Origin: Candidatus Binatia bacterium
Lineage (GTDB): Bacteria; Desulfobacterota; Binatia; Bin18
NCBI GenBank assembly: GCA_963664395.2
Contig: OY761159.2
Coordinates: 4,544,001 to 4,608,000, forward strand
DNA: 64,000 bases
Direction: 5' to 3'
Position 1 is the stretch's first letter; every line of letters begins with the position of its first letter. A program made the position numbers and the translations under genes. The notes under the pieces are model-generated. The model was not told the origin of the DNA and made no database searches. It saw only the letters and a list, made by a program, of their open reading frames with translations. Of this stretch, positions 1 through 64,000 are shown piece by piece.

Positions 1-118
1 GACTGTACGGCTCCTGAGACCGCGGTAGCAGAAGTGGCAGCCCCACTGTACGGCTTCAAACGTGGCCGGCAGACCTTCACCAGAAAACCGGCCGAACTGC
101 ATCGGCCTTGAGTCCACA

Positions 119-1294
119 ATGCACGACCCCTTAGGCGCATTCTGTCGTCACACCCACGTCACGCTTAGCGGTTCGGAGACAGGGCCGCTCGCGGGTCTGT
201 CTCTTGCGGTCAAAGACGTCTTCCATATCAAAGGGCAGCGGACGGGAGCCGGCAATCCTGACTGGCTACGCACCCATCCCGCAGCCGAGACAACCGCTCC
301 TGCGGTGCAACGTTTACTCGATGCCGGCGCCCATATTGTGGGCAAAACGCACACGGATGAACTGGCTTACAGTCTCAATGGTGAAAATGTCCACTACGGC
401 ACGCCGGTGAATCCGAACGCAGTGGGCCGTATCCCAGGCGGATCTTCCAGTGGCTCGGCGGCTGCGGTCGCTGGCGGTCTGGTGGATTTTGCCATTGGAA
501 CTGATTGTGGCGGTTCGGTGCGTTTACCCGCCAGCTACGCTGGGATATTTGGTTTTCGACCGACTCACGGTCGTATTCCGCTCGACGGGATCGTCCCACT
601 CGCATCAAGCTTTGACACGGTTGGCTGGTTTACCCGAGACGCGCGGCTCTTGGAAAAGGGCGGGCGTGTGCTCCTGGACGACCAGACCGACGCTCGGCCT
701 CCACGCCAACTGCTCTTCGCCTCAGACGCATTTACTCTAGCGGACGGTGCGGTCACCGCAGCACTCCAATCCGCAGTCAACAAGATCAGCACAGCGATCG
801 GTCCGGCCCAGCCCGTAACGGTCAGCCCTGAAGGACTCCCGGAATGGATGCAGCTTTTCCGTGTCCTTCAAGGTGCGGAGATCTGGGCCAATCACGGCGC
901 TTGGATTCGAGAGGTTCAACCCGCTTTCGGGCCGGGGATTCATGAACGTTTCGAGTGGACGGCAACAATTCCGCAAGCGACTGTAGACAGTGCCAAGGAA
1001 AAACGAGCGCAGGTCGCAGCTCGGATGGAGGCCTTACTCGGAGAGGATACCGTCTTATGTCTCCCTACCGCACCTGGCATTGCTCCGCTTCGGAACACGC
1101 CTGCGGATGAGTTGGAGACGTTTCGGGCTCAGGCGCTGAGTCTCTTATGTATCGCCGGCCTGGCCCGTCTACCTCAAGTCAACCTGCCATTGGGTAGTCT
1201 TGATTGTTGCCCGATTGGCTTATCCCTCATTGGGCCACGCGGGGCGGATGTATTGCTGCTACAGCTCGCAGCAAGTTTGTCCCATAGATCGTGA
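119..1294 (+). CDS. Amidase (amidase-signature family)
   Basis: Motifs AVKD, GKTHTDELAYSLNG, PGGSSSGSAAAVA and GTDCGGSVRLPAS (Lys-cisSer-Ser triad). ATG at 119 preferred over GTG at 62. Confidence 0.92.
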   Translation: MHDPLGAFCRHTHVTLSGSETGPLAGLSLAVKDVFHIKGQRTGAGNPDWLRTHPAAETTAPAVQRLLDAGAHIVGKTHTDELAYSLNGENVHYGTPVNPNAVGRIPGGSSSGSAAAVAGGLVDFAIGTDCGGSVRLPASYAGIFGFRPTHGRIPLDGIVPLASSFDTVGWFTRDARLLEKGGRVLLDDQTDARPPRQLLFASDAFTLADGAVTAALQSAVNKISTAIGPAQPVTVSPEGLPEWMQLFRVLQGAEIWANHGAWIREVQPAFGPGIHERFEWTATIPQATVDSAKEKRAQVAARMEALLGEDTVLCLPTAPGIAPLRNTPADELETFRAQALSLLCIAGLARLPQVNLPLGSLDCCPIGLSLIGPRGADVLLLQLAASLSHRS

Positions 1295-1376
1295 AGGATA
1301 CTTTCGGTATGAAGCTGAGAATATGTGAGAGGAAAAACAGGCCTTTTCTTTTCTCACATCGCCAAAGGACAACACC

Positions 1377-2438
1377 ATGCGTTTCGGCACTTATTATTTT
1401 CTTCAGGCTCCGCCGGGCAGTTCACACGAAGAGGTTATTCATCGGGAGTTTGCGCAGATTCTGCTCAGCGAAGAACTCGGCTACGATAGTGTCTGGCTGA
1501 CCGAGCACCATTTTATTGAGTATGGCATTTCAACCAGCCCGATGGCTCTGGCGTCTGCTATTGCCGCGCGGACTGAACGGATCAACATCGGACTGGCCGC
1601 TGTTATCCTGCCCTTTCATGATCCGATTCGACTGGCAGAAGAAATTGCCTTTGTCGATATTCTGAGTCGGGGCCGGCTGCGCATCGGGATTGGGCGGGGG
1701 AATCGCCCGGTTGAATTTTTCGGCTACCGGGTTCCGCAGATAGAAAGCCGGGAGCGCTTTAGCGAGACCGTAGACATCATGCTCCAAGCCTGGACGCAAG
1801 AGCGCGTCTCCTATCACGGCAAGTTCTTCAGCATTGAAAACATTCCGGTCATCCCCAAGCCCTACCAGAAACCACATCCGCCGCTGTCACTCGTCTGCGT
1901 CAGTCCCGAGACCATGCAACTGGCGGCCCGACGTGGCTGGTCCATGCTGAATTCCATTCTGTTCGGTCCGTTCAGTCAAATTGAACACAATCGGGATATC
2001 TATACTGCAGCCCTGCGTGAAGCCGGGCAGTCTGAGACCGCCATCCAGGCGGCCCTCCGTTCCTGGGGTGTGTCGCGCCATATCTATGTTGCGCCGACAG
2101 ACGCTCAGGCCCTACGCGAAGCCCAAGAAGCGGAGCTGTGGTATCAACAATCCCTGGCCCGCTTTCTCGTACCCGAGCATATTGAGGCAGCCCCGCCTTC
2201 CCTACAGCCACAGTTTCGCGCCCTGGCCGAGCGTTTGGCCACCATCACCTGGGAGCAGCTTGTAGCAGAAACCGTGCTGTTCGGCTCGCCTGAGCGGGTT
2301 GCAGACCGGGTGTGTGAAATGGAAGCGGCCGGGGTGGGCGAGCTGCTGTGCTGGATGAATTTCGGGGGGCTGCCGCAAGACCGAGTTGAACGCTCCATGC
2401 GTTTATTTGCGGAGAAAGTCATGCCACGTTTTCGTTAG
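1377..2438 (+). CDS. LLM-class flavin-dependent oxidoreductase (luciferase-like monooxygenase)
   Basis: MRFG start, GYDSVWLTEHHF, PIRLAEEIAFVDILSRGRL, PKPYQKPHPP, SMRLFAEKVMP. Confidence 0.93.
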   Translation: MRFGTYYFLQAPPGSSHEEVIHREFAQILLSEELGYDSVWLTEHHFIEYGISTSPMALASAIAARTERINIGLAAVILPFHDPIRLAEEIAFVDILSRGRLRIGIGRGNRPVEFFGYRVPQIESRERFSETVDIMLQAWTQERVSYHGKFFSIENIPVIPKPYQKPHPPLSLVCVSPETMQLAARRGWSMLNSILFGPFSQIEHNRDIYTAALREAGQSETAIQAALRSWGVSRHIYVAPTDAQALREAQEAELWYQQSLARFLVPEHIEAAPPSLQPQFRALAERLATITWEQLVAETVLFGSPERVADRVCEMEAAGVGELLCWMNFGGLPQDRVERSMRLFAEKVMPRFR

Positions 2439-2638
2439 CGCCTACTGAACGATTCGGTTAAAGAGTATTGCGCTTGCTCTTTCCCACCTATTTTCCTAAG
2501 CTTCATTGAAAAGGAAGAGGCAACAGCGAGCAGTATCGCTCTGAAAGGAGGGACGGACCAGGAGACGTATTAACGATACAGGACGAGAGATCATGCGACG
2601 CTTCACAGCAGTCTGAACACTCATAATAAGGAGGCTCT

Positions 2639-3547
2639 ATGGGCAGAGTACAAGTACCAGACGGCAAAAAGATGGCGTGCTGTTTTTGTTTCGATATCGA
2701 TGCCTTGGCCTTATGGCTGGGGTTTTTCCGCTCTCCGACCGCCAATACCCTGTCGCGCGGAGAATTCGGCCCTCGGGTGGCCATGCCGCGTATCCTGGAC
2801 ATCCTCGATAAATATTCCATCAAAGCCACCTTCTTTACCCCCGGTCACAGCGCCAAACTTTTTCAGGATGTGGTGCAGGAGGCGCATCGTCGGGGCCACG
2901 AAATTGCGGCCCATAGCATGTACCACCAACCCTCCGAGGTTGGCCTGGCCATGAGCGGGGTCGAGCCGGCCTCGCCGGAAAAGCAACGCATCTATCTCGA
3001 ACAACAGATTGAGCTGTTGGAAAAAACCGTAGGCGAACGGCCTATCGGTTTTCGCTCGCCCATTGGAGACTGGTTGGGCGAGCATATCCCCCAGCATCTG
3101 ATCGACCTGGGGTTTGTGTATGACAGCAGTTTGCAGGGACATGATTTTTTGCCCTATCGGCTACGGATTGGCGATACGATCCAGACCGAGGAACCCTTTG
3201 ACGTTACCTGGGGGCAGCCTTCGAAGTTGCTGGAGATTCCCCTGCACTGGGATACCAATGACTTCGCTCAGTTCGAATTCATGGGCTATTATCTCGATCC
3301 CAAAAATCCCTGGTTCAATCCGGCCCCTTTCCACACCCCTTCCCAGTCCAAGGAAATTTTCACGTCGAGTTTCGACTATTGTTATGAACACGTCCCGGGT
3401 GGGATATGGAACACGATTCTCCACCCGCAGTGCTGCGGACGGGATTTCAAACCGGCGTGGCTGGAAAGCGTGATCCAACACGTCTACGCCAAGCCCGGTG
3501 TCTGGTTCACAACCATGCGCGAGGCGGCCGCGGCGTGGCAGGATTAG
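2639..3547 (+). CDS. Polysaccharide deacetylase family protein (PgdA/PuuE-like)
   Basis: FDIDA, SRGEFG, ATFFTPG, HEIAAH, GFRSP, YDSS, LHP motifs; RBS AAGGAGG upstream. Confidence 0.88.
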   Translation: MGRVQVPDGKKMACCFCFDIDALALWLGFFRSPTANTLSRGEFGPRVAMPRILDILDKYSIKATFFTPGHSAKLFQDVVQEAHRRGHEIAAHSMYHQPSEVGLAMSGVEPASPEKQRIYLEQQIELLEKTVGERPIGFRSPIGDWLGEHIPQHLIDLGFVYDSSLQGHDFLPYRLRIGDTIQTEEPFDVTWGQPSKLLEIPLHWDTNDFAQFEFMGYYLDPKNPWFNPAPFHTPSQSKEIFTSSFDYCYEHVPGGIWNTILHPQCCGRDFKPAWLESVIQHVYAKPGVWFTTMREAAAAWQD

Positions 3548-3568
3548 AGGATGAGGAAACGAGAGGAA

Positions 3569-3602
3569 CCCTCACCCTACTCCTCTCTCAGGGGGAGAGG
3601 GA
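3569..3602. repeat. REP-like short palindromic element (CCCTCACCC..CCTCTC..GGGAGAGGG type)
   Basis: Intergenic ccctcaccctactcctctctcagggggagaggg with a CCTCTC/GAGAGG stem. Confidence 0.6.
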
Positions 3603-3642
3603 AAGAGGGACAGAGCATCTGACTGGGCAATAAGGGGGCCAT

Positions 3643-4632
3643 ATGCGAATCTTCATATCGGTGGATATGGAAGGCATTTCCGGAGTGGAAACTGTAGAGG
3701 AGGTTTTTCAGGGTCTGCCGGGCTATAAAACCTTTCGACAGATTATGGCCGGTGACGTGAATGCGGCCGTTCAAGGCGCTATTGAAGGCGGAGCGTCCGA
3801 CATCGTGGTCTCGGATTCGCATGGCTATATGTGCAATATCCGACCCAAAGACGTGCATCCCAAAGCCACCCTGAAGTCTGGTATGAAGCGTGATTTATGC
3901 CAGTTCAAAGGCTTCAACCCCAGCTTTGATGGGGCCCTGTTTATCGGCTATCACTCGAAAGCCGGAACTCAAGACGGCATCCTCAGCCATACCTGGATTC
4001 CGGCCTTTCAGGATGTGCGGATAAACGGCCTGTCGGTTGGGGAGTATGGTCTGAACGGCTTTTTGGTCAGCAGCTTCGGCGTGCCTATTCTGATGCTGTC
4101 GGGCGACGACAAAACCATCGAGCAGGCCCGGCCGCTGCTCGGTGACATCGAATATGTCGAGGTCAAAAAATCGCTCGGCTATTTTAAGGGCCAGCATCTT
4201 CCCCTGAGAGAGAGCCATGCCCGTATTCGCGAGGGCGCACGACGCGCCCTTCAGAGATTCGCCAAGCGGAAACCGCCGACTCTGGATATCGCCTTACCTG
4301 TCACCGTTGAATTGGATCTCTGCCACGAGGCGAACGCCTTGGTGACCGACATGGAGCAGGAGAATCGACGCTTTGTCGATGATGACACACAGCGCGGGAT
4401 GAGCGACGCCGATCTGATCACGCACTATGCGCCCGTCGAACGGCGTGGGGCGGAGACGGTCGCGTATGTGTGTAACCGCTATGTCGATGCCTATAATACC
4501 CTGTTTACTATTATGACTCACTTTTACGAACGCGATGTTGAATGGCTGATCGAAGAGGTTGCCAAACCGGAGGAATACCGCCGCAACTTACAGCCGCTCA
4601 TTGCCGGCAGTCCGTTGAATTTCATGCAATAG
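3643..4632 (+). CDS. M55 family D-aminopeptidase (DppA-like) with C-terminal extension
   Basis: MRIFISVDMEGISG, VSDSHG, FIGYHSKAG, LSHT, MLSGDD motifs. Confidence 0.9.
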   Translation: MRIFISVDMEGISGVETVEEVFQGLPGYKTFRQIMAGDVNAAVQGAIEGGASDIVVSDSHGYMCNIRPKDVHPKATLKSGMKRDLCQFKGFNPSFDGALFIGYHSKAGTQDGILSHTWIPAFQDVRINGLSVGEYGLNGFLVSSFGVPILMLSGDDKTIEQARPLLGDIEYVEVKKSLGYFKGQHLPLRESHARIREGARRALQRFAKRKPPTLDIALPVTVELDLCHEANALVTDMEQENRRFVDDDTQRGMSDADLITHYAPVERRGAETVAYVCNRYVDAYNTLFTIMTHFYERDVEWLIEEVAKPEEYRRNLQPLIAGSPLNFMQ

Positions 4633-4897
4633 GAACCTGTGGGCCGAACAGATGGACGTGCCTAAAAAGATAATCAACGGTCGTGACAGTATTTGCACAT
4701 AAGCATATTGTTCGATTTTCGAGGACCACTCCTATAGGCATACCTACAAATGATTTTGCTATCGGACAGGATATTGATGTTAGGGGAGAGAGTCGTATAT
4801 GTGTAGTGGTTACAAAATTGTCGCGAAGTAAGGATAGAAAAGCGCAAAGTCCGCGCCATTGTGCCTAAAACCCCTCACCCAATACTAAGACGAAAAA

Positions 4898-5822
4898 GTG
4901 CAAATCGTCTCGGTCATCAATTACAAGGGCGGCGTGGGCAAAACCACGCTGACGGCCAGCCTCGCAGCGGAACTTGCTTTCCGAGGCAAGCGCGTCCTGT
5001 TGCTAGACATGGACGCGCAGTGCAGTCTGACTTTTTCATTTGTCACGCCTGACTACTGGCGGGACGAACTCGGCGGAGACGGCACCACTGGCAGCGACAA
5101 AACCATTAAAAGCTGGTTCGACGGAATCGGCGATGATGACTTGGAGACCCCAGAATTGGGCAGCTTGATCGTGCCGAATTTGAAAGTGGCGGAGTCTCTG
5201 CAATGGCGGCAAGATTGACTTGATTCCATCCCATCTGGGGCTAATCAACGTCGACCTTGACTTGGCTTATATGCTGAGCGGCGTCCCTCCGGGTCGAGTG
5301 AAGCGTCAGCTCGCCAAGGTCTATGGGCTGTTGCGGTCCCATCTCGGCAAGTACGTAGCTGAAGCTAAGTATGACATTGTGCTGATTGACTGTCCTCCGA
5401 ATTTCAACATCGTCACGAAAAACGCGATCGTGGCAAGTGACGGTATTTTGATCCCCGCCAAGCCAGACTACTTGTCCACGTTGGGAATCGACTATCTTGT
5501 GCGTAGCTACGGAAATCTCGTGAAAGAATTCAATACGGGGTCGGGAAGCGATGATATTCATCCAGAGATTTTGGGTGTGGTATTTACCATGATCCAGATT
5601 CATGGGGGGCAGCCCATCAGAGCACAACGAGACTATATGCAGCCAAGCAACATTTCCGTCTTTTCCTCGCAAATCCGGGAGAACAAGACCATCTTTGCCA
5701 GCGCTCCAGAGGACGGAATTCCTGTTGTTTTGCGCGGTTACAAGCAGCCCACGTATTCCAATATTGTCTCGGAAATCGAGTCCCTAGCCGCAGAGTTCTG
5801 CAAAAAAGCGGGGGTAAAATGA
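4898..5822 (+). pseudogene. ParA/Soj-family ATPase split by a frameshift near 5195 (ORFs 4898-5218 and 5220-5822)
   Basis: The first ORF has [10 protein letters not shown] and [12 protein letters not shown]. The +1 frame reads [14 protein letters not shown]...YDIVLIDCPPNF...ASDGILIPAKPDYLS. The break lies at gagTCTCTgc. Confidence 0.85.
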
Positions 5823-6232
5823 GTGCACAACAATCGGCGCTCGGCAATCTGCTCGCCGATGTCGCCAAGGCGGTACGGGATATGTCCGACGACGAATTCG
5901 AAAAATTGGTCAGAGGCGAGTTGCGCCCCGCCATCTCCTTCAAGGAACGTGGCAGTGGCATCAAGGGTCGTACGCCTTCTCTTGTCCTTTCGGAGGAACA
6001 ACTGCACAGCATTCAGAAGAAGTTGGATGCGGCCCGAACTCGCGAGGAGGGCCATCGGATCGTGCAAGAGGCATTTCCGATGAAGGAAGGTTTGTTTACT
6101 TTCGCCAAATTTCTGGACTTACCGATCCTGAAAAAGGACAAAGCCGAAAGGATTCGGGACAAAATCGTGACATCCACGGTGGGCCGGCGGCTTAGCAGCG
6201 AGGCCATACGTGGCGGCTACTCTGCCCAATAG
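5819..6232 (+). CDS. Hypothetical protein translationally coupled to the ParA-like ATPase
   Basis: ATGA overlap with the upstream stop; 137 aa, helical and charged; no family recognised. Confidence 0.75.
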   Translation: MSAQQSALGNLLADVAKAVRDMSDDEFEKLVRGELRPAISFKERGSGIKGRTPSLVLSEEQLHSIQKKLDAARTREEGHRIVQEAFPMKEGLFTFAKFLDLPILKKDKAERIRDKIVTSTVGRRLSSEAIRGGYSAQ

Positions 6233-6314
6233 TTAGGCTCAGGCGTGTTTGCACTGCAATTCTCCCCCGCAGAACTAGAGTCTTGACGACACCGCAGGTA
6301 CTGGGCCCAGATTC

Positions 6315-6566
6315 TCACAGATATTTCTCCCGGAGATGCTCCTTGTATGCATCAGCATTCATCCGGTGTCCCTTCAGCACGCCGACAAGCGAAGCCGTAA
6401 GCGGGGGGAGTTTCTTTGCGGCTGGCTGCTTGGGCGTGCTGAGAGCATCAAAAAAATCGCCAACCATTTGAGAGACCGATTTACCCCGGCGACTGGCCTC
6501 AAGTTTTCCTTTTTCGACGAGTCTTTCATCCATTCGTAAGGTGAGCTTGGTGTTCATGACGTACAC
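6315..6566 (-). CDS. Ribbon-helix-helix antitoxin-like protein (DUF6364-like)
   Basis: MNTKLTLRMDERLVEKGKLEASRRGKSVSQMV...LVGVL...YKEHLREKYL pattern; start may be the second Met (6557). Confidence 0.8.
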   Translation of the reverse strand: MYVMNTKLTLRMDERLVEKGKLEASRRGKSVSQMVGDFFDALSTPKQPAAKKLPPLTASLVGVLKGHRMNADAYKEHLREKYL

Positions 6567-6670
6567 ATATTATTATCTATACGTCACATCAAGCCTCCGT
6601 TTGCCATTCGTCCCACTCCCTGTCAGGCCAAGCCGCTCACATGCGCGCTACGTTACGGCGGTTTTCCGCC

Positions 6671-6700
6671 TTGACATCCTGCGCCGGTAGGCCGTATACA
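6671..6700 (+). promoter_or_regulatory. Candidate sigma70 promoter for the methylamine operon
   Basis: Perfect TTGACA (6671-6676), 18-bp spacer, TATACA (6695-6700), about 60 bp upstream of the ATG at 6762. Confidence 0.4.
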
Positions 6701-6761
6701 CTTCCAAAGCGTCGTTGTCCCGACCACTGAAGAAAAGACCAGACCGAACGAAGAGACAATC

Positions 6762-7691
6762 ATGTGTGGCATCGTCGGATTTTTAGACAAGAGCGGTAAT
6801 CGCCAGGCAGCGGTGGGGCAAGTCTTGCTCGACATGTTGTCGGCCCTTGACCGCCGTGGACCGGATTCGAGCGGCGTTGCCGTCTATGCCGATCGTGGCG
6901 CTGATGCCCGTGTCCTGCGTATTAAGCTGGGCGAGCACGGACCGTTTGAGACCATCGCAGACTTGATTGTCGAACAAGTAAAAGGCATTGCTTCAGTTGC
7001 CGATGTACTGCTCCAGGGCCCCTCGCTCCGGCTGGTTGTCGAGTCTCAAGCAACGCCGCAACGACTGGAGCAGGCAATTGAAGCCGCGGGCGCCTCACTT
7101 GCCGAGCAGGTCGAAGTCGTCAGCCTGGGCAACCGCCTTGAGCTGGTCAAACAGGTCGGTTCTCCAGCGAATCTTGAAGCCACGTACGCGGTCTCGTCTC
7201 AGCGTGGCACGCATGGCATCGGCCATACCCGCATGTCTACCGAGAGCCGGGTTGATCTCAGCCATTCGCAGCCCTTTTGGGCGCATGGCCGCGCCGACGT
7301 TGCCATCGTCCATAACGGACATATCACCAATTACCACAAGCTGCGGCGCATCTATGAGCAGCAGGGACATCGTTTTTACACGGGGAACGACTCGGAAATT
7401 ATCGGCCTGTATATCGCCGACCAAATGTCACACGGAGCCGGCTTTGAAGACGCCCTCCAGACTTCATTGACAGACTTTGACGGTGCATTCAGCTATCTGG
7501 CCGCAAGCGCGGACAGTCTGGGCTATGTCAAAGATCCCTTTGCTTTCAAACCCCTGATTGTGACTGAAACGCCGGCCTATGTGGCCATTGCGACCGAAGA
7601 ACAGGCCCTTCGCTCCGCTCTTGGCGATGACTTTTCGGTGTGGGAGCCGGGGGTTAATGCCGTCATGACGTGGAAGGTTTCTGAAGCATAG
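6762..7691 (+). CDS. mgsA: N-methylglutamate synthase subunit A (class II glutamine amidotransferase, GlxB-like)
   Basis: N-terminal MCGIVG, RGPDSSG, GHTRMSTES, HNGHITNY, NDSE; operon context. Confidence 0.85.
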   Translation: MCGIVGFLDKSGNRQAAVGQVLLDMLSALDRRGPDSSGVAVYADRGADARVLRIKLGEHGPFETIADLIVEQVKGIASVADVLLQGPSLRLVVESQATPQRLEQAIEAAGASLAEQVEVVSLGNRLELVKQVGSPANLEATYAVSSQRGTHGIGHTRMSTESRVDLSHSQPFWAHGRADVAIVHNGHITNYHKLRRIYEQQGHRFYTGNDSEIIGLYIADQMSHGAGFEDALQTSLTDFDGAFSYLAASADSLGYVKDPFAFKPLIVTETPAYVAIATEEQALRSALGDDFSVWEPGVNAVMTWKVSEA

Positions 7692-7725
7692 TCAAAATCC
7701 GGATTACGTTTTACGAGAAGGCCGT

Positions 7726-8418
7726 ATGGTGAAAGAAGTCGACTGCACCGATAAAACGTCCCGAGCAATCAATCAGGAAATTCGCCACCATATCCAGGCT
7801 GGCGAACAGGATATTCGCGTCCATCATCCCCAAGCACGCCACAATCTCGGCGTGGCCATCCTCCAGCCGATCACACTGACCATTACCGGGAGTGTGGGCT
7901 ATTACTGTGGCGGTCTTATTGACAGCCCACGCATTGAAGTGCAGGGCAGTTGCGGCTGGGGCCTGGCGGAAAGCATGCTGAACGGCACAGTCATTGTCGG
8001 CCAAAACGCGGGCAATAGCGCCGCGGCATCCATTCGAGGTGGAACAGTCGTGATTCGGGGCAGCGCCAGTTCACGCGCCGGTATTGCCATGAAGGGCGGG
8101 ACGCTTATTGTTCAGGGCAATAGTGGCTATATGACCGGTTTCATGCTGCAAAAAGGGACCATCATTGTCTGCGGCGATACAGCCGAAGCACTCGGCGATT
8201 CCATGTATGAGGGGCGTATCTTTGTGGGAGGCCGCATCGCGGACCTGGGCAATGATGCGGTCATTCAGGACGTAACGGACCAAGACCGGGCCTTTCTTGC
8301 GACCACGTTAGCCCAGTACGATATTGAAGCGCCGGCTTCCTTTCAGAAAGTCGTCTCCGGCAGACGATTATGGCATTTTGATAAAAAAGACTTTGACACC
8401 TGGCGGGAGGCGTTGTGA
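7726..8418 (+). CDS. mgsB: N-methylglutamate synthase subunit B (GXGXG beta-helix, GlxC-like)
   Basis: Repeated G-x-x-G motifs; GSVGYYCGG, GDSMYEG, SGRRLWHF. Confidence 0.88.
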   Translation: MVKEVDCTDKTSRAINQEIRHHIQAGEQDIRVHHPQARHNLGVAILQPITLTITGSVGYYCGGLIDSPRIEVQGSCGWGLAESMLNGTVIVGQNAGNSAAASIRGGTVVIRGSASSRAGIAMKGGTLIVQGNSGYMTGFMLQKGTIIVCGDTAEALGDSMYEGRIFVGGRIADLGNDAVIQDVTDQDRAFLATTLAQYDIEAPASFQKVVSGRRLWHFDKKDFDTWREAL

Positions 8419-9761
8419 GCGAGCGACCTGTTGTCCGACACAGTACTACCTGGAAACCCGAGACGATCGAGGACATCCAGGTCAAGGCGGACCTGGGCCG
8501 CTACCGTATTCGGGGCTTCAGCGCCCTGCGCGACCGCCCCCTGCCCTCTTTTGATGACCTCACTTTTATTCCCTGTACACTCACCCGGGTGCCACTTGAA
8601 GGCTACCGTGAAAAATGTTCGACAAAGACGGTCCTCGGCAACCGTTTTGCCCAAAAGCCGATTGAAATCGACATTCCCATTATGGTGACCGGCATGAGTT
8701 ATGGCGCGCTGTCCTACAATGCCAAAGTTGCCTTAGCCAAAGCTGCGGCCCGCACCGGGACGTCTACGACAACCGGCGACGGCGGTATGTTGGCTGCCGA
8801 GCGCGAGCATTCAAACATTCTTATCTATGAAGTCTTACCCAGCCGGTATGGCATCAACGTGCATCATCTTCGACAGGCCAACGCGATTGAGCTGACGGTG
8901 GGACAGGGAGCCAAGCCCGGTACAGGCGGGCTCTTGCTTGAGTCAAAAGTCTCGGACGAAATCGCTGAGCTGCGAGACCTGCCTCCAGGCGTTGACCAAC
9001 GCAGTCCGTGCCGTCATCCGGATTGGCTTGGCCCGGACGATATGCTGACGAAAATCGAGGAGTTGCGCGAAGCAACCGACTGGCAGGTCCCTATTTTTGT
9101 CAAAATGGGCGCGGCGCGCGTGTATGACGATGTAAAGCTGGCGGCCAAGGCTGGCGCGGATGTCGTCGTGGTCGATGGTATGGAAGGTGGCACGGGCGCA
9201 TCGCCGGACATCCTGCTTGACCATACCGGGATTCCGACCCTGGCCGCGGTGTGTGAAGCGCGGGCCGCATTGGAGGATTGCGGTCTGTACGGCACGGTGC
9301 AGCTTATTATTGCCGGCGGCATACACAGCGGCACCGCCGCGGCGAAAGCGCTGGCACTTGGCGCGGATGCCGTCTATCTCGGTACCGCGGCTTTGATCGC
9401 ACTCAACTGTAACAAGCCGCTGTACGTAGACGATTATCATGCAATCGGCGCCGAACCCTACGCCTGCCATCACTGTCATACCGGGCGCTGTCCGGTTGGC
9501 ATTACGACGCAGGACCCGGAGCTGATGAAACGGCTGGATATTGATGCGGGTGCCGAGCGCGTCAGCAACTTCTTTAACGCCATGACCCTGGAAATTCAGA
9601 TGTTGGCGCGCTCATGCGGGAAGTCGGATGTCCATGCTTTAGAGCCTGAAGACCTGCGGGCCTTAACCCTTGAGTCCTCCATGATCACCGGTATTCCCCT
9701 GGTGGGGACAAACGTAGTCTTTGCCGGCGGGCCGGGCTGGAAACCGTCATCCCAACGGTAG
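8415..9761 (+). CDS. mgsC: N-methylglutamate synthase subunit C (FMN-binding glutamate synthase family, GlxD-like)
   Basis: GMSYGALS, GQGAKPGTGG, RHPDWLGPDD, DGMEGGTGA, CHHCHTGRCPVGITTQD. Confidence 0.92.
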   Translation: MSERPVVRHSTTWKPETIEDIQVKADLGRYRIRGFSALRDRPLPSFDDLTFIPCTLTRVPLEGYREKCSTKTVLGNRFAQKPIEIDIPIMVTGMSYGALSYNAKVALAKAAARTGTSTTTGDGGMLAAEREHSNILIYEVLPSRYGINVHHLRQANAIELTVGQGAKPGTGGLLLESKVSDEIAELRDLPPGVDQRSPCRHPDWLGPDDMLTKIEELREATDWQVPIFVKMGAARVYDDVKLAAKAGADVVVVDGMEGGTGASPDILLDHTGIPTLAAVCEARAALEDCGLYGTVQLIIAGGIHSGTAAAKALALGADAVYLGTAALIALNCNKPLYVDDYHAIGAEPYACHHCHTGRCPVGITTQDPELMKRLDIDAGAERVSNFFNAMTLEIQMLARSCGKSDVHALEPEDLRALTLESSMITGIPLVGTNVVFAGGPGWKPSSQR

Positions 9762-9766
9762 TCCCT

Positions 9767-10018
9767 ATGTCTTTTCTTGTGGATTGTCCCAACTGCGGCG
9801 AGCGGAGCGTGTATGAGTTTCGTTCAGGCGGGGAGTTTCGGCAACGCCCGCCTACGTCGGTTTCATCCCACGAGTGGGCGCGTTACCTGTATATCCGAAA
9901 AAATGAGGCCGGCGAGCACACCGAGTGGTGGTATCACCAGATGGGTTGTCGGCGCTGGTTTTTAGCCGTTCGTGACACACGCACGAATATTGTCAAAGAA
10001 ACGTATGAGTACGACTAG
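9767..10018 (+). CDS. soxD: Sarcosine oxidase-like / N-methylglutamate dehydrogenase delta subunit
   Basis: CPNCGER...EF, EWWYHQMGCRRWF, RDTRTN zinc-binding pattern. Confidence 0.9.
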   Translation: MSFLVDCPNCGERSVYEFRSGGEFRQRPPTSVSSHEWARYLYIRKNEAGEHTEWWYHQMGCRRWFLAVRDTRTNIVKETYEYD

Positions 10019-12950
10019 ACTCCCGCCCCACCCGGCCCACGTCATCGATCACGAGAAAACAATTACGTTCACCTTTGCTGGGGAAAGAATCCAGGCACGG
10101 GCGGGCGACACCATCGCCTCTGCTCTCTACGCCGCGGGCCAGCGTATCTTCAGTCGGAGTTTCAAATACCACCGACCGCGCGGACTGTTATGTAGCGCCG
10201 GGCAGTGTCCCAACTGTCTGATGAATGTGGATGGCACACCGAGTGTCCGCACCTGCACCGCACCCGTTCGGCAAGGCATGCGCGTCCAGCCACAAAATGT
10301 GTGGCCCTCGCTCCGGCACGACCTCCTGTCCATTATTGGCAGCTTCGATTGGCTGCTGCCGATTGGCTTCTATTATAAGACCTTTATTCGTCCACGCTTT
10401 CTCTGGCCGTTGGCAGAGAAGTTTCTCCGGCGTGTGGCCGGCCTGGGAGAAATCGATACACAGGCAAAACCAAAAGGCGGCTATGACCACCAGTATCGTC
10501 ACACGGATATTGCGGTTGTCGGCGCTGGGCCGGCCGGTTTAACCGCGGCGTATGAAGCCGCCCGCCTCGGCAGTCAGGTGACGCTGATTGACGACCAGCC
10601 GAAACTCGGGGGTCATTTGCGGTTTCAGACCAGAACCTACGACAACATAGGCGAAGATGGCGGCGAAGATAGCGGATTAACGGGATTCGAGCTGGCCCGG
10701 TCATTACGAGAGAAAGTCACGTCACAGCCGAACCTTGATATTCTTTCATCCGCCACCGTCTTTGGTGGCTATGAAGGCGGGCTGCTGGGAGTGATGCAGG
10801 CCAAGCGACTGATCCATCTGCGCACGAAACGTGTGATTATTGCAACCGGGAGTCACGAGTATCCAGCCGTTTTTCGGAACAATGATTTACCCGGCGTCAT
10901 GCTTGGCAGCGGAGTGCGGCGACTGCTGCACCTGTATGGAGTGAAGCCCGGTACACGCGCAGTTGTTGTCTGCCATGATGAGACAGGTCTGACTCTTGCC
11001 GCTGAGTTGCTCAATGCCGGCATCCGGGTTGCCGCGGTTGTTGACTCTCGCTACAGGCTGCCGGAAGCCCAGGATTCGGTGAAACAGCTCCACCGTAGCG
11101 GCGTCGAGTTGCTCACCTCCTACGCTATTCAAGAAGCCCACGGTAAGGATCACGTTGATGGAGCCCTGGTTGTTCCGCTTGATGCTCGGCAACACCCTTT
11201 TCCGCACGCGAGCCGTTTTATCCCGTGTGATTTGATTTGTCTTTCGACCGACCGGGCTCCGGCGGCGGCCCTGGTGGCGCAGAGTGGGGGCGAACTCCAC
11301 TACGATGAAGCGCTGGGGAAAATGATTCCGCAGCAGCTGCCGCCCCAGGTGTTCTGTGCCGGTGACGTGACCGGCATCAATCATTTGCCCGCTATTCTCG
11401 CCCAAGGACGCCTGGCCGGATTACAGGCCGCTCACAGTCTTCACCTGTCTGACTCACCCGCCCTCCCTGCTCAAACCCAGACTCTCCAACGGGAGCTGAG
11501 TAGGCTTGAGGAAGAGTATCGACACCACTATGAGCCTTATCCTCAACTCAGTCATGTCTGGGAAAAGAAAAAGCAGTTTGTGTGTGTCTGCGAAGACATT
11601 ACCCACACGGACCTTGCTCAGGGCGTGGCCGAGGGCTTTGATGAAGTCGAAACTCTCAAACGCTACAGCACCTTTTCAATGGGGCCGTGTCAGGGCCGCA
11701 TGTGCGCGACTGCGGCCCTGCGTATTTGTGCAAAACAGGCCGGTCGTGCGCTGGCCGCGGCGCGTACTACTACGGCCCGGCCGCCCATTATGCCGGTACC
11801 GCTCGGCGTTCTGGCCGGACGCAACCATCAGCCGGAAAAACACACGCCCCTGCATCATCGCCACATTGCCCTGGGCGCAGAGATGATGCTGTTAGGCAGT
11901 TGGAAACGGCCGTATGCGTATACCGCGCCAAACGAAGAACATCGGGCTGTCCGCGAACGGGTCGGGATCATAGACGTCAGCACCTTGGGAAAACTGGAGG
12001 TCAAGGGCAAGGATGCCGCGCAATTGCTCGATCGCGTCTACACGCATACCTTTTCGACTCTCCGAACCGGACGCATCCGCTACGGTGTGATGTGTGACGA
12101 CAGTGGGATCATTATTGATGATGGCACAGTTTCGCGCCTGGCTGACGACCATTTCTTTTTGACGACCACCACGGGTAATGTCGAATTCGTCGAACAATGG
12201 CTCAAATGGTGGACAGCCGGCACGGACCTGTGCGCGCAGGTGACCAATGTGACCGGTGGGCTGGCGGCCATGAACATCGCCGGCCCGTACGCCAGGCAGG
12301 TGTTCAGTCGGATCACGGATAGTGACCTGTCTTCGGAAGCCTTTCCCTATATGGCCTGCCGGCAGGCCGAAGTGGCGGGGGTGCCGGCGCTGTTGCTGCG
12401 CATCGGCTTTGTCGGAGAGACCGGCTGGGAAATTCATATTCCGGCTGAATGCGGGGAGCAGGTGTGGGACGCGGTCATGGCGGCGGGAGCAGAGTTTCAG
12501 ATTATCCCGTTTGGCGTTGGGGCACAGCGTATTTTACGTTTGGAGAAAAAACATGTCATCGTCGGCCAGGATACCGACGCGCTGTCCAACCCCTTGGAAG
12601 CCGATATGGAATGGGTGGTCAAGTTCAATAAGGACGACTTTATTGGCAAGCGCGGCCTCCAGGCCGTACAGGAACGCGGCCTACGTCAAAAACTGGTGGG
12701 CTTTGCGCTGCGCGACTCGGGTATGGCGGAAGGCGGCCAGGCGGTCGTGCTGAACGGTCAACCGGCCGGCAGGGTCGCCAGCGCGGCATTCAGTCCGGTT
12801 GCCGGGAAATGCGTCGGTCTGGCTTGGGTGCCGATTGAGGTGGCGAGCGGCGATAGTCCGCTTCAGATTCGCATAAACGGAACGCTCGTACAGGCAGATA
12901 TTGTTGACGAAGCCTTCTACGACCCGCAAGGAGAGCGCCTCAGGGGCTAG
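10005..12950 (+). CDS. soxA: Sarcosine oxidase-like / N-methylglutamate dehydrogenase alpha subunit
   Basis: GDTIASAL, SRSFKYHRPRG, VGAGPAGL, LKRYSTFSMGPCQG, and a C-terminal GcvT domain (DVSTLGK, GETGWEI, FYDPQGER). ATG at 10005. Confidence 0.92.
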   Translation: MSTTRLPPHPAHVIDHEKTITFTFAGERIQARAGDTIASALYAAGQRIFSRSFKYHRPRGLLCSAGQCPNCLMNVDGTPSVRTCTAPVRQGMRVQPQNVWPSLRHDLLSIIGSFDWLLPIGFYYKTFIRPRFLWPLAEKFLRRVAGLGEIDTQAKPKGGYDHQYRHTDIAVVGAGPAGLTAAYEAARLGSQVTLIDDQPKLGGHLRFQTRTYDNIGEDGGEDSGLTGFELARSLREKVTSQPNLDILSSATVFGGYEGGLLGVMQAKRLIHLRTKRVIIATGSHEYPAVFRNNDLPGVMLGSGVRRLLHLYGVKPGTRAVVVCHDETGLTLAAELLNAGIRVAAVVDSRYRLPEAQDSVKQLHRSGVELLTSYAIQEAHGKDHVDGALVVPLDARQHPFPHASRFIPCDLICLSTDRAPAAALVAQSGGELHYDEALGKMIPQQLPPQVFCAGDVTGINHLPAILAQGRLAGLQAAHSLHLSDSPALPAQTQTLQRELSRLEEEYRHHYEPYPQLSHVWEKKKQFVCVCEDITHTDLAQGVAEGFDEVETLKRYSTFSMGPCQGRMCATAALRICAKQAGRALAAARTTTARPPIMPVPLGVLAGRNHQPEKHTPLHHRHIALGAEMMLLGSWKRPYAYTAPNEEHRAVRERVGIIDVSTLGKLEVKGKDAAQLLDRVYTHTFSTLRTGRIRYGVMCDDSGIIIDDGTVSRLADDHFFLTTTTGNVEFVEQWLKWWTAGTDLCAQVTNVTGGLAAMNIAGPYARQVFSRITDSDLSSEAFPYMACRQAEVAGVPALLLRIGFVGETGWEIHIPAECGEQVWDAVMAAGAEFQIIPFGVGAQRILRLEKKHVIVGQDTDALSNPLEADMEWVVKFNKDDFIGKRGLQAVQERGLRQKLVGFALRDSGMAEGGQAVVLNGQPAGRVASAAFSPVAGKCVGLAWVPIEVASGDSPLQIRINGTLVQADIVDEAFYDPQGERLRG

Positions 12951-12955
12951 GACAT

Positions 12956-13741
12956 ATGGCAGGTTCATTAGGTCTCCCGCTCATCCGGCGCTCGGCGCTG
13001 CACGCTTTCCATCTCTCGGCCGGTGCCGGTATGGCTGAGAACAATGGCTGGCACTGTCCCGACTCCTACGGTTCGGTTGACGCTGAAGTGCAGGCAGTCT
13101 TTGAACAGGTGGGGCTCAGCGATATCAGTCCCCTGGCCAAGCTCGATATGCAAGGCAATAATGCGTTCGCCGCGCTCGTGCAGTGGCTCTCACCCGATCT
13201 CTCACCTGATCTCTCACTGGGCCTCTCACCTGAGACACTCCCTGGCCGGACTGTCGTTCGAGTCACTCCCCAAGCCCTGCACATTGGCCCGGATACGAGT
13301 GGTCTGCCGGGTGGGCTGGTGTGTTCCCTTGCCAGGAATCACGCGCGGCTCATCTCCTCACCCGGAACCGCCGCTGCAGTCCAATCCCACCTTGAGGCAG
13401 TGACGCAGCCGGCAGCCGCTTCAGCCTGCGTCCACCTGACCGATGTCACCTCGAGTTTTACTGCTGTGCAGATAACTGGCCCGCGCAGCCGAGACTTGTT
13501 GAGGAAGCTCACCGCCTTGGACCTCAGACCAGCCCAATTCCCGGATTTGTCCTGCGCGCAAGGCAGCCTGGCAAACGTCCATGCCCTTGTCATTCGTGCA
13601 GATATACAGACTCATCTTTCCTACCAGGTCTACTATGGACGGGAGTTTGGTGAGTACGTATGGGAAGCCCTGCTGGACGCCGGCCAGGAGTTCGGAGCGC
13701 TCCCGTTCGGCATGGCGGCCCAACGCCAATTACAAGGATAA
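12956..13741 (+). CDS. soxG: Sarcosine oxidase gamma-like / aminomethyltransferase-family subunit
   Basis: RRSALH, LSDISPLAK, LTDVTS, GPRSRDLLRKL, YVWEALLDAG; lies between the alpha and beta genes. Confidence 0.75.
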   Translation: MAGSLGLPLIRRSALHAFHLSAGAGMAENNGWHCPDSYGSVDAEVQAVFEQVGLSDISPLAKLDMQGNNAFAALVQWLSPDLSPDLSLGLSPETLPGRTVVRVTPQALHIGPDTSGLPGGLVCSLARNHARLISSPGTAAAVQSHLEAVTQPAAASACVHLTDVTSSFTAVQITGPRSRDLLRKLTALDLRPAQFPDLSCAQGSLANVHALVIRADIQTHLSYQVYYGREFGEYVWEALLDAGQEFGALPFGMAAQRQLQG

Positions 13742-13744
13742 GCC

Positions 13745-14956
13745 ATGCTACAGCTCTTTCGTACGCAACAGATGTGGCGCCGGCATGACCTGAAAGAGCA
13801 CTATGATGTGGTTATTATCGGGGCCGGCGTGCATGGCCTGGCAACCGCTTATTATCTCGGCAAACAGGGTGTGACGAATGTGGCGGTGGTAGACCGCAGC
13901 TACCTCGGCGGGGGTAACAGTGGCCGCAATACGGCTATCCTCCGCGCGAATTATCGCACGCCTGAAGCGATTCCTTTTTACGATGAGAGCCTGCGCCTGT
14001 ATCAGGAGTTGTCTCAAGAAGTTGACTTTAATGTGCTTTTTTCTCAGGTTGGTCATTTGACTCTGGCCCATACGGACACCGGCGTTGATGGCTTGCGCGT
14101 CCGGGCCGAGGCCAACGCCCTGCTGGACGTGGACAGCCGGCTGATCTTTCCGGACGAGATTCAGCGCCTGGTGCCCGCACTGGATGTCAGCAAAAAGGCC
14201 CATGCCCCCATCCAAGCGGCGCTGTATCATCCTCCGGGCGGTATCATCCGTCATGACGCGGTGGTCTGGGGCTATGCGCGCGGTGCGGACCGGATGGGCA
14301 TAGAAATCCACCCGCATACGGAAGTCCACGCCATTGAAACGGACAACCATCAGATTACCGCCGTCCAAACCAGTCGGGGTCGCATTGCGACCAACACCGT
14401 TGTCAATGCGACCTCGGGCTGGTGTTCAACCGTTGCACGTATGGTGGACGTTGATTTACCCATTGTCTCCCATCCGCTCCAGGCCTGTGTCACCGAGCCG
14501 TTAAAGCCCTTTCTGGACAAGGTCATCGTGTCCGCCACGCTGCACGTGTATGTCAACCAGACCGACCGGGGAGAAGTGGTCATCGGCGCGGAAATCGACC
14601 CCTACCCTTCGTATAATGCGGCCTCGACATTGCCCACTTTGGAGATGATGGCGGCGCATGCCCTGGAGCTGTTCCCGATATTGGAAGAAGCCCGGGTTTT
14701 ACGTCAATGGACCGGCGTCTGCGATATGACACCCGATTTCAGCCCCATTATGGGCAGCGTACCGGAAGTCAAGGGGTTTATTCTGAACGTCGGCTGGGGG
14801 ACGTATGGTTTCAAGGCCGGGCCGGCCGGAGGAAAAACCATAGCCGAACTCATTGTCACCAAGACAACGCCCAAATTGATCGAACCGTTTTCCCCGGCCC
14901 GTTTTTATGCAGATCGTTTAGTCGGAGAGAAAGCCGCGGCCGCAGTGTCGCATTAA
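13745..14956 (+). CDS. soxB: Sarcosine oxidase-like / N-methylglutamate dehydrogenase beta subunit (FAD)
   Basis: YDVVIIGAGVHGLATAYYL, GGGNSGRNT, RHDAVVWGYA, DMTPDFSPI, GWGTYGFKA. Confidence 0.93.
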   Translation: MLQLFRTQQMWRRHDLKEHYDVVIIGAGVHGLATAYYLGKQGVTNVAVVDRSYLGGGNSGRNTAILRANYRTPEAIPFYDESLRLYQELSQEVDFNVLFSQVGHLTLAHTDTGVDGLRVRAEANALLDVDSRLIFPDEIQRLVPALDVSKKAHAPIQAALYHPPGGIIRHDAVVWGYARGADRMGIEIHPHTEVHAIETDNHQITAVQTSRGRIATNTVVNATSGWCSTVARMVDVDLPIVSHPLQACVTEPLKPFLDKVIVSATLHVYVNQTDRGEVVIGAEIDPYPSYNAASTLPTLEMMAAHALELFPILEEARVLRQWTGVCDMTPDFSPIMGSVPEVKGFILNVGWGTYGFKAGPAGGKTIAELIVTKTTPKLIEPFSPARFYADRLVGEKAAAAVSH

Positions 14957-14967
14957 AGGAGGGACTC

Positions 14968-16305
14968 ATGACAACAGTGCAAGACGTGGCAACAATTGTC
15001 CAGGACAACGGCATCGAGTTCTTTCTGTGCTCCTTTGTGGAGATGAGCGGAGCGCCCAAGGCCAAGGTCGTGCCGGCCGTCCATCTCCGGGACATGGCCG
15101 CAGGCAGCGCTGGCTTTGCCGGGTTTGCCGCCGGCAATATGGGCCAGGGCCCGCACGACACCGACATGCTGGCCATGCCGGATTTCAGTAGCCTGGCCAT
15201 CCTCCCCTGGCGTCCCAACGTGGCCTGGGTCGCCAGTGACATCACCGTCGATGACCAGCCCTGGCCCTACTGTCCGCGTACGATTTTACAGCGTCAATTG
15301 GCCACGGCACGAGAGAAAGGCTATGCCCTCAGAACCGGGGTCGAGCCGGAGTTCATTCTGACCCGGCAAAATGAGACTGGCGGTTTTGAACCGCTTGATC
15401 CGCTGGATACGCTCAGCAAACCCTGTTACGACCTGCGCGCCCTGAACCGCAATCTGGATTTCACCACCACGCTGCTGAGCTATATGCAGGGGCTGGGCTG
15501 GGACCCGTACGCCAACGATCACGAGGACGCCAACTGTCAGTTTGAGATCAACTGGACCTTTTCCGACTGCCTGACCACCGCGGACCGGCACACCTTCTTT
15601 CGCTGGATGGTGCGCACAGTGGCCGAGGAACGGGGCAGCATCGCCACCTTCATGCCCAAGCCCTTTTCGCACCTGACCGGCAACGGCTGCCATTTTCACA
15701 CCAGCCTGTGGGACGCGGAGAGCGACGTCAACCTGTTTCTCGACGAGTCGGACGAAAACGGTCTATCCGAGTTGGCCTATCACTTCATCGGCGGCCTCAA
15801 GCACCACGCTCGGGCGATCGCCGCGGTGACGGCACCGATCGTGAATTCCTATAAACGCCTGATTCGCGGCGCTCCTCTCTCCGGGGCAACCTGGGCCCCG
15901 GTCTACGTGACCTATGGGGCTTCAAACCGCACCCAGATGATTCGGATTCCCGGTCCGGGCCGGATAGAAAATCGGACGGTGGACGGCGCGGCCAACCCCT
16001 ATTTAGCCCCGACCGTCATGCTGGCCGCCGGGCTCGACGGCATTGAGCACAAGATGGCAGCCGGGAGTCGCAACGACCGCAATTTGTACGAGGTCCCGGA
16101 AGTAGAGTTGAAAGCCGCAGGCATAGGCTTTCTGCCAACCACCTTAAGCGAAGCGCTTGATGAGCTTGAGCAGGACGAGGTCATCAAAGCGGCTCTCGGA
16201 CGCGAGTATGCCGAGTATTATATCCAGGTGAAGCGCGACGAGTGGAAGAGTTATCACGATTCCGTCTCGCAGTGGGAAGTGGAGAATTATCTGGGGTTGT
16301 ACTGA
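14968..16305 (+). CDS. glnT: Type III glutamate-ammonia ligase / gamma-glutamylmethylamide synthetase (GmaS)
   Basis: PKAKVVP, GAGFAGFA-like motif, DHEDANCQFEIN, FMPKPF, NSYKRL, SGATWAP, NRTQMIR; RBS AAGGAGGG before ATG 14968. Confidence 0.92.
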   Translation: MTTVQDVATIVQDNGIEFFLCSFVEMSGAPKAKVVPAVHLRDMAAGSAGFAGFAAGNMGQGPHDTDMLAMPDFSSLAILPWRPNVAWVASDITVDDQPWPYCPRTILQRQLATAREKGYALRTGVEPEFILTRQNETGGFEPLDPLDTLSKPCYDLRALNRNLDFTTTLLSYMQGLGWDPYANDHEDANCQFEINWTFSDCLTTADRHTFFRWMVRTVAEERGSIATFMPKPFSHLTGNGCHFHTSLWDAESDVNLFLDESDENGLSELAYHFIGGLKHHARAIAAVTAPIVNSYKRLIRGAPLSGATWAPVYVTYGASNRTQMIRIPGPGRIENRTVDGAANPYLAPTVMLAAGLDGIEHKMAAGSRNDRNLYEVPEVELKAAGIGFLPTTLSEALDELEQDEVIKAALGREYAEYYIQVKRDEWKSYHDSVSQWEVENYLGLY

Positions 16306-16498
16306 GTCTACGCCGAGGACAGCCGCCGAGAGACCGGGGAATGGCCTCCCTGGTTACGGTGAATAGGCAAGACTGCACTTCTACTTGCAGTGACGTAGCA
16401 GATGCCCGGCACTCTGGACCAGCGAGCATCTGCTACGTCACCTGTTCTTCATCTTCGTTGTGAATAGTTCTCCAGCATATGACCACAGGAAGGAAGTC

Positions 16499-17479
16499 AT
16501 GCCATCGACTGTCATGTTCATTGGGGTTCTGTTGTTGCTTACAACCCAGGGCTGGGCTACCACATTAGAAAATCCTGCTTCAGGAGCCATCAAGAGTGGA
16601 GTTGGCCTCTTGTCCGGTTGGGTCTGTGAGGCTGATGAGTTGGCAGTGAGTTTTGATGGGGGCGCTCGTCAATTTGTGCCCTACGGATCAGAGCGAGCCG
16701 ACACCCGTTCTGTCTGTGGCGATACGAATAACGGCTTTGGTCTTCTCATTAACTACAATAATCTAGGTGATGGTCCCCATACCGCTACCCTCTATGCTGA
16801 TGGGATAGTTGCTACGCAGGTCCGTTTCACAGTCAAGACGCTCGGCACCGATTTTCTGCGGGGCGCATCGGGTCGGTTTCGTCTCACGGATTTTCCTGAC
16901 GCTGGCAGTTCCGTGGTGATTCTATGGGAAGAAGCTACACAAGGATTTGCGATTATAGACTATACGGAAGGGAGCGAACCACCGGAACCGCCAGCAACCA
17001 GTGGTGTTAGGCAATTCCTTGGGACGTGGCGCTTCACCAATAGTCGCACGACACAGACCTATCGGTTCGGAGAGTGTCCGGCAAATACCGTGGCAAAACC
17101 ATGCGTTGCAGATGTGACACAAAGAACATATTTATGGCCGACATACCTTTTTGAGGGGTTAGATTCTCTTGGGCATAGCTATTATCTCGCTGATGTCGAA
17201 CGCAGTGTGTGCCGGGTATGGCTCTTCTATGAACCAAACGGCAACCGTGTGAACGGTCATTACGGGGATGCGTCTGGGGATTGTCTTTCCCGCTCAACGA
17301 TTGTCTCAATAGTCGAAGATTTAGCGGATAGGCGATATCCCACCACCGGCACCCGTGTCAGTCAATCTGCTGCGAGCCCGACGACCGCAAAAGAAGCGCT
17401 GGAACCCCCTATTCCACCAGAAGCGCAAGAAGCTCTCGAACAGGCCATTGAGGATTCGCTGTTCTTACTAATGGAATAG
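16499..17479 (+). CDS. Secreted protein with a single N-terminal copy of the window's recurrent Cys-containing domain
   Basis: Signal peptide (VLLLLTTQGWA), then LENPASGAIKSGVGLLSGWVCE...CGDTNNGFGLLINYNNLGDGPH; unique C-terminal half. Confidence 0.75.
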   Translation: MPSTVMFIGVLLLLTTQGWATTLENPASGAIKSGVGLLSGWVCEADELAVSFDGGARQFVPYGSERADTRSVCGDTNNGFGLLINYNNLGDGPHTATLYADGIVATQVRFTVKTLGTDFLRGASGRFRLTDFPDAGSSVVILWEEATQGFAIIDYTEGSEPPEPPATSGVRQFLGTWRFTNSRTTQTYRFGECPANTVAKPCVADVTQRTYLWPTYLFEGLDSLGHSYYLADVERSVCRVWLFYEPNGNRVNGHYGDASGDCLSRSTIVSIVEDLADRRYPTTGTRVSQSAASPTTAKEALEPPIPPEAQEALEQAIEDSLFLLME

Positions 17480-17537
17480 GATTGAATAATCCTGAAAAAT
17501 ACGATGGTTAGAAGCGGCTGGGTAACATTGTATATAA

Positions 17538-17600
17538 TTCCCTCCTCGGAGGGGGGCCGCTGAGCGCCTGTCCTGAGCTTGTCGAAGGGGCGGGGTTGGT
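17538..17600. repeat. REP-like composite palindromic element
   Basis: ttccctcctcggagggggg...cctgagcttgtcgaagg...ggggttgg between convergent genes; similar ends at 58591-58632. Confidence 0.55.
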
Positions 17601-17662
17601 TCTTCCTCCTGAAGATGTGAAGCTAAGCCACTGCTCTAAGGCGCGACAGATTGACTCGCGCC

Positions 17663-18997
17663 TCACCCCGCATTTCGCCACCCGCCCCACAGCAAGGCGG
17701 CGAAGCCAGCAAGGACGGTCACCGCGACAAAACTCCACGCATACCCTTGGGCAATCAGCAGCGGCGCGAACGACACCAAGCCGACTTCCAGCGGCGCTAC
17801 GAACAGATAGGCGCGGGCGAACGGGTCCAGAATCTCCGACTCGTCGCGCGGATCGACCACGCGCAGCAGCGCCAGGGCGAGGGCCATCACGCCGGTCACC
17901 CAGCCCCAAGTGAACAGCGCCTTTTCAAACCAGAGGTCACGGAAGATGCGCGGGCCACCGACATAGAACACCGCCCAGCACAGCGCCAGACCAAAGACAA
18001 ACAGCGCCAGCAGCGGTAACGCGTGGCGGGCCACGACCTCAAGACTGACCGCGGCGATGCCGCACACGACCAGCACATCGGTGAGCGCGCCGCTCAGCCG
18101 TAGCATGATCGTGCGGTCAACCGTGTCTGCGAACCGCAGGCGGGTGCACAGCCATCTGAGACCAAAGCCGCACACGAACGCCAGACAGAAGCTCGGCGGA
18201 CGGTAAGCCCCCAGATACACGCTACCCAAACCGGTCAGCAGGTAACCGCCAAAAGCCGCCGTGACAACGAGCGCGACATGGAAAATCAACGGGTCGAGCG
18301 CCAGGGGCGAGAGGGTTTCGTAGCCGAGCGGACGGCGCCGGGTGTCGGGCACGCGACCGGTACGAAACTCGTCGGGCAGGTCGTCAAAGCGGGCCAGAAA
18401 CCGGGTCGTGCCGTTTCGAGCCGCCCACTGTACCCACAGCATACCGCCGACCACCGCGCTCAGAATGCCGACGGTGGCCGAGGTCATGGCTAAGGCACCG
18501 GCCTCGGACCAGCTTTGCTCACCCAGGCCGTTAAAGGCCGCGCCCAGCGCCGCAGCCGTGCCGTGTCCGCCCACAAACCCGCTGGCGAGTATGGTTCCGA
18601 AGCCGCGCGGTAAATCCGGCCAGACGAAGGACAGCACGGTCAGGCTGAACAGGACGCCCAGCCCCCATTGGAGCAGGACGATGGCGGCCGAATACGACCC
18701 AAGCTCGGCAGCCCGCCGTGACCCGGTCTCCCCGCTGACAGACCGGGAGGTGAACGGCAAAGCGGCAAACACCAGCGTGATCAAGACGCTGGGGTATTGC
18801 GGCAACAGGGGCGAAAACGGCAGTATATCGAGCCCATTTGGTCCACACGCCAAGCCGCCGAACCCGGCAATCACGCTGGCCGGAAGAAACAGCCGCTGCG
18901 CCCACACGGACGCAGTCCGAATTGCGAATCCGATTAAGAGCAGGACCGAGACACAGCCCAGGTCAATAAATACGCTCCAGGCGTCAATAGCTGGCAT
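17663..18997 (-). CDS. Sodium/glutamate symporter family protein (GltS-like)
   Basis: Multiple TM helices; FLPASVIAG, GFVGGHGTAAA, TSATVG motifs; start at MPAIDAW (18997). Confidence 0.85.
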   Translation of the reverse strand: MPAIDAWSVFIDLGCVSVLLLIGFAIRTASVWAQRLFLPASVIAGFGGLACGPNGLDILPFSPLLPQYPSVLITLVFAALPFTSRSVSGETGSRRAAELGSYSAAIVLLQWGLGVLFSLTVLSFVWPDLPRGFGTILASGFVGGHGTAAALGAAFNGLGEQSWSEAGALAMTSATVGILSAVVGGMLWVQWAARNGTTRFLARFDDLPDEFRTGRVPDTRRRPLGYETLSPLALDPLIFHVALVVTAAFGGYLLTGLGSVYLGAYRPPSFCLAFVCGFGLRWLCTRLRFADTVDRTIMLRLSGALTDVLVVCGIAAVSLEVVARHALPLLALFVFGLALCWAVFYVGGPRIFRDLWFEKALFTWGWVTGVMALALALLRVVDPRDESEILDPFARAYLFVAPLEVGLVSFAPLLIAQGYAWSFVAVTVLAGFAALLWGGWRNAG

Positions 18998-19093
18998 AGG
19001 TATTTTTGCTGCTGCCTTCTGGCGCTTGGCTCTCGCCCCACCACCACGTAGTATCACGGCCCGAAGGCCGCTCACACGGCGTGCAATACGGAT

Positions 19094-20254
19094 ATGCAGC
19101 ACCTCATCTTTATCCCAGGTTTTTACGGAACGCGACTCGTCCAAACAGGTGATCGGAAAATCGTCTGGCTCTCGGCCTGGCAGGCTCTGTTCGGTTCAAA
19201 GACAGCAGCACGCACCGGCTTTGGAGTGGCTGGGGAAAGAGCACTGGTTCCCGGCACAGTGCTGGACCGTATTCCCGTCATACCCGGTATCTATGCCAGG
19301 GATGTGTACGGCGCATTTCTCAGCGAACTCCGGGCCAGACCAGTGACACGCGGGTCGTCCACCCGCATCCACCTTTTCGCCTACGATTGGCGCGAGGACT
19401 ATTTTACGGCGGTGAAACAACTGGCCCGGCTGGTCTCCGAGCTGAAGCACCAGGGCGCTGCGTCAATTGCCATTATCGCCCATAGCTTGGGCGGGCTCAT
19501 CACCAGCTATTATTTGCGCTATGGACCCCAGGCTCCCGAAGAAGCCGTCGAAACCTGGGAAGGAGCAAGCCATATAGACAAGGTTGTTCTCGCTGCCGTT
19601 CCGTTCAAAGGTTCCATGACCGCGTTACATGATATGAAACACGGGGCAACATTCGGCCTCAACACCACGCTGATTAAGGCGCATGCTTTTGCCACTTTCA
19701 CAGCGGCCTATGAGATGATGCCCACGTACGCGCCGGTTCTGCTCGATGGAGGGCTCAATCCTCTCCCCCATACTCTGTATGAAAGCGACCTGTGGCAACG
19801 CTATGGCTGGGGCTTCTTGGATACGGCAACGCCGGTGTCGGAACAGACTATGCAAAAAAGATTCGCCTTGGTGACAGCGGCGTTACACACAGGCAGGAAA
19901 CTGTATGAACGACTTCACGCTCCGCTGGAGCACTCGCCTCACCTGTCAACGCAGATGCTGTACGCATTTGCCACGTCGCATCCGACGCTTGCACGGGCGG
20001 TGCTGCTCGACGCCGAGCCTGCTCCGACCTTGCTTTTCCGCAGGGACGAATTTGCCAAGCACCTTCCACAACAGCCGTACCGAGCCCTGTTTGAAGATGG
20101 GGATGAGACGGTCAGTGTTCAGTCGGCCCAATTACCCGTGGCATTTAAGCACGCCCTGGTAAAAGTGACTGAACGTCACAGTCAGGCTGTGCATTCTCAG
20201 ATATTGAACGACCGTGCAATCAGGGACAGCATCTTCGCATTTTTAGATGCCTAA
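19094..20254 (+). CDS. Alpha/beta-hydrolase, lipase/acyltransferase (LCAT-like) family
   Basis: FIPGFYGTRL, FAYDWR, IAHSLGG nucleophile elbow, DGDETV, His near the C-terminus. Confidence 0.85.
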   Translation: MQHLIFIPGFYGTRLVQTGDRKIVWLSAWQALFGSKTAARTGFGVAGERALVPGTVLDRIPVIPGIYARDVYGAFLSELRARPVTRGSSTRIHLFAYDWREDYFTAVKQLARLVSELKHQGAASIAIIAHSLGGLITSYYLRYGPQAPEEAVETWEGASHIDKVVLAAVPFKGSMTALHDMKHGATFGLNTTLIKAHAFATFTAAYEMMPTYAPVLLDGGLNPLPHTLYESDLWQRYGWGFLDTATPVSEQTMQKRFALVTAALHTGRKLYERLHAPLEHSPHLSTQMLYAFATSHPTLARAVLLDAEPAPTLLFRRDEFAKHLPQQPYRALFEDGDETVSVQSAQLPVAFKHALVKVTERHSQAVHSQILNDRAIRDSIFAFLDA

Positions 20255-21960
20255 AAACGTTCCCCGTGAACGACCTTCCCGCCTACTATGGTGAGCTCCA
20301 CCTGGATATCTCGAATGGCATCGCGTTTACCGGTGAGTGGATTTTCGGAAAGCACCACGCAGTCGGCAAGTTTGCCAACCTCTATGGAGCCGAGCTCATG
20401 TTCCATCCACAAGGCATACGCTCCGTTATTGGTAAAAATCCTGAGCGCCTCTTCACGTGAGATGCGCTGGGCTGGGCCGATGACTTCGCCGGTTAATCCA
20501 GCTTGCCGAGCAATGGACTGCCAGAGCGTGAACAGTGCCCCGCGCGGCCCCCAGTCCGTACTTTGACTCACCGGCACACCCGCATCGAGCCACCACCGCA
20601 GAGGAATCGCGTCTTTGGCATAGTGAGGCCCGAGGCGATCCTTATAGACTTCTGCCCCTTTGCCCCAGATAAAATTTGTTGCCGTTGTGGGAATGACCCC
20701 AAGCTGCCTACATTGCGCAATCTGCTCCTGAGTGGGAAATTCCACATGTTCAATGACCCAACGTTTGTCATGGATGGGCGTCAGCGCCTGCACTTCGCGC
20801 ATGGCACGCAGCGCTATCTCAATCGAACCTCGACCCGCAGCTTCGGCATGCACGCGCAGGCCGAACTCGGCTGCCAGGCGCAAGATCGCGACATATTTTT
20901 CCCACGGGACCAGAGGTTCCGGGGCGACCGGCTGACCGAATGGCCCGGTATAGGGAGCATCGTTCACCGCAGCCCCGTGCCAGTAGGGGCCATCGAGCCC
21001 GATACTCACCCCAACGACCTTCAGGTGGTCGGTCCCAAAGCCCCGCCCCGCGGCAAAGCTCACCGTCCGCAGATAGTCGGCAATCACTTCAAGCGACTGC
21101 TGCGGGTCAATTTCATAGGTATAGAATATCCGCAGGGGGAGCTCGCCTTGCGCCTGAAGCTGAGCGTAGGCTCGAAGCTCTTCTGGAGAATTTAGATGCG
21201 CCTCCAGCAGGGTTGTTGTGCCACCGGCGAGAAAATCCGGCGCGAGTCTTTTGATGCCCTCACGCACGTGGGCATAGGTTGGCGGCGGAATCAGGTTGGC
21301 CAGTTCCACAAAGAAAGGATTCGGATTGTAAATCGGCTGCAGGGTGCCGCGCAACTCTCCTGTCGGCTCGCCGCTGTCAGGGGCTTTGACAATTTCTATA
21401 TGCTCTGGTTGCGGCGTGTCTTTCGTAATACCGGCTAAATGAAGAGCCTGACTATTCAGCACAGCCGAATTAGGTACCCGATTAGTCGGTGCAGTAATAT
21501 AGACTGGATGATCTGGGGAAACAGGGTCGAGATCCCAGCGATTGGGGAAACGGTTTTCTTGGAGAATGTTCGGAACGTTGAAAAAGTATGGAGGGTCTCC
21601 AACCGGCAGGGTCACAATCCATTGGCCGGGGGGTGTCTCCCTGGCCCGGCTGGCTATACGTTGCTGTATCTCAGCAATCGACCGAGTGCCGGCCAGGGAA
21701 ACAGCCAGGGTCTCCAAGCCAAATAAGCCGATATGCCCATGGGTATCAATAAAGCCGGGGACCACGGTTCTCCCCGCCAAATCGAGGACTCTTGTGTCAG
21801 GACCGATCAGCTTCTTCACCTCGGCGTTCTTGCCAACAGCCATAAACCTGCCCCCAGACACGGCAACTGCCTTGGCTCGGCTGAATGCCTTGTCAACAGT
21901 CAAAATGGTTCCGTTAAGCAGTACTGTATCTGCAGAGGCTCGTCGTTGACGAATTGCCAT
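20251..21960 (-). CDS. Amidohydrolase family 3 (YtcJ-like)
   Basis: DLAGRTVVPGFIDTHGH, WVIEHVE, STDW, GSIEVGKLADCVVL, TIVGGKVV. Confidence 0.9.
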   Translation of the reverse strand: MAIRQRRASADTVLLNGTILTVDKAFSRAKAVAVSGGRFMAVGKNAEVKKLIGPDTRVLDLAGRTVVPGFIDTHGHIGLFGLETLAVSLAGTRSIAEIQQRIASRARETPPGQWIVTLPVGDPPYFFNVPNILQENRFPNRWDLDPVSPDHPVYITAPTNRVPNSAVLNSQALHLAGITKDTPQPEHIEIVKAPDSGEPTGELRGTLQPIYNPNPFFVELANLIPPPTYAHVREGIKRLAPDFLAGGTTTLLEAHLNSPEELRAYAQLQAQGELPLRIFYTYEIDPQQSLEVIADYLRTVSFAAGRGFGTDHLKVVGVSIGLDGPYWHGAAVNDAPYTGPFGQPVAPEPLVPWEKYVAILRLAAEFGLRVHAEAAGRGSIEIALRAMREVQALTPIHDKRWVIEHVEFPTQEQIAQCRQLGVIPTTATNFIWGKGAEVYKDRLGPHYAKDAIPLRWWLDAGVPVSQSTDWGPRGALFTLWQSIARQAGLTGEVIGPAQRISREEALRIFTNNGAYALWMEHELGSIEVGKLADCVVLSENPLTGKRDAIRDIQVELTIVGGKVVHGERF

Positions 21961-22024
21961 GCCTAGTCTCCTTTCACTCGTCCCCATGAAACAGTGCACT
22001 AAAAGGCAGCTTCACCTCACCACC

Positions 22025-22789
22025 TTACCCGAGCGCCCCAAACGCCATCGCTTTCCAGTTGTCAAACAGGCGGCGAGCGGATTGGTTCAAGAGGGTGAGG
22101 TGGCGCTTGGTCTCGGCTTCAAACCGAGCCAGCGCATCCGGGCCGAGTGTTTTTTCCAGCGCGGCGCGATAGGTGGGCACGCTGGCCCATTCGGCAATCG
22201 TCACTGGAGATATTTCTGTGTGATACTGGGTGCTCAGGGCTTTCTCGCCAAACGACAGGCCCTGGATGGCACACGCGGCATTCGTAGCCAAGACGGACGC
22301 GCCTTTGGGGGGCTGCTGCACTTCGGCACCGTGCCACTGGAGGCATTTCATTGTGCCGGGCAGACCCAGCAGAAACGGGCTCTTTTCACCGGCGGCGGTT
22401 TTCTCGACTTCATATATCCCAACCTCCGGCTCAGCGGCCGGCCCGACTGTGCCGCCGAGCGCATCTGCCAGCAGTTGGTGGCCGAGGCAGACCCCTAGAA
22501 AGGGCATCTGCCGGTCTACGACGGCCTCGCGGATGGCCGCTTTCTCCGCCTTCAGCCAGGGATATTGCGCCTCTTCCCAGACATCCATGGGTCCCCCCAT
22601 CGCCCACAGCCCGTCGTAGTCGCTCAAGTCGGGGATGGGCTCGCCCCGGTCGAGTTCAACCGCCTGCCATTCGATACCATCTTCCTGCATGAAATCTCGG
22701 AACACGCCGGGATGTTCGACGCTGAGATGTTGAAATACGAGTAGTCGTGGAGTCTTCCGATTCATGACCGCCCCTCCAAAGTCAGACAC
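22025..22789 (-). CDS. Type 1 glutamine amidotransferase-like protein (stand-alone)
   Basis: MGGPMDV, LGVCLGHQLLA (Cys), QWHG, QYHTE (His-Glu); start may be at 22765. Confidence 0.9.
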   Translation of the reverse strand: MSDFGGAVMNRKTPRLLVFQHLSVEHPGVFRDFMQEDGIEWQAVELDRGEPIPDLSDYDGLWAMGGPMDVWEEAQYPWLKAEKAAIREAVVDRQMPFLGVCLGHQLLADALGGTVGPAAEPEVGIYEVEKTAAGEKSPFLLGLPGTMKCLQWHGAEVQQPPKGASVLATNAACAIQGLSFGEKALSTQYHTEISPVTIAEWASVPTYRAALEKTLGPDALARFEAETKRHLTLLNQSARRLFDNWKAMAFGALG

Positions 22790-23684
22790 TATCAGGCTGC
22801 TCTAAATGACACGTTCGATCACCATCACCCCGCTCTATCTGTAGAGTGGCATGGCCGATGCCAAAACGATCGTGCAGCGAAGCAGCCACAGTATTCAAGA
22901 AGCTATCGTCAACCCTGACTTCCGGGACGATCAGATGGGCGGTCAAGGCAACTTCCGTGGTGCTCATGCCCCAAATGTGCAGATCGTGCACCCGTGCCAC
23001 ATTGGGTAACCGGGCCAGAAAGGTCTCGACAGCAAGAGGGTCAATGTTATTAGGCACGGAATCCAGCGCCAGACTGACCGAGTCGCGCAGCAGAGCCCAC
23101 GTTCCGATAAGAATAAGGCCAACAATAATGAGACTCATGCTAGGGTCGAGCCACATCCAGCCCGTGTTCAGAATGACGAATCCGGACACAACCACTCCGA
23201 GTGATACGGCAGCGTCCGCGGCCATGTGGAGATAGGCCGCACGAATATTCAGATCGTCCTTGCGACCGGACAGAAACATCAAGGCGGTTGCGGTATTGAT
23301 GACGACACCGATTCCGGCAACCACGACAACGGTCCACCCGTCAACCGGCAGAGGAGAACGAAAACGCTCTGCGGCTTCCCAGGCAATCAGTCCCAAGACA
23401 ATCAACAACATGACTGCACTGACCAAAGAAGCCAGGATGGTTGCACGCCGGTATCCGTAGCTGTAGCGCGGGGTTGGTTTTCGAGCCGCCAAGACACTGG
23501 CTCCCCAGGCGAGGAAGAGACTGAACACATCGCTCAGATTGTGTCCGGCGTCGGCAACCAGCACCAACGAGTCCGTCAAGATGCCATAGGTTGCTTCAAC
23601 TCCCACAAAGACCAGGTTCAGAACCACACCAGTGGCAAAGGCACGATTGAAATTGGACTCCGTCCGGCCGTGGCTGTGTGACAT
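22782..23684 (-). CDS. Cation diffusion facilitator family transporter (CzcD/ZitB-like)
   Basis: His-rich N-terminus, ADAGHNLSD, NIRAAYLHMAAD, HDLHIW, HATLQIE. Confidence 0.93.
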   Translation of the reverse strand: MSHSHGRTESNFNRAFATGVVLNLVFVGVEATYGILTDSLVLVADAGHNLSDVFSLFLAWGASVLAARKPTPRYSYGYRRATILASLVSAVMLLIVLGLIAWEAAERFRSPLPVDGWTVVVVAGIGVVINTATALMFLSGRKDDLNIRAAYLHMAADAAVSLGVVVSGFVILNTGWMWLDPSMSLIIVGLILIGTWALLRDSVSLALDSVPNNIDPLAVETFLARLPNVARVHDLHIWGMSTTEVALTAHLIVPEVRVDDSFLNTVAASLHDRFGIGHATLQIERGDGDRTCHLEQPDSV

Positions 23685-23898
23685 GACCTCTTTTTTCTGC
23701 CCTATTGACTTCAAGTTTGCTTGAATCTGTAGCATAGCTCACAGCACCAATGAAGGAGGCAGCTGTTACGCACGAGAGCACCGTTCACCATTTTTTATTT
23801 TACTCTGTGCCAGTACTGGCGATATTCTCCCTCTCGATCCTCATGAGAAAAAGGACTACGATCCGTTCGGTAGTCGCCCTAATCGAGAGGAGAAAGAC

Positions 23899-24669
23899 AT
23901 GACGTTCGCCGTAATCGGGAAATGCCCGGAAACAGGAGCAATTGGAGCTGGACTTGCAACCTTTTCAGTGAATGCCGGCAGAGTGAGTCCGGTCGTAAAC
24001 GGCCTGCTTCCGACCTTCCAAGAGAGCGGGGCCATTGTACTCCCCCATTCGTATGCGAATCGTCACTTAGCGTATGATACGTTTCGGCTACTAGAGCAGG
24101 GACACGGCTTGGAACAACTCAAAGAAGAGCTGCCGAAGACAGATACGTATTTCAGCTATCGCCAGTATAGCGTTATCACTATTAAAGGCGACATCTGGGT
24201 GCATACCGGCGACAAGGCGTTTGAGCCATACGCCGGCCATATCATGGGAGATCATTGGGCAGTGTCCGGGAATGCGCTGACCAGCAGTAAAACCGTTGAG
24301 GGCATGGCTACTTCAATGCGAGAGAGTATGGGAGTGCCCTTGGGAGATCGGATTATCCGTGCGCTTGAAGCAGGTCGGGATGCCGGTGGACAAGGCGATG
24401 CCATAACAGGCAAGCACTGGGGCGAGCTGTCATGTGCTGTTTTTGTTGCAGACGGAAAAAATCCATATCCCAAAGTCGACCTGAGAGTGGACTATCATCC
24501 ACGCGCCGTTGCCCAACTTCGTCGTCTGTACGAGTATTCCCAACCACTTGACCATTACTATGAAGGCATGCAGCAGCATCCGGATACATTTTGGGATTTC
24601 ATCAAGGAGCGCGGTGTTCTGGACATGCCGCATTTTCATGCCGACGAGGTGGATATAGAGCAGGACTAG
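23899..24669 (+). CDS. DUF1028 family Ntn-hydrolase-like protein
   Basis: MTFAVIGKCPETG start, RQYSVI, GNAL, ALEAGRDAGG, DLRVDYH...LRRLY. Confidence 0.85.
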   Translation: MTFAVIGKCPETGAIGAGLATFSVNAGRVSPVVNGLLPTFQESGAIVLPHSYANRHLAYDTFRLLEQGHGLEQLKEELPKTDTYFSYRQYSVITIKGDIWVHTGDKAFEPYAGHIMGDHWAVSGNALTSSKTVEGMATSMRESMGVPLGDRIIRALEAGRDAGGQGDAITGKHWGELSCAVFVADGKNPYPKVDLRVDYHPRAVAQLRRLYEYSQPLDHYYEGMQQHPDTFWDFIKERGVLDMPHFHADEVDIEQD

Positions 24670-24688
24670 AGCGTTTCACACTAGGCTG

Positions 24689-24761
24689 TAGCCGCCCGTC
24701 ATTTCCGGCACCCAGCGGGCGGCGGCGGCGCTGGAGCTTTCGCCGGAATGACGGGCGGCTA
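24689..24761. repeat. Long inverted repeat (REP-like, possible bidirectional terminator)
   Basis: Arms tagccgcccgtcatt(t)ccggc (24689-24709) and gccggaatgacgggcggcta (24742-24761), with an inner ccagcg/cgctgg stem, between convergent genes. Confidence 0.8.
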
Positions 24762-24788
24762 TATGGAATCGCAATCTGCGCTAGGCTC

Positions 24789-25283
24789 CTAGTGCCCTCC
24801 CCGCTCCTCCAGGATGCCTTGCAAAAAACTCGCATTCTCGTCTTCCAGCGCGGCGCAGGCCAACAACACCGCGTTGGCCTTGGCATCGGTCTCCGCAGCA
24901 GCAAAGGCCTCCCAGGTCTTTTTACCGGCCCGTTCGGCCCTGCGTTGGATCTCCCATTGCTCTTCAAGAGGACGACCGGCATAGACGGCCCGGACTTGCG
25001 CTTCCAGGTCGGGCAACGCCTCTAGGAGTTGCCGCTGGATTGTGTGGCCGTCAGGGTCGAGCGCTTCAATCCGGCTCGCAATATCTTCCTCTCGGGCCGC
25101 ACACCTGAGGAAGCCTTCACGGGCCTGATTGCTGACTTGTTCAGCCCAGCTTTGATACTTCCCGGCGGCCTGCCGTTCAGCCCAGGCGATGAGCAGTTTC
25201 TGCTGTCGGAGCGGAAAGCGCGCCACAACAGGGGCGAGTATGCCGGCAATGCTGGGCAGGTCTTTTGATTGCGTGTTGCTCAT
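24789..25283 (-). CDS. Hypothetical protein, possibly a ferritin-like four-helix bundle
   Basis: Duplicated AER...(Y/W)...CAA.E.. helical pattern. Confidence 0.65.
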   Translation of the reverse strand: MSNTQSKDLPSIAGILAPVVARFPLRQQKLLIAWAERQAAGKYQSWAEQVSNQAREGFLRCAAREEDIASRIEALDPDGHTIQRQLLEALPDLEAQVRAVYAGRPLEEQWEIQRRAERAGKKTWEAFAAAETDAKANAVLLACAALEDENASFLQGILEERGGH

Positions 25284-25375
25284 GGCTCTGCTCGATCAAT
25301 CTTCCAATCTTCCCCCTGATAAGGAGGACGGGCTGGAAGCCCGCCCACCGACACTACTCACGCTTAGTCTCAATC

Positions 25376-27724
25376 TTAAACTCGCTCAAGCTGACACGGC
25401 ACAAAGCGATGATGGGGGCAGCCGGTAAATGGGTCGCGGTCGGCCGTATCCGTGTAGGCGTTCATGTTGACGCCATTCAGGTCCGAGTGCGAGCCATTGC
25501 CTTCAGTCGGGTAGATCATGCCGAAACCATTCGGCATCCACACATGTCCCTCCAGCAGCTTTTTGTCCACAACAGCCGGCAGTTCGACCTGCCCCCGCCG
25601 GGTACGGATACGAATCGTGTCTCCGTCGATCACCCCCATGCGTTGGGCATCTCCGGGAGAGAGGTTCAACGCGCAGTGCGGGCCTCGCCCCTTGCGCCAA
25701 CTCGGATCGCGCAGAATGGTATTGGCGGTCCAGCGGGTCCGCAGGCCGGAGGCCAACACAAAGGGATAGTCCGGATCTTCAGCCGGTTTGGTTGCCACGG
25801 CGCGCCCAATCTCAGCCACTATTTCTTCGGGGAGGAGACGGACTTTACCGTCCTCAAAGCCAATGCGTTCGTCAAGGTTGGCTTCCACGTCGAGCTCGGC
25901 CACCTCAATCCCCTCCGGATGGTCCAGCAGACGCCGGAATAGCTCAAGGCCGACTGCAAAGGCGTCTTTGTCTTGCCATTCCGGCCCAAGGACGCGGACC
26001 ACGGCCTCTCTGCGTACAACGCCGTTCATCATGGCCTGGAACCAGACGCTGGATAAGACCGGCGAATCGAGCTGGGGCCCCAGGGTGCGGTAGGCCCAGT
26101 ATAAAGGTGCTGAGAACTTCGCCGCCTTAGCCGTAGTCTGGAGTGCCGTCAGGTACGCCGCCGCACCCGTAGGTGCATGCGCGTTTTTCGCCAGCTCGTA
26201 GAGTTCCTGGGGTGGCTCAGGAACCAGGCTCATGGCCTCGGCGAGACGATTATAGATTTCGCCTTCGGGCAGGGCTTCACCCGGCGCGGGCAGGATGGGT
26301 GGGCGCAACTGAGCCTGGACGCGCGGATAGCCGCGCGGGAAGCTGGCCATTTCCCATTTTTCATACCCGGTTGGGGTCGGCAGAATATAGTCGGCCACCA
26401 GAGCCGTCTCGGTCATGGTCGGTTCGATCACGACCAGCAGGTCCAGTTGTTCACGCGCCTCCAGCCAGCGCTGCGTATCGGGAAAAGATAAGAGCGGGTT
26501 GGCGCCTTCCACAATCAACGCCCGCAGACGTTCGGGATGGTCGTGCAGGATTTCTTCAGGAACCAGCACCGGCGAAAATATGCCCAGACGGGTCAGGGCC
26601 GAGATCGCGCTGATGCCGGAAGCCAGGGCGCGTTCGGGTTCAGCGTGCCGCCGAGAGTCCGACGTTGGCGGGTTGAGATTCGAGGTGAAGACATTGCCGC
26701 CCCGGCGACCCATATTGCCGGTCAGAGCAATAAGGAGATGAATCAGATAGGAGTTCAGGGTTGAGAACAGCGTCATCTCCACCCCGAGGTCCCACAACAG
26801 CGCTGCGCTCTTTGCAGTGGCGTATTCGGTGGCCGTGGCCACAACGTCGGCCACCTCAAGGCCGCAGCGCTGGGCCATGTCGGCGATATCAATATCCGCC
26901 AGTTGGGTTTTGAGTTCTTGGTAGCCGACCGTTTTGTTGGCAATAAACTCGACGTCTCCGAGGTCTTGTTCAATAATGACTTTGAGCATGGCCAAGAGCA
27001 GATAGACGTCCGTGCCGGGTCGGACTCTGAGGTGGCGGTCGGCCTGACGGCTGGTTTCGGTAATGCGCGGGTCCACCACCACCATGGTGCGGTTTTCATC
27101 GCGGGCCAGACTTTTCAGCGCGTCGGTGGGATTATGGCCGCGATTGCTGATGTACGGGTTGGTGCCCATGACCAGCAAAAAGTCGGCGTGGTCGTGGTCG
27201 GGATGCAGCGTGGTGCCGGACGAGCTGTCCAACATCCATTTTTCGATCAGCCAATGCTGGCTCTTCTCTTGGGCCAGCGAGTTGAAAAAGCGGCGGGATT
27301 TCACCAGGGAGAGAAAGGTGACGCCATACGGCGCATCCAGGTGGTTGGCCTGGCCACCGATGCCAACCAGGCCACAGGCACGCGGAGAATGTTGAGAAAC
27401 GATAGCGGTGAGCCGCTCGGCTATCTCGGCAACCGCCTGGTCCCAACTAATCTGTTCAAACCCACCCTCCGGCTTGCGTTTAAGCGGATGGCTGAGCCGC
27501 TGGGCATGGTTGACGTAATGGTCAACGCTGAAACCTTTATTACAAATATAGCCGTGCGACAGGGGGCTGGATTCATCCGCCCGAATGTTCTCGATATGCC
27601 CCGCATGAATATCGACCGTGAGGCCGCAGTTATGACTGCACAGCACACAGACGGTTGTCCGGTCCTTGGCATTCGTTTCAATCGGAAGCTTGGAAATGGA
27701 TGGGTCAACCTGCACTGCGCTCAT
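25376..27724 (-). CDS. Molybdopterin-dependent oxidoreductase with N-terminal 4Fe-4S site
   Basis: CVLCSHNCG...GYICNKG, ISWDQA, VVDPRITET, TETALVADYILP, C-terminal dinucleotide-binding domain. Confidence 0.92.
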   Translation of the reverse strand: MSAVQVDPSISKLPIETNAKDRTTVCVLCSHNCGLTVDIHAGHIENIRADESSPLSHGYICNKGFSVDHYVNHAQRLSHPLKRKPEGGFEQISWDQAVAEIAERLTAIVSQHSPRACGLVGIGGQANHLDAPYGVTFLSLVKSRRFFNSLAQEKSQHWLIEKWMLDSSSGTTLHPDHDHADFLLVMGTNPYISNRGHNPTDALKSLARDENRTMVVVDPRITETSRQADRHLRVRPGTDVYLLLAMLKVIIEQDLGDVEFIANKTVGYQELKTQLADIDIADMAQRCGLEVADVVATATEYATAKSAALLWDLGVEMTLFSTLNSYLIHLLIALTGNMGRRGGNVFTSNLNPPTSDSRRHAEPERALASGISAISALTRLGIFSPVLVPEEILHDHPERLRALIVEGANPLLSFPDTQRWLEAREQLDLLVVIEPTMTETALVADYILPTPTGYEKWEMASFPRGYPRVQAQLRPPILPAPGEALPEGEIYNRLAEAMSLVPEPPQELYELAKNAHAPTGAAAYLTALQTTAKAAKFSAPLYWAYRTLGPQLDSPVLSSVWFQAMMNGVVRREAVVRVLGPEWQDKDAFAVGLELFRRLLDHPEGIEVAELDVEANLDERIGFEDGKVRLLPEEIVAEIGRAVATKPAEDPDYPFVLASGLRTRWTANTILRDPSWRKGRGPHCALNLSPGDAQRMGVIDGDTIRIRTRRGQVELPAVVDKKLLEGHVWMPNGFGMIYPTEGNGSHSDLNGVNMNAYTDTADRDPFTGCPHHRFVPCQLERV

Positions 27725-27777
27725 CGCTTGGGTCTCCTCTACTACAGACTGGAATTCTTTCTCTTTTCCCCCGTGTC

Positions 27778-28872
27778 TTACATGACCACGACGCTGCGCG
27801 CCACTTCGCCCTTTTCCAGCGCGGTCATGGCCTCGTTCACTTCCTCCAGGGCATAGGTCCGGGTAATCATTTCCTTCAGTTTGAGTCGGCCGTTCCGGTA
27901 GTGTTCGACCAGTCGGGGCATATCAATGTGTGGACGGGCCGAGCCATAGCCCGAGCCCTTGATGATCTTCTCGGTCAAAAAGGTTCCCATCGGAATGGAG
28001 ACGGTATCCCGCCGCGACCCTGCGCCGACAACAATCGTCGTTCCGGCCTGGCGGGTACAAGCGTAAGCTTGCTCCACCGTTTGGGACAAGCCGATAACCT
28101 CGAAGGCGTAATCTGCGCCCCGGCCCCCGGTAAGCTTGCGTACCGACCGAACCAGCTCATCCCGACTCGGGTTGATGGTCTGGGTAGCGCCGAACTGGAG
28201 GGCGTAGTCCAGTTTATTATCCAGTAAATCCACCCCGATAATCGTGCTGGCGCCGGCGAGCACACAGCCCTGAATGACGTTGAGCCCGACGCCGCCACAG
28301 CCGATCACCACGGCGCTGCTGCCCGGCTCAACCTGAGCCGTATTAATGGCAGCGCCAACACCGGTCATGACTCCACACCCAATTAAACAGACGACATCGA
28401 GCGGCACTTCGTCCGGCACCTTGATACAGGCCTGTTCGGCGACCACGGCCTGCTCGGCAAAGCTGGAGATGCCGGCCATATGGTGAATGTCCTTGCCGTT
28501 CTTCTTGAGGCGGCACGTCCCGTCAACCATCGCGGCCTTCACCATGGTCTGAAACATATTGACGCACAGATTCTGCTTGCCAATGGCGCAGTAGTAACAG
28601 TGGCCGCAATACGGGGCGAGGGACAGGACGACATGGTCACCCGGTTTGACCATGGAGACGTTCGGCCCGACCTCTTCAACAATACCCGCGCCCTCATGGC
28701 CGGGAACCATGGGCAACGGGCTGCGCAAGACGCCATGAATAATCGAGTAGTCACTATGACACACCCCATTGGCAACAATCCTGACCCGCACCTCGCCACT
28801 CTTGGGATTGTCCAGATCAACGTCTTCCACTTTGAGAAGGGTATCAACTTCGTATAAGACGGCCGCTTTCAT
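27778..28872 (-). CDS. Zn-dependent alcohol dehydrogenase (class III-like MDR)
   Basis: GVCHSD, GHEGAG, CGHCYYC...C, IGCGVMTGVGA, GCGGVGLN; RBS GGAGGAAGG before ATG 28872. Confidence 0.93.
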   Translation of the reverse strand: MKAAVLYEVDTLLKVEDVDLDNPKSGEVRVRIVANGVCHSDYSIIHGVLRSPLPMVPGHEGAGIVEEVGPNVSMVKPGDHVVLSLAPYCGHCYYCAIGKQNLCVNMFQTMVKAAMVDGTCRLKKNGKDIHHMAGISSFAEQAVVAEQACIKVPDEVPLDVVCLIGCGVMTGVGAAINTAQVEPGSSAVVIGCGGVGLNVIQGCVLAGASTIIGVDLLDNKLDYALQFGATQTINPSRDELVRSVRKLTGGRGADYAFEVIGLSQTVEQAYACTRQAGTTIVVGAGSRRDTVSIPMGTFLTEKIIKGSGYGSARPHIDMPRLVEHYRNGRLKLKEMITRTYALEEVNEAMTALEKGEVARSVVVM

Positions 28873-29115
28873 GCCTTCCTCCTGACTGTTCCGTGAAGGG
28901 TCGTATCTTTTCAAATGCGGGCGGCAGGGTCTAGGGCTCCTAGCGCCTCTTGCCTTCCGCCCTGTCCCCCTCGCCGGTTGGGGACCCGATAATTGTGGAG
29001 TTGGGAAACGAGGAGAGAGGTCCTGCACCCATCCCGGGACGTGTAACAGATATTCCCGTATCGGGGTCGAAACCAGTAGAGCTGGCGCACCGGCTCCGTG
29101 GATGTCCGGCCGCGC

Positions 29116-32100
29116 TTACTCGATATCAGTGATGACAAAGTTCTGCTGGTTCTGCTGCCATTCCAGGGTCACCGTCTCGCCTGTCGTGGGGAAGTTCTCA
29201 ACGACACATTCCCCCGCAACGCCGCGCAGAAACTCCGCCCCCAGGGTCGTCACCCGCACCGTTGCTCGGCCCAACTCCACGCCATCCACGTAGGCCACGA
29301 CCGTATGTTCCCCATCCCCCAGCAAGTTCCAGTTGAACAACAACCCAAAGCCGTTGTCCGTGTCCCCACAGGCATCTTGGGTATCCAGTCGCTCCGTCCC
29401 ATACGCCGCCACCTGCCGCCCGGCGGTCCCAATCGCAAGCTCGACCGTCTCGGCCGCACACACCCAGCCCGACAGCACCCCAATCCCACTCTGGAACGAG
29501 TTCGGCCCCGGGTTCTCCAGATGCTCCACGCCCGCTGTCCCGGAACGATTCTCCCCGCTCGGACGGCTCCCCTCCGCAAGCACAAAGTTCTGGTTGTTTT
29601 GCTGCCATACGAGGGGCACCGTCTCCCCGACCAGGGGAAAGTCCTCGACGGGACAGCTTCCTGCCACATCTCGGAGAAACTCCGCGCCCAGCGTCGTCAC
29701 CGTCACCGTGGCCCGGTCCAGTTCGATGCCATCGACGAACGCCACGACTTCATGCTCCCCGTCGCCCAGCAGGTTCCAGTTGAACAGCAACCCAAAGCCG
29801 TTGTCACTGTCGCCGCACACCGGCTCGGTGTCCAGCCGCTCGGTCCCGTACGCCGCCTCGTGCACCACCCCGTTGAGCTCGAGCTCCACTGTGTCGGCGT
29901 CACACACCCAGCCCGAGAGGACACCGATGCCACTCTGAAACGAGTTGGAGCCTGGGTTCTCCAGAATGCCCGTGGGTTCCTCCAGAATGCCTGTGGGCTC
30001 CTCCGACGGCCCGCCACCGCCGCCCCGGCCGCCAGTCGTGACGGGCGCCCGCGGCACCACCTCAATCTGCGCCGGCACGCCGTTGCGCCCTTGGCCCTTC
30101 CTGCTGCCCTCCGTATCCAGGAAGTGGGCCACCGCCCGCACAAAGAAGGTGTAGGTCACCCCGTTTGTTACCCCCGGCACTGTCGTCCGGCACGGGTTAC
30201 AGTCGGGGGCAACCATCGCCGGATTCCAGTCTCCCTCCGTGTCCCCATAGTGGACCTTCCAGTAGTACGTGACGAGGGTGGCCTGTGGGTCGAGTTCAGC
30301 AGGAGGTTCCCAGATCAACGTCACCTGCCGGTCGCCCGGTATGGCGCGCAGGTTCTCCGGCACGTCCGGGGCGTCAAGGGGAAAAGTCATGGCGTTGACA
30401 TGGTCGCCGGCGGGCTCAGGGTTATCGACGCTGGAGTTGATCGCGAACACGCGGTAGGCGTAGGTCGTGCCGGGATTGAGGCCCGTGTGTTCGTAAGTGG
30501 TCGCCGTGTTGCCGGTATTGGCCTCAAGGTCGGTCCAGGTCGTGCCCCCGCCCTCGGACACCTGGATATTGTAGCCCGTGACGGGGCTATTACCTTCGTC
30601 GCCGGGGGGGTCCCAGGACAGATCGATTTGCGTTTTCCCGATTGCCGTGGGCTTCAGGTTCCTGGGCGCACTCGGGGTACCGTCTCCCGTCGGTAAGGTG
30701 GTGGTGGCGACTCCGGGGGCGGCGTTATCGACGCCCTCCGAGTTGATCGCGAACACGCGGTAGGCATAGGTCGTCCCGGGAGTGAGGCCGGTGTGTTCGT
30801 AGGTGGTGTCCGCGCTTCTCGTGTCCAAGACGAGGTCGGTCCAGGTCGTGCCCTCGTCGGTGGACACCTCGATCCTGTAGCCGGTGATGACGCGCCCGCC
30901 ATTGTCGGCCGGGGTGGTCCAGGTGAGGTCGATCCGGGTTGAGCCGTCGGCGGTCGCGATGAGGTTGGTCGGTGTGTCGGGGGACCTCGGCTGCACGGTG
31001 GAATTGTTGGTGACCGGTTGGTCGGTGAACGAGGCGGCGTCATTGCCCGCTTTGTCCTGAATGGCCATGGGGTCGTTGTTTGCGGTGGGATCTTCATAGC
31101 TGACCGTGACGGTCTGGCCCTCACGGATAAGGTTGACCAGAGCGATCTGAATCCTCTTGTCGTCGCCCGAGCCCAATGAGATGGGACAGAAAGGCTTGCA
31201 GGTAGATTCGTCGCGGAACTCGGCCTCCGCGTCGTCGACGGTGACGGTGATCGCAGAGGGCTCAGGGAGCGTGGTGGAGAGCGTCTCCAGGAATTCGAGT
31301 ATGACGTGGGTACCCGCCGTCGTCACAAGGGCGGAAACGAACTCGGTTACGTTGGCGACGTTGAGGGTCACTTCAGTGGTATCCGTGGTATCCGTGCCGC
31401 CCTTGCGGTCATCGGTCTTGACCGTCACCGCATAGCTCGTCGTCGCCTCGTGGTTGTAGGCCTCGCCGCCCTTGGTCTGAATCTGCCCGGTCTCCTCGAC
31501 GATGGTGAACTTGTCCGCGTCTACGCCTTCCAGGCTGTAGGTCAGCGTGTCGTTGTCCGGATCCGTGGCGGTGACCGGCTCGCCGATATCGGCTTCCGCT
31601 TGCACGGCCGCCTCGCTCACGGTCTCGGGGAAGCTCCGCCTCGTGGCGGCAGTCGCAAACACCGGTGGGGTATTGACCGTATCCCCGCTCCCGGGGGAGG
31701 ACCAGGCGCCGTCGCCATCGGTGTTGCTCGCCCGTACCTGCACCTGGTACGTCGCATTCCCATCGAGCCCCGTGATGCTCGTGCTCGTGCCGGTCACTTT
31801 CTGCGGACCGTCAGTGAAGTTCCCGCTGTTGCCCTTGCGGTATTGCAGGTCGTAGCTCGTAATCGCCGGGCGACCGGTGTTCGACGGCTCCGTCCACATC
31901 ACCTCCAGGGTCATCCTGACCCCCGGAGTCGCCGACACCGCTGGCGCCGCCGGCGCCAGCGGTTTCTCGGTCTCGACGTTGGTAACGGTGATGGTCACCG
32001 CGATCACGCCGGAGCCGCCAGTGGTGTCGGTGGCCTTGACCGTCACCGCATAGCTCTTATTCATCTCCGGCAGGGCCTCGTAGTCGTAGGACTGGCCCGC

Positions 32101-34464
32101 CTTGGTCGTGAGCTGCCCCCCGGAGGCCCCCGACACAATGCTGAACCTGTCCGCGTCCACGCCCTCCAGGGTGTAGGTGATCGTGTCGTTGTCCGGATCC
32201 GTGGCCATGAACGGCTCGCCGATATTGGCGTCGGACGTCTGGGTCGCCTCGCCCACCGTCTCGGGGATGCTGCGCGTCGCGGTGCTGTTCGTAAACACCG
32301 GCTGATTGTTGGCCGTCGACCCGCTCCCCGGCTCTGACCAGGCGCTGTCCCCGTCGGCGTTGGTCGCTCGCATCTGCACCTGATACTCCGAGTTCCCGTC
32401 GAGACTCGAGATGCTCGCGCGCGTGCCGGTCTGGTTCTGCGGCCCGTCGGTCCAGTCGGTTTCGGTGCTCTTCTTGTACTGCAGGTCGTAGCTCGTAATC
32501 GACGGCCGGCCGGTGTTGTTCGGCGCCGTCCAGGTCACGTCGAGGCTCGTCGTACTCCCCGGAGTCGTCGTGACCGTCGGCGCCACCGGCGTCAGCGGTA
32601 TCTCGGTCGCGTTCATGACGGTGATGGTCACCGCAATCGTGTCGCTCCCCGTGCCGTCACTCGCCCTGACCGTCACCGCATAGCTCGCCTTCGCCTCGCG
32701 GTCGTAGGCCTCACCGCGCTTGGTCCGGAGCTGCCCTGTCCCCGGGACGATGGTGAACTTGCCCGCGTCCGTGCCTTCGAGGCTGTACTCCAGCGTTTCC
32801 ATGTCGGCATCCATCGCAGTGACCGGCGCGCCCACGTCGCCCGCCGTCTGCACGGTTGTATCGCCCACCGTCTCGGCGATACTGCGCGTCGCGGTGCTGT
32901 TCGTAAACACCGGCGCATTGTTGGCCGTCCGGCCACTCCCCGGGGGGGATGACCAGTCGCTGTCCCCGGCGGCGTTGGTGGCTCGCACCTGGACCTGATA
33001 CGCCGAATTCGCATCGAGGCTCGCGATGCTCGCGCGCGGGCCGGGCACGTTCTGCGGCCCGTTGGTCCAGGTGCCGCTGGTGCCCTTGCGGTACTGCAGG
33101 TCGTACCCCGTGATCGCCGGGCGGCCCGTGTTCGACGGCGCTGTCCAGGTCACGTCGAGGCTCCTCGGGCTCCCCGCAGTCGCCGACACCATCGGCGCCA
33201 CCGGCGTCAGCGGTCTCTCGGTCTCGTTCGTGACGGTGATGGTCACCGCAATGGTATCCGTGCCGCCCTCGCCGTCATCGGCCTTGAGCGTCACCGTATA
33301 GCTCGTCCTCGTCTCGTAGTCGTAGGACTGGCCCGCCTTGGTCGTGAGCTGCCCCCCGGAGGGCCCCGACATAATTCTGAACTTGCCCGCGTCCGTCCCT
33401 TCCAGGGTATAGGTCAGCGTATCGGTGGTGTCGGCATCCATCGCGGTGACCGGCGCGCCGATAGTGGCGGCCGTCTGCACCGTCCTCGCGGCGAACGTCT
33501 CGGGGATACTGCGCGTCGCGGTGCTGCTCGCAAACACCGGCGGGGCGTTGGTGTTGTTGGTCACACTCTCGTTCATCAGCGCCGCCGCGTCGTTGCCGAC
33601 AGTGTCCTGCACCGGGTTGCTTCCCGGCACGGTGTAGGTCACCGTCACGGTTTGCTCGGCGGTCACCGCCGTCCCCAGCGTCAGGGTGACCGTCATGCCG
33701 CTCACGTCCACGCTCGACGGCGCCACGCCGGTCCCCCCGGCCACGGACACCGAGTAGTCGCTCGTCGCCGGCTCCGAGCTCGTGTCCAGCGCTTCGTCGT
33801 AGGTCAGCACCAGGGACGTCCCGTCCACCGTCGCCGTGCTCAGCGTCGGTACGGTGGTGTCGGTGCCGACGGTGCCGTTGATCTGTATACGCAACGGGCG
33901 TATAAAGGTCGGGTCATCCGGCTTCCAGCTTGCGTTGCTATGCTTCCTCTTGTGTTTCAGGTCAGCGAGGCTCCATCCGCTGGCTCCGCCGTCCTCCTCG
34001 GCGCCGTTTAACACCCACGCAATGCCATAATAACTGAAGTCAAAGTCTGACGGCGCCGGCTCGCCGACGCCGACGTTCTCAAACACGACGAAATAATCCG
34101 TGTCCGCATCAAGGGTCGCATTGGCGGCGGCGGTGAAGGTATTCTTCCCCTCTTCGCAAGACGTAAATTCAGGACCCCAGCCGGCGTGGACAAGCGGCGA
34201 CGGGTTGGGCAGCATGTGCAGGCTCGTCCCGAGATTGCCGTCCGGGCCGACCGTGGGATTGCCGTCCGGGCCGACCGTGTGGATGCTTACCTGCGGCGTG
34301 GCGTATTCGCCTATGAAAATGAGACAGGTGTCAACCGACGTAATCGTGTACCCGCCTGCGGCGGAGCCTGTCGTGAATTTCTGCGCAGCCGCGACCCCGC
34401 CCTCATTGAATTCATCCTCGGGGAAGTCTACGCCGAAATATTCAAGCGGGTACTGGTGCGTCAA
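29116..34464 (-). CDS. Giant modular surface protein (SwmB-like, cadherin-like and FN3 repeats, two C-terminal Cys-domain copies); main ORF separated from its signal peptide by a frameshift
   Basis: PTLSTATVDGTSLVLTYDEALD (SwmB-like), repeated APVF...IGAPVTA.D.D...Y.LEG.DA..F (cadherin-like) and W.AP.NTGRP.IT.YDLQY (FN3) units, then ENPG.NSFQSGIG twice. Confidence 0.88.
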   Translation of the reverse strand: MTHQYPLEYFGVDFPEDEFNEGGVAAAQKFTTGSAAGGYTITSVDTCLIFIGEYATPQVSIHTVGPDGNPTVGPDGNLGTSLHMLPNPSPLVHAGWGPEFTSCEEGKNTFTAAANATLDADTDYFVVFENVGVGEPAPSDFDFSYYGIAWVLNGAEEDGGASGWSLADLKHKRKHSNASWKPDDPTFIRPLRIQINGTVGTDTTVPTLSTATVDGTSLVLTYDEALDTSSEPATSDYSVSVAGGTGVAPSSVDVSGMTVTLTLGTAVTAEQTVTVTYTVPGSNPVQDTVGNDAAALMNESVTNNTNAPPVFASSTATRSIPETFAARTVQTAATIGAPVTAMDADTTDTLTYTLEGTDAGKFRIMSGPSGGQLTTKAGQSYDYETRTSYTVTLKADDGEGGTDTIAVTITVTNETERPLTPVAPMVSATAGSPRSLDVTWTAPSNTGRPAITGYDLQYRKGTSGTWTNGPQNVPGPRASIASLDANSAYQVQVRATNAAGDSDWSSPPGSGRTANNAPVFTNSTATRSIAETVGDTTVQTAGDVGAPVTAMDADMETLEYSLEGTDAGKFTIVPGTGQLRTKRGEAYDREAKASYAVTVRASDGTGSDTIAVTITVMNATEIPLTPVAPTVTTTPGSTTSLDVTWTAPNNTGRPSITSYDLQYKKSTETDWTDGPQNQTGTRASISSLDGNSEYQVQMRATNADGDSAWSEPGSGSTANNQPVFTNSTATRSIPETVGEATQTSDANIGEPFMATDPDNDTITYTLEGVDADRFSIVSGASGGQLTTKAGQSYDYEALPEMNKSYAVTVKATDTTGGSGVIAVTITVTNVETEKPLAPAAPAVSATPGVRMTLEVMWTEPSNTGRPAITSYDLQYRKGNSGNFTDGPQKVTGTSTSITGLDGNATYQVQVRASNTDGDGAWSSPGSGDTVNTPPVFATAATRRSFPETVSEAAVQAEADIGEPVTATDPDNDTLTYSLEGVDADKFTIVEETGQIQTKGGEAYNHEATTSYAVTVKTDDRKGGTDTTDTTEVTLNVANVTEFVSALVTTAGTHVILEFLETLSTTLPEPSAITVTVDDAEAEFRDESTCKPFCPISLGSGDDKRIQIALVNLIREGQTVTVSYEDPTANNDPMAIQDKAGNDAASFTDQPVTNNSTVQPRSPDTPTNLIATADGSTRIDLTWTTPADNGGRVITGYRIEVSTDEGTTWTDLVLDTRSADTTYEHTGLTPGTTYAYRVFAINSEGVDNAAPGVATTTLPTGDGTPSAPRNLKPTAIGKTQIDLSWDPPGDEGNSPVTGYNIQVSEGGGTTWTDLEANTGNTATTYEHTGLNPGTTYAYRVFAINSSVDNPEPAGDHVNAMTFPLDAPDVPENLRAIPGDRQVTLIWEPPAELDPQATLVTYYWKVHYGDTEGDWNPAMVAPDCNPCRTTVPGVTNGVTYTFFVRAVAHFLDTEGSRKGQGRNGVPAQIEVVPRAPVTTGGRGGGGGPSEEPTGILEEPTGILENPGSNSFQSGIGVLSGWVCDADTVELELNGVVHEAAYGTERLDTEPVCGDSDNGFGLLFNWNLLGDGEHEVVAFVDGIELDRATVTVTTLGAEFLRDVAGSCPVEDFPLVGETVPLVWQQNNQNFVLAEGSRPSGENRSGTAGVEHLENPGPNSFQSGIGVLSGWVCAAETVELAIGTAGRQVAAYGTERLDTQDACGDTDNGFGLLFNWNLLGDGEHTVVAYVDGVELGRATVRVTTLGAEFLRGVAGECVVENFPTTGETVTLEWQQNQQNFVITDIE

Positions 34465-34717
34465 GGAGTGTGGTCAGATTGCTGACAAGCTTGTCGGCAC
34501 GCGCCTCTCCGGCGCCGCCCGCCAGGACGGTGACAAGCAGCAGCAGCCCGGCCAGGGCGCGGCGCATCAGGCGCACTCTGGGGGGGAGTTGGGGAACGTA
34601 TCGCACTATGCGTTGTTGGGAATCCTGGCCTTGCATCGCTCTCCTCCATCTGTACCGCTCATCCGCCCGCCCCCCGACGCCGCGCCGGAGCGAAAAATAG
34701 TGTGGGGGGAAGTCCAT
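34442..34717 (-). pseudogene. Out-of-frame 5' segment (signal peptide) of the giant surface protein
   Basis: MRRALAGLLLLVTVLAGGAGEARA|DKLVSNL is a Sec signal plus mature start, one frame off the 1782-aa ORF at ctgACCACACtcc (~34467-34477). Confidence 0.7.
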
Positions 34718-34788
34718 GTGTTTTCCTGGTTAGAATTTTTCAAACTGTGACTCGACTCATCGTGGGTTGAGAAGAGCCCTCTATCCTG

Positions 34789-34868
34789 CTACCCCATTCC
34801 GCTCCCCCTGTCCCCTCCAAAATGGGAGGAATTTTCACCAAACACTACCGGGGGCGGCGTACCAATTC
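34789..34868 (-). promoter_or_regulatory. Conserved upstream element of surface-protein genes, copy 1
   Basis: Aligns over ~80 bp with 61717-61795; exact 16-mer ATTCCTCCCATTTTGG; contains a CCTCC-N6-GGAGG dyad. Confidence 0.65.
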
Positions 34869-35019
34869 AGACGACGCCGCCGAGCGGGCGGGCGGGGAAA
34901 CGAGGCGGCGCGGGCGGGCCAGAACGGGGAGGAAAAGGCCATGCCAGCCCCTGCTAATTCTCGACTTGTGACCTGCCGGTGTGATAATCTCCGTCTGGCC
35001 TGAGCCAAAGGGGGAACGC

Positions 35020-35325
35020 ATGCATACCGTCTACAAGATCAGCGCGGACGACCAGGACGTGGTCGAAGAGTTCAACGCCAAGCCGATTGGCCATCACAGT
35101 CCCGCTTTACAGCGCGTGCTGAACGTCATTCGCGGCCAGCCGGTCCGGGATAAATATGTGCTCATCTGCACCAAACCACATAAGGAGTGGACGATTGGTC
35201 AGCTCACCGGTGAACGCGGTAAGCCGGTCAGAATTTTCAAGAATCAGGTCTTCAGCACGGTTGAAGATGCGGAGCGGGAAATCTTTCGGCGTCGGTGGAA
35301 TTTGCATACCGGAACGAAAGGCTGA
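35020..35325 (+). CDS. N,N-dimethylformamidase small subunit-like protein
   Basis: EEF.AKPIGHHSPALQRVLN, KYVLIC.KPHKEW, EDAEREIFRRRW; immediately upstream of the large subunit. Confidence 0.8.
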   Translation: MHTVYKISADDQDVVEEFNAKPIGHHSPALQRVLNVIRGQPVRDKYVLICTKPHKEWTIGQLTGERGKPVRIFKNQVFSTVEDAEREIFRRRWNLHTGTKG

Positions 35326-35358
35326 TCGGACGGAAGCCTACCAACAAAAGGAAGACGT

Positions 35359-37596
35359 ATGAAAATTACTGGCTATGCCGACAAAATCAGCGCGCGCCCC
35401 GGTGAAACCATTCGGTTCATGGTGAACTGCGAACGACCACGCTACCGGGCCGACATCGTTCGTCTGGTCTGCGGCGATCTGAATCCCGAGGGTCCGGGAA
35501 TCAGAGAACAGGTCGTGCCAACACCGGCCAATACATCGTATAAGGGCCGTCCCCAGACGATCGAATCCGGCTCGTATGTATTGATCCCGAACAGCCCGCT
35601 GCTACAGAACCTCAAGAGCTTTACCGTCCAGGCCATGCTGTGGCCGACCACGCCGGACAGCGGCACCCAGGCCATTGTGTCGAAGTGGCAGGATCGGCGG
35701 CGGTCGGGCTTTGCGCTGGTGATTCGGGCCGGACGGCCGGCCCTTCAGCTAGGAGACGGGAAAGGCAATGTCGAGGTCGTGAGCACCACCAAACCACTCC
35801 TCGCCCGGCAGTGGTATTTTGTGGCGGCGAGTTATGACGCGGAAACCCGGCGGGTCACGCTGTATCAAGAACCCCAGACCGACTATCCCACGGTCTCGGA
35901 CGCGGCCTGCGTCCGGAAAAAAACCCAGCTCGCCCAAATGGGCTCCAACCAGGCCGGGCTGATGTTTGCCGCGCTACGGACAGGTTCAGGTCAAGGCAAG
36001 CTCGACTATAAATTCAACGGCAAAATAGACAGCCCGCGCCTGGCCAACCGCGTCCTGGATCGGTCTGAGATGGAACGACTGAAGAGCGGCGTCCCGGCCC
36101 ATCTCCAGGAGAGCGTGGTCGGTGCTTGGGATTTTTCCCAGGATATCAGTGCGACCACGGTGACCGATATTTCTCCCAATCGACTGCACGGTGAGACCGT
36201 CAACATGCCGGCGCGGGGCATGAAGGGTTATAACTGGAGCGGCGAGAGCATGGACTGGAAACAGGCGCCGGAACAGTACGGGGCGATCCATTTCCACGAT
36301 GACGATGTGTATGACGCCGGCTGGGAGGTCGATTTTTCGCTGACCGTTCCAGCGGAGCTCAAGAGCGGCCTGTACGCCGCCCGGCTGCGTTCAGGAACCG
36401 AGGAGGATTATATTCCGTTTGTCGTCAAACCGACCAAAGGCAAGGAAAAAAAGCTGGCCTTTCTGCTCCCCACCGCCAGCTATATGGCCTATGCCAACGA
36501 ACATATGGCGACCAACGCCGGCATGATGGAGCTACTCAGCGGTCGCCTGGCTCCACTCGATAGGAACAGTCTGTTTCTCAACGAACACCGCGAGTATGGC
36601 GGCTCGTGCTATGACTCGCACTCGGACGGCTCGGGCGTGTGTTATTCGTCCCGCCTGCGGCCCATTCTGAATATGCGGCCCAAGCATATGTCCGCGCTGG
36701 GCGGGGACGGATCGTCCTTGTGGCAGTTTAATGCGGACACCCATATTACCGACTGGCTTGAGGCCCAGGGTTATGACTTTGATGTGATTACCGATGAAGA
36801 TTTGCACTATGAAGGGCTCGCCCTGCTGAAGCCTTACCAGGTGATTCTGTCCGGCACCCATCCGGAATACCACTCTCTCCAGATGTGGGACGCGATGAAA
36901 GCCTACCAGAATCAGGGCGGTCGGCTGATGTATATGGGTGCCAACGGCTGGTATTGGCGGGTGGCCTTTCATCCCGACTGTCCCGGTCTCATGGAAGTGC
37001 GGCGCAACGAGGGCGGCATTCGGACCTGGGCCGCCGAGCCGGGCGAGTACTATCACAGCTTTACGGGTGAATACGGCGGCCTGTGGCGCAATCAGGGCCG
37101 CGCCCCCCAGGTCATGCTGGGCACGGGGTTCAGCGCCCAAGGCTTTGACATTTCAGCGCCGTATCACCGCCTGCCGGACAGTTTTCAGGCGCGGGCGGCT
37201 TTCATTTTTGCAGGCATAGGCAAAGACGAGGTCATTGGCGATTTCGGTCTGATCGGCGGCGGAGCCGCAGGCCTGGAGATAGACCGGGCGGACGAGCGCT
37301 TAGGCACCCCTCCGCACGCCCTGGTGCTGGCAACCTCCCAGGGCGGTCACACGGATATCTATCTGGTCGTGTGTGAGGAATTACTGGTCACTACACCGGG
37401 CTTGGGCGGGACCGAGAACGAACTGGTCCGGGCCGACATGGTGTTCTATGAAACCCCGAGCGGCGGGGCCGTATGGTCGTCGAGCTCGATTGCCTGGGCC
37501 GGCAGTCTGTCACACAATAGTTACGACAATAATGTTTCGCACATTACGCACAACGTGCTCAAGCGTTTTCTTGATCCGCAACCGTTCGTGCAGTGA
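35359..37596 (+). CDS. N,N-dimethylformamidase large subunit family protein (with LamG-like domain)
   Basis: GYADKISARPGE, AIHFHDDD, PTASYMAYAN, SCYDSHSDG, HPEY, MYMGANG, AAGLEID. Confidence 0.92.
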   Translation: MKITGYADKISARPGETIRFMVNCERPRYRADIVRLVCGDLNPEGPGIREQVVPTPANTSYKGRPQTIESGSYVLIPNSPLLQNLKSFTVQAMLWPTTPDSGTQAIVSKWQDRRRSGFALVIRAGRPALQLGDGKGNVEVVSTTKPLLARQWYFVAASYDAETRRVTLYQEPQTDYPTVSDAACVRKKTQLAQMGSNQAGLMFAALRTGSGQGKLDYKFNGKIDSPRLANRVLDRSEMERLKSGVPAHLQESVVGAWDFSQDISATTVTDISPNRLHGETVNMPARGMKGYNWSGESMDWKQAPEQYGAIHFHDDDVYDAGWEVDFSLTVPAELKSGLYAARLRSGTEEDYIPFVVKPTKGKEKKLAFLLPTASYMAYANEHMATNAGMMELLSGRLAPLDRNSLFLNEHREYGGSCYDSHSDGSGVCYSSRLRPILNMRPKHMSALGGDGSSLWQFNADTHITDWLEAQGYDFDVITDEDLHYEGLALLKPYQVILSGTHPEYHSLQMWDAMKAYQNQGGRLMYMGANGWYWRVAFHPDCPGLMEVRRNEGGIRTWAAEPGEYYHSFTGEYGGLWRNQGRAPQVMLGTGFSAQGFDISAPYHRLPDSFQARAAFIFAGIGKDEVIGDFGLIGGGAAGLEIDRADERLGTPPHALVLATSQGGHTDIYLVVCEELLVTTPGLGGTENELVRADMVFYETPSGGAVWSSSSIAWAGSLSHNSYDNNVSHITHNVLKRFLDPQPFVQ

Positions 37597-37640
37597 CGCG
37601 GGGTCAGGGGAGCGGTCCAGTGAACGGTCGAAGGAGCAGT

Positions 37641-38672
37641 ATGCCGACAGCTCAAGACAAACACGAAATACAGGCAGCCTATGCGGTCCCGGGTGAAGAG
37701 ATTCCTGTCATGGATATTGGCCCCTATTTGGCCGGAGCGCCGGGTGCGGCCGAGGCGGCTGCCGGGGAAATGCGGTATGCCCTGGAACAGATCGGTTTCT
37801 TTTTTATTGTCAATCATGGCCTGCCGGCCGCCCTGCGTGAGCGGGTGATAGCAGCCAGCGCTCACTTTTATGCACTCCCCCTTGAACAGAAAATGGGGCT
37901 CAAGATTAATCATGCCGGCGTTGGCTATATTCCCCATCGCGGTGAGTTTGGCAAGCACTCGCGCTATTACACCGGGCAAAAGAAACCCGATGTGAGTGAA
38001 GCCTTTCTGCTGCAACGGGATTGGCCGCCCTGCCCGGCTCGGAATCGTAACCAATGGCCTGAAGGAGAAGGCGAATTTCAACACGCCATGCGGGAGTACT
38101 TTGATGCCGCAACGGCCTTGAGTCAGCGTATGCTGCCCCTGTATGCGTGCGCGCTCGATTTGGCACCGGACTTTTTTCTGGACAAATTTCCGACCGACCG
38201 CGCCTTGAATGTGCTGCGCATTTCCCATATGCCGCCCGACCCGCTTCAAGACAATGAGTTTAATATCTGTCCGCACAGCGATGGCTCGTTTGCCACCTTG
38301 CTCGCGACCTCGGACCAGCCCGGTCTGGAAATCCTGTCGCAGACGGGCCGCTGGATCAAAGCCCCGCTGATCCCGGATGCTTTTGTCGTCAACTCGGGCG
38401 ATCTCCTCACGCGTTGGTCAAACGGACGGTTTCTCTCAACCCCCCATCGCGTACGCAATGTATCGGGGACTCACCGCTATTCTACCTCGTTTTTCTTTCA
38501 GCCTACCGCAGAAACACTCATTGACTGTTTGCCAACCTGCTGCGGACCGGATAATCCGCCGAAAAAGCCGCCGATTACGTGTGGGGCGTATATGAAGAAA
38601 TTTCTGGAGGCGAGCTTCGCTTTGGGTGACAGCATGTACACTGCGGAGGGCGAGCTTGTTTCCGCCTCTTGA
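37641..38672 (+). CDS. Isopenicillin N synthase-family 2OG-Fe(II) dioxygenase, paralog 1
   Basis: IGFFFIVNHG, HSD...H facial triad (PHSD, TPHRV), RYS motif; RBS AAGGAG. Confidence 0.9.
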   Translation: MPTAQDKHEIQAAYAVPGEEIPVMDIGPYLAGAPGAAEAAAGEMRYALEQIGFFFIVNHGLPAALRERVIAASAHFYALPLEQKMGLKINHAGVGYIPHRGEFGKHSRYYTGQKKPDVSEAFLLQRDWPPCPARNRNQWPEGEGEFQHAMREYFDAATALSQRMLPLYACALDLAPDFFLDKFPTDRALNVLRISHMPPDPLQDNEFNICPHSDGSFATLLATSDQPGLEILSQTGRWIKAPLIPDAFVVNSGDLLTRWSNGRFLSTPHRVRNVSGTHRYSTSFFFQPTAETLIDCLPTCCGPDNPPKKPPITCGAYMKKFLEASFALGDSMYTAEGELVSAS

Positions 38673-38729
38673 GCAAACCCCAACTTTGTTACACCCTATC
38701 GTTTTCAGACTGTCTTTTTGGAGGGGATT

Positions 38730-39761
38730 ATGCAGGCCGTTCAAGACAAACACGAATTGCAAGAAGAATACACGATTACCGGGGAAACCATTCCTCTTAT
38801 TGACCTCGGCCCTTTCTTGGCTGAAGAACCGGGGGCAGCCCACACAACCGCCAATGAGATGCGCGACGCCCTCGAACGCATCGGCTTCTTTTTCATTATT
38901 AATCACGGCATCCCGCAATCTCTCCGAGATAAAATGGTGAAGGCTACTGCCCGCTTTTATGCCCTACCCCTTGAACAAAAAATGGCACTCAAAGTGAATG
39001 AAGAAGGCAACGGCTATGTACCGACCCGTGGGGAACTGCCGAAAACCTCGTCATACTACTCCGGAACCAGGAAGCCCGATGTGAGCGAGGCATATCTTCT
39101 CCAGCGTGACTGGGGTCCCAGGCATCGGCCCACGCAGAACCAATGGCCGGAGAGTGAGAACGACTTTCGCAATACCGTGATGGAATTCTTTGATGCCGCG
39201 GAAGATTTGAGTATCCGCATGTTGTCGCTGTATGCTCTGGCTCTGGACCTGGAGCCGGATTTTTTTGACGACAAATTTACCAAGTATCAAGGTTTGAACT
39301 TTTTGCGCGTTGCGCGTATGCCACCCGACAGGCTGGATGAAGATGAATTTAACGTGGGGCCGCACACGGACAGCTCGTTCGTCACCATACTCGCCACGTC
39401 AGACCAACCTGGACTAGAAATTCTCACCCAATCCGGTCGCTGGCTGAAAATGCCGCTCATTCCGAATGCTTTTGTTATCAATTCCGGGGATATGCTGACC
39501 CGCTGGTCAAACGGCCGCGTGCTCTCCACCCCACATCGGGTAATTAACGCCTCGGATACCTATCGCTATTCCATTCCGTTCTTCTTGCATCCAACCCCAG
39601 AGACAGTCATCGAATGTCTCCCCACGTGTTGTGGGCCGGATAATCCGGCCAAAGAGCCACCCATTACCAGCGCAGCTTATTTGCAGTGGTTTCTGGAAGA
39701 GAATTTTGCCTTGGGAGACAAAGTCTATAACGAGGCCGGGGAGCAGGTGACGGCTTCGTAA
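38730..39761 (+). CDS. Isopenicillin N synthase-family 2OG-Fe(II) dioxygenase, paralog 2
   Basis: IGFFFIINHG, PHTD, TPHRV, RYSIPFF; colinear with paralog 1. Confidence 0.92.
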   Translation: MQAVQDKHELQEEYTITGETIPLIDLGPFLAEEPGAAHTTANEMRDALERIGFFFIINHGIPQSLRDKMVKATARFYALPLEQKMALKVNEEGNGYVPTRGELPKTSSYYSGTRKPDVSEAYLLQRDWGPRHRPTQNQWPESENDFRNTVMEFFDAAEDLSIRMLSLYALALDLEPDFFDDKFTKYQGLNFLRVARMPPDRLDEDEFNVGPHTDSSFVTILATSDQPGLEILTQSGRWLKMPLIPNAFVINSGDMLTRWSNGRVLSTPHRVINASDTYRYSIPFFLHPTPETVIECLPTCCGPDNPAKEPPITSAAYLQWFLEENFALGDKVYNEAGEQVTAS

Positions 39762-39766
39762 ACGGC

Positions 39767-40924
39767 CTAAAACCCCAACTCCATTGCGGCCAACAGTTCC
39801 AGCACCTCGTCGCGCTTGAGGGTATGCAGGGGTGCGGAGCGCAGGTCGCGAAAGGCCCGCTCCACCGGGCTGCCCTTCAGGTAGCCGAGCCCGCCGGCCA
39901 CGCGGGTCGCCAGATTGCCGACTTCCAGCATGTTTTCGGCCATATAGGTGCGTAACATCTCAACCGTGGGAATCTGCCGCTCACCATACGGACGTTGCTC
40001 TGATATTTCTCGGGCGGTGGTGTACAGCAGCGTGCGGCAGGCTTCCAGGCGGTTGTACATTTCGCCCAGGGCAAACCGATTCCAGGCCAAATCGCCAACC
40101 CGCTGGCCGGTCTTTTGCACCTTGCGCGTCCGGGCGTATTCCAGGACGTGGGCGTACATGGACTGGCCGATGCCGAGATAGCAGGCGGAAAACGACAAAC
40201 AATACCAGTGCGCGACCTGAGAAAACTCCTCAAACAAGCGGCCTTCTTCACCAATGCGCTGCTCGGGCGTGGCAAAGACGTCCCGCATGGTAATCGTGTG
40301 ACTGCCGGTGGCCCGCATGCCCATGGCATCCCAGGTTTCCTCGACGTTCAAACCTGGCGTGTCGCGTGGCAGGAGAAAGACACAGCCCCCGGAGTCCGGG
40401 CCGGTATAGTCGGCCAGCGAGACGCTGATACCAAAATAATCCACCGCCGGGACGAGCGTGGCAAAGACCTTCTTGCCGTTGAGGATATAGCCGGCCTCGA
40501 CTGCGCGCGCGGTCGAGGCCGGCGACATGATCGAACGAGCGCCGCCGCTCTCGGTATAAAAGCCGTTCAGGAGCATTTTTTTACGGCCCACATTGCCCAG
40601 ATACAGATCTTTTTGCGCTTGCGTCATGAACGGCGTGTAAAAGCCGACGCTATTGCAGTGCATATTGATGGCAAAGGCGGTGGCCGCGCAGCCTTGGACG
40701 AGCTGTTCCTGGGCCAGCACAAAAGTCAGCGGGCTGGCCTCCCAGCCGCCGAACTCCTGCGGCGTGGTCATTGTCGTGTAGCCAGTCTCCTTGAGCCGGG
40801 CGACGTTCTCAAAAGGAAAGCTGCCTTCACGGTCGTGCTGTTCGGCCCGTTCGGCAAATTCAGCCGCAAGCTCCTTGGCCAGATTGATAATACGCTCCTG
40901 GTCAGGCGTGAGATCGAGAAACAT
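39767..40924 (-). CDS. Acyl-CoA dehydrogenase family protein
   Basis: HDREGSFP, LNGKKVF, WDAMGMRATGS, ERAFRDLR; RBS AAGGAGGG before ATG 40924. Confidence 0.9.
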   Translation of the reverse strand: MFLDLTPDQERIINLAKELAAEFAERAEQHDREGSFPFENVARLKETGYTTMTTPQEFGGWEASPLTFVLAQEQLVQGCAATAFAINMHCNSVGFYTPFMTQAQKDLYLGNVGRKKMLLNGFYTESGGARSIMSPASTARAVEAGYILNGKKVFATLVPAVDYFGISVSLADYTGPDSGGCVFLLPRDTPGLNVEETWDAMGMRATGSHTITMRDVFATPEQRIGEEGRLFEEFSQVAHWYCLSFSACYLGIGQSMYAHVLEYARTRKVQKTGQRVGDLAWNRFALGEMYNRLEACRTLLYTTAREISEQRPYGERQIPTVEMLRTYMAENMLEVGNLATRVAGGLGYLKGSPVERAFRDLRSAPLHTLKRDEVLELLAAMELGF

Positions 40925-42083
40925 GGCACCCTCCTTCGTCATTGTATCCGCGCGGGATGTGGTTCGCCGTCCGCTGTACTTGTTCACGCAAAAAAGCCGT
41001 TCGACCAACGAGCTTAAACACGCCCGTCCTCAAACGTTCCGGCCATAAGGTCGAATGATTATAGATACGCGCCAAACGCTGAGTGTGCTCGGTCAACGGC
41101 CGTTCGCGTTGTTCCCACAAGGAGAGACCGGACGCAACATCAGCCGATTCCGCTAAGGCAACGGCAAGAGCAAGGGCATTCATCATTGCGGTCCCCCCAC
41201 CCTGCCCCAAATCTGGAGGCATAGCATGGGCGGCGTCGCCGATAATGGCGACTCGTCCCGCAGACCAACGCGAGAGTTGGATAATAAGAAAGCGTGCCCA
41301 CAGTACCCGCTCCCAATCGGTATCCCGCCCAACGCGCTCCATGACCGCGCTCAAATGGGAAAAAGCCTCCTGCCAGGACGGGACGTCGAGCGGTATCTGT
41401 TTGCCTGATGCATCGGAATCTTGACAGCTCAAGGCGAGGTACAGCTCATCGCGACTACACGGATTCGCGATGATCCGTCGCGTGCCTGACCAATATTCGT
41501 AGTTGACGGCTTCGTCTCCCGGCTCCAGCGCTTTTTCAGCAGCGCTCCGAGGAATGACCATACGGCACGCTCCGCCGGCCTGGAGGACAATTCGGTTGAC
41601 TCTAATACCGATGGCATCGCGCACGCGCGAGTTGACCCCCTCAGCCCCGATGACCAGATCGGCTTTGCAGACCTGGCCATTCTCCAACACTAATTGTCCA
41701 TCCGGCTTGGCAGCCACAACCGGAGAGTCCACCAGGACCTCAACCCCACGCTGCTCGGCCGCCTCGGCTAATATCGCAATAAGATGCTGGCGGGAGATGC
41801 GATAGAGCGCACTCGCAGGAGTCAAGGCGAGGGTTGTCTCGTTTCGGACGTTCCGCGTTTCCAGGCGGCTGATTCGCATGGCTCCCTCTACGGCAGCCTC
41901 AAAAACGCCGAGCGCTTTGAGGACCTTCACACCATTGCCGTGGATGGTCAACGCAAATCCTTCGGCTCGCAAAAAAGGAGTCCGTTCATGCACACGCACG
42001 CTCCAACCACGATCAGCCAGGGCAATAGCGGCCACAAGGCCGGCAAAGCCGGCTCCAGCAATTTCAGCGTGTCTGGTTGCCAT
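40902..42083 (-). CDS. FAD-dependent monooxygenase, MHPCO-like (2-methyl-3-hydroxypyridine-5-carboxylate oxygenase family)
   Basis: HAEIAGAGFAGL.AAIALA..GW.VRVHE, ADLVIGAEG, GDAAHAMPPDLGQG, WEQRERP; recalled similarity to MHPCO along the length. Confidence 0.82.
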   Translation of the reverse strand: MATRHAEIAGAGFAGLVAAIALADRGWSVRVHERTPFLRAEGFALTIHGNGVKVLKALGVFEAAVEGAMRISRLETRNVRNETTLALTPASALYRISRQHLIAILAEAAEQRGVEVLVDSPVVAAKPDGQLVLENGQVCKADLVIGAEGVNSRVRDAIGIRVNRIVLQAGGACRMVIPRSAAEKALEPGDEAVNYEYWSGTRRIIANPCSRDELYLALSCQDSDASGKQIPLDVPSWQEAFSHLSAVMERVGRDTDWERVLWARFLIIQLSRWSAGRVAIIGDAAHAMPPDLGQGGGTAMMNALALAVALAESADVASGLSLWEQRERPLTEHTQRLARIYNHSTLWPERLRTGVFKLVGRTAFLREQVQRTANHIPRGYNDEGGCHVSRSHA

Positions 42084-42171
42084 ACATCTGCTTCTACGTT
42101 GGAAAAAGCGGCCCGAGAGCGTACAGTGTCCGGTTCACAAGGACAGCCACTTTTTCAAAAGAGGGGCAACT

Positions 42172-43083
42172 ATGCAACCAATTGTCACAGACACTATCCG
42201 CATTGAGCGGCTGATTGAGTCAGAAGGCCCCCTGTATCCCCTGCATGTTCTCCTTCCCGATTTGGACCAGTCGGTCATTGACGAACATCGAGACTGGCTG
42301 GCTCCCCGATTTTTTCACCCGGAAACGAACCTGTTGGTGATGAGTCTGCATACCTTTATTATCCGAACTCCTCAGCACATCATTCTGGTCGATACCTGTG
42401 TTGGCAACAATAAACACCGACCCGATTTCGGCAATTGGCATCATCAACACACCCCCTATGTCGAAAACCTCAAAGCCTTGGGCATCTCACTCGAAGACGT
42501 TGATTTTGTCTTTTGCACGCACCTGCATGTAGACCATATCGGCTGGAATACGCGCCTGGCTGATGGCCGTTGGGTGCCAACGTTTCCCGATGCGACGTAT
42601 CTTTTTTCCAGGGAAGAATGGGAGCATTGGCATGCCTATGCGACAGACACTTCTCACCCGGACGATCCCTACCCTCCGCCGGTTCGGCAGGTGCTGCGCG
42701 ATTCCTACCAGGACAGTGTTCTGCCGGTAGTCGAAGCGGGGCAATCTCAATTGATTACCGACGGCCACCATATTGAGGAGGGCATTTGGGTTGAGGCTGC
42801 GCCCGGTCATACGCCGGGGAACGCCATACTCAAGATACAGCGAGACCGCTTACACGTCGTGCTCTCTGGCGACGTGATACACCATCCGCTCCAAGTCGTG
42901 TATCCAGGAGTCTCCAGTGCCTTTTGCTTTGACCCGGAGCAGTCCCGTCAGACGCGCCAAAAATTTATTGTGCGCTACGCCGACTCGAATGCGCTGATCC
43001 TGCCAGCCCATTTTGCGACACCAACAGCCGGGCGGATCATCAGCAGTCAGGATGGTTTTCGTTTTGTCTTTCGTTCTCAATAG
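42172..43083 (+). CDS. MBL-fold metallo-hydrolase (YtnP/lactonase-like)
   Basis: LVDTCVGN, CTHLHVDHIGWN, PGHTPG, GDVIHHP, PAHF; RBS GAGGGG. Confidence 0.92.
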   Translation: MQPIVTDTIRIERLIESEGPLYPLHVLLPDLDQSVIDEHRDWLAPRFFHPETNLLVMSLHTFIIRTPQHIILVDTCVGNNKHRPDFGNWHHQHTPYVENLKALGISLEDVDFVFCTHLHVDHIGWNTRLADGRWVPTFPDATYLFSREEWEHWHAYATDTSHPDDPYPPPVRQVLRDSYQDSVLPVVEAGQSQLITDGHHIEEGIWVEAAPGHTPGNAILKIQRDRLHVVLSGDVIHHPLQVVYPGVSSAFCFDPEQSRQTRQKFIVRYADSNALILPAHFATPTAGRIISSQDGFRFVFRSQ

Positions 43084-43391
43084 TAACGTGAGTAATAGTG
43101 CCTACGGCGAGCTCAGCCGCAAGCTCCTTAGCAATAGTAATGTTACGCTCTTGGTCAGCCATGAGGTGAAGAAACACCATGCCCTCCTTGCATTCAGACT
43201 GCTCTTTCTCGGATTGGTCACCTGTATAGAATGACCTAGCACTGCTAAACGATGAAAGGGAAGGGACTATTGGTTAGCGAGAGAGAGTTCCCACGATGGC
43301 AGCCATCTCTTGCACGGCCTGGAATTCTGGCTATACAGAGCCAGAAAAATAAAGACGAGTACGCGCTGCCAAAAAATGGGAGACCATCCCT

Positions 43392-44630
43392 ATGTATATC
43401 GAAAAACTCGAACTGGAAAATATCAGGACCTTCAAGAAGGCAACCCTTGATTTCGTCCATCCGGACCGGATTTGGTCCAGGAAGACCGCGGCTAACGGCG
43501 ACCCTCAGCCGCGGCTACCGAACGTCAACCTTCTTCTCGGCGACAATGGCTCAGGAAAGACAACCATACTACAGACAGTCGCCCTCTCGACTTTCGGGCC
43601 TGCCGCTAACGACTCTCACCTTGCGGCTCGTACCTTGGTACGTCGCGAGCGGACACAGAAAAAGGCAACCAACCGGTTGCTCGCGCAACTCAAACTTCAC
43701 GAGCAAGACCGCTCATCTCGCGTCGAAATTGATTCAGAGATTCATATCCACAGGCGAGGAGAGCTTGAGCATCTCCGGTTTGAAAGTCGTGAAGACAAAG
43801 CTTGGGACAGCGTGTACGAGTCAGAAAACGATACCTTTTTTGTTGTCGGATACGGAGCGACGCGGCGAGTAGAGCCTGGAGAAAACCTCGACATGGGAGC
43901 CCGCAACAAATCCCGATTTCTCCGGGCGCAGCGGGTCCAAGGCCTCTTTCAGGATTCCTTCTCGCTTATTCCTCTGACGTTCTGGTTACCAAAGCTGAAG
44001 TCATCCAACCCCGGACGTTACAAGCAAATTATTAGGCTCATCGACAAGTTGCTCAAACCAGGAAAATTCGAGTTTACAGGCGAAATGGGCCATAGCGACT
44101 ACGTGTTTCGCCGCAACGGCATCAACATCCCATTCCAGAGCCTTTCTGATGGATATCGAGCATTTATCGGTTGGGTCGGGGACCTTCTCTATCACGTCTG
44201 TTACGGTTGCCCAAAAGGGAAAAAACTGGTGGAAAGTTCCGGCGTCGTCCTGGTCGACGAGATTGACCTCCATCTGCATCCCAAGTGGCAAATGGAAGTG
44301 ATGAGCACAGTCGCCACCGCCCTTCCCCGGTTACAATTCATCATTACATCGCACAGCCCACTTGTTGCCGGCAGTCTTGAGAGCATGAATGTTCACACAC
44401 TCAAGCTCACACAGGCAAACACGACCAAGGTTGAACGATTGACCAATGGCATCCACGGGTTAGATGCGGATCAGATATTGCTGACCGACTTATTCGGGCT
44501 GAAAACAACACGCGCGCGAGCGAAAACGACAAAACTCAAAGCCCTCACCAAGAGGGCTCGTGCGGGAGATAATGACGCTGCAAGGCAACTTGTCGCTCAA
44601 TTGGCATCTGGTATGGAGGATCTCGAATGA
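43392..44630 (+). CDS. ABC-type AAA ATPase, Septu PtuA-like
   Basis: Walker A GDNGSGKTT, GYGATR, signature LSDGY, Walker B VLVDEIDLHLHP, TSHSP. Confidence 0.88.
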   Translation: MYIEKLELENIRTFKKATLDFVHPDRIWSRKTAANGDPQPRLPNVNLLLGDNGSGKTTILQTVALSTFGPAANDSHLAARTLVRRERTQKKATNRLLAQLKLHEQDRSSRVEIDSEIHIHRRGELEHLRFESREDKAWDSVYESENDTFFVVGYGATRRVEPGENLDMGARNKSRFLRAQRVQGLFQDSFSLIPLTFWLPKLKSSNPGRYKQIIRLIDKLLKPGKFEFTGEMGHSDYVFRRNGINIPFQSLSDGYRAFIGWVGDLLYHVCYGCPKGKKLVESSGVVLVDEIDLHLHPKWQMEVMSTVATALPRLQFIITSHSPLVAGSLESMNVHTLKLTQANTTKVERLTNGIHGLDADQILLTDLFGLKTTRARAKTTKLKALTKRARAGDNDAARQLVAQLASGMEDLE

Positions 44631-45505
44631 TCCGAGTACCAATAACGAGGGACAAACTCGAAGCGTTGATAGAAGAGAAAAAGCCAGGTTGGTTAGCACG
44701 CACGAAAACGAAGACTGCGGAAATCGAGAACAACCCCAACCTCAGAATCACAAGCATCTGGAGCCCGATCAAGCCTGTGTACATGACCCTTCAGCATTCC
44801 AAGTGCATATATTGCGAAAGGAAATTTGAATCTCAACCCATAGAACACGATGTGGAACACTTCCGACCGAAGAACAATGTGAAGAGATGGCGAGTACCGC
44901 AGTGGATGAAGGAAGAGGAAGACATTCACGTTCAACAACCTCGAACGGGCTCAGAAAATGGCTATCGATTACTGGCATACCACCCGCTGAATTACGCGGC
45001 CGCCTGTAAAGTATGTAACTCTACTTGTAAACGAGACTACTTCCCTATCGCAGGCTCAAGAAGGAGCACGTCCAAAAATCCGACAAAAATGAAGGCGGAA
45101 AAGGCATACTTGATTTATCCCCTTGGCGATTTCGATGACGACCCGGAAGAATTGATCGCATTCCATGGCCTATCACCGCAGGCCAAGGCGCCGCGTGGAT
45201 TTAAGCGCAAGCGGGCGCTGGTCACTATCGACTTGTTCAAATTGGACGACACCATTGGACGTAAAGGTCTTTTCCAAGATCGCGCCAACAAAATTGAGCA
45301 ACTATATTTCGTACTGCGGATTAGTCAGTCCGAAGATAGGAACAAAGCTGATATAGAACACCAAGCCGTTAGCCGCCTCATCACCTCCGGCAATGGGCAT
45401 GCAAATTGCCTGAAATGTTTTAAGAAATTGTTTGAAACCAACCGCGTCGAAGCAGATCGGATATACAATGGTGTTAAAGATTTCCTCAAATCAATATCCG
45501 ACTGA
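44627..45505 (+). CDS. HNH endonuclease, Septu PtuB-like
   Basis: KCIYCE, DVEHFRPK, LAY...NY..ACKVCN..K...FP; ATGA overlap with the ATPase. Confidence 0.85.
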   Translation: MIRVPITRDKLEALIEEKKPGWLARTKTKTAEIENNPNLRITSIWSPIKPVYMTLQHSKCIYCERKFESQPIEHDVEHFRPKNNVKRWRVPQWMKEEEDIHVQQPRTGSENGYRLLAYHPLNYAAACKVCNSTCKRDYFPIAGSRRSTSKNPTKMKAEKAYLIYPLGDFDDDPEELIAFHGLSPQAKAPRGFKRKRALVTIDLFKLDDTIGRKGLFQDRANKIEQLYFVLRISQSEDRNKADIEHQAVSRLITSGNGHANCLKCFKKLFETNRVEADRIYNGVKDFLKSISD

Positions 45506-45551
45506 TTCCAATCACGACACCGAGTTTCAGGCTCGGCCGCCGACCGCTTAG

Positions 45552-46442
45552 TTATGCCTCAAAGACCGTGTATCCATCCATATAGCCCAGTTCTACCAGC
45601 TCGGTATGCGGGGCACGGCGGGCCATTTCTGCTTTGATTGGCGCTGTTTCGATCTGACGTGAAAAACCGGGTAGCCAGTTATCGTGGTGACTTAAGATGA
45701 CTCGACGCGGACGGAGTAGCGCGGCTTGTTGAGCGACGAATTGGGCCAGCGTGCCTTGAATGGGCTCTCCATCAATATTGCCACGCCCGGCCGCCGCCAG
45801 AATCGCCACGTCGGGTCGCAGGCCGTGAAGAATGCCTTGCCAGTGACCGGACGTATCCTGATACAGCAGCCTGCCTTCCGGCGTGTCAAACAGATAAACG
45901 AGTGCGCCACCGTCCCCCCGGGCCCCTTGCGCCGAGGCTTGCAAGTGCGCAATTACTTCGTCGCCCATGGCGTTGAGCTGCTCCCACAACCCTTTCAGCT
46001 TCTCTTGCTGTTCCTGATAGGTGACGCCAAGTTCGCCAATGCACACGGCATCTGACTCAGGCAGAGGATCGGCACTCCAGACACAGGAATGCTGGCTGGG
46101 ATAGACATCGACAGTCACGTCCGGAGAAAGGCGGAGCGTTTCTCCGCCGGCTACGGGCAAGAGCTGTTCTTCTGGGACGCCTTGAGCGGCCATAATCCGG
46201 ATTGATTCATACGAGCCAATAATTTTTGCGCCCGTGTTTTTGGCGATCCGCTCGGCCCCATAAAGATGGTCAAAGTGGGAATGGCCCACAACGATCCAGT
46301 CTGCCTTTCGAATGACGTCAACCGTGGCTCCGGTCGGCGCAGCGCTTGGAACGCGGTCAATATACGCATCCAGCATGACGACCTGCTCGCCCAGCGTCAA
46401 TCGAAACGTGGCACACCCCATCCAGTCCAAGGCCGCAGTCAT
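45552..46442 (-). CDS. MBL-fold metallo-hydrolase (UlaG-like)
   Basis: WMGCATFRL, GHSHFDH, SQHS, LSHHD; RBS AAGGAG before ATG 46442. Confidence 0.88.
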   Translation of the reverse strand: MTAALDWMGCATFRLTLGEQVVMLDAYIDRVPSAAPTGATVDVIRKADWIVVGHSHFDHLYGAERIAKNTGAKIIGSYESIRIMAAQGVPEEQLLPVAGGETLRLSPDVTVDVYPSQHSCVWSADPLPESDAVCIGELGVTYQEQQEKLKGLWEQLNAMGDEVIAHLQASAQGARGDGGALVYLFDTPEGRLLYQDTSGHWQGILHGLRPDVAILAAAGRGNIDGEPIQGTLAQFVAQQAALLRPRRVILSHHDNWLPGFSRQIETAPIKAEMARRAPHTELVELGYMDGYTVFEA

Positions 46443-46493
46443 CTCTGTCTCCTTCTGCTCACACACGCCCGATCGTATCGTTCCCTGCTGACC

Positions 46494-47054
46494 TTAGGCC
46501 GCCGAGACCGGTGCTTTTAACTTCTGCTCAAACACCTTGCGGAACTTTCGCATCTTGGGATGAATGACCATCATACAGTACGGCTGGTAGGGATTCTGCT
46601 GATAAAAATCCTGGTGGTAGCCTTCCGCGGGATAGAAGGTGGAGAGTGGAACGATCTCGGTGACAATCGGGTTGATCCACAGACCCGATGCATCAGCCTC
46701 CTGCTTGGACTGTGCGGCTATGCGCTGCTGCTCCTCATTATGGTAGAAGATAGCTGAGCGGTACTGCGTCCCGACATCATTGCCTTGACGATTGAGTGTG
46801 GTCGGGTCGTGGGTCTGCCAAAAGATTTCCAGTATTTCCGCAAACGAGATACGAGCGGGATCAAATGTAATCCGTGCGACCTCGACGTGTCCGGTTGTCC
46901 CCGAGCAGACCGCTTCGTAACTTGGATTCTCTACCGCTCCGCCCGTATAACCGGACACGACGCTCTCGACGCCTTCAACCTCCAAATACACCGCCTCAAT
47001 ACACCAGAAACAGCCTGCTCCCAGGGTTGCGGTTTCTCGTCGATCAGCCATCAT
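46494..47054 (-). CDS. msrA: Peptide-methionine (S)-S-oxide reductase
   Basis: GAGCFWC, SGYTGG, HDPTTLNRQGNDVGTQYRS, AEGYHQ. Confidence 0.97.
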   Translation of the reverse strand: MMADRRETATLGAGCFWCIEAVYLEVEGVESVVSGYTGGAVENPSYEAVCSGTTGHVEVARITFDPARISFAEILEIFWQTHDPTTLNRQGNDVGTQYRSAIFYHNEEQQRIAAQSKQEADASGLWINPIVTEIVPLSTFYPAEGYHQDFYQQNPYQPYCMMVIHPKMRKFRKVFEQKLKAPVSAA

Positions 47055-47311
47055 GCCCTCCTATTCCTGACGTGTTTCCGGCCACTCATCAATGTTAGGC
47101 CGGAATGTACCATTTTCAGATACAATCACTCAAGACAGGTTTACGTATTTCTTATATGGCTGGCGGTCTATGTCTCAGAGAAATCGCATCAAAGAGAGTT
47201 ATTCGGCTCTCAGGAAGGAGTCCGTCGGACGTATGGAGAAACCTATACACTCGGCAGCGTGACCGTGCGCTCTATCTGAATAGGGGATTGCTAATGGAGA
47301 CCGTTGTCTCC

Positions 47312-56584: not shown

Positions 56585-57694
56585 CTATGCGGCAGCCGAA
56601 CGCAGACTCTTTTGCACTTCCGTCTGAAGTACGGGCATGACTTTTTTGGCGAACAAATCCTGCGTTTTCAGCGCCCGGTCCTTGGCAATACCGCCATAAT
56701 GACTAATCACAATCAGTTCGTCGAACCGAAACTCTTTCCACAGCGCGAGCAGTTGTTTGCCCACGCTGTCCGGCGACCCGACAAAAACGATGCCGGCCTC
56801 GACGAGTTCCTCATACGAGAGAGTACGCAAGTTTGGGAAATCGTCTGCGGCATAAAAGGCATAGCCGGCATCTATCAGACGCTGTTTTTCTGCCGGTGTG
56901 TTTCGGGCCAGTGAGTCCATGGGCGACACATTGAAATCAATAAAATTGCGGACCGGCTGTTCAGCCTCACGCCGAGCCGTGTGTTCATCCTCATCAATAT
57001 AGATGGCCTTGACCCAACCGAGATGCGAAGGTTTCCCAGCCGCTTGACACGCCTGCTGATACAGTCTGGCCGGCTCACGAAACACTGAGGTCGGAGCCGG
57101 ACCACCAATACACACGCCCCAGTCTCTTTGGGCAGCCATGGTGAACCACTTGGCGCTTGTGCCGACTTGGAAAATCTTGGGATGCGGTTTTTGGTACGGT
57201 TTGGGCACAACCGACAAATCTTTGACCTGATAATACTTGCCGTCGTACGAGAAGCGCTCTTCGGTCCAGGCCTTGATCAGAATATCGAGCGCCTCAACAT
57301 AGCGCTCTTGGTTCTCTTCCAGCACGATGTTGGCCGGCTCATTCAGCCAGGCGTGCCCGCGGCCTACCCCGCACTCAATCCGGCCCTTGGTCAGAATATC
57401 CGCTTCCGCGATCTCGCCGGCCAGAATCATGGGATTATGCAGCGGGAGCGTATGGCACAGCGTGCGGAATCGAATCTGGGAAGTCCGCTCGGCCAGGGTG
57501 CAATACAGGGCCAGCGGGTTGGGGTTAATGGCGAACTGTTCAAAGAACGGGTGTTCGAGCGTCGTGAAAACGGAGAAGCCGTTCCGGTCGGCATGAATGC
57601 CGAGGGCGATCACGTCTTCGATCAACTGGGCGTGGTCTCTACCGGGGGGGCATTGAAATTCAACATAGGTTCCGAAGCGTAAGGGGCGTGACAT
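56585..57694 (-). CDS. LLM-class flavin-dependent oxidoreductase
   Basis: LRFGTY, TLEHPF, AGEIAEADILTKGR, PKPYQKPHP, FAKKVMP; start at MSRPLRFG (57694). Confidence 0.92.
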   Translation of the reverse strand: MSRPLRFGTYVEFQCPPGRDHAQLIEDVIALGIHADRNGFSVFTTLEHPFFEQFAINPNPLALYCTLAERTSQIRFRTLCHTLPLHNPMILAGEIAEADILTKGRIECGVGRGHAWLNEPANIVLEENQERYVEALDILIKAWTEERFSYDGKYYQVKDLSVVPKPYQKPHPKIFQVGTSAKWFTMAAQRDWGVCIGGPAPTSVFREPARLYQQACQAAGKPSHLGWVKAIYIDEDEHTARREAEQPVRNFIDFNVSPMDSLARNTPAEKQRLIDAGYAFYAADDFPNLRTLSYEELVEAGIVFVGSPDSVGKQLLALWKEFRFDELIVISHYGGIAKDRALKTQDLFAKKVMPVLQTEVQKSLRSAAA

Positions 57695-57848
57695 GCAGCT
57701 ATCCTTCTTTTGACGACTGTCCTGTATTGTCACATATAGACCGGTTCTGACAAGGCCGTGACGCTCACGCGGAAGCGCCGAGATCGACACAGCAGGTGGT
57801 CTTGGGTAGGCTACGCGATAGTAGAACCCAAAGGGAGGAATACGCAGC

Positions 57849-58544
57849 ATGATAGATCTGTATACTTGGCCAACGCCAAATGGGCATAAGGTTCATATTT
57901 TTCTGGAAGAGACGGATCTGGAGTACAACGTTATTCCAGTTAATATTCTCACCGGAGATCAATTCGATCCCGAGTTCCTGAAGATCAGCCCGAACAATAA
58001 AATGCCGGCGATGGTAGACCGGGACGGACCGGACGGAAAGCCGTATGCCGTGTTTGAATCCGGAGCCATGCTGCTCTACCTGGCGGAGAAAACGGGCCGG
58101 TTCATGCCGACTGGCATGGCAGACCGCTATACGGTTATCCAATGGCTGATGTTTCAGATGGGCGGGATTGGCCCCATGCTGGGACAGGCACATCACTTCC
58201 GGTTATATGCACCAGAAAAGATCGAGTATGCCTTTAATCGGTATACGAATGAAGCCAGCCGCTTGTACCGCGTGGTGGATACCCGTTTGGCAGATGCCGA
58301 GTATTTGGCCGGCGACTACTCGATTGCCGATATGGCGACCTACCCCTGGCTGCGTTACCACGAAAATCAAGGCCAGAAGCTGGAAGACTATCCGCACCTC
58401 AAGCGCTGGTACGACGCCCTCAGCGAACGGCCGGCGGTCCAGAAAGGGCTCGCCGTGCTCCAAGAAGAGAGCCGCTCTCCACAGCAGATGGACCGGCAGG
58501 CCAAGACGCTGCTTTTCGGCGCCGGTCAGTATGAGAAACGCTAA
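57849..58544 (+). CDS. Glutathione S-transferase, Nu class (YfcG/YghU-like)
   Basis: MIDLYTWPTPNGHK, ISPNNKMPA, FESGAMLLYLAEK, WLMFQMGG.GPMLGQ, YSIADMA. Confidence 0.95.
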   Translation: MIDLYTWPTPNGHKVHIFLEETDLEYNVIPVNILTGDQFDPEFLKISPNNKMPAMVDRDGPDGKPYAVFESGAMLLYLAEKTGRFMPTGMADRYTVIQWLMFQMGGIGPMLGQAHHFRLYAPEKIEYAFNRYTNEASRLYRVVDTRLADAEYLAGDYSIADMATYPWLRYHENQGQKLEDYPHLKRWYDALSERPAVQKGLAVLQEESRSPQQMDRQAKTLLFGAGQYEKR

Positions 58545-58590
58545 ATTCTTGTCTCCCACCCCTCCTGAGAAGAGAATGAAGCAACGTCAC

Positions 58591-58632
58591 TTCCCCTCCA
58601 AAGAGGGATGCTACGTAGCGGTGGGGTGGGTT
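58591..58632. repeat. REP-like palindromic element related to 17538-17600
   Basis: ttcccctccaaagaggg...gcggtggggtgggtt. Confidence 0.45.
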
Positions 58633-58688
58633 GCAGCCCGGACCCACAGGCCAGATGAGAGCAGCGGAATTCTAAAGAACAGGTCCAT

Positions 58689-59585
58689 ATGACTTGGCTA
58701 CTCTTTATTGACGAGAGCGGACACGATCACAGAACTACGCCTTATGAGGTTCGAGGCGGGATCGCGATTCACGTTAGTTCGCTCTGGCCCTTCGTGCAGG
58801 CTATGCGACGGCTGGAGTTGGATTGTTTCGGCTGCCAGTTGCACGAATACAAAAAAGAGATCAAGGGCTCTACGTTGCTCAGCAAAAAACGTTATAGATT
58901 TGCCGGACAGGGCGAGTTATTACCTGATGGGGACAGGCGCAAGCTCTGCCGGTCCTTCCTCACCAAAGGCGATAAGACCAAGAACCGCACACCCAGCAGA
59001 GATGAGTTCACCGCCTATGGTCAAGCCTGTCTCTTAATGGCGCAAGAGACCGTTAAGCTCCTCCAAGAGCATGAAGCCATATTGCTGGCTTCCGCTATAC
59101 CGCAAAGTGTCGCCAAGCCGCCCGCCTATCAGTTCGATGACTACCTGAGAAAGGATATTGTTTTCCTGCTTGAGAGATTTTTCTATCTCCTGGAGGAAAA
59201 GGGTGAACATGGTGTCATTGTCATGGACGAAACCGAGAAACACCAAGACCGAAGATTGGTCACCAGAATGGAAAGCTACTTCACGAAAACCAACGAAGGC
59301 CAGTCCAGGACGGAATGGATCGTACCAACTCCGTTTTTCGTCTCGTCCGATATGACCTACGCCATCCAAGCGGCGGATGTGTGCATCTATTGCGTAAACT
59401 GGGGATTTCGCCTTCCCCAGCGTGGAATGGACGCCGAGCGTCGCAATGAAATCGTTAAGATGTTCGGAGCCGACTTGGCGAATCTTCAGTTTCGCGGTAC
59501 GCCAAGGGAGAGAGATAGGCATACCTTCGAGCCTTACGGAATCGTCTACGTCCCCGATCCATATGAAGCGAGATCGACCCCATAA
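58689..59585 (+). CDS. DUF3800 domain-containing protein (predicted RNase H-like fold)
   Basis: N-terminal LLFIDESG, central LERF...VMDE, C-terminal S......IQAADV. Confidence 0.88.
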   Translation: MTWLLFIDESGHDHRTTPYEVRGGIAIHVSSLWPFVQAMRRLELDCFGCQLHEYKKEIKGSTLLSKKRYRFAGQGELLPDGDRRKLCRSFLTKGDKTKNRTPSRDEFTAYGQACLLMAQETVKLLQEHEAILLASAIPQSVAKPPAYQFDDYLRKDIVFLLERFFYLLEEKGEHGVIVMDETEKHQDRRLVTRMESYFTKTNEGQSRTEWIVPTPFFVSSDMTYAIQAADVCIYCVNWGFRLPQRGMDAERRNEIVKMFGADLANLQFRGTPRERDRHTFEPYGIVYVPDPYEARSTP

Positions 59586-59665
59586 AAAAAGAGGCAAAGC
59601 AGCCGCCACAGCCTCTTACACTTCAAGTGCAGATTCGCGCGGAGCCGAGCCTCCACATCAAAAAA
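59586..59665 (+). ncRNA. Candidate DUF3800-associated structured RNA
   Basis: Immediately after the stop: an A-run, then AAGAGGC (59589-95) able to pair with GCCTCTT (59611-17) or with GCCTC (59649-53), a CACT/AGTG hairpin, and a closing A-run. Confidence 0.45.
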
Positions 59666-59709
59666 TAAGCTTTTGTCGCCAGACCGTCAAGTAGTGCAGC
59701 GCGTCGGAG

Positions 59710-59745
59710 TGAGACGGGTCTTCTCGTCCTCGTCTCATTTTTATT
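59710..59745 (+). terminator. Probable intrinsic terminator
   Basis: TGAGACG...CGTCTCA stem followed by TTTTTATT. Confidence 0.6.
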
Positions 59746-61096
59746 CCTCGTTCCTGCTTGCCATCGATTTCACACGAAACGGTTCAGGCCGCCACTGCCA
59801 ATAGGGCCGGGCTTCGGCTTGATGCCGCACCCCGTGTAAACGTATACGATCCGTCAAATTGAGCAGCAGCGGCATGACATCCGCCCCACGGATATGGCCG
59901 AGTCCGCCACGGATCACCGCCCGTTCGTGAAACGCAGTTACAGGATCAGACAGGACGTTGGGTCCTCCGGCAATCAGAATGGGAACCGCCTCACCCGAAT
60001 GGATGAGCGGCCCGCTGCTCGGTGTGGCATGGTCGCCGGTCACGACAACGAGCAGGTCAGATTGATTTTTGACCTGCGCTACAACCGGCCCGAGCGCGGC
60101 ATCGAGCGCCTCAATGGCGCGCATTTTGCCAACTGGGTCTTTGTGATGCCCAGCCACATCCGGGGCCTTGGAATGCACATGCACGAACTCATACCCCTGG
60201 GCGAAGAGGGAATCTGCCGCCCGCAGTTTCTCTCTGAAGTCCACCGTGGTGTCGGCCGTCCACGGGGTGGAAACCGGCGTCATGCCACACGCTCGGGCGA
60301 TGCCGACATACAGCGGATAATTTTCAATGCTGGCCGCGCGGAGGCCGTTTTGCTCCTGAAACGGGGCCACCTCGGGCCGGACGGCGGCCCACTTGGTCAG
60401 TAAAAAATTGATGGGCACGCTACCGCGCGATTGTCGTTCCCGGTTCAGCGGGTGCTGGCTGAGTTGCTGATACACCCAGCCGAGATAGGCGTTGAGCGCG
60501 GCGGCGGTGCGCTTGGCATTCTGAGGGTGTGGGGATTCCGCTAGAGGTTGAGCCCGCGCCACATAGGCGTTGTTATAGAACGGATCGACATCGGTAATGT
60601 CTCGGCTCGGATGGCCGCGCAGCATCAGTATGGCTTCGCAGCGGCGGCATGGGGTCAACGCAAACTGTATCCCGTGCGTCTCGTACAAGGCGATGGCTTC
60701 ACACAGCCGGGTGCAATCCGCTTCATCTCCCGCTTGAGATTTTTCCCACAATAAGGCGTCTCGACGCACTTTGCCGTCAATCACTGTTGTTTCAGCAAAA
60801 CTTGCCAGCAGCACAACAGACTCAGGCGGCACCTCAATATCCCGGCCCATAGACTCAAACGCTGCCCGGCCAGGGAATTGCTCCAGCCCATAGCCAAACA
60901 GAATAAAGTGCGAGGTGTCGCTCTCCAGGGGAACACCGGGCGCGAGCGGCGTGAGTAAGCCCGTGGTGCCGAGTGTAGCCAGTTGGTCCAGATGCGGTGT
61001 ATGGGCAGCCTCAAGCGGGGTTTTTCCACTCAGGACAAGCTGTGGCCGGTCGGCCAGCCCGTCAAGAATAATGAAAAGGATAGGTAGGGATGGCAT
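59741..61096 (-). CDS. Cofactor-independent phosphoglycerate mutase, archaeal type (ApgM-like; alkaline phosphatase superfamily)
   Basis: ILDGLADRP, TPLEAAHTP.LD, ESDTSH...FGY, H.KAPD.AGH, TGDHATP, HSGEAVP. Confidence 0.88.
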   Translation of the reverse strand: MPSLPILFIILDGLADRPQLVLSGKTPLEAAHTPHLDQLATLGTTGLLTPLAPGVPLESDTSHFILFGYGLEQFPGRAAFESMGRDIEVPPESVVLLASFAETTVIDGKVRRDALLWEKSQAGDEADCTRLCEAIALYETHGIQFALTPCRRCEAILMLRGHPSRDITDVDPFYNNAYVARAQPLAESPHPQNAKRTAAALNAYLGWVYQQLSQHPLNRERQSRGSVPINFLLTKWAAVRPEVAPFQEQNGLRAASIENYPLYVGIARACGMTPVSTPWTADTTVDFREKLRAADSLFAQGYEFVHVHSKAPDVAGHHKDPVGKMRAIEALDAALGPVVAQVKNQSDLLVVVTGDHATPSSGPLIHSGEAVPILIAGGPNVLSDPVTAFHERAVIRGGLGHIRGADVMPLLLNLTDRIRLHGVRHQAEARPYWQWRPEPFRVKSMASRNEE

Positions 61097-61108
61097 GAGC
61101 AGCGCTTC

Positions 61109-61681
61109 TTACGAGGAGGCGTATCGAGCCAGTCGAGCCAGTCGAGCCAGTCGAGTTTGAGCCTCAATCTGCTTCAGGACTTCGCCCACGCCGCGTGGCA
61201 CGAGATGCTCCCAGCCTCGTCCTTGGATTAAGCAGCGACGAACAGCACTGCCGCTTTCTTGTTTGGCCGCGCCGGCATCAAGGACCTCGACCTGCCATCC
61301 TGCCGCTTGGAGGCGGGCGACTTTCTCCCGGCCCCACTCCGAGAATACGCGGATAAACTGCACGGTTTCTTTGGGACAATAATGCGCCCAGCGCTCGGGA
61401 GCGTGAATCGGAAAGGGAACAATGGAGACCCGACTCAGCTCAACCGCTACCTCGACCAAGGCGGCCCGAATCATCCATTGCCGCTCAAAAAAGGTAAAGG
61501 GATTAGCCTCCGGTGTATGCCGCTGGGTATCCGCAGCTTCTGACTGCATTTCGGATGGGTCGGGATTGGTGATGCCGATAATAAGATGCTCACTCCGCCG
61601 GAGCGCCTCCAGAGTGTAGTGCAAATGGCCGGTATGAAAGGGCTGAAAGCGACCATGAACCATGCCGTAGCGCGCGCGCAT
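61109..61681 (-). CDS. Nucleotidyltransferase, NadM-like (HxGH family)
   Basis: GRFQPFHTGH, IIGITN, NPFTFFER..MI, SGSAVR, W..LVP. Confidence 0.88.
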   Translation of the reverse strand: MRARYGMVHGRFQPFHTGHLHYTLEALRRSEHLIIGITNPDPSEMQSEAADTQRHTPEANPFTFFERQWMIRAALVEVAVELSRVSIVPFPIHAPERWAHYCPKETVQFIRVFSEWGREKVARLQAAGWQVEVLDAGAAKQESGSAVRRCLIQGRGWEHLVPRGVGEVLKQIEAQTRLARLARLARYASS

Positions 61682-61716
61682 ATCCGCTGCCTATCCCATG
61701 CGGAGCGCAAGGGCAA

Positions 61717-61795
61717 GAAATGGTGCGTCGCCCTCGGCCTGCGGTGTGAAGATTCCTCCCATTTTGGTAGGGACATACGCGGCGGGATGGGGTAG
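61717..61795 (+). promoter_or_regulatory. Conserved upstream element of surface-protein genes, copy 2
   Basis: gtgaagATTCCTCCCATTTTGGtagggaca...gatggggtag; matches 34789-34868 in the same orientation relative to its gene. Confidence 0.65.
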
Positions 61796-61842
61796 GAAAG
61801 GCTTCGGCCCATTGCCGAATCAGCGCCCCGGACAGGGGACCG

Positions 61843-64000
61843 ATGCAAGAGGAGAGAATAAGAATGCAGAATGAGCCCAGAATCCCCCGGAGGTGTTCGA
61901 TTTTTCCAGGCCGTGCTCCCCAACCACCCCGCCCGTCCCGGCGATGGGGCGCGGGGGCGGCACTCGTCGTGCTGGCCGCCGTGCTGGGGATTGCCACGCC
62001 GGAAGACGCGCAGGCGCAGACGCCCCCGTCGTCCGATATCGAGCGCGATGCGCTGGCAGCACTCTATACTGCGACCGGCGGGGCGAACTGGACGAGCAAT
62101 GATAACTGGCTGGACGACGACACGGAGCTACGTTACTGGCACGGGGTCACAACGAATGATGACGGCGAGGTCACTCAATTGACCCTCAGGGGTAACGAGC
62201 TGAGCGGTTCCCTCCCAGCCAAGTTGGGGAACCTGGTGAACCTCACGCATCTGTATCTCCACCAAAATGCGCTGAGCGGCGCGATTCCGCCGGAGTTGGG
62301 GAACCTGGTGAACCTCACGCATCTGTATCTCTACCAAAATGCGCTGAGCGGCGCGATTCCGCCGGAGTTGGGGAAGCTGGTGAACCTCACGCATCTGCTG
62401 CTCCACCAAAATACCCTGAGCGGCGCGATTCCGCCGGATTTGGGGCTATTGGAGAACCTCACGCATCTGCTGCTCCACCAAAATGCGCTGAGCGGCGCGA
62501 TTCCGCCGGATTTGGGGAAGCTGGTGAACCTCACGTATCTGCTGCTCCGCCAAAATACCCTGAGCGGCGCGATTCCGACGGAGTTGGGAAGCTGGTGAAG
62601 CTCACGCAGCTACACCTTCAGGGCAACAAACTGAGCGGCGCGATTCCGACGGAGTTGGGGCTGAGCAGCCTGCTTGACCTGAAGCTCCACAGCAATGCGG
62701 CCTTGAGCGGGCCGCTCCCCGCCAGCTTTCCGACCGCCATGCCGGACCTCAAGGTACTGAGTGTGCAGAACACCGGAGTGACCATACCGCAGACCACGGC
62801 ATTTACGGATTGGAGCGCCCGCATCACGTCCGGCACCCAAACGAGCGACGGGGTCATCACGCTGGACGCGGCCAACACTCGTCCGAGTGGGCTGTGGGCG
62901 GACAGCACCACGCTGTATGTGGTGGGCGAAGACGGGGGGAAGGTGTACGCCTACACACTGGCCAGCGGCGTGCGAGCTTCCGCCAAGGACATTCCCTTGG
63001 CCGCGGCCAACGCTCGTCCGACTGGGCTGTGGTCGGACGGGACGACGCTCTGGGTGTTGGACTACGATGACAGCAAAATATACGCCTACACGCTGGCCGG
63101 CGGTATGCGGGACACGGCCAAGGATATTGGTCCCGTTCCCGCCGGGTACGGGCTGTGGGGGAGGAAGGACGCGCCCTGCGAGGGCTCCGACGCGACCTGC
63201 TTGCTCTGGCTGGTAAAATATATCTCAGGCCCCATCGACCTCAATGCCTACCGGATATATGAGGATACGAGTGCATCGGTGACATACGGGTCGGCGAATG
63301 CCAGCTTTGACAAGAATTTGCCAACGGGTGACCTGACTGGCATCCAAACCTATGAGCGCGGGCTCTGGTGGAAGGTCCCGGAGCCGGACGATGACCCGTC
63401 CGATGACGTGGCCACCGTATGGATTTCGGACTTCTTTGACGCCGGTCTGTACGCGTACAGCGCGAACCCGAGGGTAGAAAACGAAGCTGACATTGTGTCC
63501 GCAGCCACGCAGGATCGCATCCTGGCGCCCGCCAACCTGAGCCCGACGGCGTTCTGGTCGGACGGGACAACGTGGTGGGTGGCGGACTTCCACGCGGGGA
63601 AGGTCTTTGTCTACGGGTCCAGCGCGTCGACAGGCACCGATACGGGTACGGACACCGATACGGACACCGATACGGACACCGATACGGACACCGATACGGA
63701 CACCGATACGGACACCGATACGGACACCGATACGGCACCGATACGGACACCGATACGGACGGACACCGATACGGACACCGATACGGACACCCGCACCACG
63801 GGCGGCGGTTCAGGCGGCGGCGGTTCCAGCCAGGACGACCACGGCAACACGCCGGCGCAGGCGACCGCCGTTCCCCTGGATGTCGCCCGCACATCGAGCA
63901 CGCCGGGGCAGATCAACCCCGCGGCCGACGTGGATTACTTCAGCGCAGACGTGCCCCACGCCGGGGTGTTGGTCGTCGAGACGAGTGGTTCGACCGCCAC
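61843..64000 (+). CDS. Secreted LRR + beta-propeller-like + PPC-like surface protein; frameshift at 62586-62588; runs off the window end
   Basis: Signal peptide ...AQA|Q, cap ERDALAALY.ATGG.NW, plant-type LRRs. The shifted frame continues open with GLW.DG.TLWV repeats, a (TD)n linker, and DDHGNTPAQA...GQIN...DVDYF as in the 47312 protein. Confidence 0.85.
62200..62660 (+). repeat. 72-bp tandem repeats encoding 24-aa LRRs
   Basis: CTGAGCGG recurs at 62200, 62272, 62344, 62416, 62488, 62560, then 62631 (71-bp step). Confidence 0.95.
63648..63791 (+). repeat. 12-bp minisatellite (ACGGACACCGAT) x ~12 encoding a Thr-Asp linker
   Basis: Seven perfect units at 63648-63731, then units with a -1 and a +4 irregularity (net in frame). 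Confidence 0.95.

Follow-up and report, generated by a model that had tools for sequence, protein, structure and literature searches.

A twin Ig-like module at the ends of diverse exported proteins of a Binatia genome: a possible shared targeting or anchoring unit

The window analysed here is a stretch of 64,000 nt. Translation of its frames revealed a module of about 134 residues, present in five copies and one relic (Table 1). The five copies are 46-75% identical to the first copy and share 48 invariant columns in the alignment, which is far beyond chance. A sequence-only reading of this DNA had placed the module twice at the C-terminus of two proteins, once near the N-terminus of a third and once as a relic, and all of these were located by translation. 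The Gly-rich linkers that it had described before the C-terminal part were also seen in the translations of both large proteins.

Table 1. Genes and module copies of the family in the window
Feature	Position	Strand	Description
Large exoprotein gene	29116..34636	-	choice-of-anchor R, SWM repeat, cadherin and fn3 repeats, Gly-rich linker, twin module
Module A, large protein	29563..29964	-	residues 1501-1634, 236.8 bits
Module B, large protein	29119..29520	-	residues 1649-1782, 243.1 bits, ends ...NFVITDIE at the stop codon
Second exoprotein gene	47312..50404	-	fn3, three PPC-like, Calx-beta, Gly-rich linker, PPC-like, twin module
Module A, second protein	47774..48175	-	residues 744-877
Module B, second protein	47315..47728	-	residues 893-1030, ends ...NFVVTDIE at the stop
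Module relic	~50382..50433	-	last ~17 residues of a module, upstream of the second gene
Small exported protein	16499..17479	+	signal peptide, one module (16565-16969), 8-stranded beta-barrel domain, C-terminal helix
Fourth family gene, 5' part	62595..64000	+	continues past the window end; frame C1:4606196-4609024

The listed frame of the large gene (29116-34464, minus strand) encodes 1782 residues. Its signal-peptide start, the ATG at 34636, is put out of frame with the rest by one extra base near 34460. Contigs of runs X1 and X3 that span this site lack the base, an assembly error, and the intact 1832-residue orthologue P0159 starts with a signal peptide. In the second gene, the signal-peptide region is displaced by a pair of frame shifts at about 50230-50330 that compensate each other; P0242 is an intact paralogue. 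The intact relatives P0159, P0162 and P0242 all have signal peptides. That both large genes are without one in this assembly is due solely to the frame shifts near their 5' ends.

In the relic, which lies in a different frame, AILTWQQNSRSFVITRVE precedes three more codons (WAR) and a stop. The same relic precedes P0242, and a search with the module HMM found more relics across the genome which match only profile positions ~88-133. The small protein (339 residues, frame 16460-17479, plus strand) carries its module at residues 36-170, directly behind a signal-peptide-like stretch. The twin module of the fourth gene spans residues 661-942 of its open frame, just outside the window, and a Pfam search of the part inside the window gave no match. 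On passenger-specific parts there were only short contigs from RNA libraries, which are no proof of transcription, and parts without such contigs carry no information.

An HMM built from the window copies gave 139 module matches in this 5.0-Mb genome, spread over 84 open frames and 51 loci, showing that the family is genome-wide rather than local; in public data, the module profile found 2,937 clusters at 50% identity. Pairing and placement were counted in the 150 best representatives. Exactly two modules were present in 147 of them, and the pair was terminal in 141: it lay at the extreme C-terminus in 114 and behind the signal peptide at the N-terminus in 27, with the other 9 internal. The N-terminal pairs begin 2-4 residues past the predicted signal-peptide cleavage site. 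At the other end, 35 intact C-terminal pairs of this genome finish at most 12 residues from the stop, with the conserved ending ...NFV[IVM]TD[VI]E-COOH. The two C-terminal-pair proteins of the window end in ...TDIE and have no hydrophobic segment there. The pair is preceded by Gly/Pro-rich linkers or by a PPC-like domain. The sole protein with four modules (C1:3781032-3783038) showed neither a membrane anchor nor a signal peptide by a crude heuristic.

Modules A and B are homogenised. Identity between them is 72% within a protein versus 67-72% between proteins, and a single profile position sets A consistently apart from B. The idea that A and B are ancient subtypes was rejected, with 31 A/B label changes on a poorly resolved tree of 216 modules.

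The passengers are diverse. Pfam matched fn3, Cadherin, SWM_repeat, PPC and Calx-beta in the window passengers, which confirmed the FN3, cadherin-like, SwmB-like, PPC-like and Calx-beta domains proposed earlier, and in the large protein NCBIfam added an N-terminal choice_anch_R. Across the family, the passengers include arylsulfotransferase and LRR, cadherin, fn3 and SRCR binders. The view that the passengers are adhesins was thus only partly right: adhesin-like domains are present, but so are enzymes (GH97, subtilase, matrixin, a reprolysin-like protease, FGE-sulfatase, nuclease, GDSL lipase and a beta-lactamase-fold enzyme). In relatives of the small protein, the C-terminal beta-barrel is preceded either by one module or by an unrelated Cys-rich repeat, so the module is exchangeable with a different N-terminal module on the same passenger. 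Because the barrel follows either of them, the 339-residue protein is, as judged from its relatives, one more passenger family; the suggestion that it might be a partner of the other proteins was not borne out.

Neither Pfam nor NCBIfam has a model that names the window copies of the module. The AF2 model of the tandem showed a single body (pLDDT 92.3, pTM 0.84), in which each module consists of an Ig-like/E-set core of ~93 residues and a three-strand tail of ~40 residues. In the model of the single-module protein the tail has low confidence (pLDDT 56-65, residues 111-170). VIA-align of the tandem model gave 6tn6_A as the top match (Z 11.2, rmsd 1.7, 81 aligned), with further matches to 3pe9_A (Z 9.1) and 2bvt_A (Z 9.0), and the single-module model gave the same top match (6tn6, Z 11.5). 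These matches (Z up to 11.2 for the tandem) are generic accessory Ig modules and do not indicate a function. Foldseek of PDB with the tandem model returned only generic multi-Ig matches (TM ~0.2), and the PDB sequence search with the module profile returned only a chance match (2i5v_O, E 0.41).

The nearest sequence family is Pfam Big_7 (PF17957, gathering cut-off 24.1 bits). It did not match the window copies at E<=0.01, and it matched 10 of 52 tandem pairs weakly (best E 0.002). Two divergent paralogues in this genome pass the Big_7 cut-off, C1:2797391-2798626 with 34.8 bits and C1:443204-445012 with 24.7 bits, and ESM Atlas look-alikes of the module carry Big_7. In the predicted models the module shows no novel fold; it is a divergent Big_7-like Ig/E-set domain to which a tail has been added. 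The module had been called unnamed; this holds for the curated models, none of which names the window copies, but not for the fold class, which is a known one.

Two cysteines are nearly invariant, with Cys21 kept in 546 of 546 modules and Cys51 in 544 of 546. A third, at position 105, was present in both modules of 160 pairs and in neither module of 80, and only one of the 241 pairs was discordant. This pattern would fit one disulfide between the two modules. The concordance represents few independent events, because only 2 changes occur on the tree of pairs, and counting it as many independent events was rejected. The pair is strongly acidic, with a median pI of 4.1 and a net charge of -29.5, and contains 0.3% Lys versus 3.4% in the crude proteome.

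The module was found in 40 of 201 genomes of the class Binatia, nearly all in two families. The proposal of a constant, lineage-specific unit on shuffled exported passengers is supported by the copies in this genome, the passenger diversity and this taxonomic range. Among 69 family frames of at least 250 residues, about 45 begin with a Sec-type signal according to a home-made, crude hydrophobicity test. This genome also has a T2SS operon (gspF, gspG, gspM, gspD), and its GspD scores 494 bits against a cut-off of 351. GspD was matched in 38 of the 40 module-bearing genomes of the class versus 89 of the 161 module-free ones. The only two complete genomes of the same genus that lack the module showed only a 35%-identical partial GspD match. 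Their PurB is 81% identical to that of this genome, versus 75% in G003 and G010, which keep both the module and the secretin. In the same two genomes the Tad-pilus secretin and the cadherin-type passengers are gone too; a search there for other tails on the same passengers gave no match to the choice_anch_R, Arylsulfotrans or Cadherin models. Module and secretin were probably lost together within the genus in a single event, which may mark no more than a change of lifestyle. The link between the T2SS and the module is a weak one, as the secretin is widespread in module-free genomes too.

Other export or anchoring systems were also considered. Autotransporter, PEP-CTERM, LPXTG and SLH models were absent among the Pfam and NCBIfam matches of the three window proteins. 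The T9SS C-terminal model TIGR04183 gave a sole match of 16.2 bits (cut-off 23) at residues 302-353 of the second protein, in a PPC-like region outside the module. The sequence-only reading, which had seen none of these five types in the module, therefore agrees with the curated models, none of which matches it. A search for SprA (PF14349) matched none of five genomes, and the control genomes were also without a match. The three annotated gene islands of the family contain no secretion genes. The family genes have metabolic neighbours, and the neighbourhood survey found no dedicated machinery, ligand or receptor near the family genes. Frequent neighbours are luciferase-like oxidoreductases, SDRs and CoA-transferases, which are taken to be abundant genome-wide families, and a LuxR-type regulator occurs at some loci.

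Our preferred explanation, to which we give somewhat less than an even chance, is that the pair is a twin-Ig unit, exported and stabilised by disulfides, which targets or anchors unrelated passengers by providing them with a shared address. The module, a divergent Big_7-like Ig (E-set) domain of ~93 residues with a ~40-residue three-strand tail, would act as an intramolecular pair. Once exported by Sec, proteins bearing it would fold in the periplasm, where their disulfides would also form, and would most likely leave the cell through the type II secretion system of this genome. The acidic, almost Lys-free twin-Ig unit may then serve as a common address, holding or targeting the passengers to one shared ligand, located on the envelope of the bacterium itself or in the matrix immediately around it. 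Placement at either end is a trait of non-covalent anchoring modules. The earlier idea of a sorting or anchoring tag keeps its core here, a constant unit on exported passengers, but a strictly C-terminal signal is unlikely because 27 of the 150 best representatives carry the pair right after the signal peptide.

The same pair could instead be a CBM-like module that binds carbohydrate or matrix and sends the passengers to extracellular material of the host (a sponge), not to the surface of the bacterium itself. This is unlikely, although the top fold matches come from glycoside hydrolases, as Ig-like accessory modules (6tn6, Z 11.2; 2bvt, Z 9.0; CbhA X1, Z 9.1), many passengers are active on glycans or matrix (GH97, sulfatase, arylsulfotransferase, metalloproteases), and part of the stretch is present in runs labelled sponge metagenome. 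The matched Ig modules are mostly linkers or accessories whose binding is unproven, and no CBM family model matches the module. Sponge matrix glycans are sulfated and anionic, for which a strongly acidic, Lys-free surface is an untypical partner unless cations bridge the two. It is less probable again that the pair has no addressing role and is an Ig cassette for stability, spacing or oligomerisation that spread by recombination. Ig-like E-set domains are often spacers or dimerisation domains, and those of sulfite oxidase matched with Z 9.3-9.4; the homogenised modules A and B (72% within versus 67-72% between proteins) would suit such a cassette, and the relics and frame-shifted copies show active recombination. 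However, a spacer usually sits inside its protein and its copy number varies, whereas here there are two modules (147/150) and they are terminal (141/150), and the ~48 invariant columns kept among window copies with identity down to 46% suggest a specific interaction surface.

Two further explanations concern export itself. The folded pair might be the feature by which the type II secretion system of this lineage recognises its substrates. Position independence suits an exporter of folded proteins, the disulfide-bearing pair would fold in the periplasm, and the GspD orthologue co-occurs almost completely with the module and is lost with it within the genus. We still consider this improbable, since the same secretin orthologue occurs in 89 of 161 module-free genomes, where that T2SS works without the tag. 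In an extended form, to which we likewise assign only a small chance, the twin-Ig would be a transferable, position-independent folded tag that directs most of the secretome to the T2SS and then retains it on the outer surface. If this were true, it would be the first modular sorting or retention domain tied to a T2SS, the diderm counterpart of T9SS CTDs or SLH anchors. Sponge-associated Binatia would have evolved it for the display of eukaryote-like binding domains and of enzymes that degrade matrix. That the pair is a sorting signal confined to the C-terminus and belongs to a new or T9SS-like export pathway is very improbable. The conserved ending of the C-terminal pairs and the weak likeness of the Ig-like fold to T9SS C-terminal domains (mirolase CTD, Z 7.1; PorU, Z 8.0) point that way, but the N-terminal pairs, the lack of a TIGR04183 match on the module and the failure to find dedicated machinery near the family genes argue against it.

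One paper reports Binatia MAGs from Ircinia sponges and an enrichment of eukaryotic-like proteins, and its passages on these subjects do not mention the module domain (PMC9531527). None of the terms looked for occurred in PMC9999580. No description of the module was found in these searches or in those on Binatota and sponge and on Binatia and eukaryotic-like proteins. If the pair is a surface address as we favour, it would mark a displayed symbiont-host interface of roughly 60 genes in this genome, and the module gives a simple sequence handle for listing such proteins in any Binatia genome. How diderm cells retain T2SS-exported proteins and how the T2SS recognises its substrates are both poorly understood, and a modular tag would open both to tests. 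The family merits a curated model, being blank at present in Pfam and NCBIfam.

Several known systems resemble this one in part. The first ~93 residues of the module fold like Big_7 and like the Ig modules of the Thermotoga petrophila mannanase (6tn6), the Cellulomonas fimi mannanase (2bvt) and CbhA X1 (3pe9). Unlike these accessory modules, it has an extra ~40-residue three-strand tail and two to three conserved cysteines, and it is obligatorily paired, terminal and used across the secretome of one lineage. Dockerins are likewise small acidic modules joined to many enzymes by flexible linkers, and the CGDTDNGFG loop of our module resembles the DxDxNG motif and might bind calcium; dockerins, however, are EF-hand-like and helical, whereas the module is all-beta, and no cohesin-like scaffold for it was found. 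The T9SS CTD of Bacteroidota (TIGR04183) is an Ig-like tag on many secreted proteins with a conserved extreme C-terminus. Both it and the module are Ig-like beta-sandwich tags that a single lineage places on dozens of secreted enzymes and adhesins with no other relation, but the module is paired rather than single, occurs also at the N-terminus, and belongs to a genome with a T2SS. SLH and CWB2 repeats are non-covalent surface anchors at the N- or C-terminus of many proteins. Like those of the Clostridioides difficile Cwp proteins, our modules come in a fixed small number, at either end, on many unrelated surface proteins; they differ in having another fold, two repeats instead of three, a diderm host and a binding role that is so far only a proposed one.

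The window holds three module-bearing genes and the start of a fourth, as read from translations. The sequence-only reading had claimed a recurring module in diverse window proteins, and this was confirmed by translation and alignment. The five copies show 46-75% identity to the first copy and 48 invariant columns, and the relic upstream of the second large gene corresponds to the last ~17 residues. The FN3, cadherin-like, SwmB-like, PPC-like and Calx-beta domains reported for the passengers (the rest of each tagged protein) were recovered with Pfam as fn3, Cadherin, SWM_repeat, PPC and Calx-beta, and choice_anch_R (NCBIfam) was found at the N-terminus of the first large protein. When the three window proteins were scanned, the module itself matched nothing in Pfam or NCBIfam. 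Within the window, the neighbours of the module genes are metabolic genes. Upstream of the small module protein lies a sarcosine-oxidase-like set, read from translations only, with a large alpha-like subunit and FAD-dependent subunits, and a glutamine-synthetase-type gene (Pfam Gln-synt_C) comes after it; both are ordinary metabolism without relation to the module finding.

Features of the window and of its own genome, G000 (contigs C1, C3 and C9; positions without a contig are window positions)
Feature	Position	Strand	Remarks
Sarcosine-oxidase-like set	9972-16305
Small-protein frame	16460-17479	+	single module, residues 36-170, directly behind signal-peptide-like N-terminus
First large frame	29116-34464	-	1782 residues; modules at residues 1501-1634 and 1649-1782
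Twin module, first large gene	29119-29964
Frame change, first large gene	34455-34465		one extra base near 34460
Second large frame	47312-50404	-	modules at residues 744-877 and 893-1030
Twin module, second large gene	47315-48175
Two compensating shifts, second large gene	50230-50330
Interrupted family genes	C1:2800814-2804548, 1285688-1286842, 2747111-2750864, 3356152-3357542, 973159-974590, 4608894-4612542, 2026519-2027426
LuxR-family regulator copies and pieces	C1:106393-107565, 114563-115735, 267616-268782, 1912807-1913695, 2009382-2010518, 2816355-2817527, 3274778-3275950; C3:17527-18663; C9:147-365		none in window
Small frames ending in Cys-rich repeat	C1:507014-507841, C1:4812126-4812860
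Tad/Flp-type pilus locus	C1:1525783-1533345		secretin, TadA-like ATPase, CpaB

An HMM built from the five window copies was run on all six-frame ORFs of G000 (5.04 Mb, 14 contigs). It gave 139 module matches (117 almost full-length), spread over 84 open frames at 51 loci. An intact pair ends within 12 residues of the stop in 35 frames; in a few frames the pair sits close to the N-terminus, four modules occur in one frame, and several proteins of ~400 aa have a single N-terminal module. The module profile was also searched against 1.84 billion cluster representatives, which returned 2,937 proteins at E<=0.001 (1,267 at E<=1e-30). Among the best 150 of these 2,937, exactly two modules were found in 147. 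The pair lies within 12 residues of the C-terminus in 114 of the 150, begins 2-4 residues past a predicted signal-peptide cleavage site (...WAQ↓ATLENP...) in 27, and is internal in 9. C-terminal pairs follow a Gly/Pro-rich linker or a PPC-like domain and end in a conserved ...NFV[IVM]TD[VI]E-COOH, which N-terminal pairs lack. No source gave a functional name for the listed relatives, one being entered as 'hypothetical protein'.

The supposed lineage specificity was borne out. In the same genus, 22 of 24 genomes carry the module, with 3 to 63 matches each, and two complete genomes have none. An even draw across the class found it in 40 of 201 genomes and 12 of 88 genera (families f1, 21/24; f8, 16/20; f2, 1/1; f11, 1/19). 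In an even draw across the phylum, the 400 genomes besides G000 gave one weak match. Record titles of related loci read uncultured Binatia or Binatota, and a few carry other labels.

Within one protein, the first (A) and second (B) modules share 72% identity, and modules of different proteins share 67-72%. The module tree does not split A from B, so ancient A and B subtypes were rejected. The intra-module cysteines are nearly invariant (Cys21 in 546/546 modules, Cys51 in 544/546). Cys105 is present in both modules of 160 of the 241 pairs, in neither of 80 and in one only of a single pair, a pattern requiring only 2 changes on the tree of pairs. In 42 of the 80 Cys105-free pairs the two positions hold differing residues, which argues against mere A-B copying. 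The Cys-bearing state tracks C-terminal pairs and the Cys-free state N-terminal pairs; the C-terminal subtype may thus contain one inter-module disulfide via Cys105. The two window pairs together with 50 related ones have a median pI of 4.1 and a net charge of -29.5, and lysine makes up 0.3% of the pair versus 1.5% of passengers and 3.4% of the crude proteome.

A crude hydrophobicity heuristic placed a Sec-type signal at the start of ~45 of the 69 family frames of at least 250 aa. Both large window genes lack a signal peptide because of frame shifts. In the first, the stretch encoding the signal peptide (MQGQDSQQ...AGEARA) is found upstream but out of frame. Two public runs each have a single contig over this site, and neither contains the responsible extra base; the shift is therefore either a strain variant or an error of assembly. 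In the second, the signal region is displaced by two compensating shifts, and its paralogue P0242 is intact. In seven further family genes of G000 a module is broken either by a frame shift or by a stop codon in frame (one TGA, one TAG). Each is a recent pseudogene, an assembly error or a scar of recombination.

The passenger families include LRR, cadherin, Calx-beta, SRCR, fn3, sulfatase, arylsulfotransferase, reprolysin-like protease, GH97, subtilase, matrixin, FGE-sulfatase, staphylococcal-type nuclease, GDSL lipase, beta-lactamase-fold enzyme and Cache domains. The tag therefore sits on enzymes as well as on adhesin-like proteins. The small protein had been proposed as a partner, but it is another passenger family, whose front module can be exchanged, and not a partner dedicated to the C-terminally tagged proteins. 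For its C-terminal domain (residues 171-339) there are 25 relatives, all unnamed, in which the front is either one module or two to four Cys-rich repeats of ~45 residues (PDPDYC...CDPGQC...VCVNDVG..YGLP..YDVCE) that bear no relation to the module (P0262, P0264, P0266, P0269, P0270, P0272 and P0278 carry the repeat). The same repeat ends two small G000 frames. AF2 modelled an 8-stranded beta-barrel in the small protein (pLDDT 75.6), which matches designed beta-barrels at Z 8.3-8.8; the module tail is of low confidence in this protein (pLDDT 56-65 over residues 111-170). The earlier interpretation holds in part: a constant, lineage-specific tag on varied passengers stands. The sole family-specific neighbour across G000 is a ~390-aa LuxR-type regulator (GerE HTH at residues 330-383). 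All seven complete copies and all three fragments adjoin module genes or module-end relics, which suggests that the exoprotein genes have a regulator of their own or that regulator and exoprotein genes were duplicated together as units.

A candidate export route is type II secretion (T2SS). G000 has an operon with GspF, GspG, GspM and GspD (GspD 494 bits versus a cut-off of 351). Within the genus, a GspD orthologue (68-85% identity) occurs in exactly the 22 module-bearing genomes, and the two module-free ones give only a partial match at 35%. PurB identity to G000 is 81% in these two and 75% in G003 and G010, which keep module and GspD, and the co-loss was probably one event. It also took the Tad-pilus secretin, not found in the two module-free genomes, and cadherin-type passengers, so it may reflect a lifestyle change. 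The Tad/Flp-type pilus locus is present in three module-bearing genomes. In the class draw, GspD matched (E<=1e-60) in 38 of 40 module-bearing genomes, the two misses being 84% and 87% complete, but also in 89 of 161 module-free genomes. T2SS thus looks necessary, not sufficient. This co-distribution fits export of tagged proteins through T2SS, but GspD in module-free genomes argues against the tag as a general requirement of T2SS, and a T2SS recognition tag is quite improbable.

Tentatively, at somewhat below even chances, we favour the module as an exported, disulfide-stabilised twin-Ig unit: tagged proteins would leave via Sec and then probably T2SS, and the unit would address or anchor a secretome both large and varied to one shared ligand. 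That the pair binds host matrix is unlikely. Part of the window stretch is present in runs labelled sponge metagenome, and PMC9531527 mentions Binatia genomes and enrichment of eukaryotic-like proteins in Ircinia sponges. RNA libraries contribute short contigs that agree with passenger-specific parts at 0-1 mismatch; this does not prove transcription. A plain structural cassette is about as improbable as the recognition tag, and we give very little credence to a strict C-terminal sorting signal, given the placements described.

The tandem pair was modelled confidently by AF2 from an alignment of 52 tandem pairs (mean pLDDT 92.3, pTM 0.84). Against PDB sequences the module profile gave a sole match at chance level (E 0.41), and Foldseek with the tandem model gave generic multi-Ig matches only. 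In sequence the module is linked to Pfam Big_7. The cut-off of this family is exceeded by two divergent paralogues (34.8 and 24.7 bits versus 24.1), 10 of the 52 tandem pairs match it weakly, and ESM Atlas neighbours of the module carry it. In another structure search, Ig-like accessory modules aligned with residues 1-93 of each module, and the last ~40 residues, three strands in the model, lie outside these matches. The best was the T. petrophila mannanase 6tn6 (Z 11.2, rmsd 1.7 over 81 residues), followed by the dimerisation domains of sulfite oxidase and dehydrogenase (Z 9.3-9.4), the CbhA X1 module (Z 9.1) and the C. fimi mannanase Ig module (Z 9.0). By these matches and the Big_7 links, the module is not a new fold; it belongs to a known fold class, as a new branch that has not been curated.
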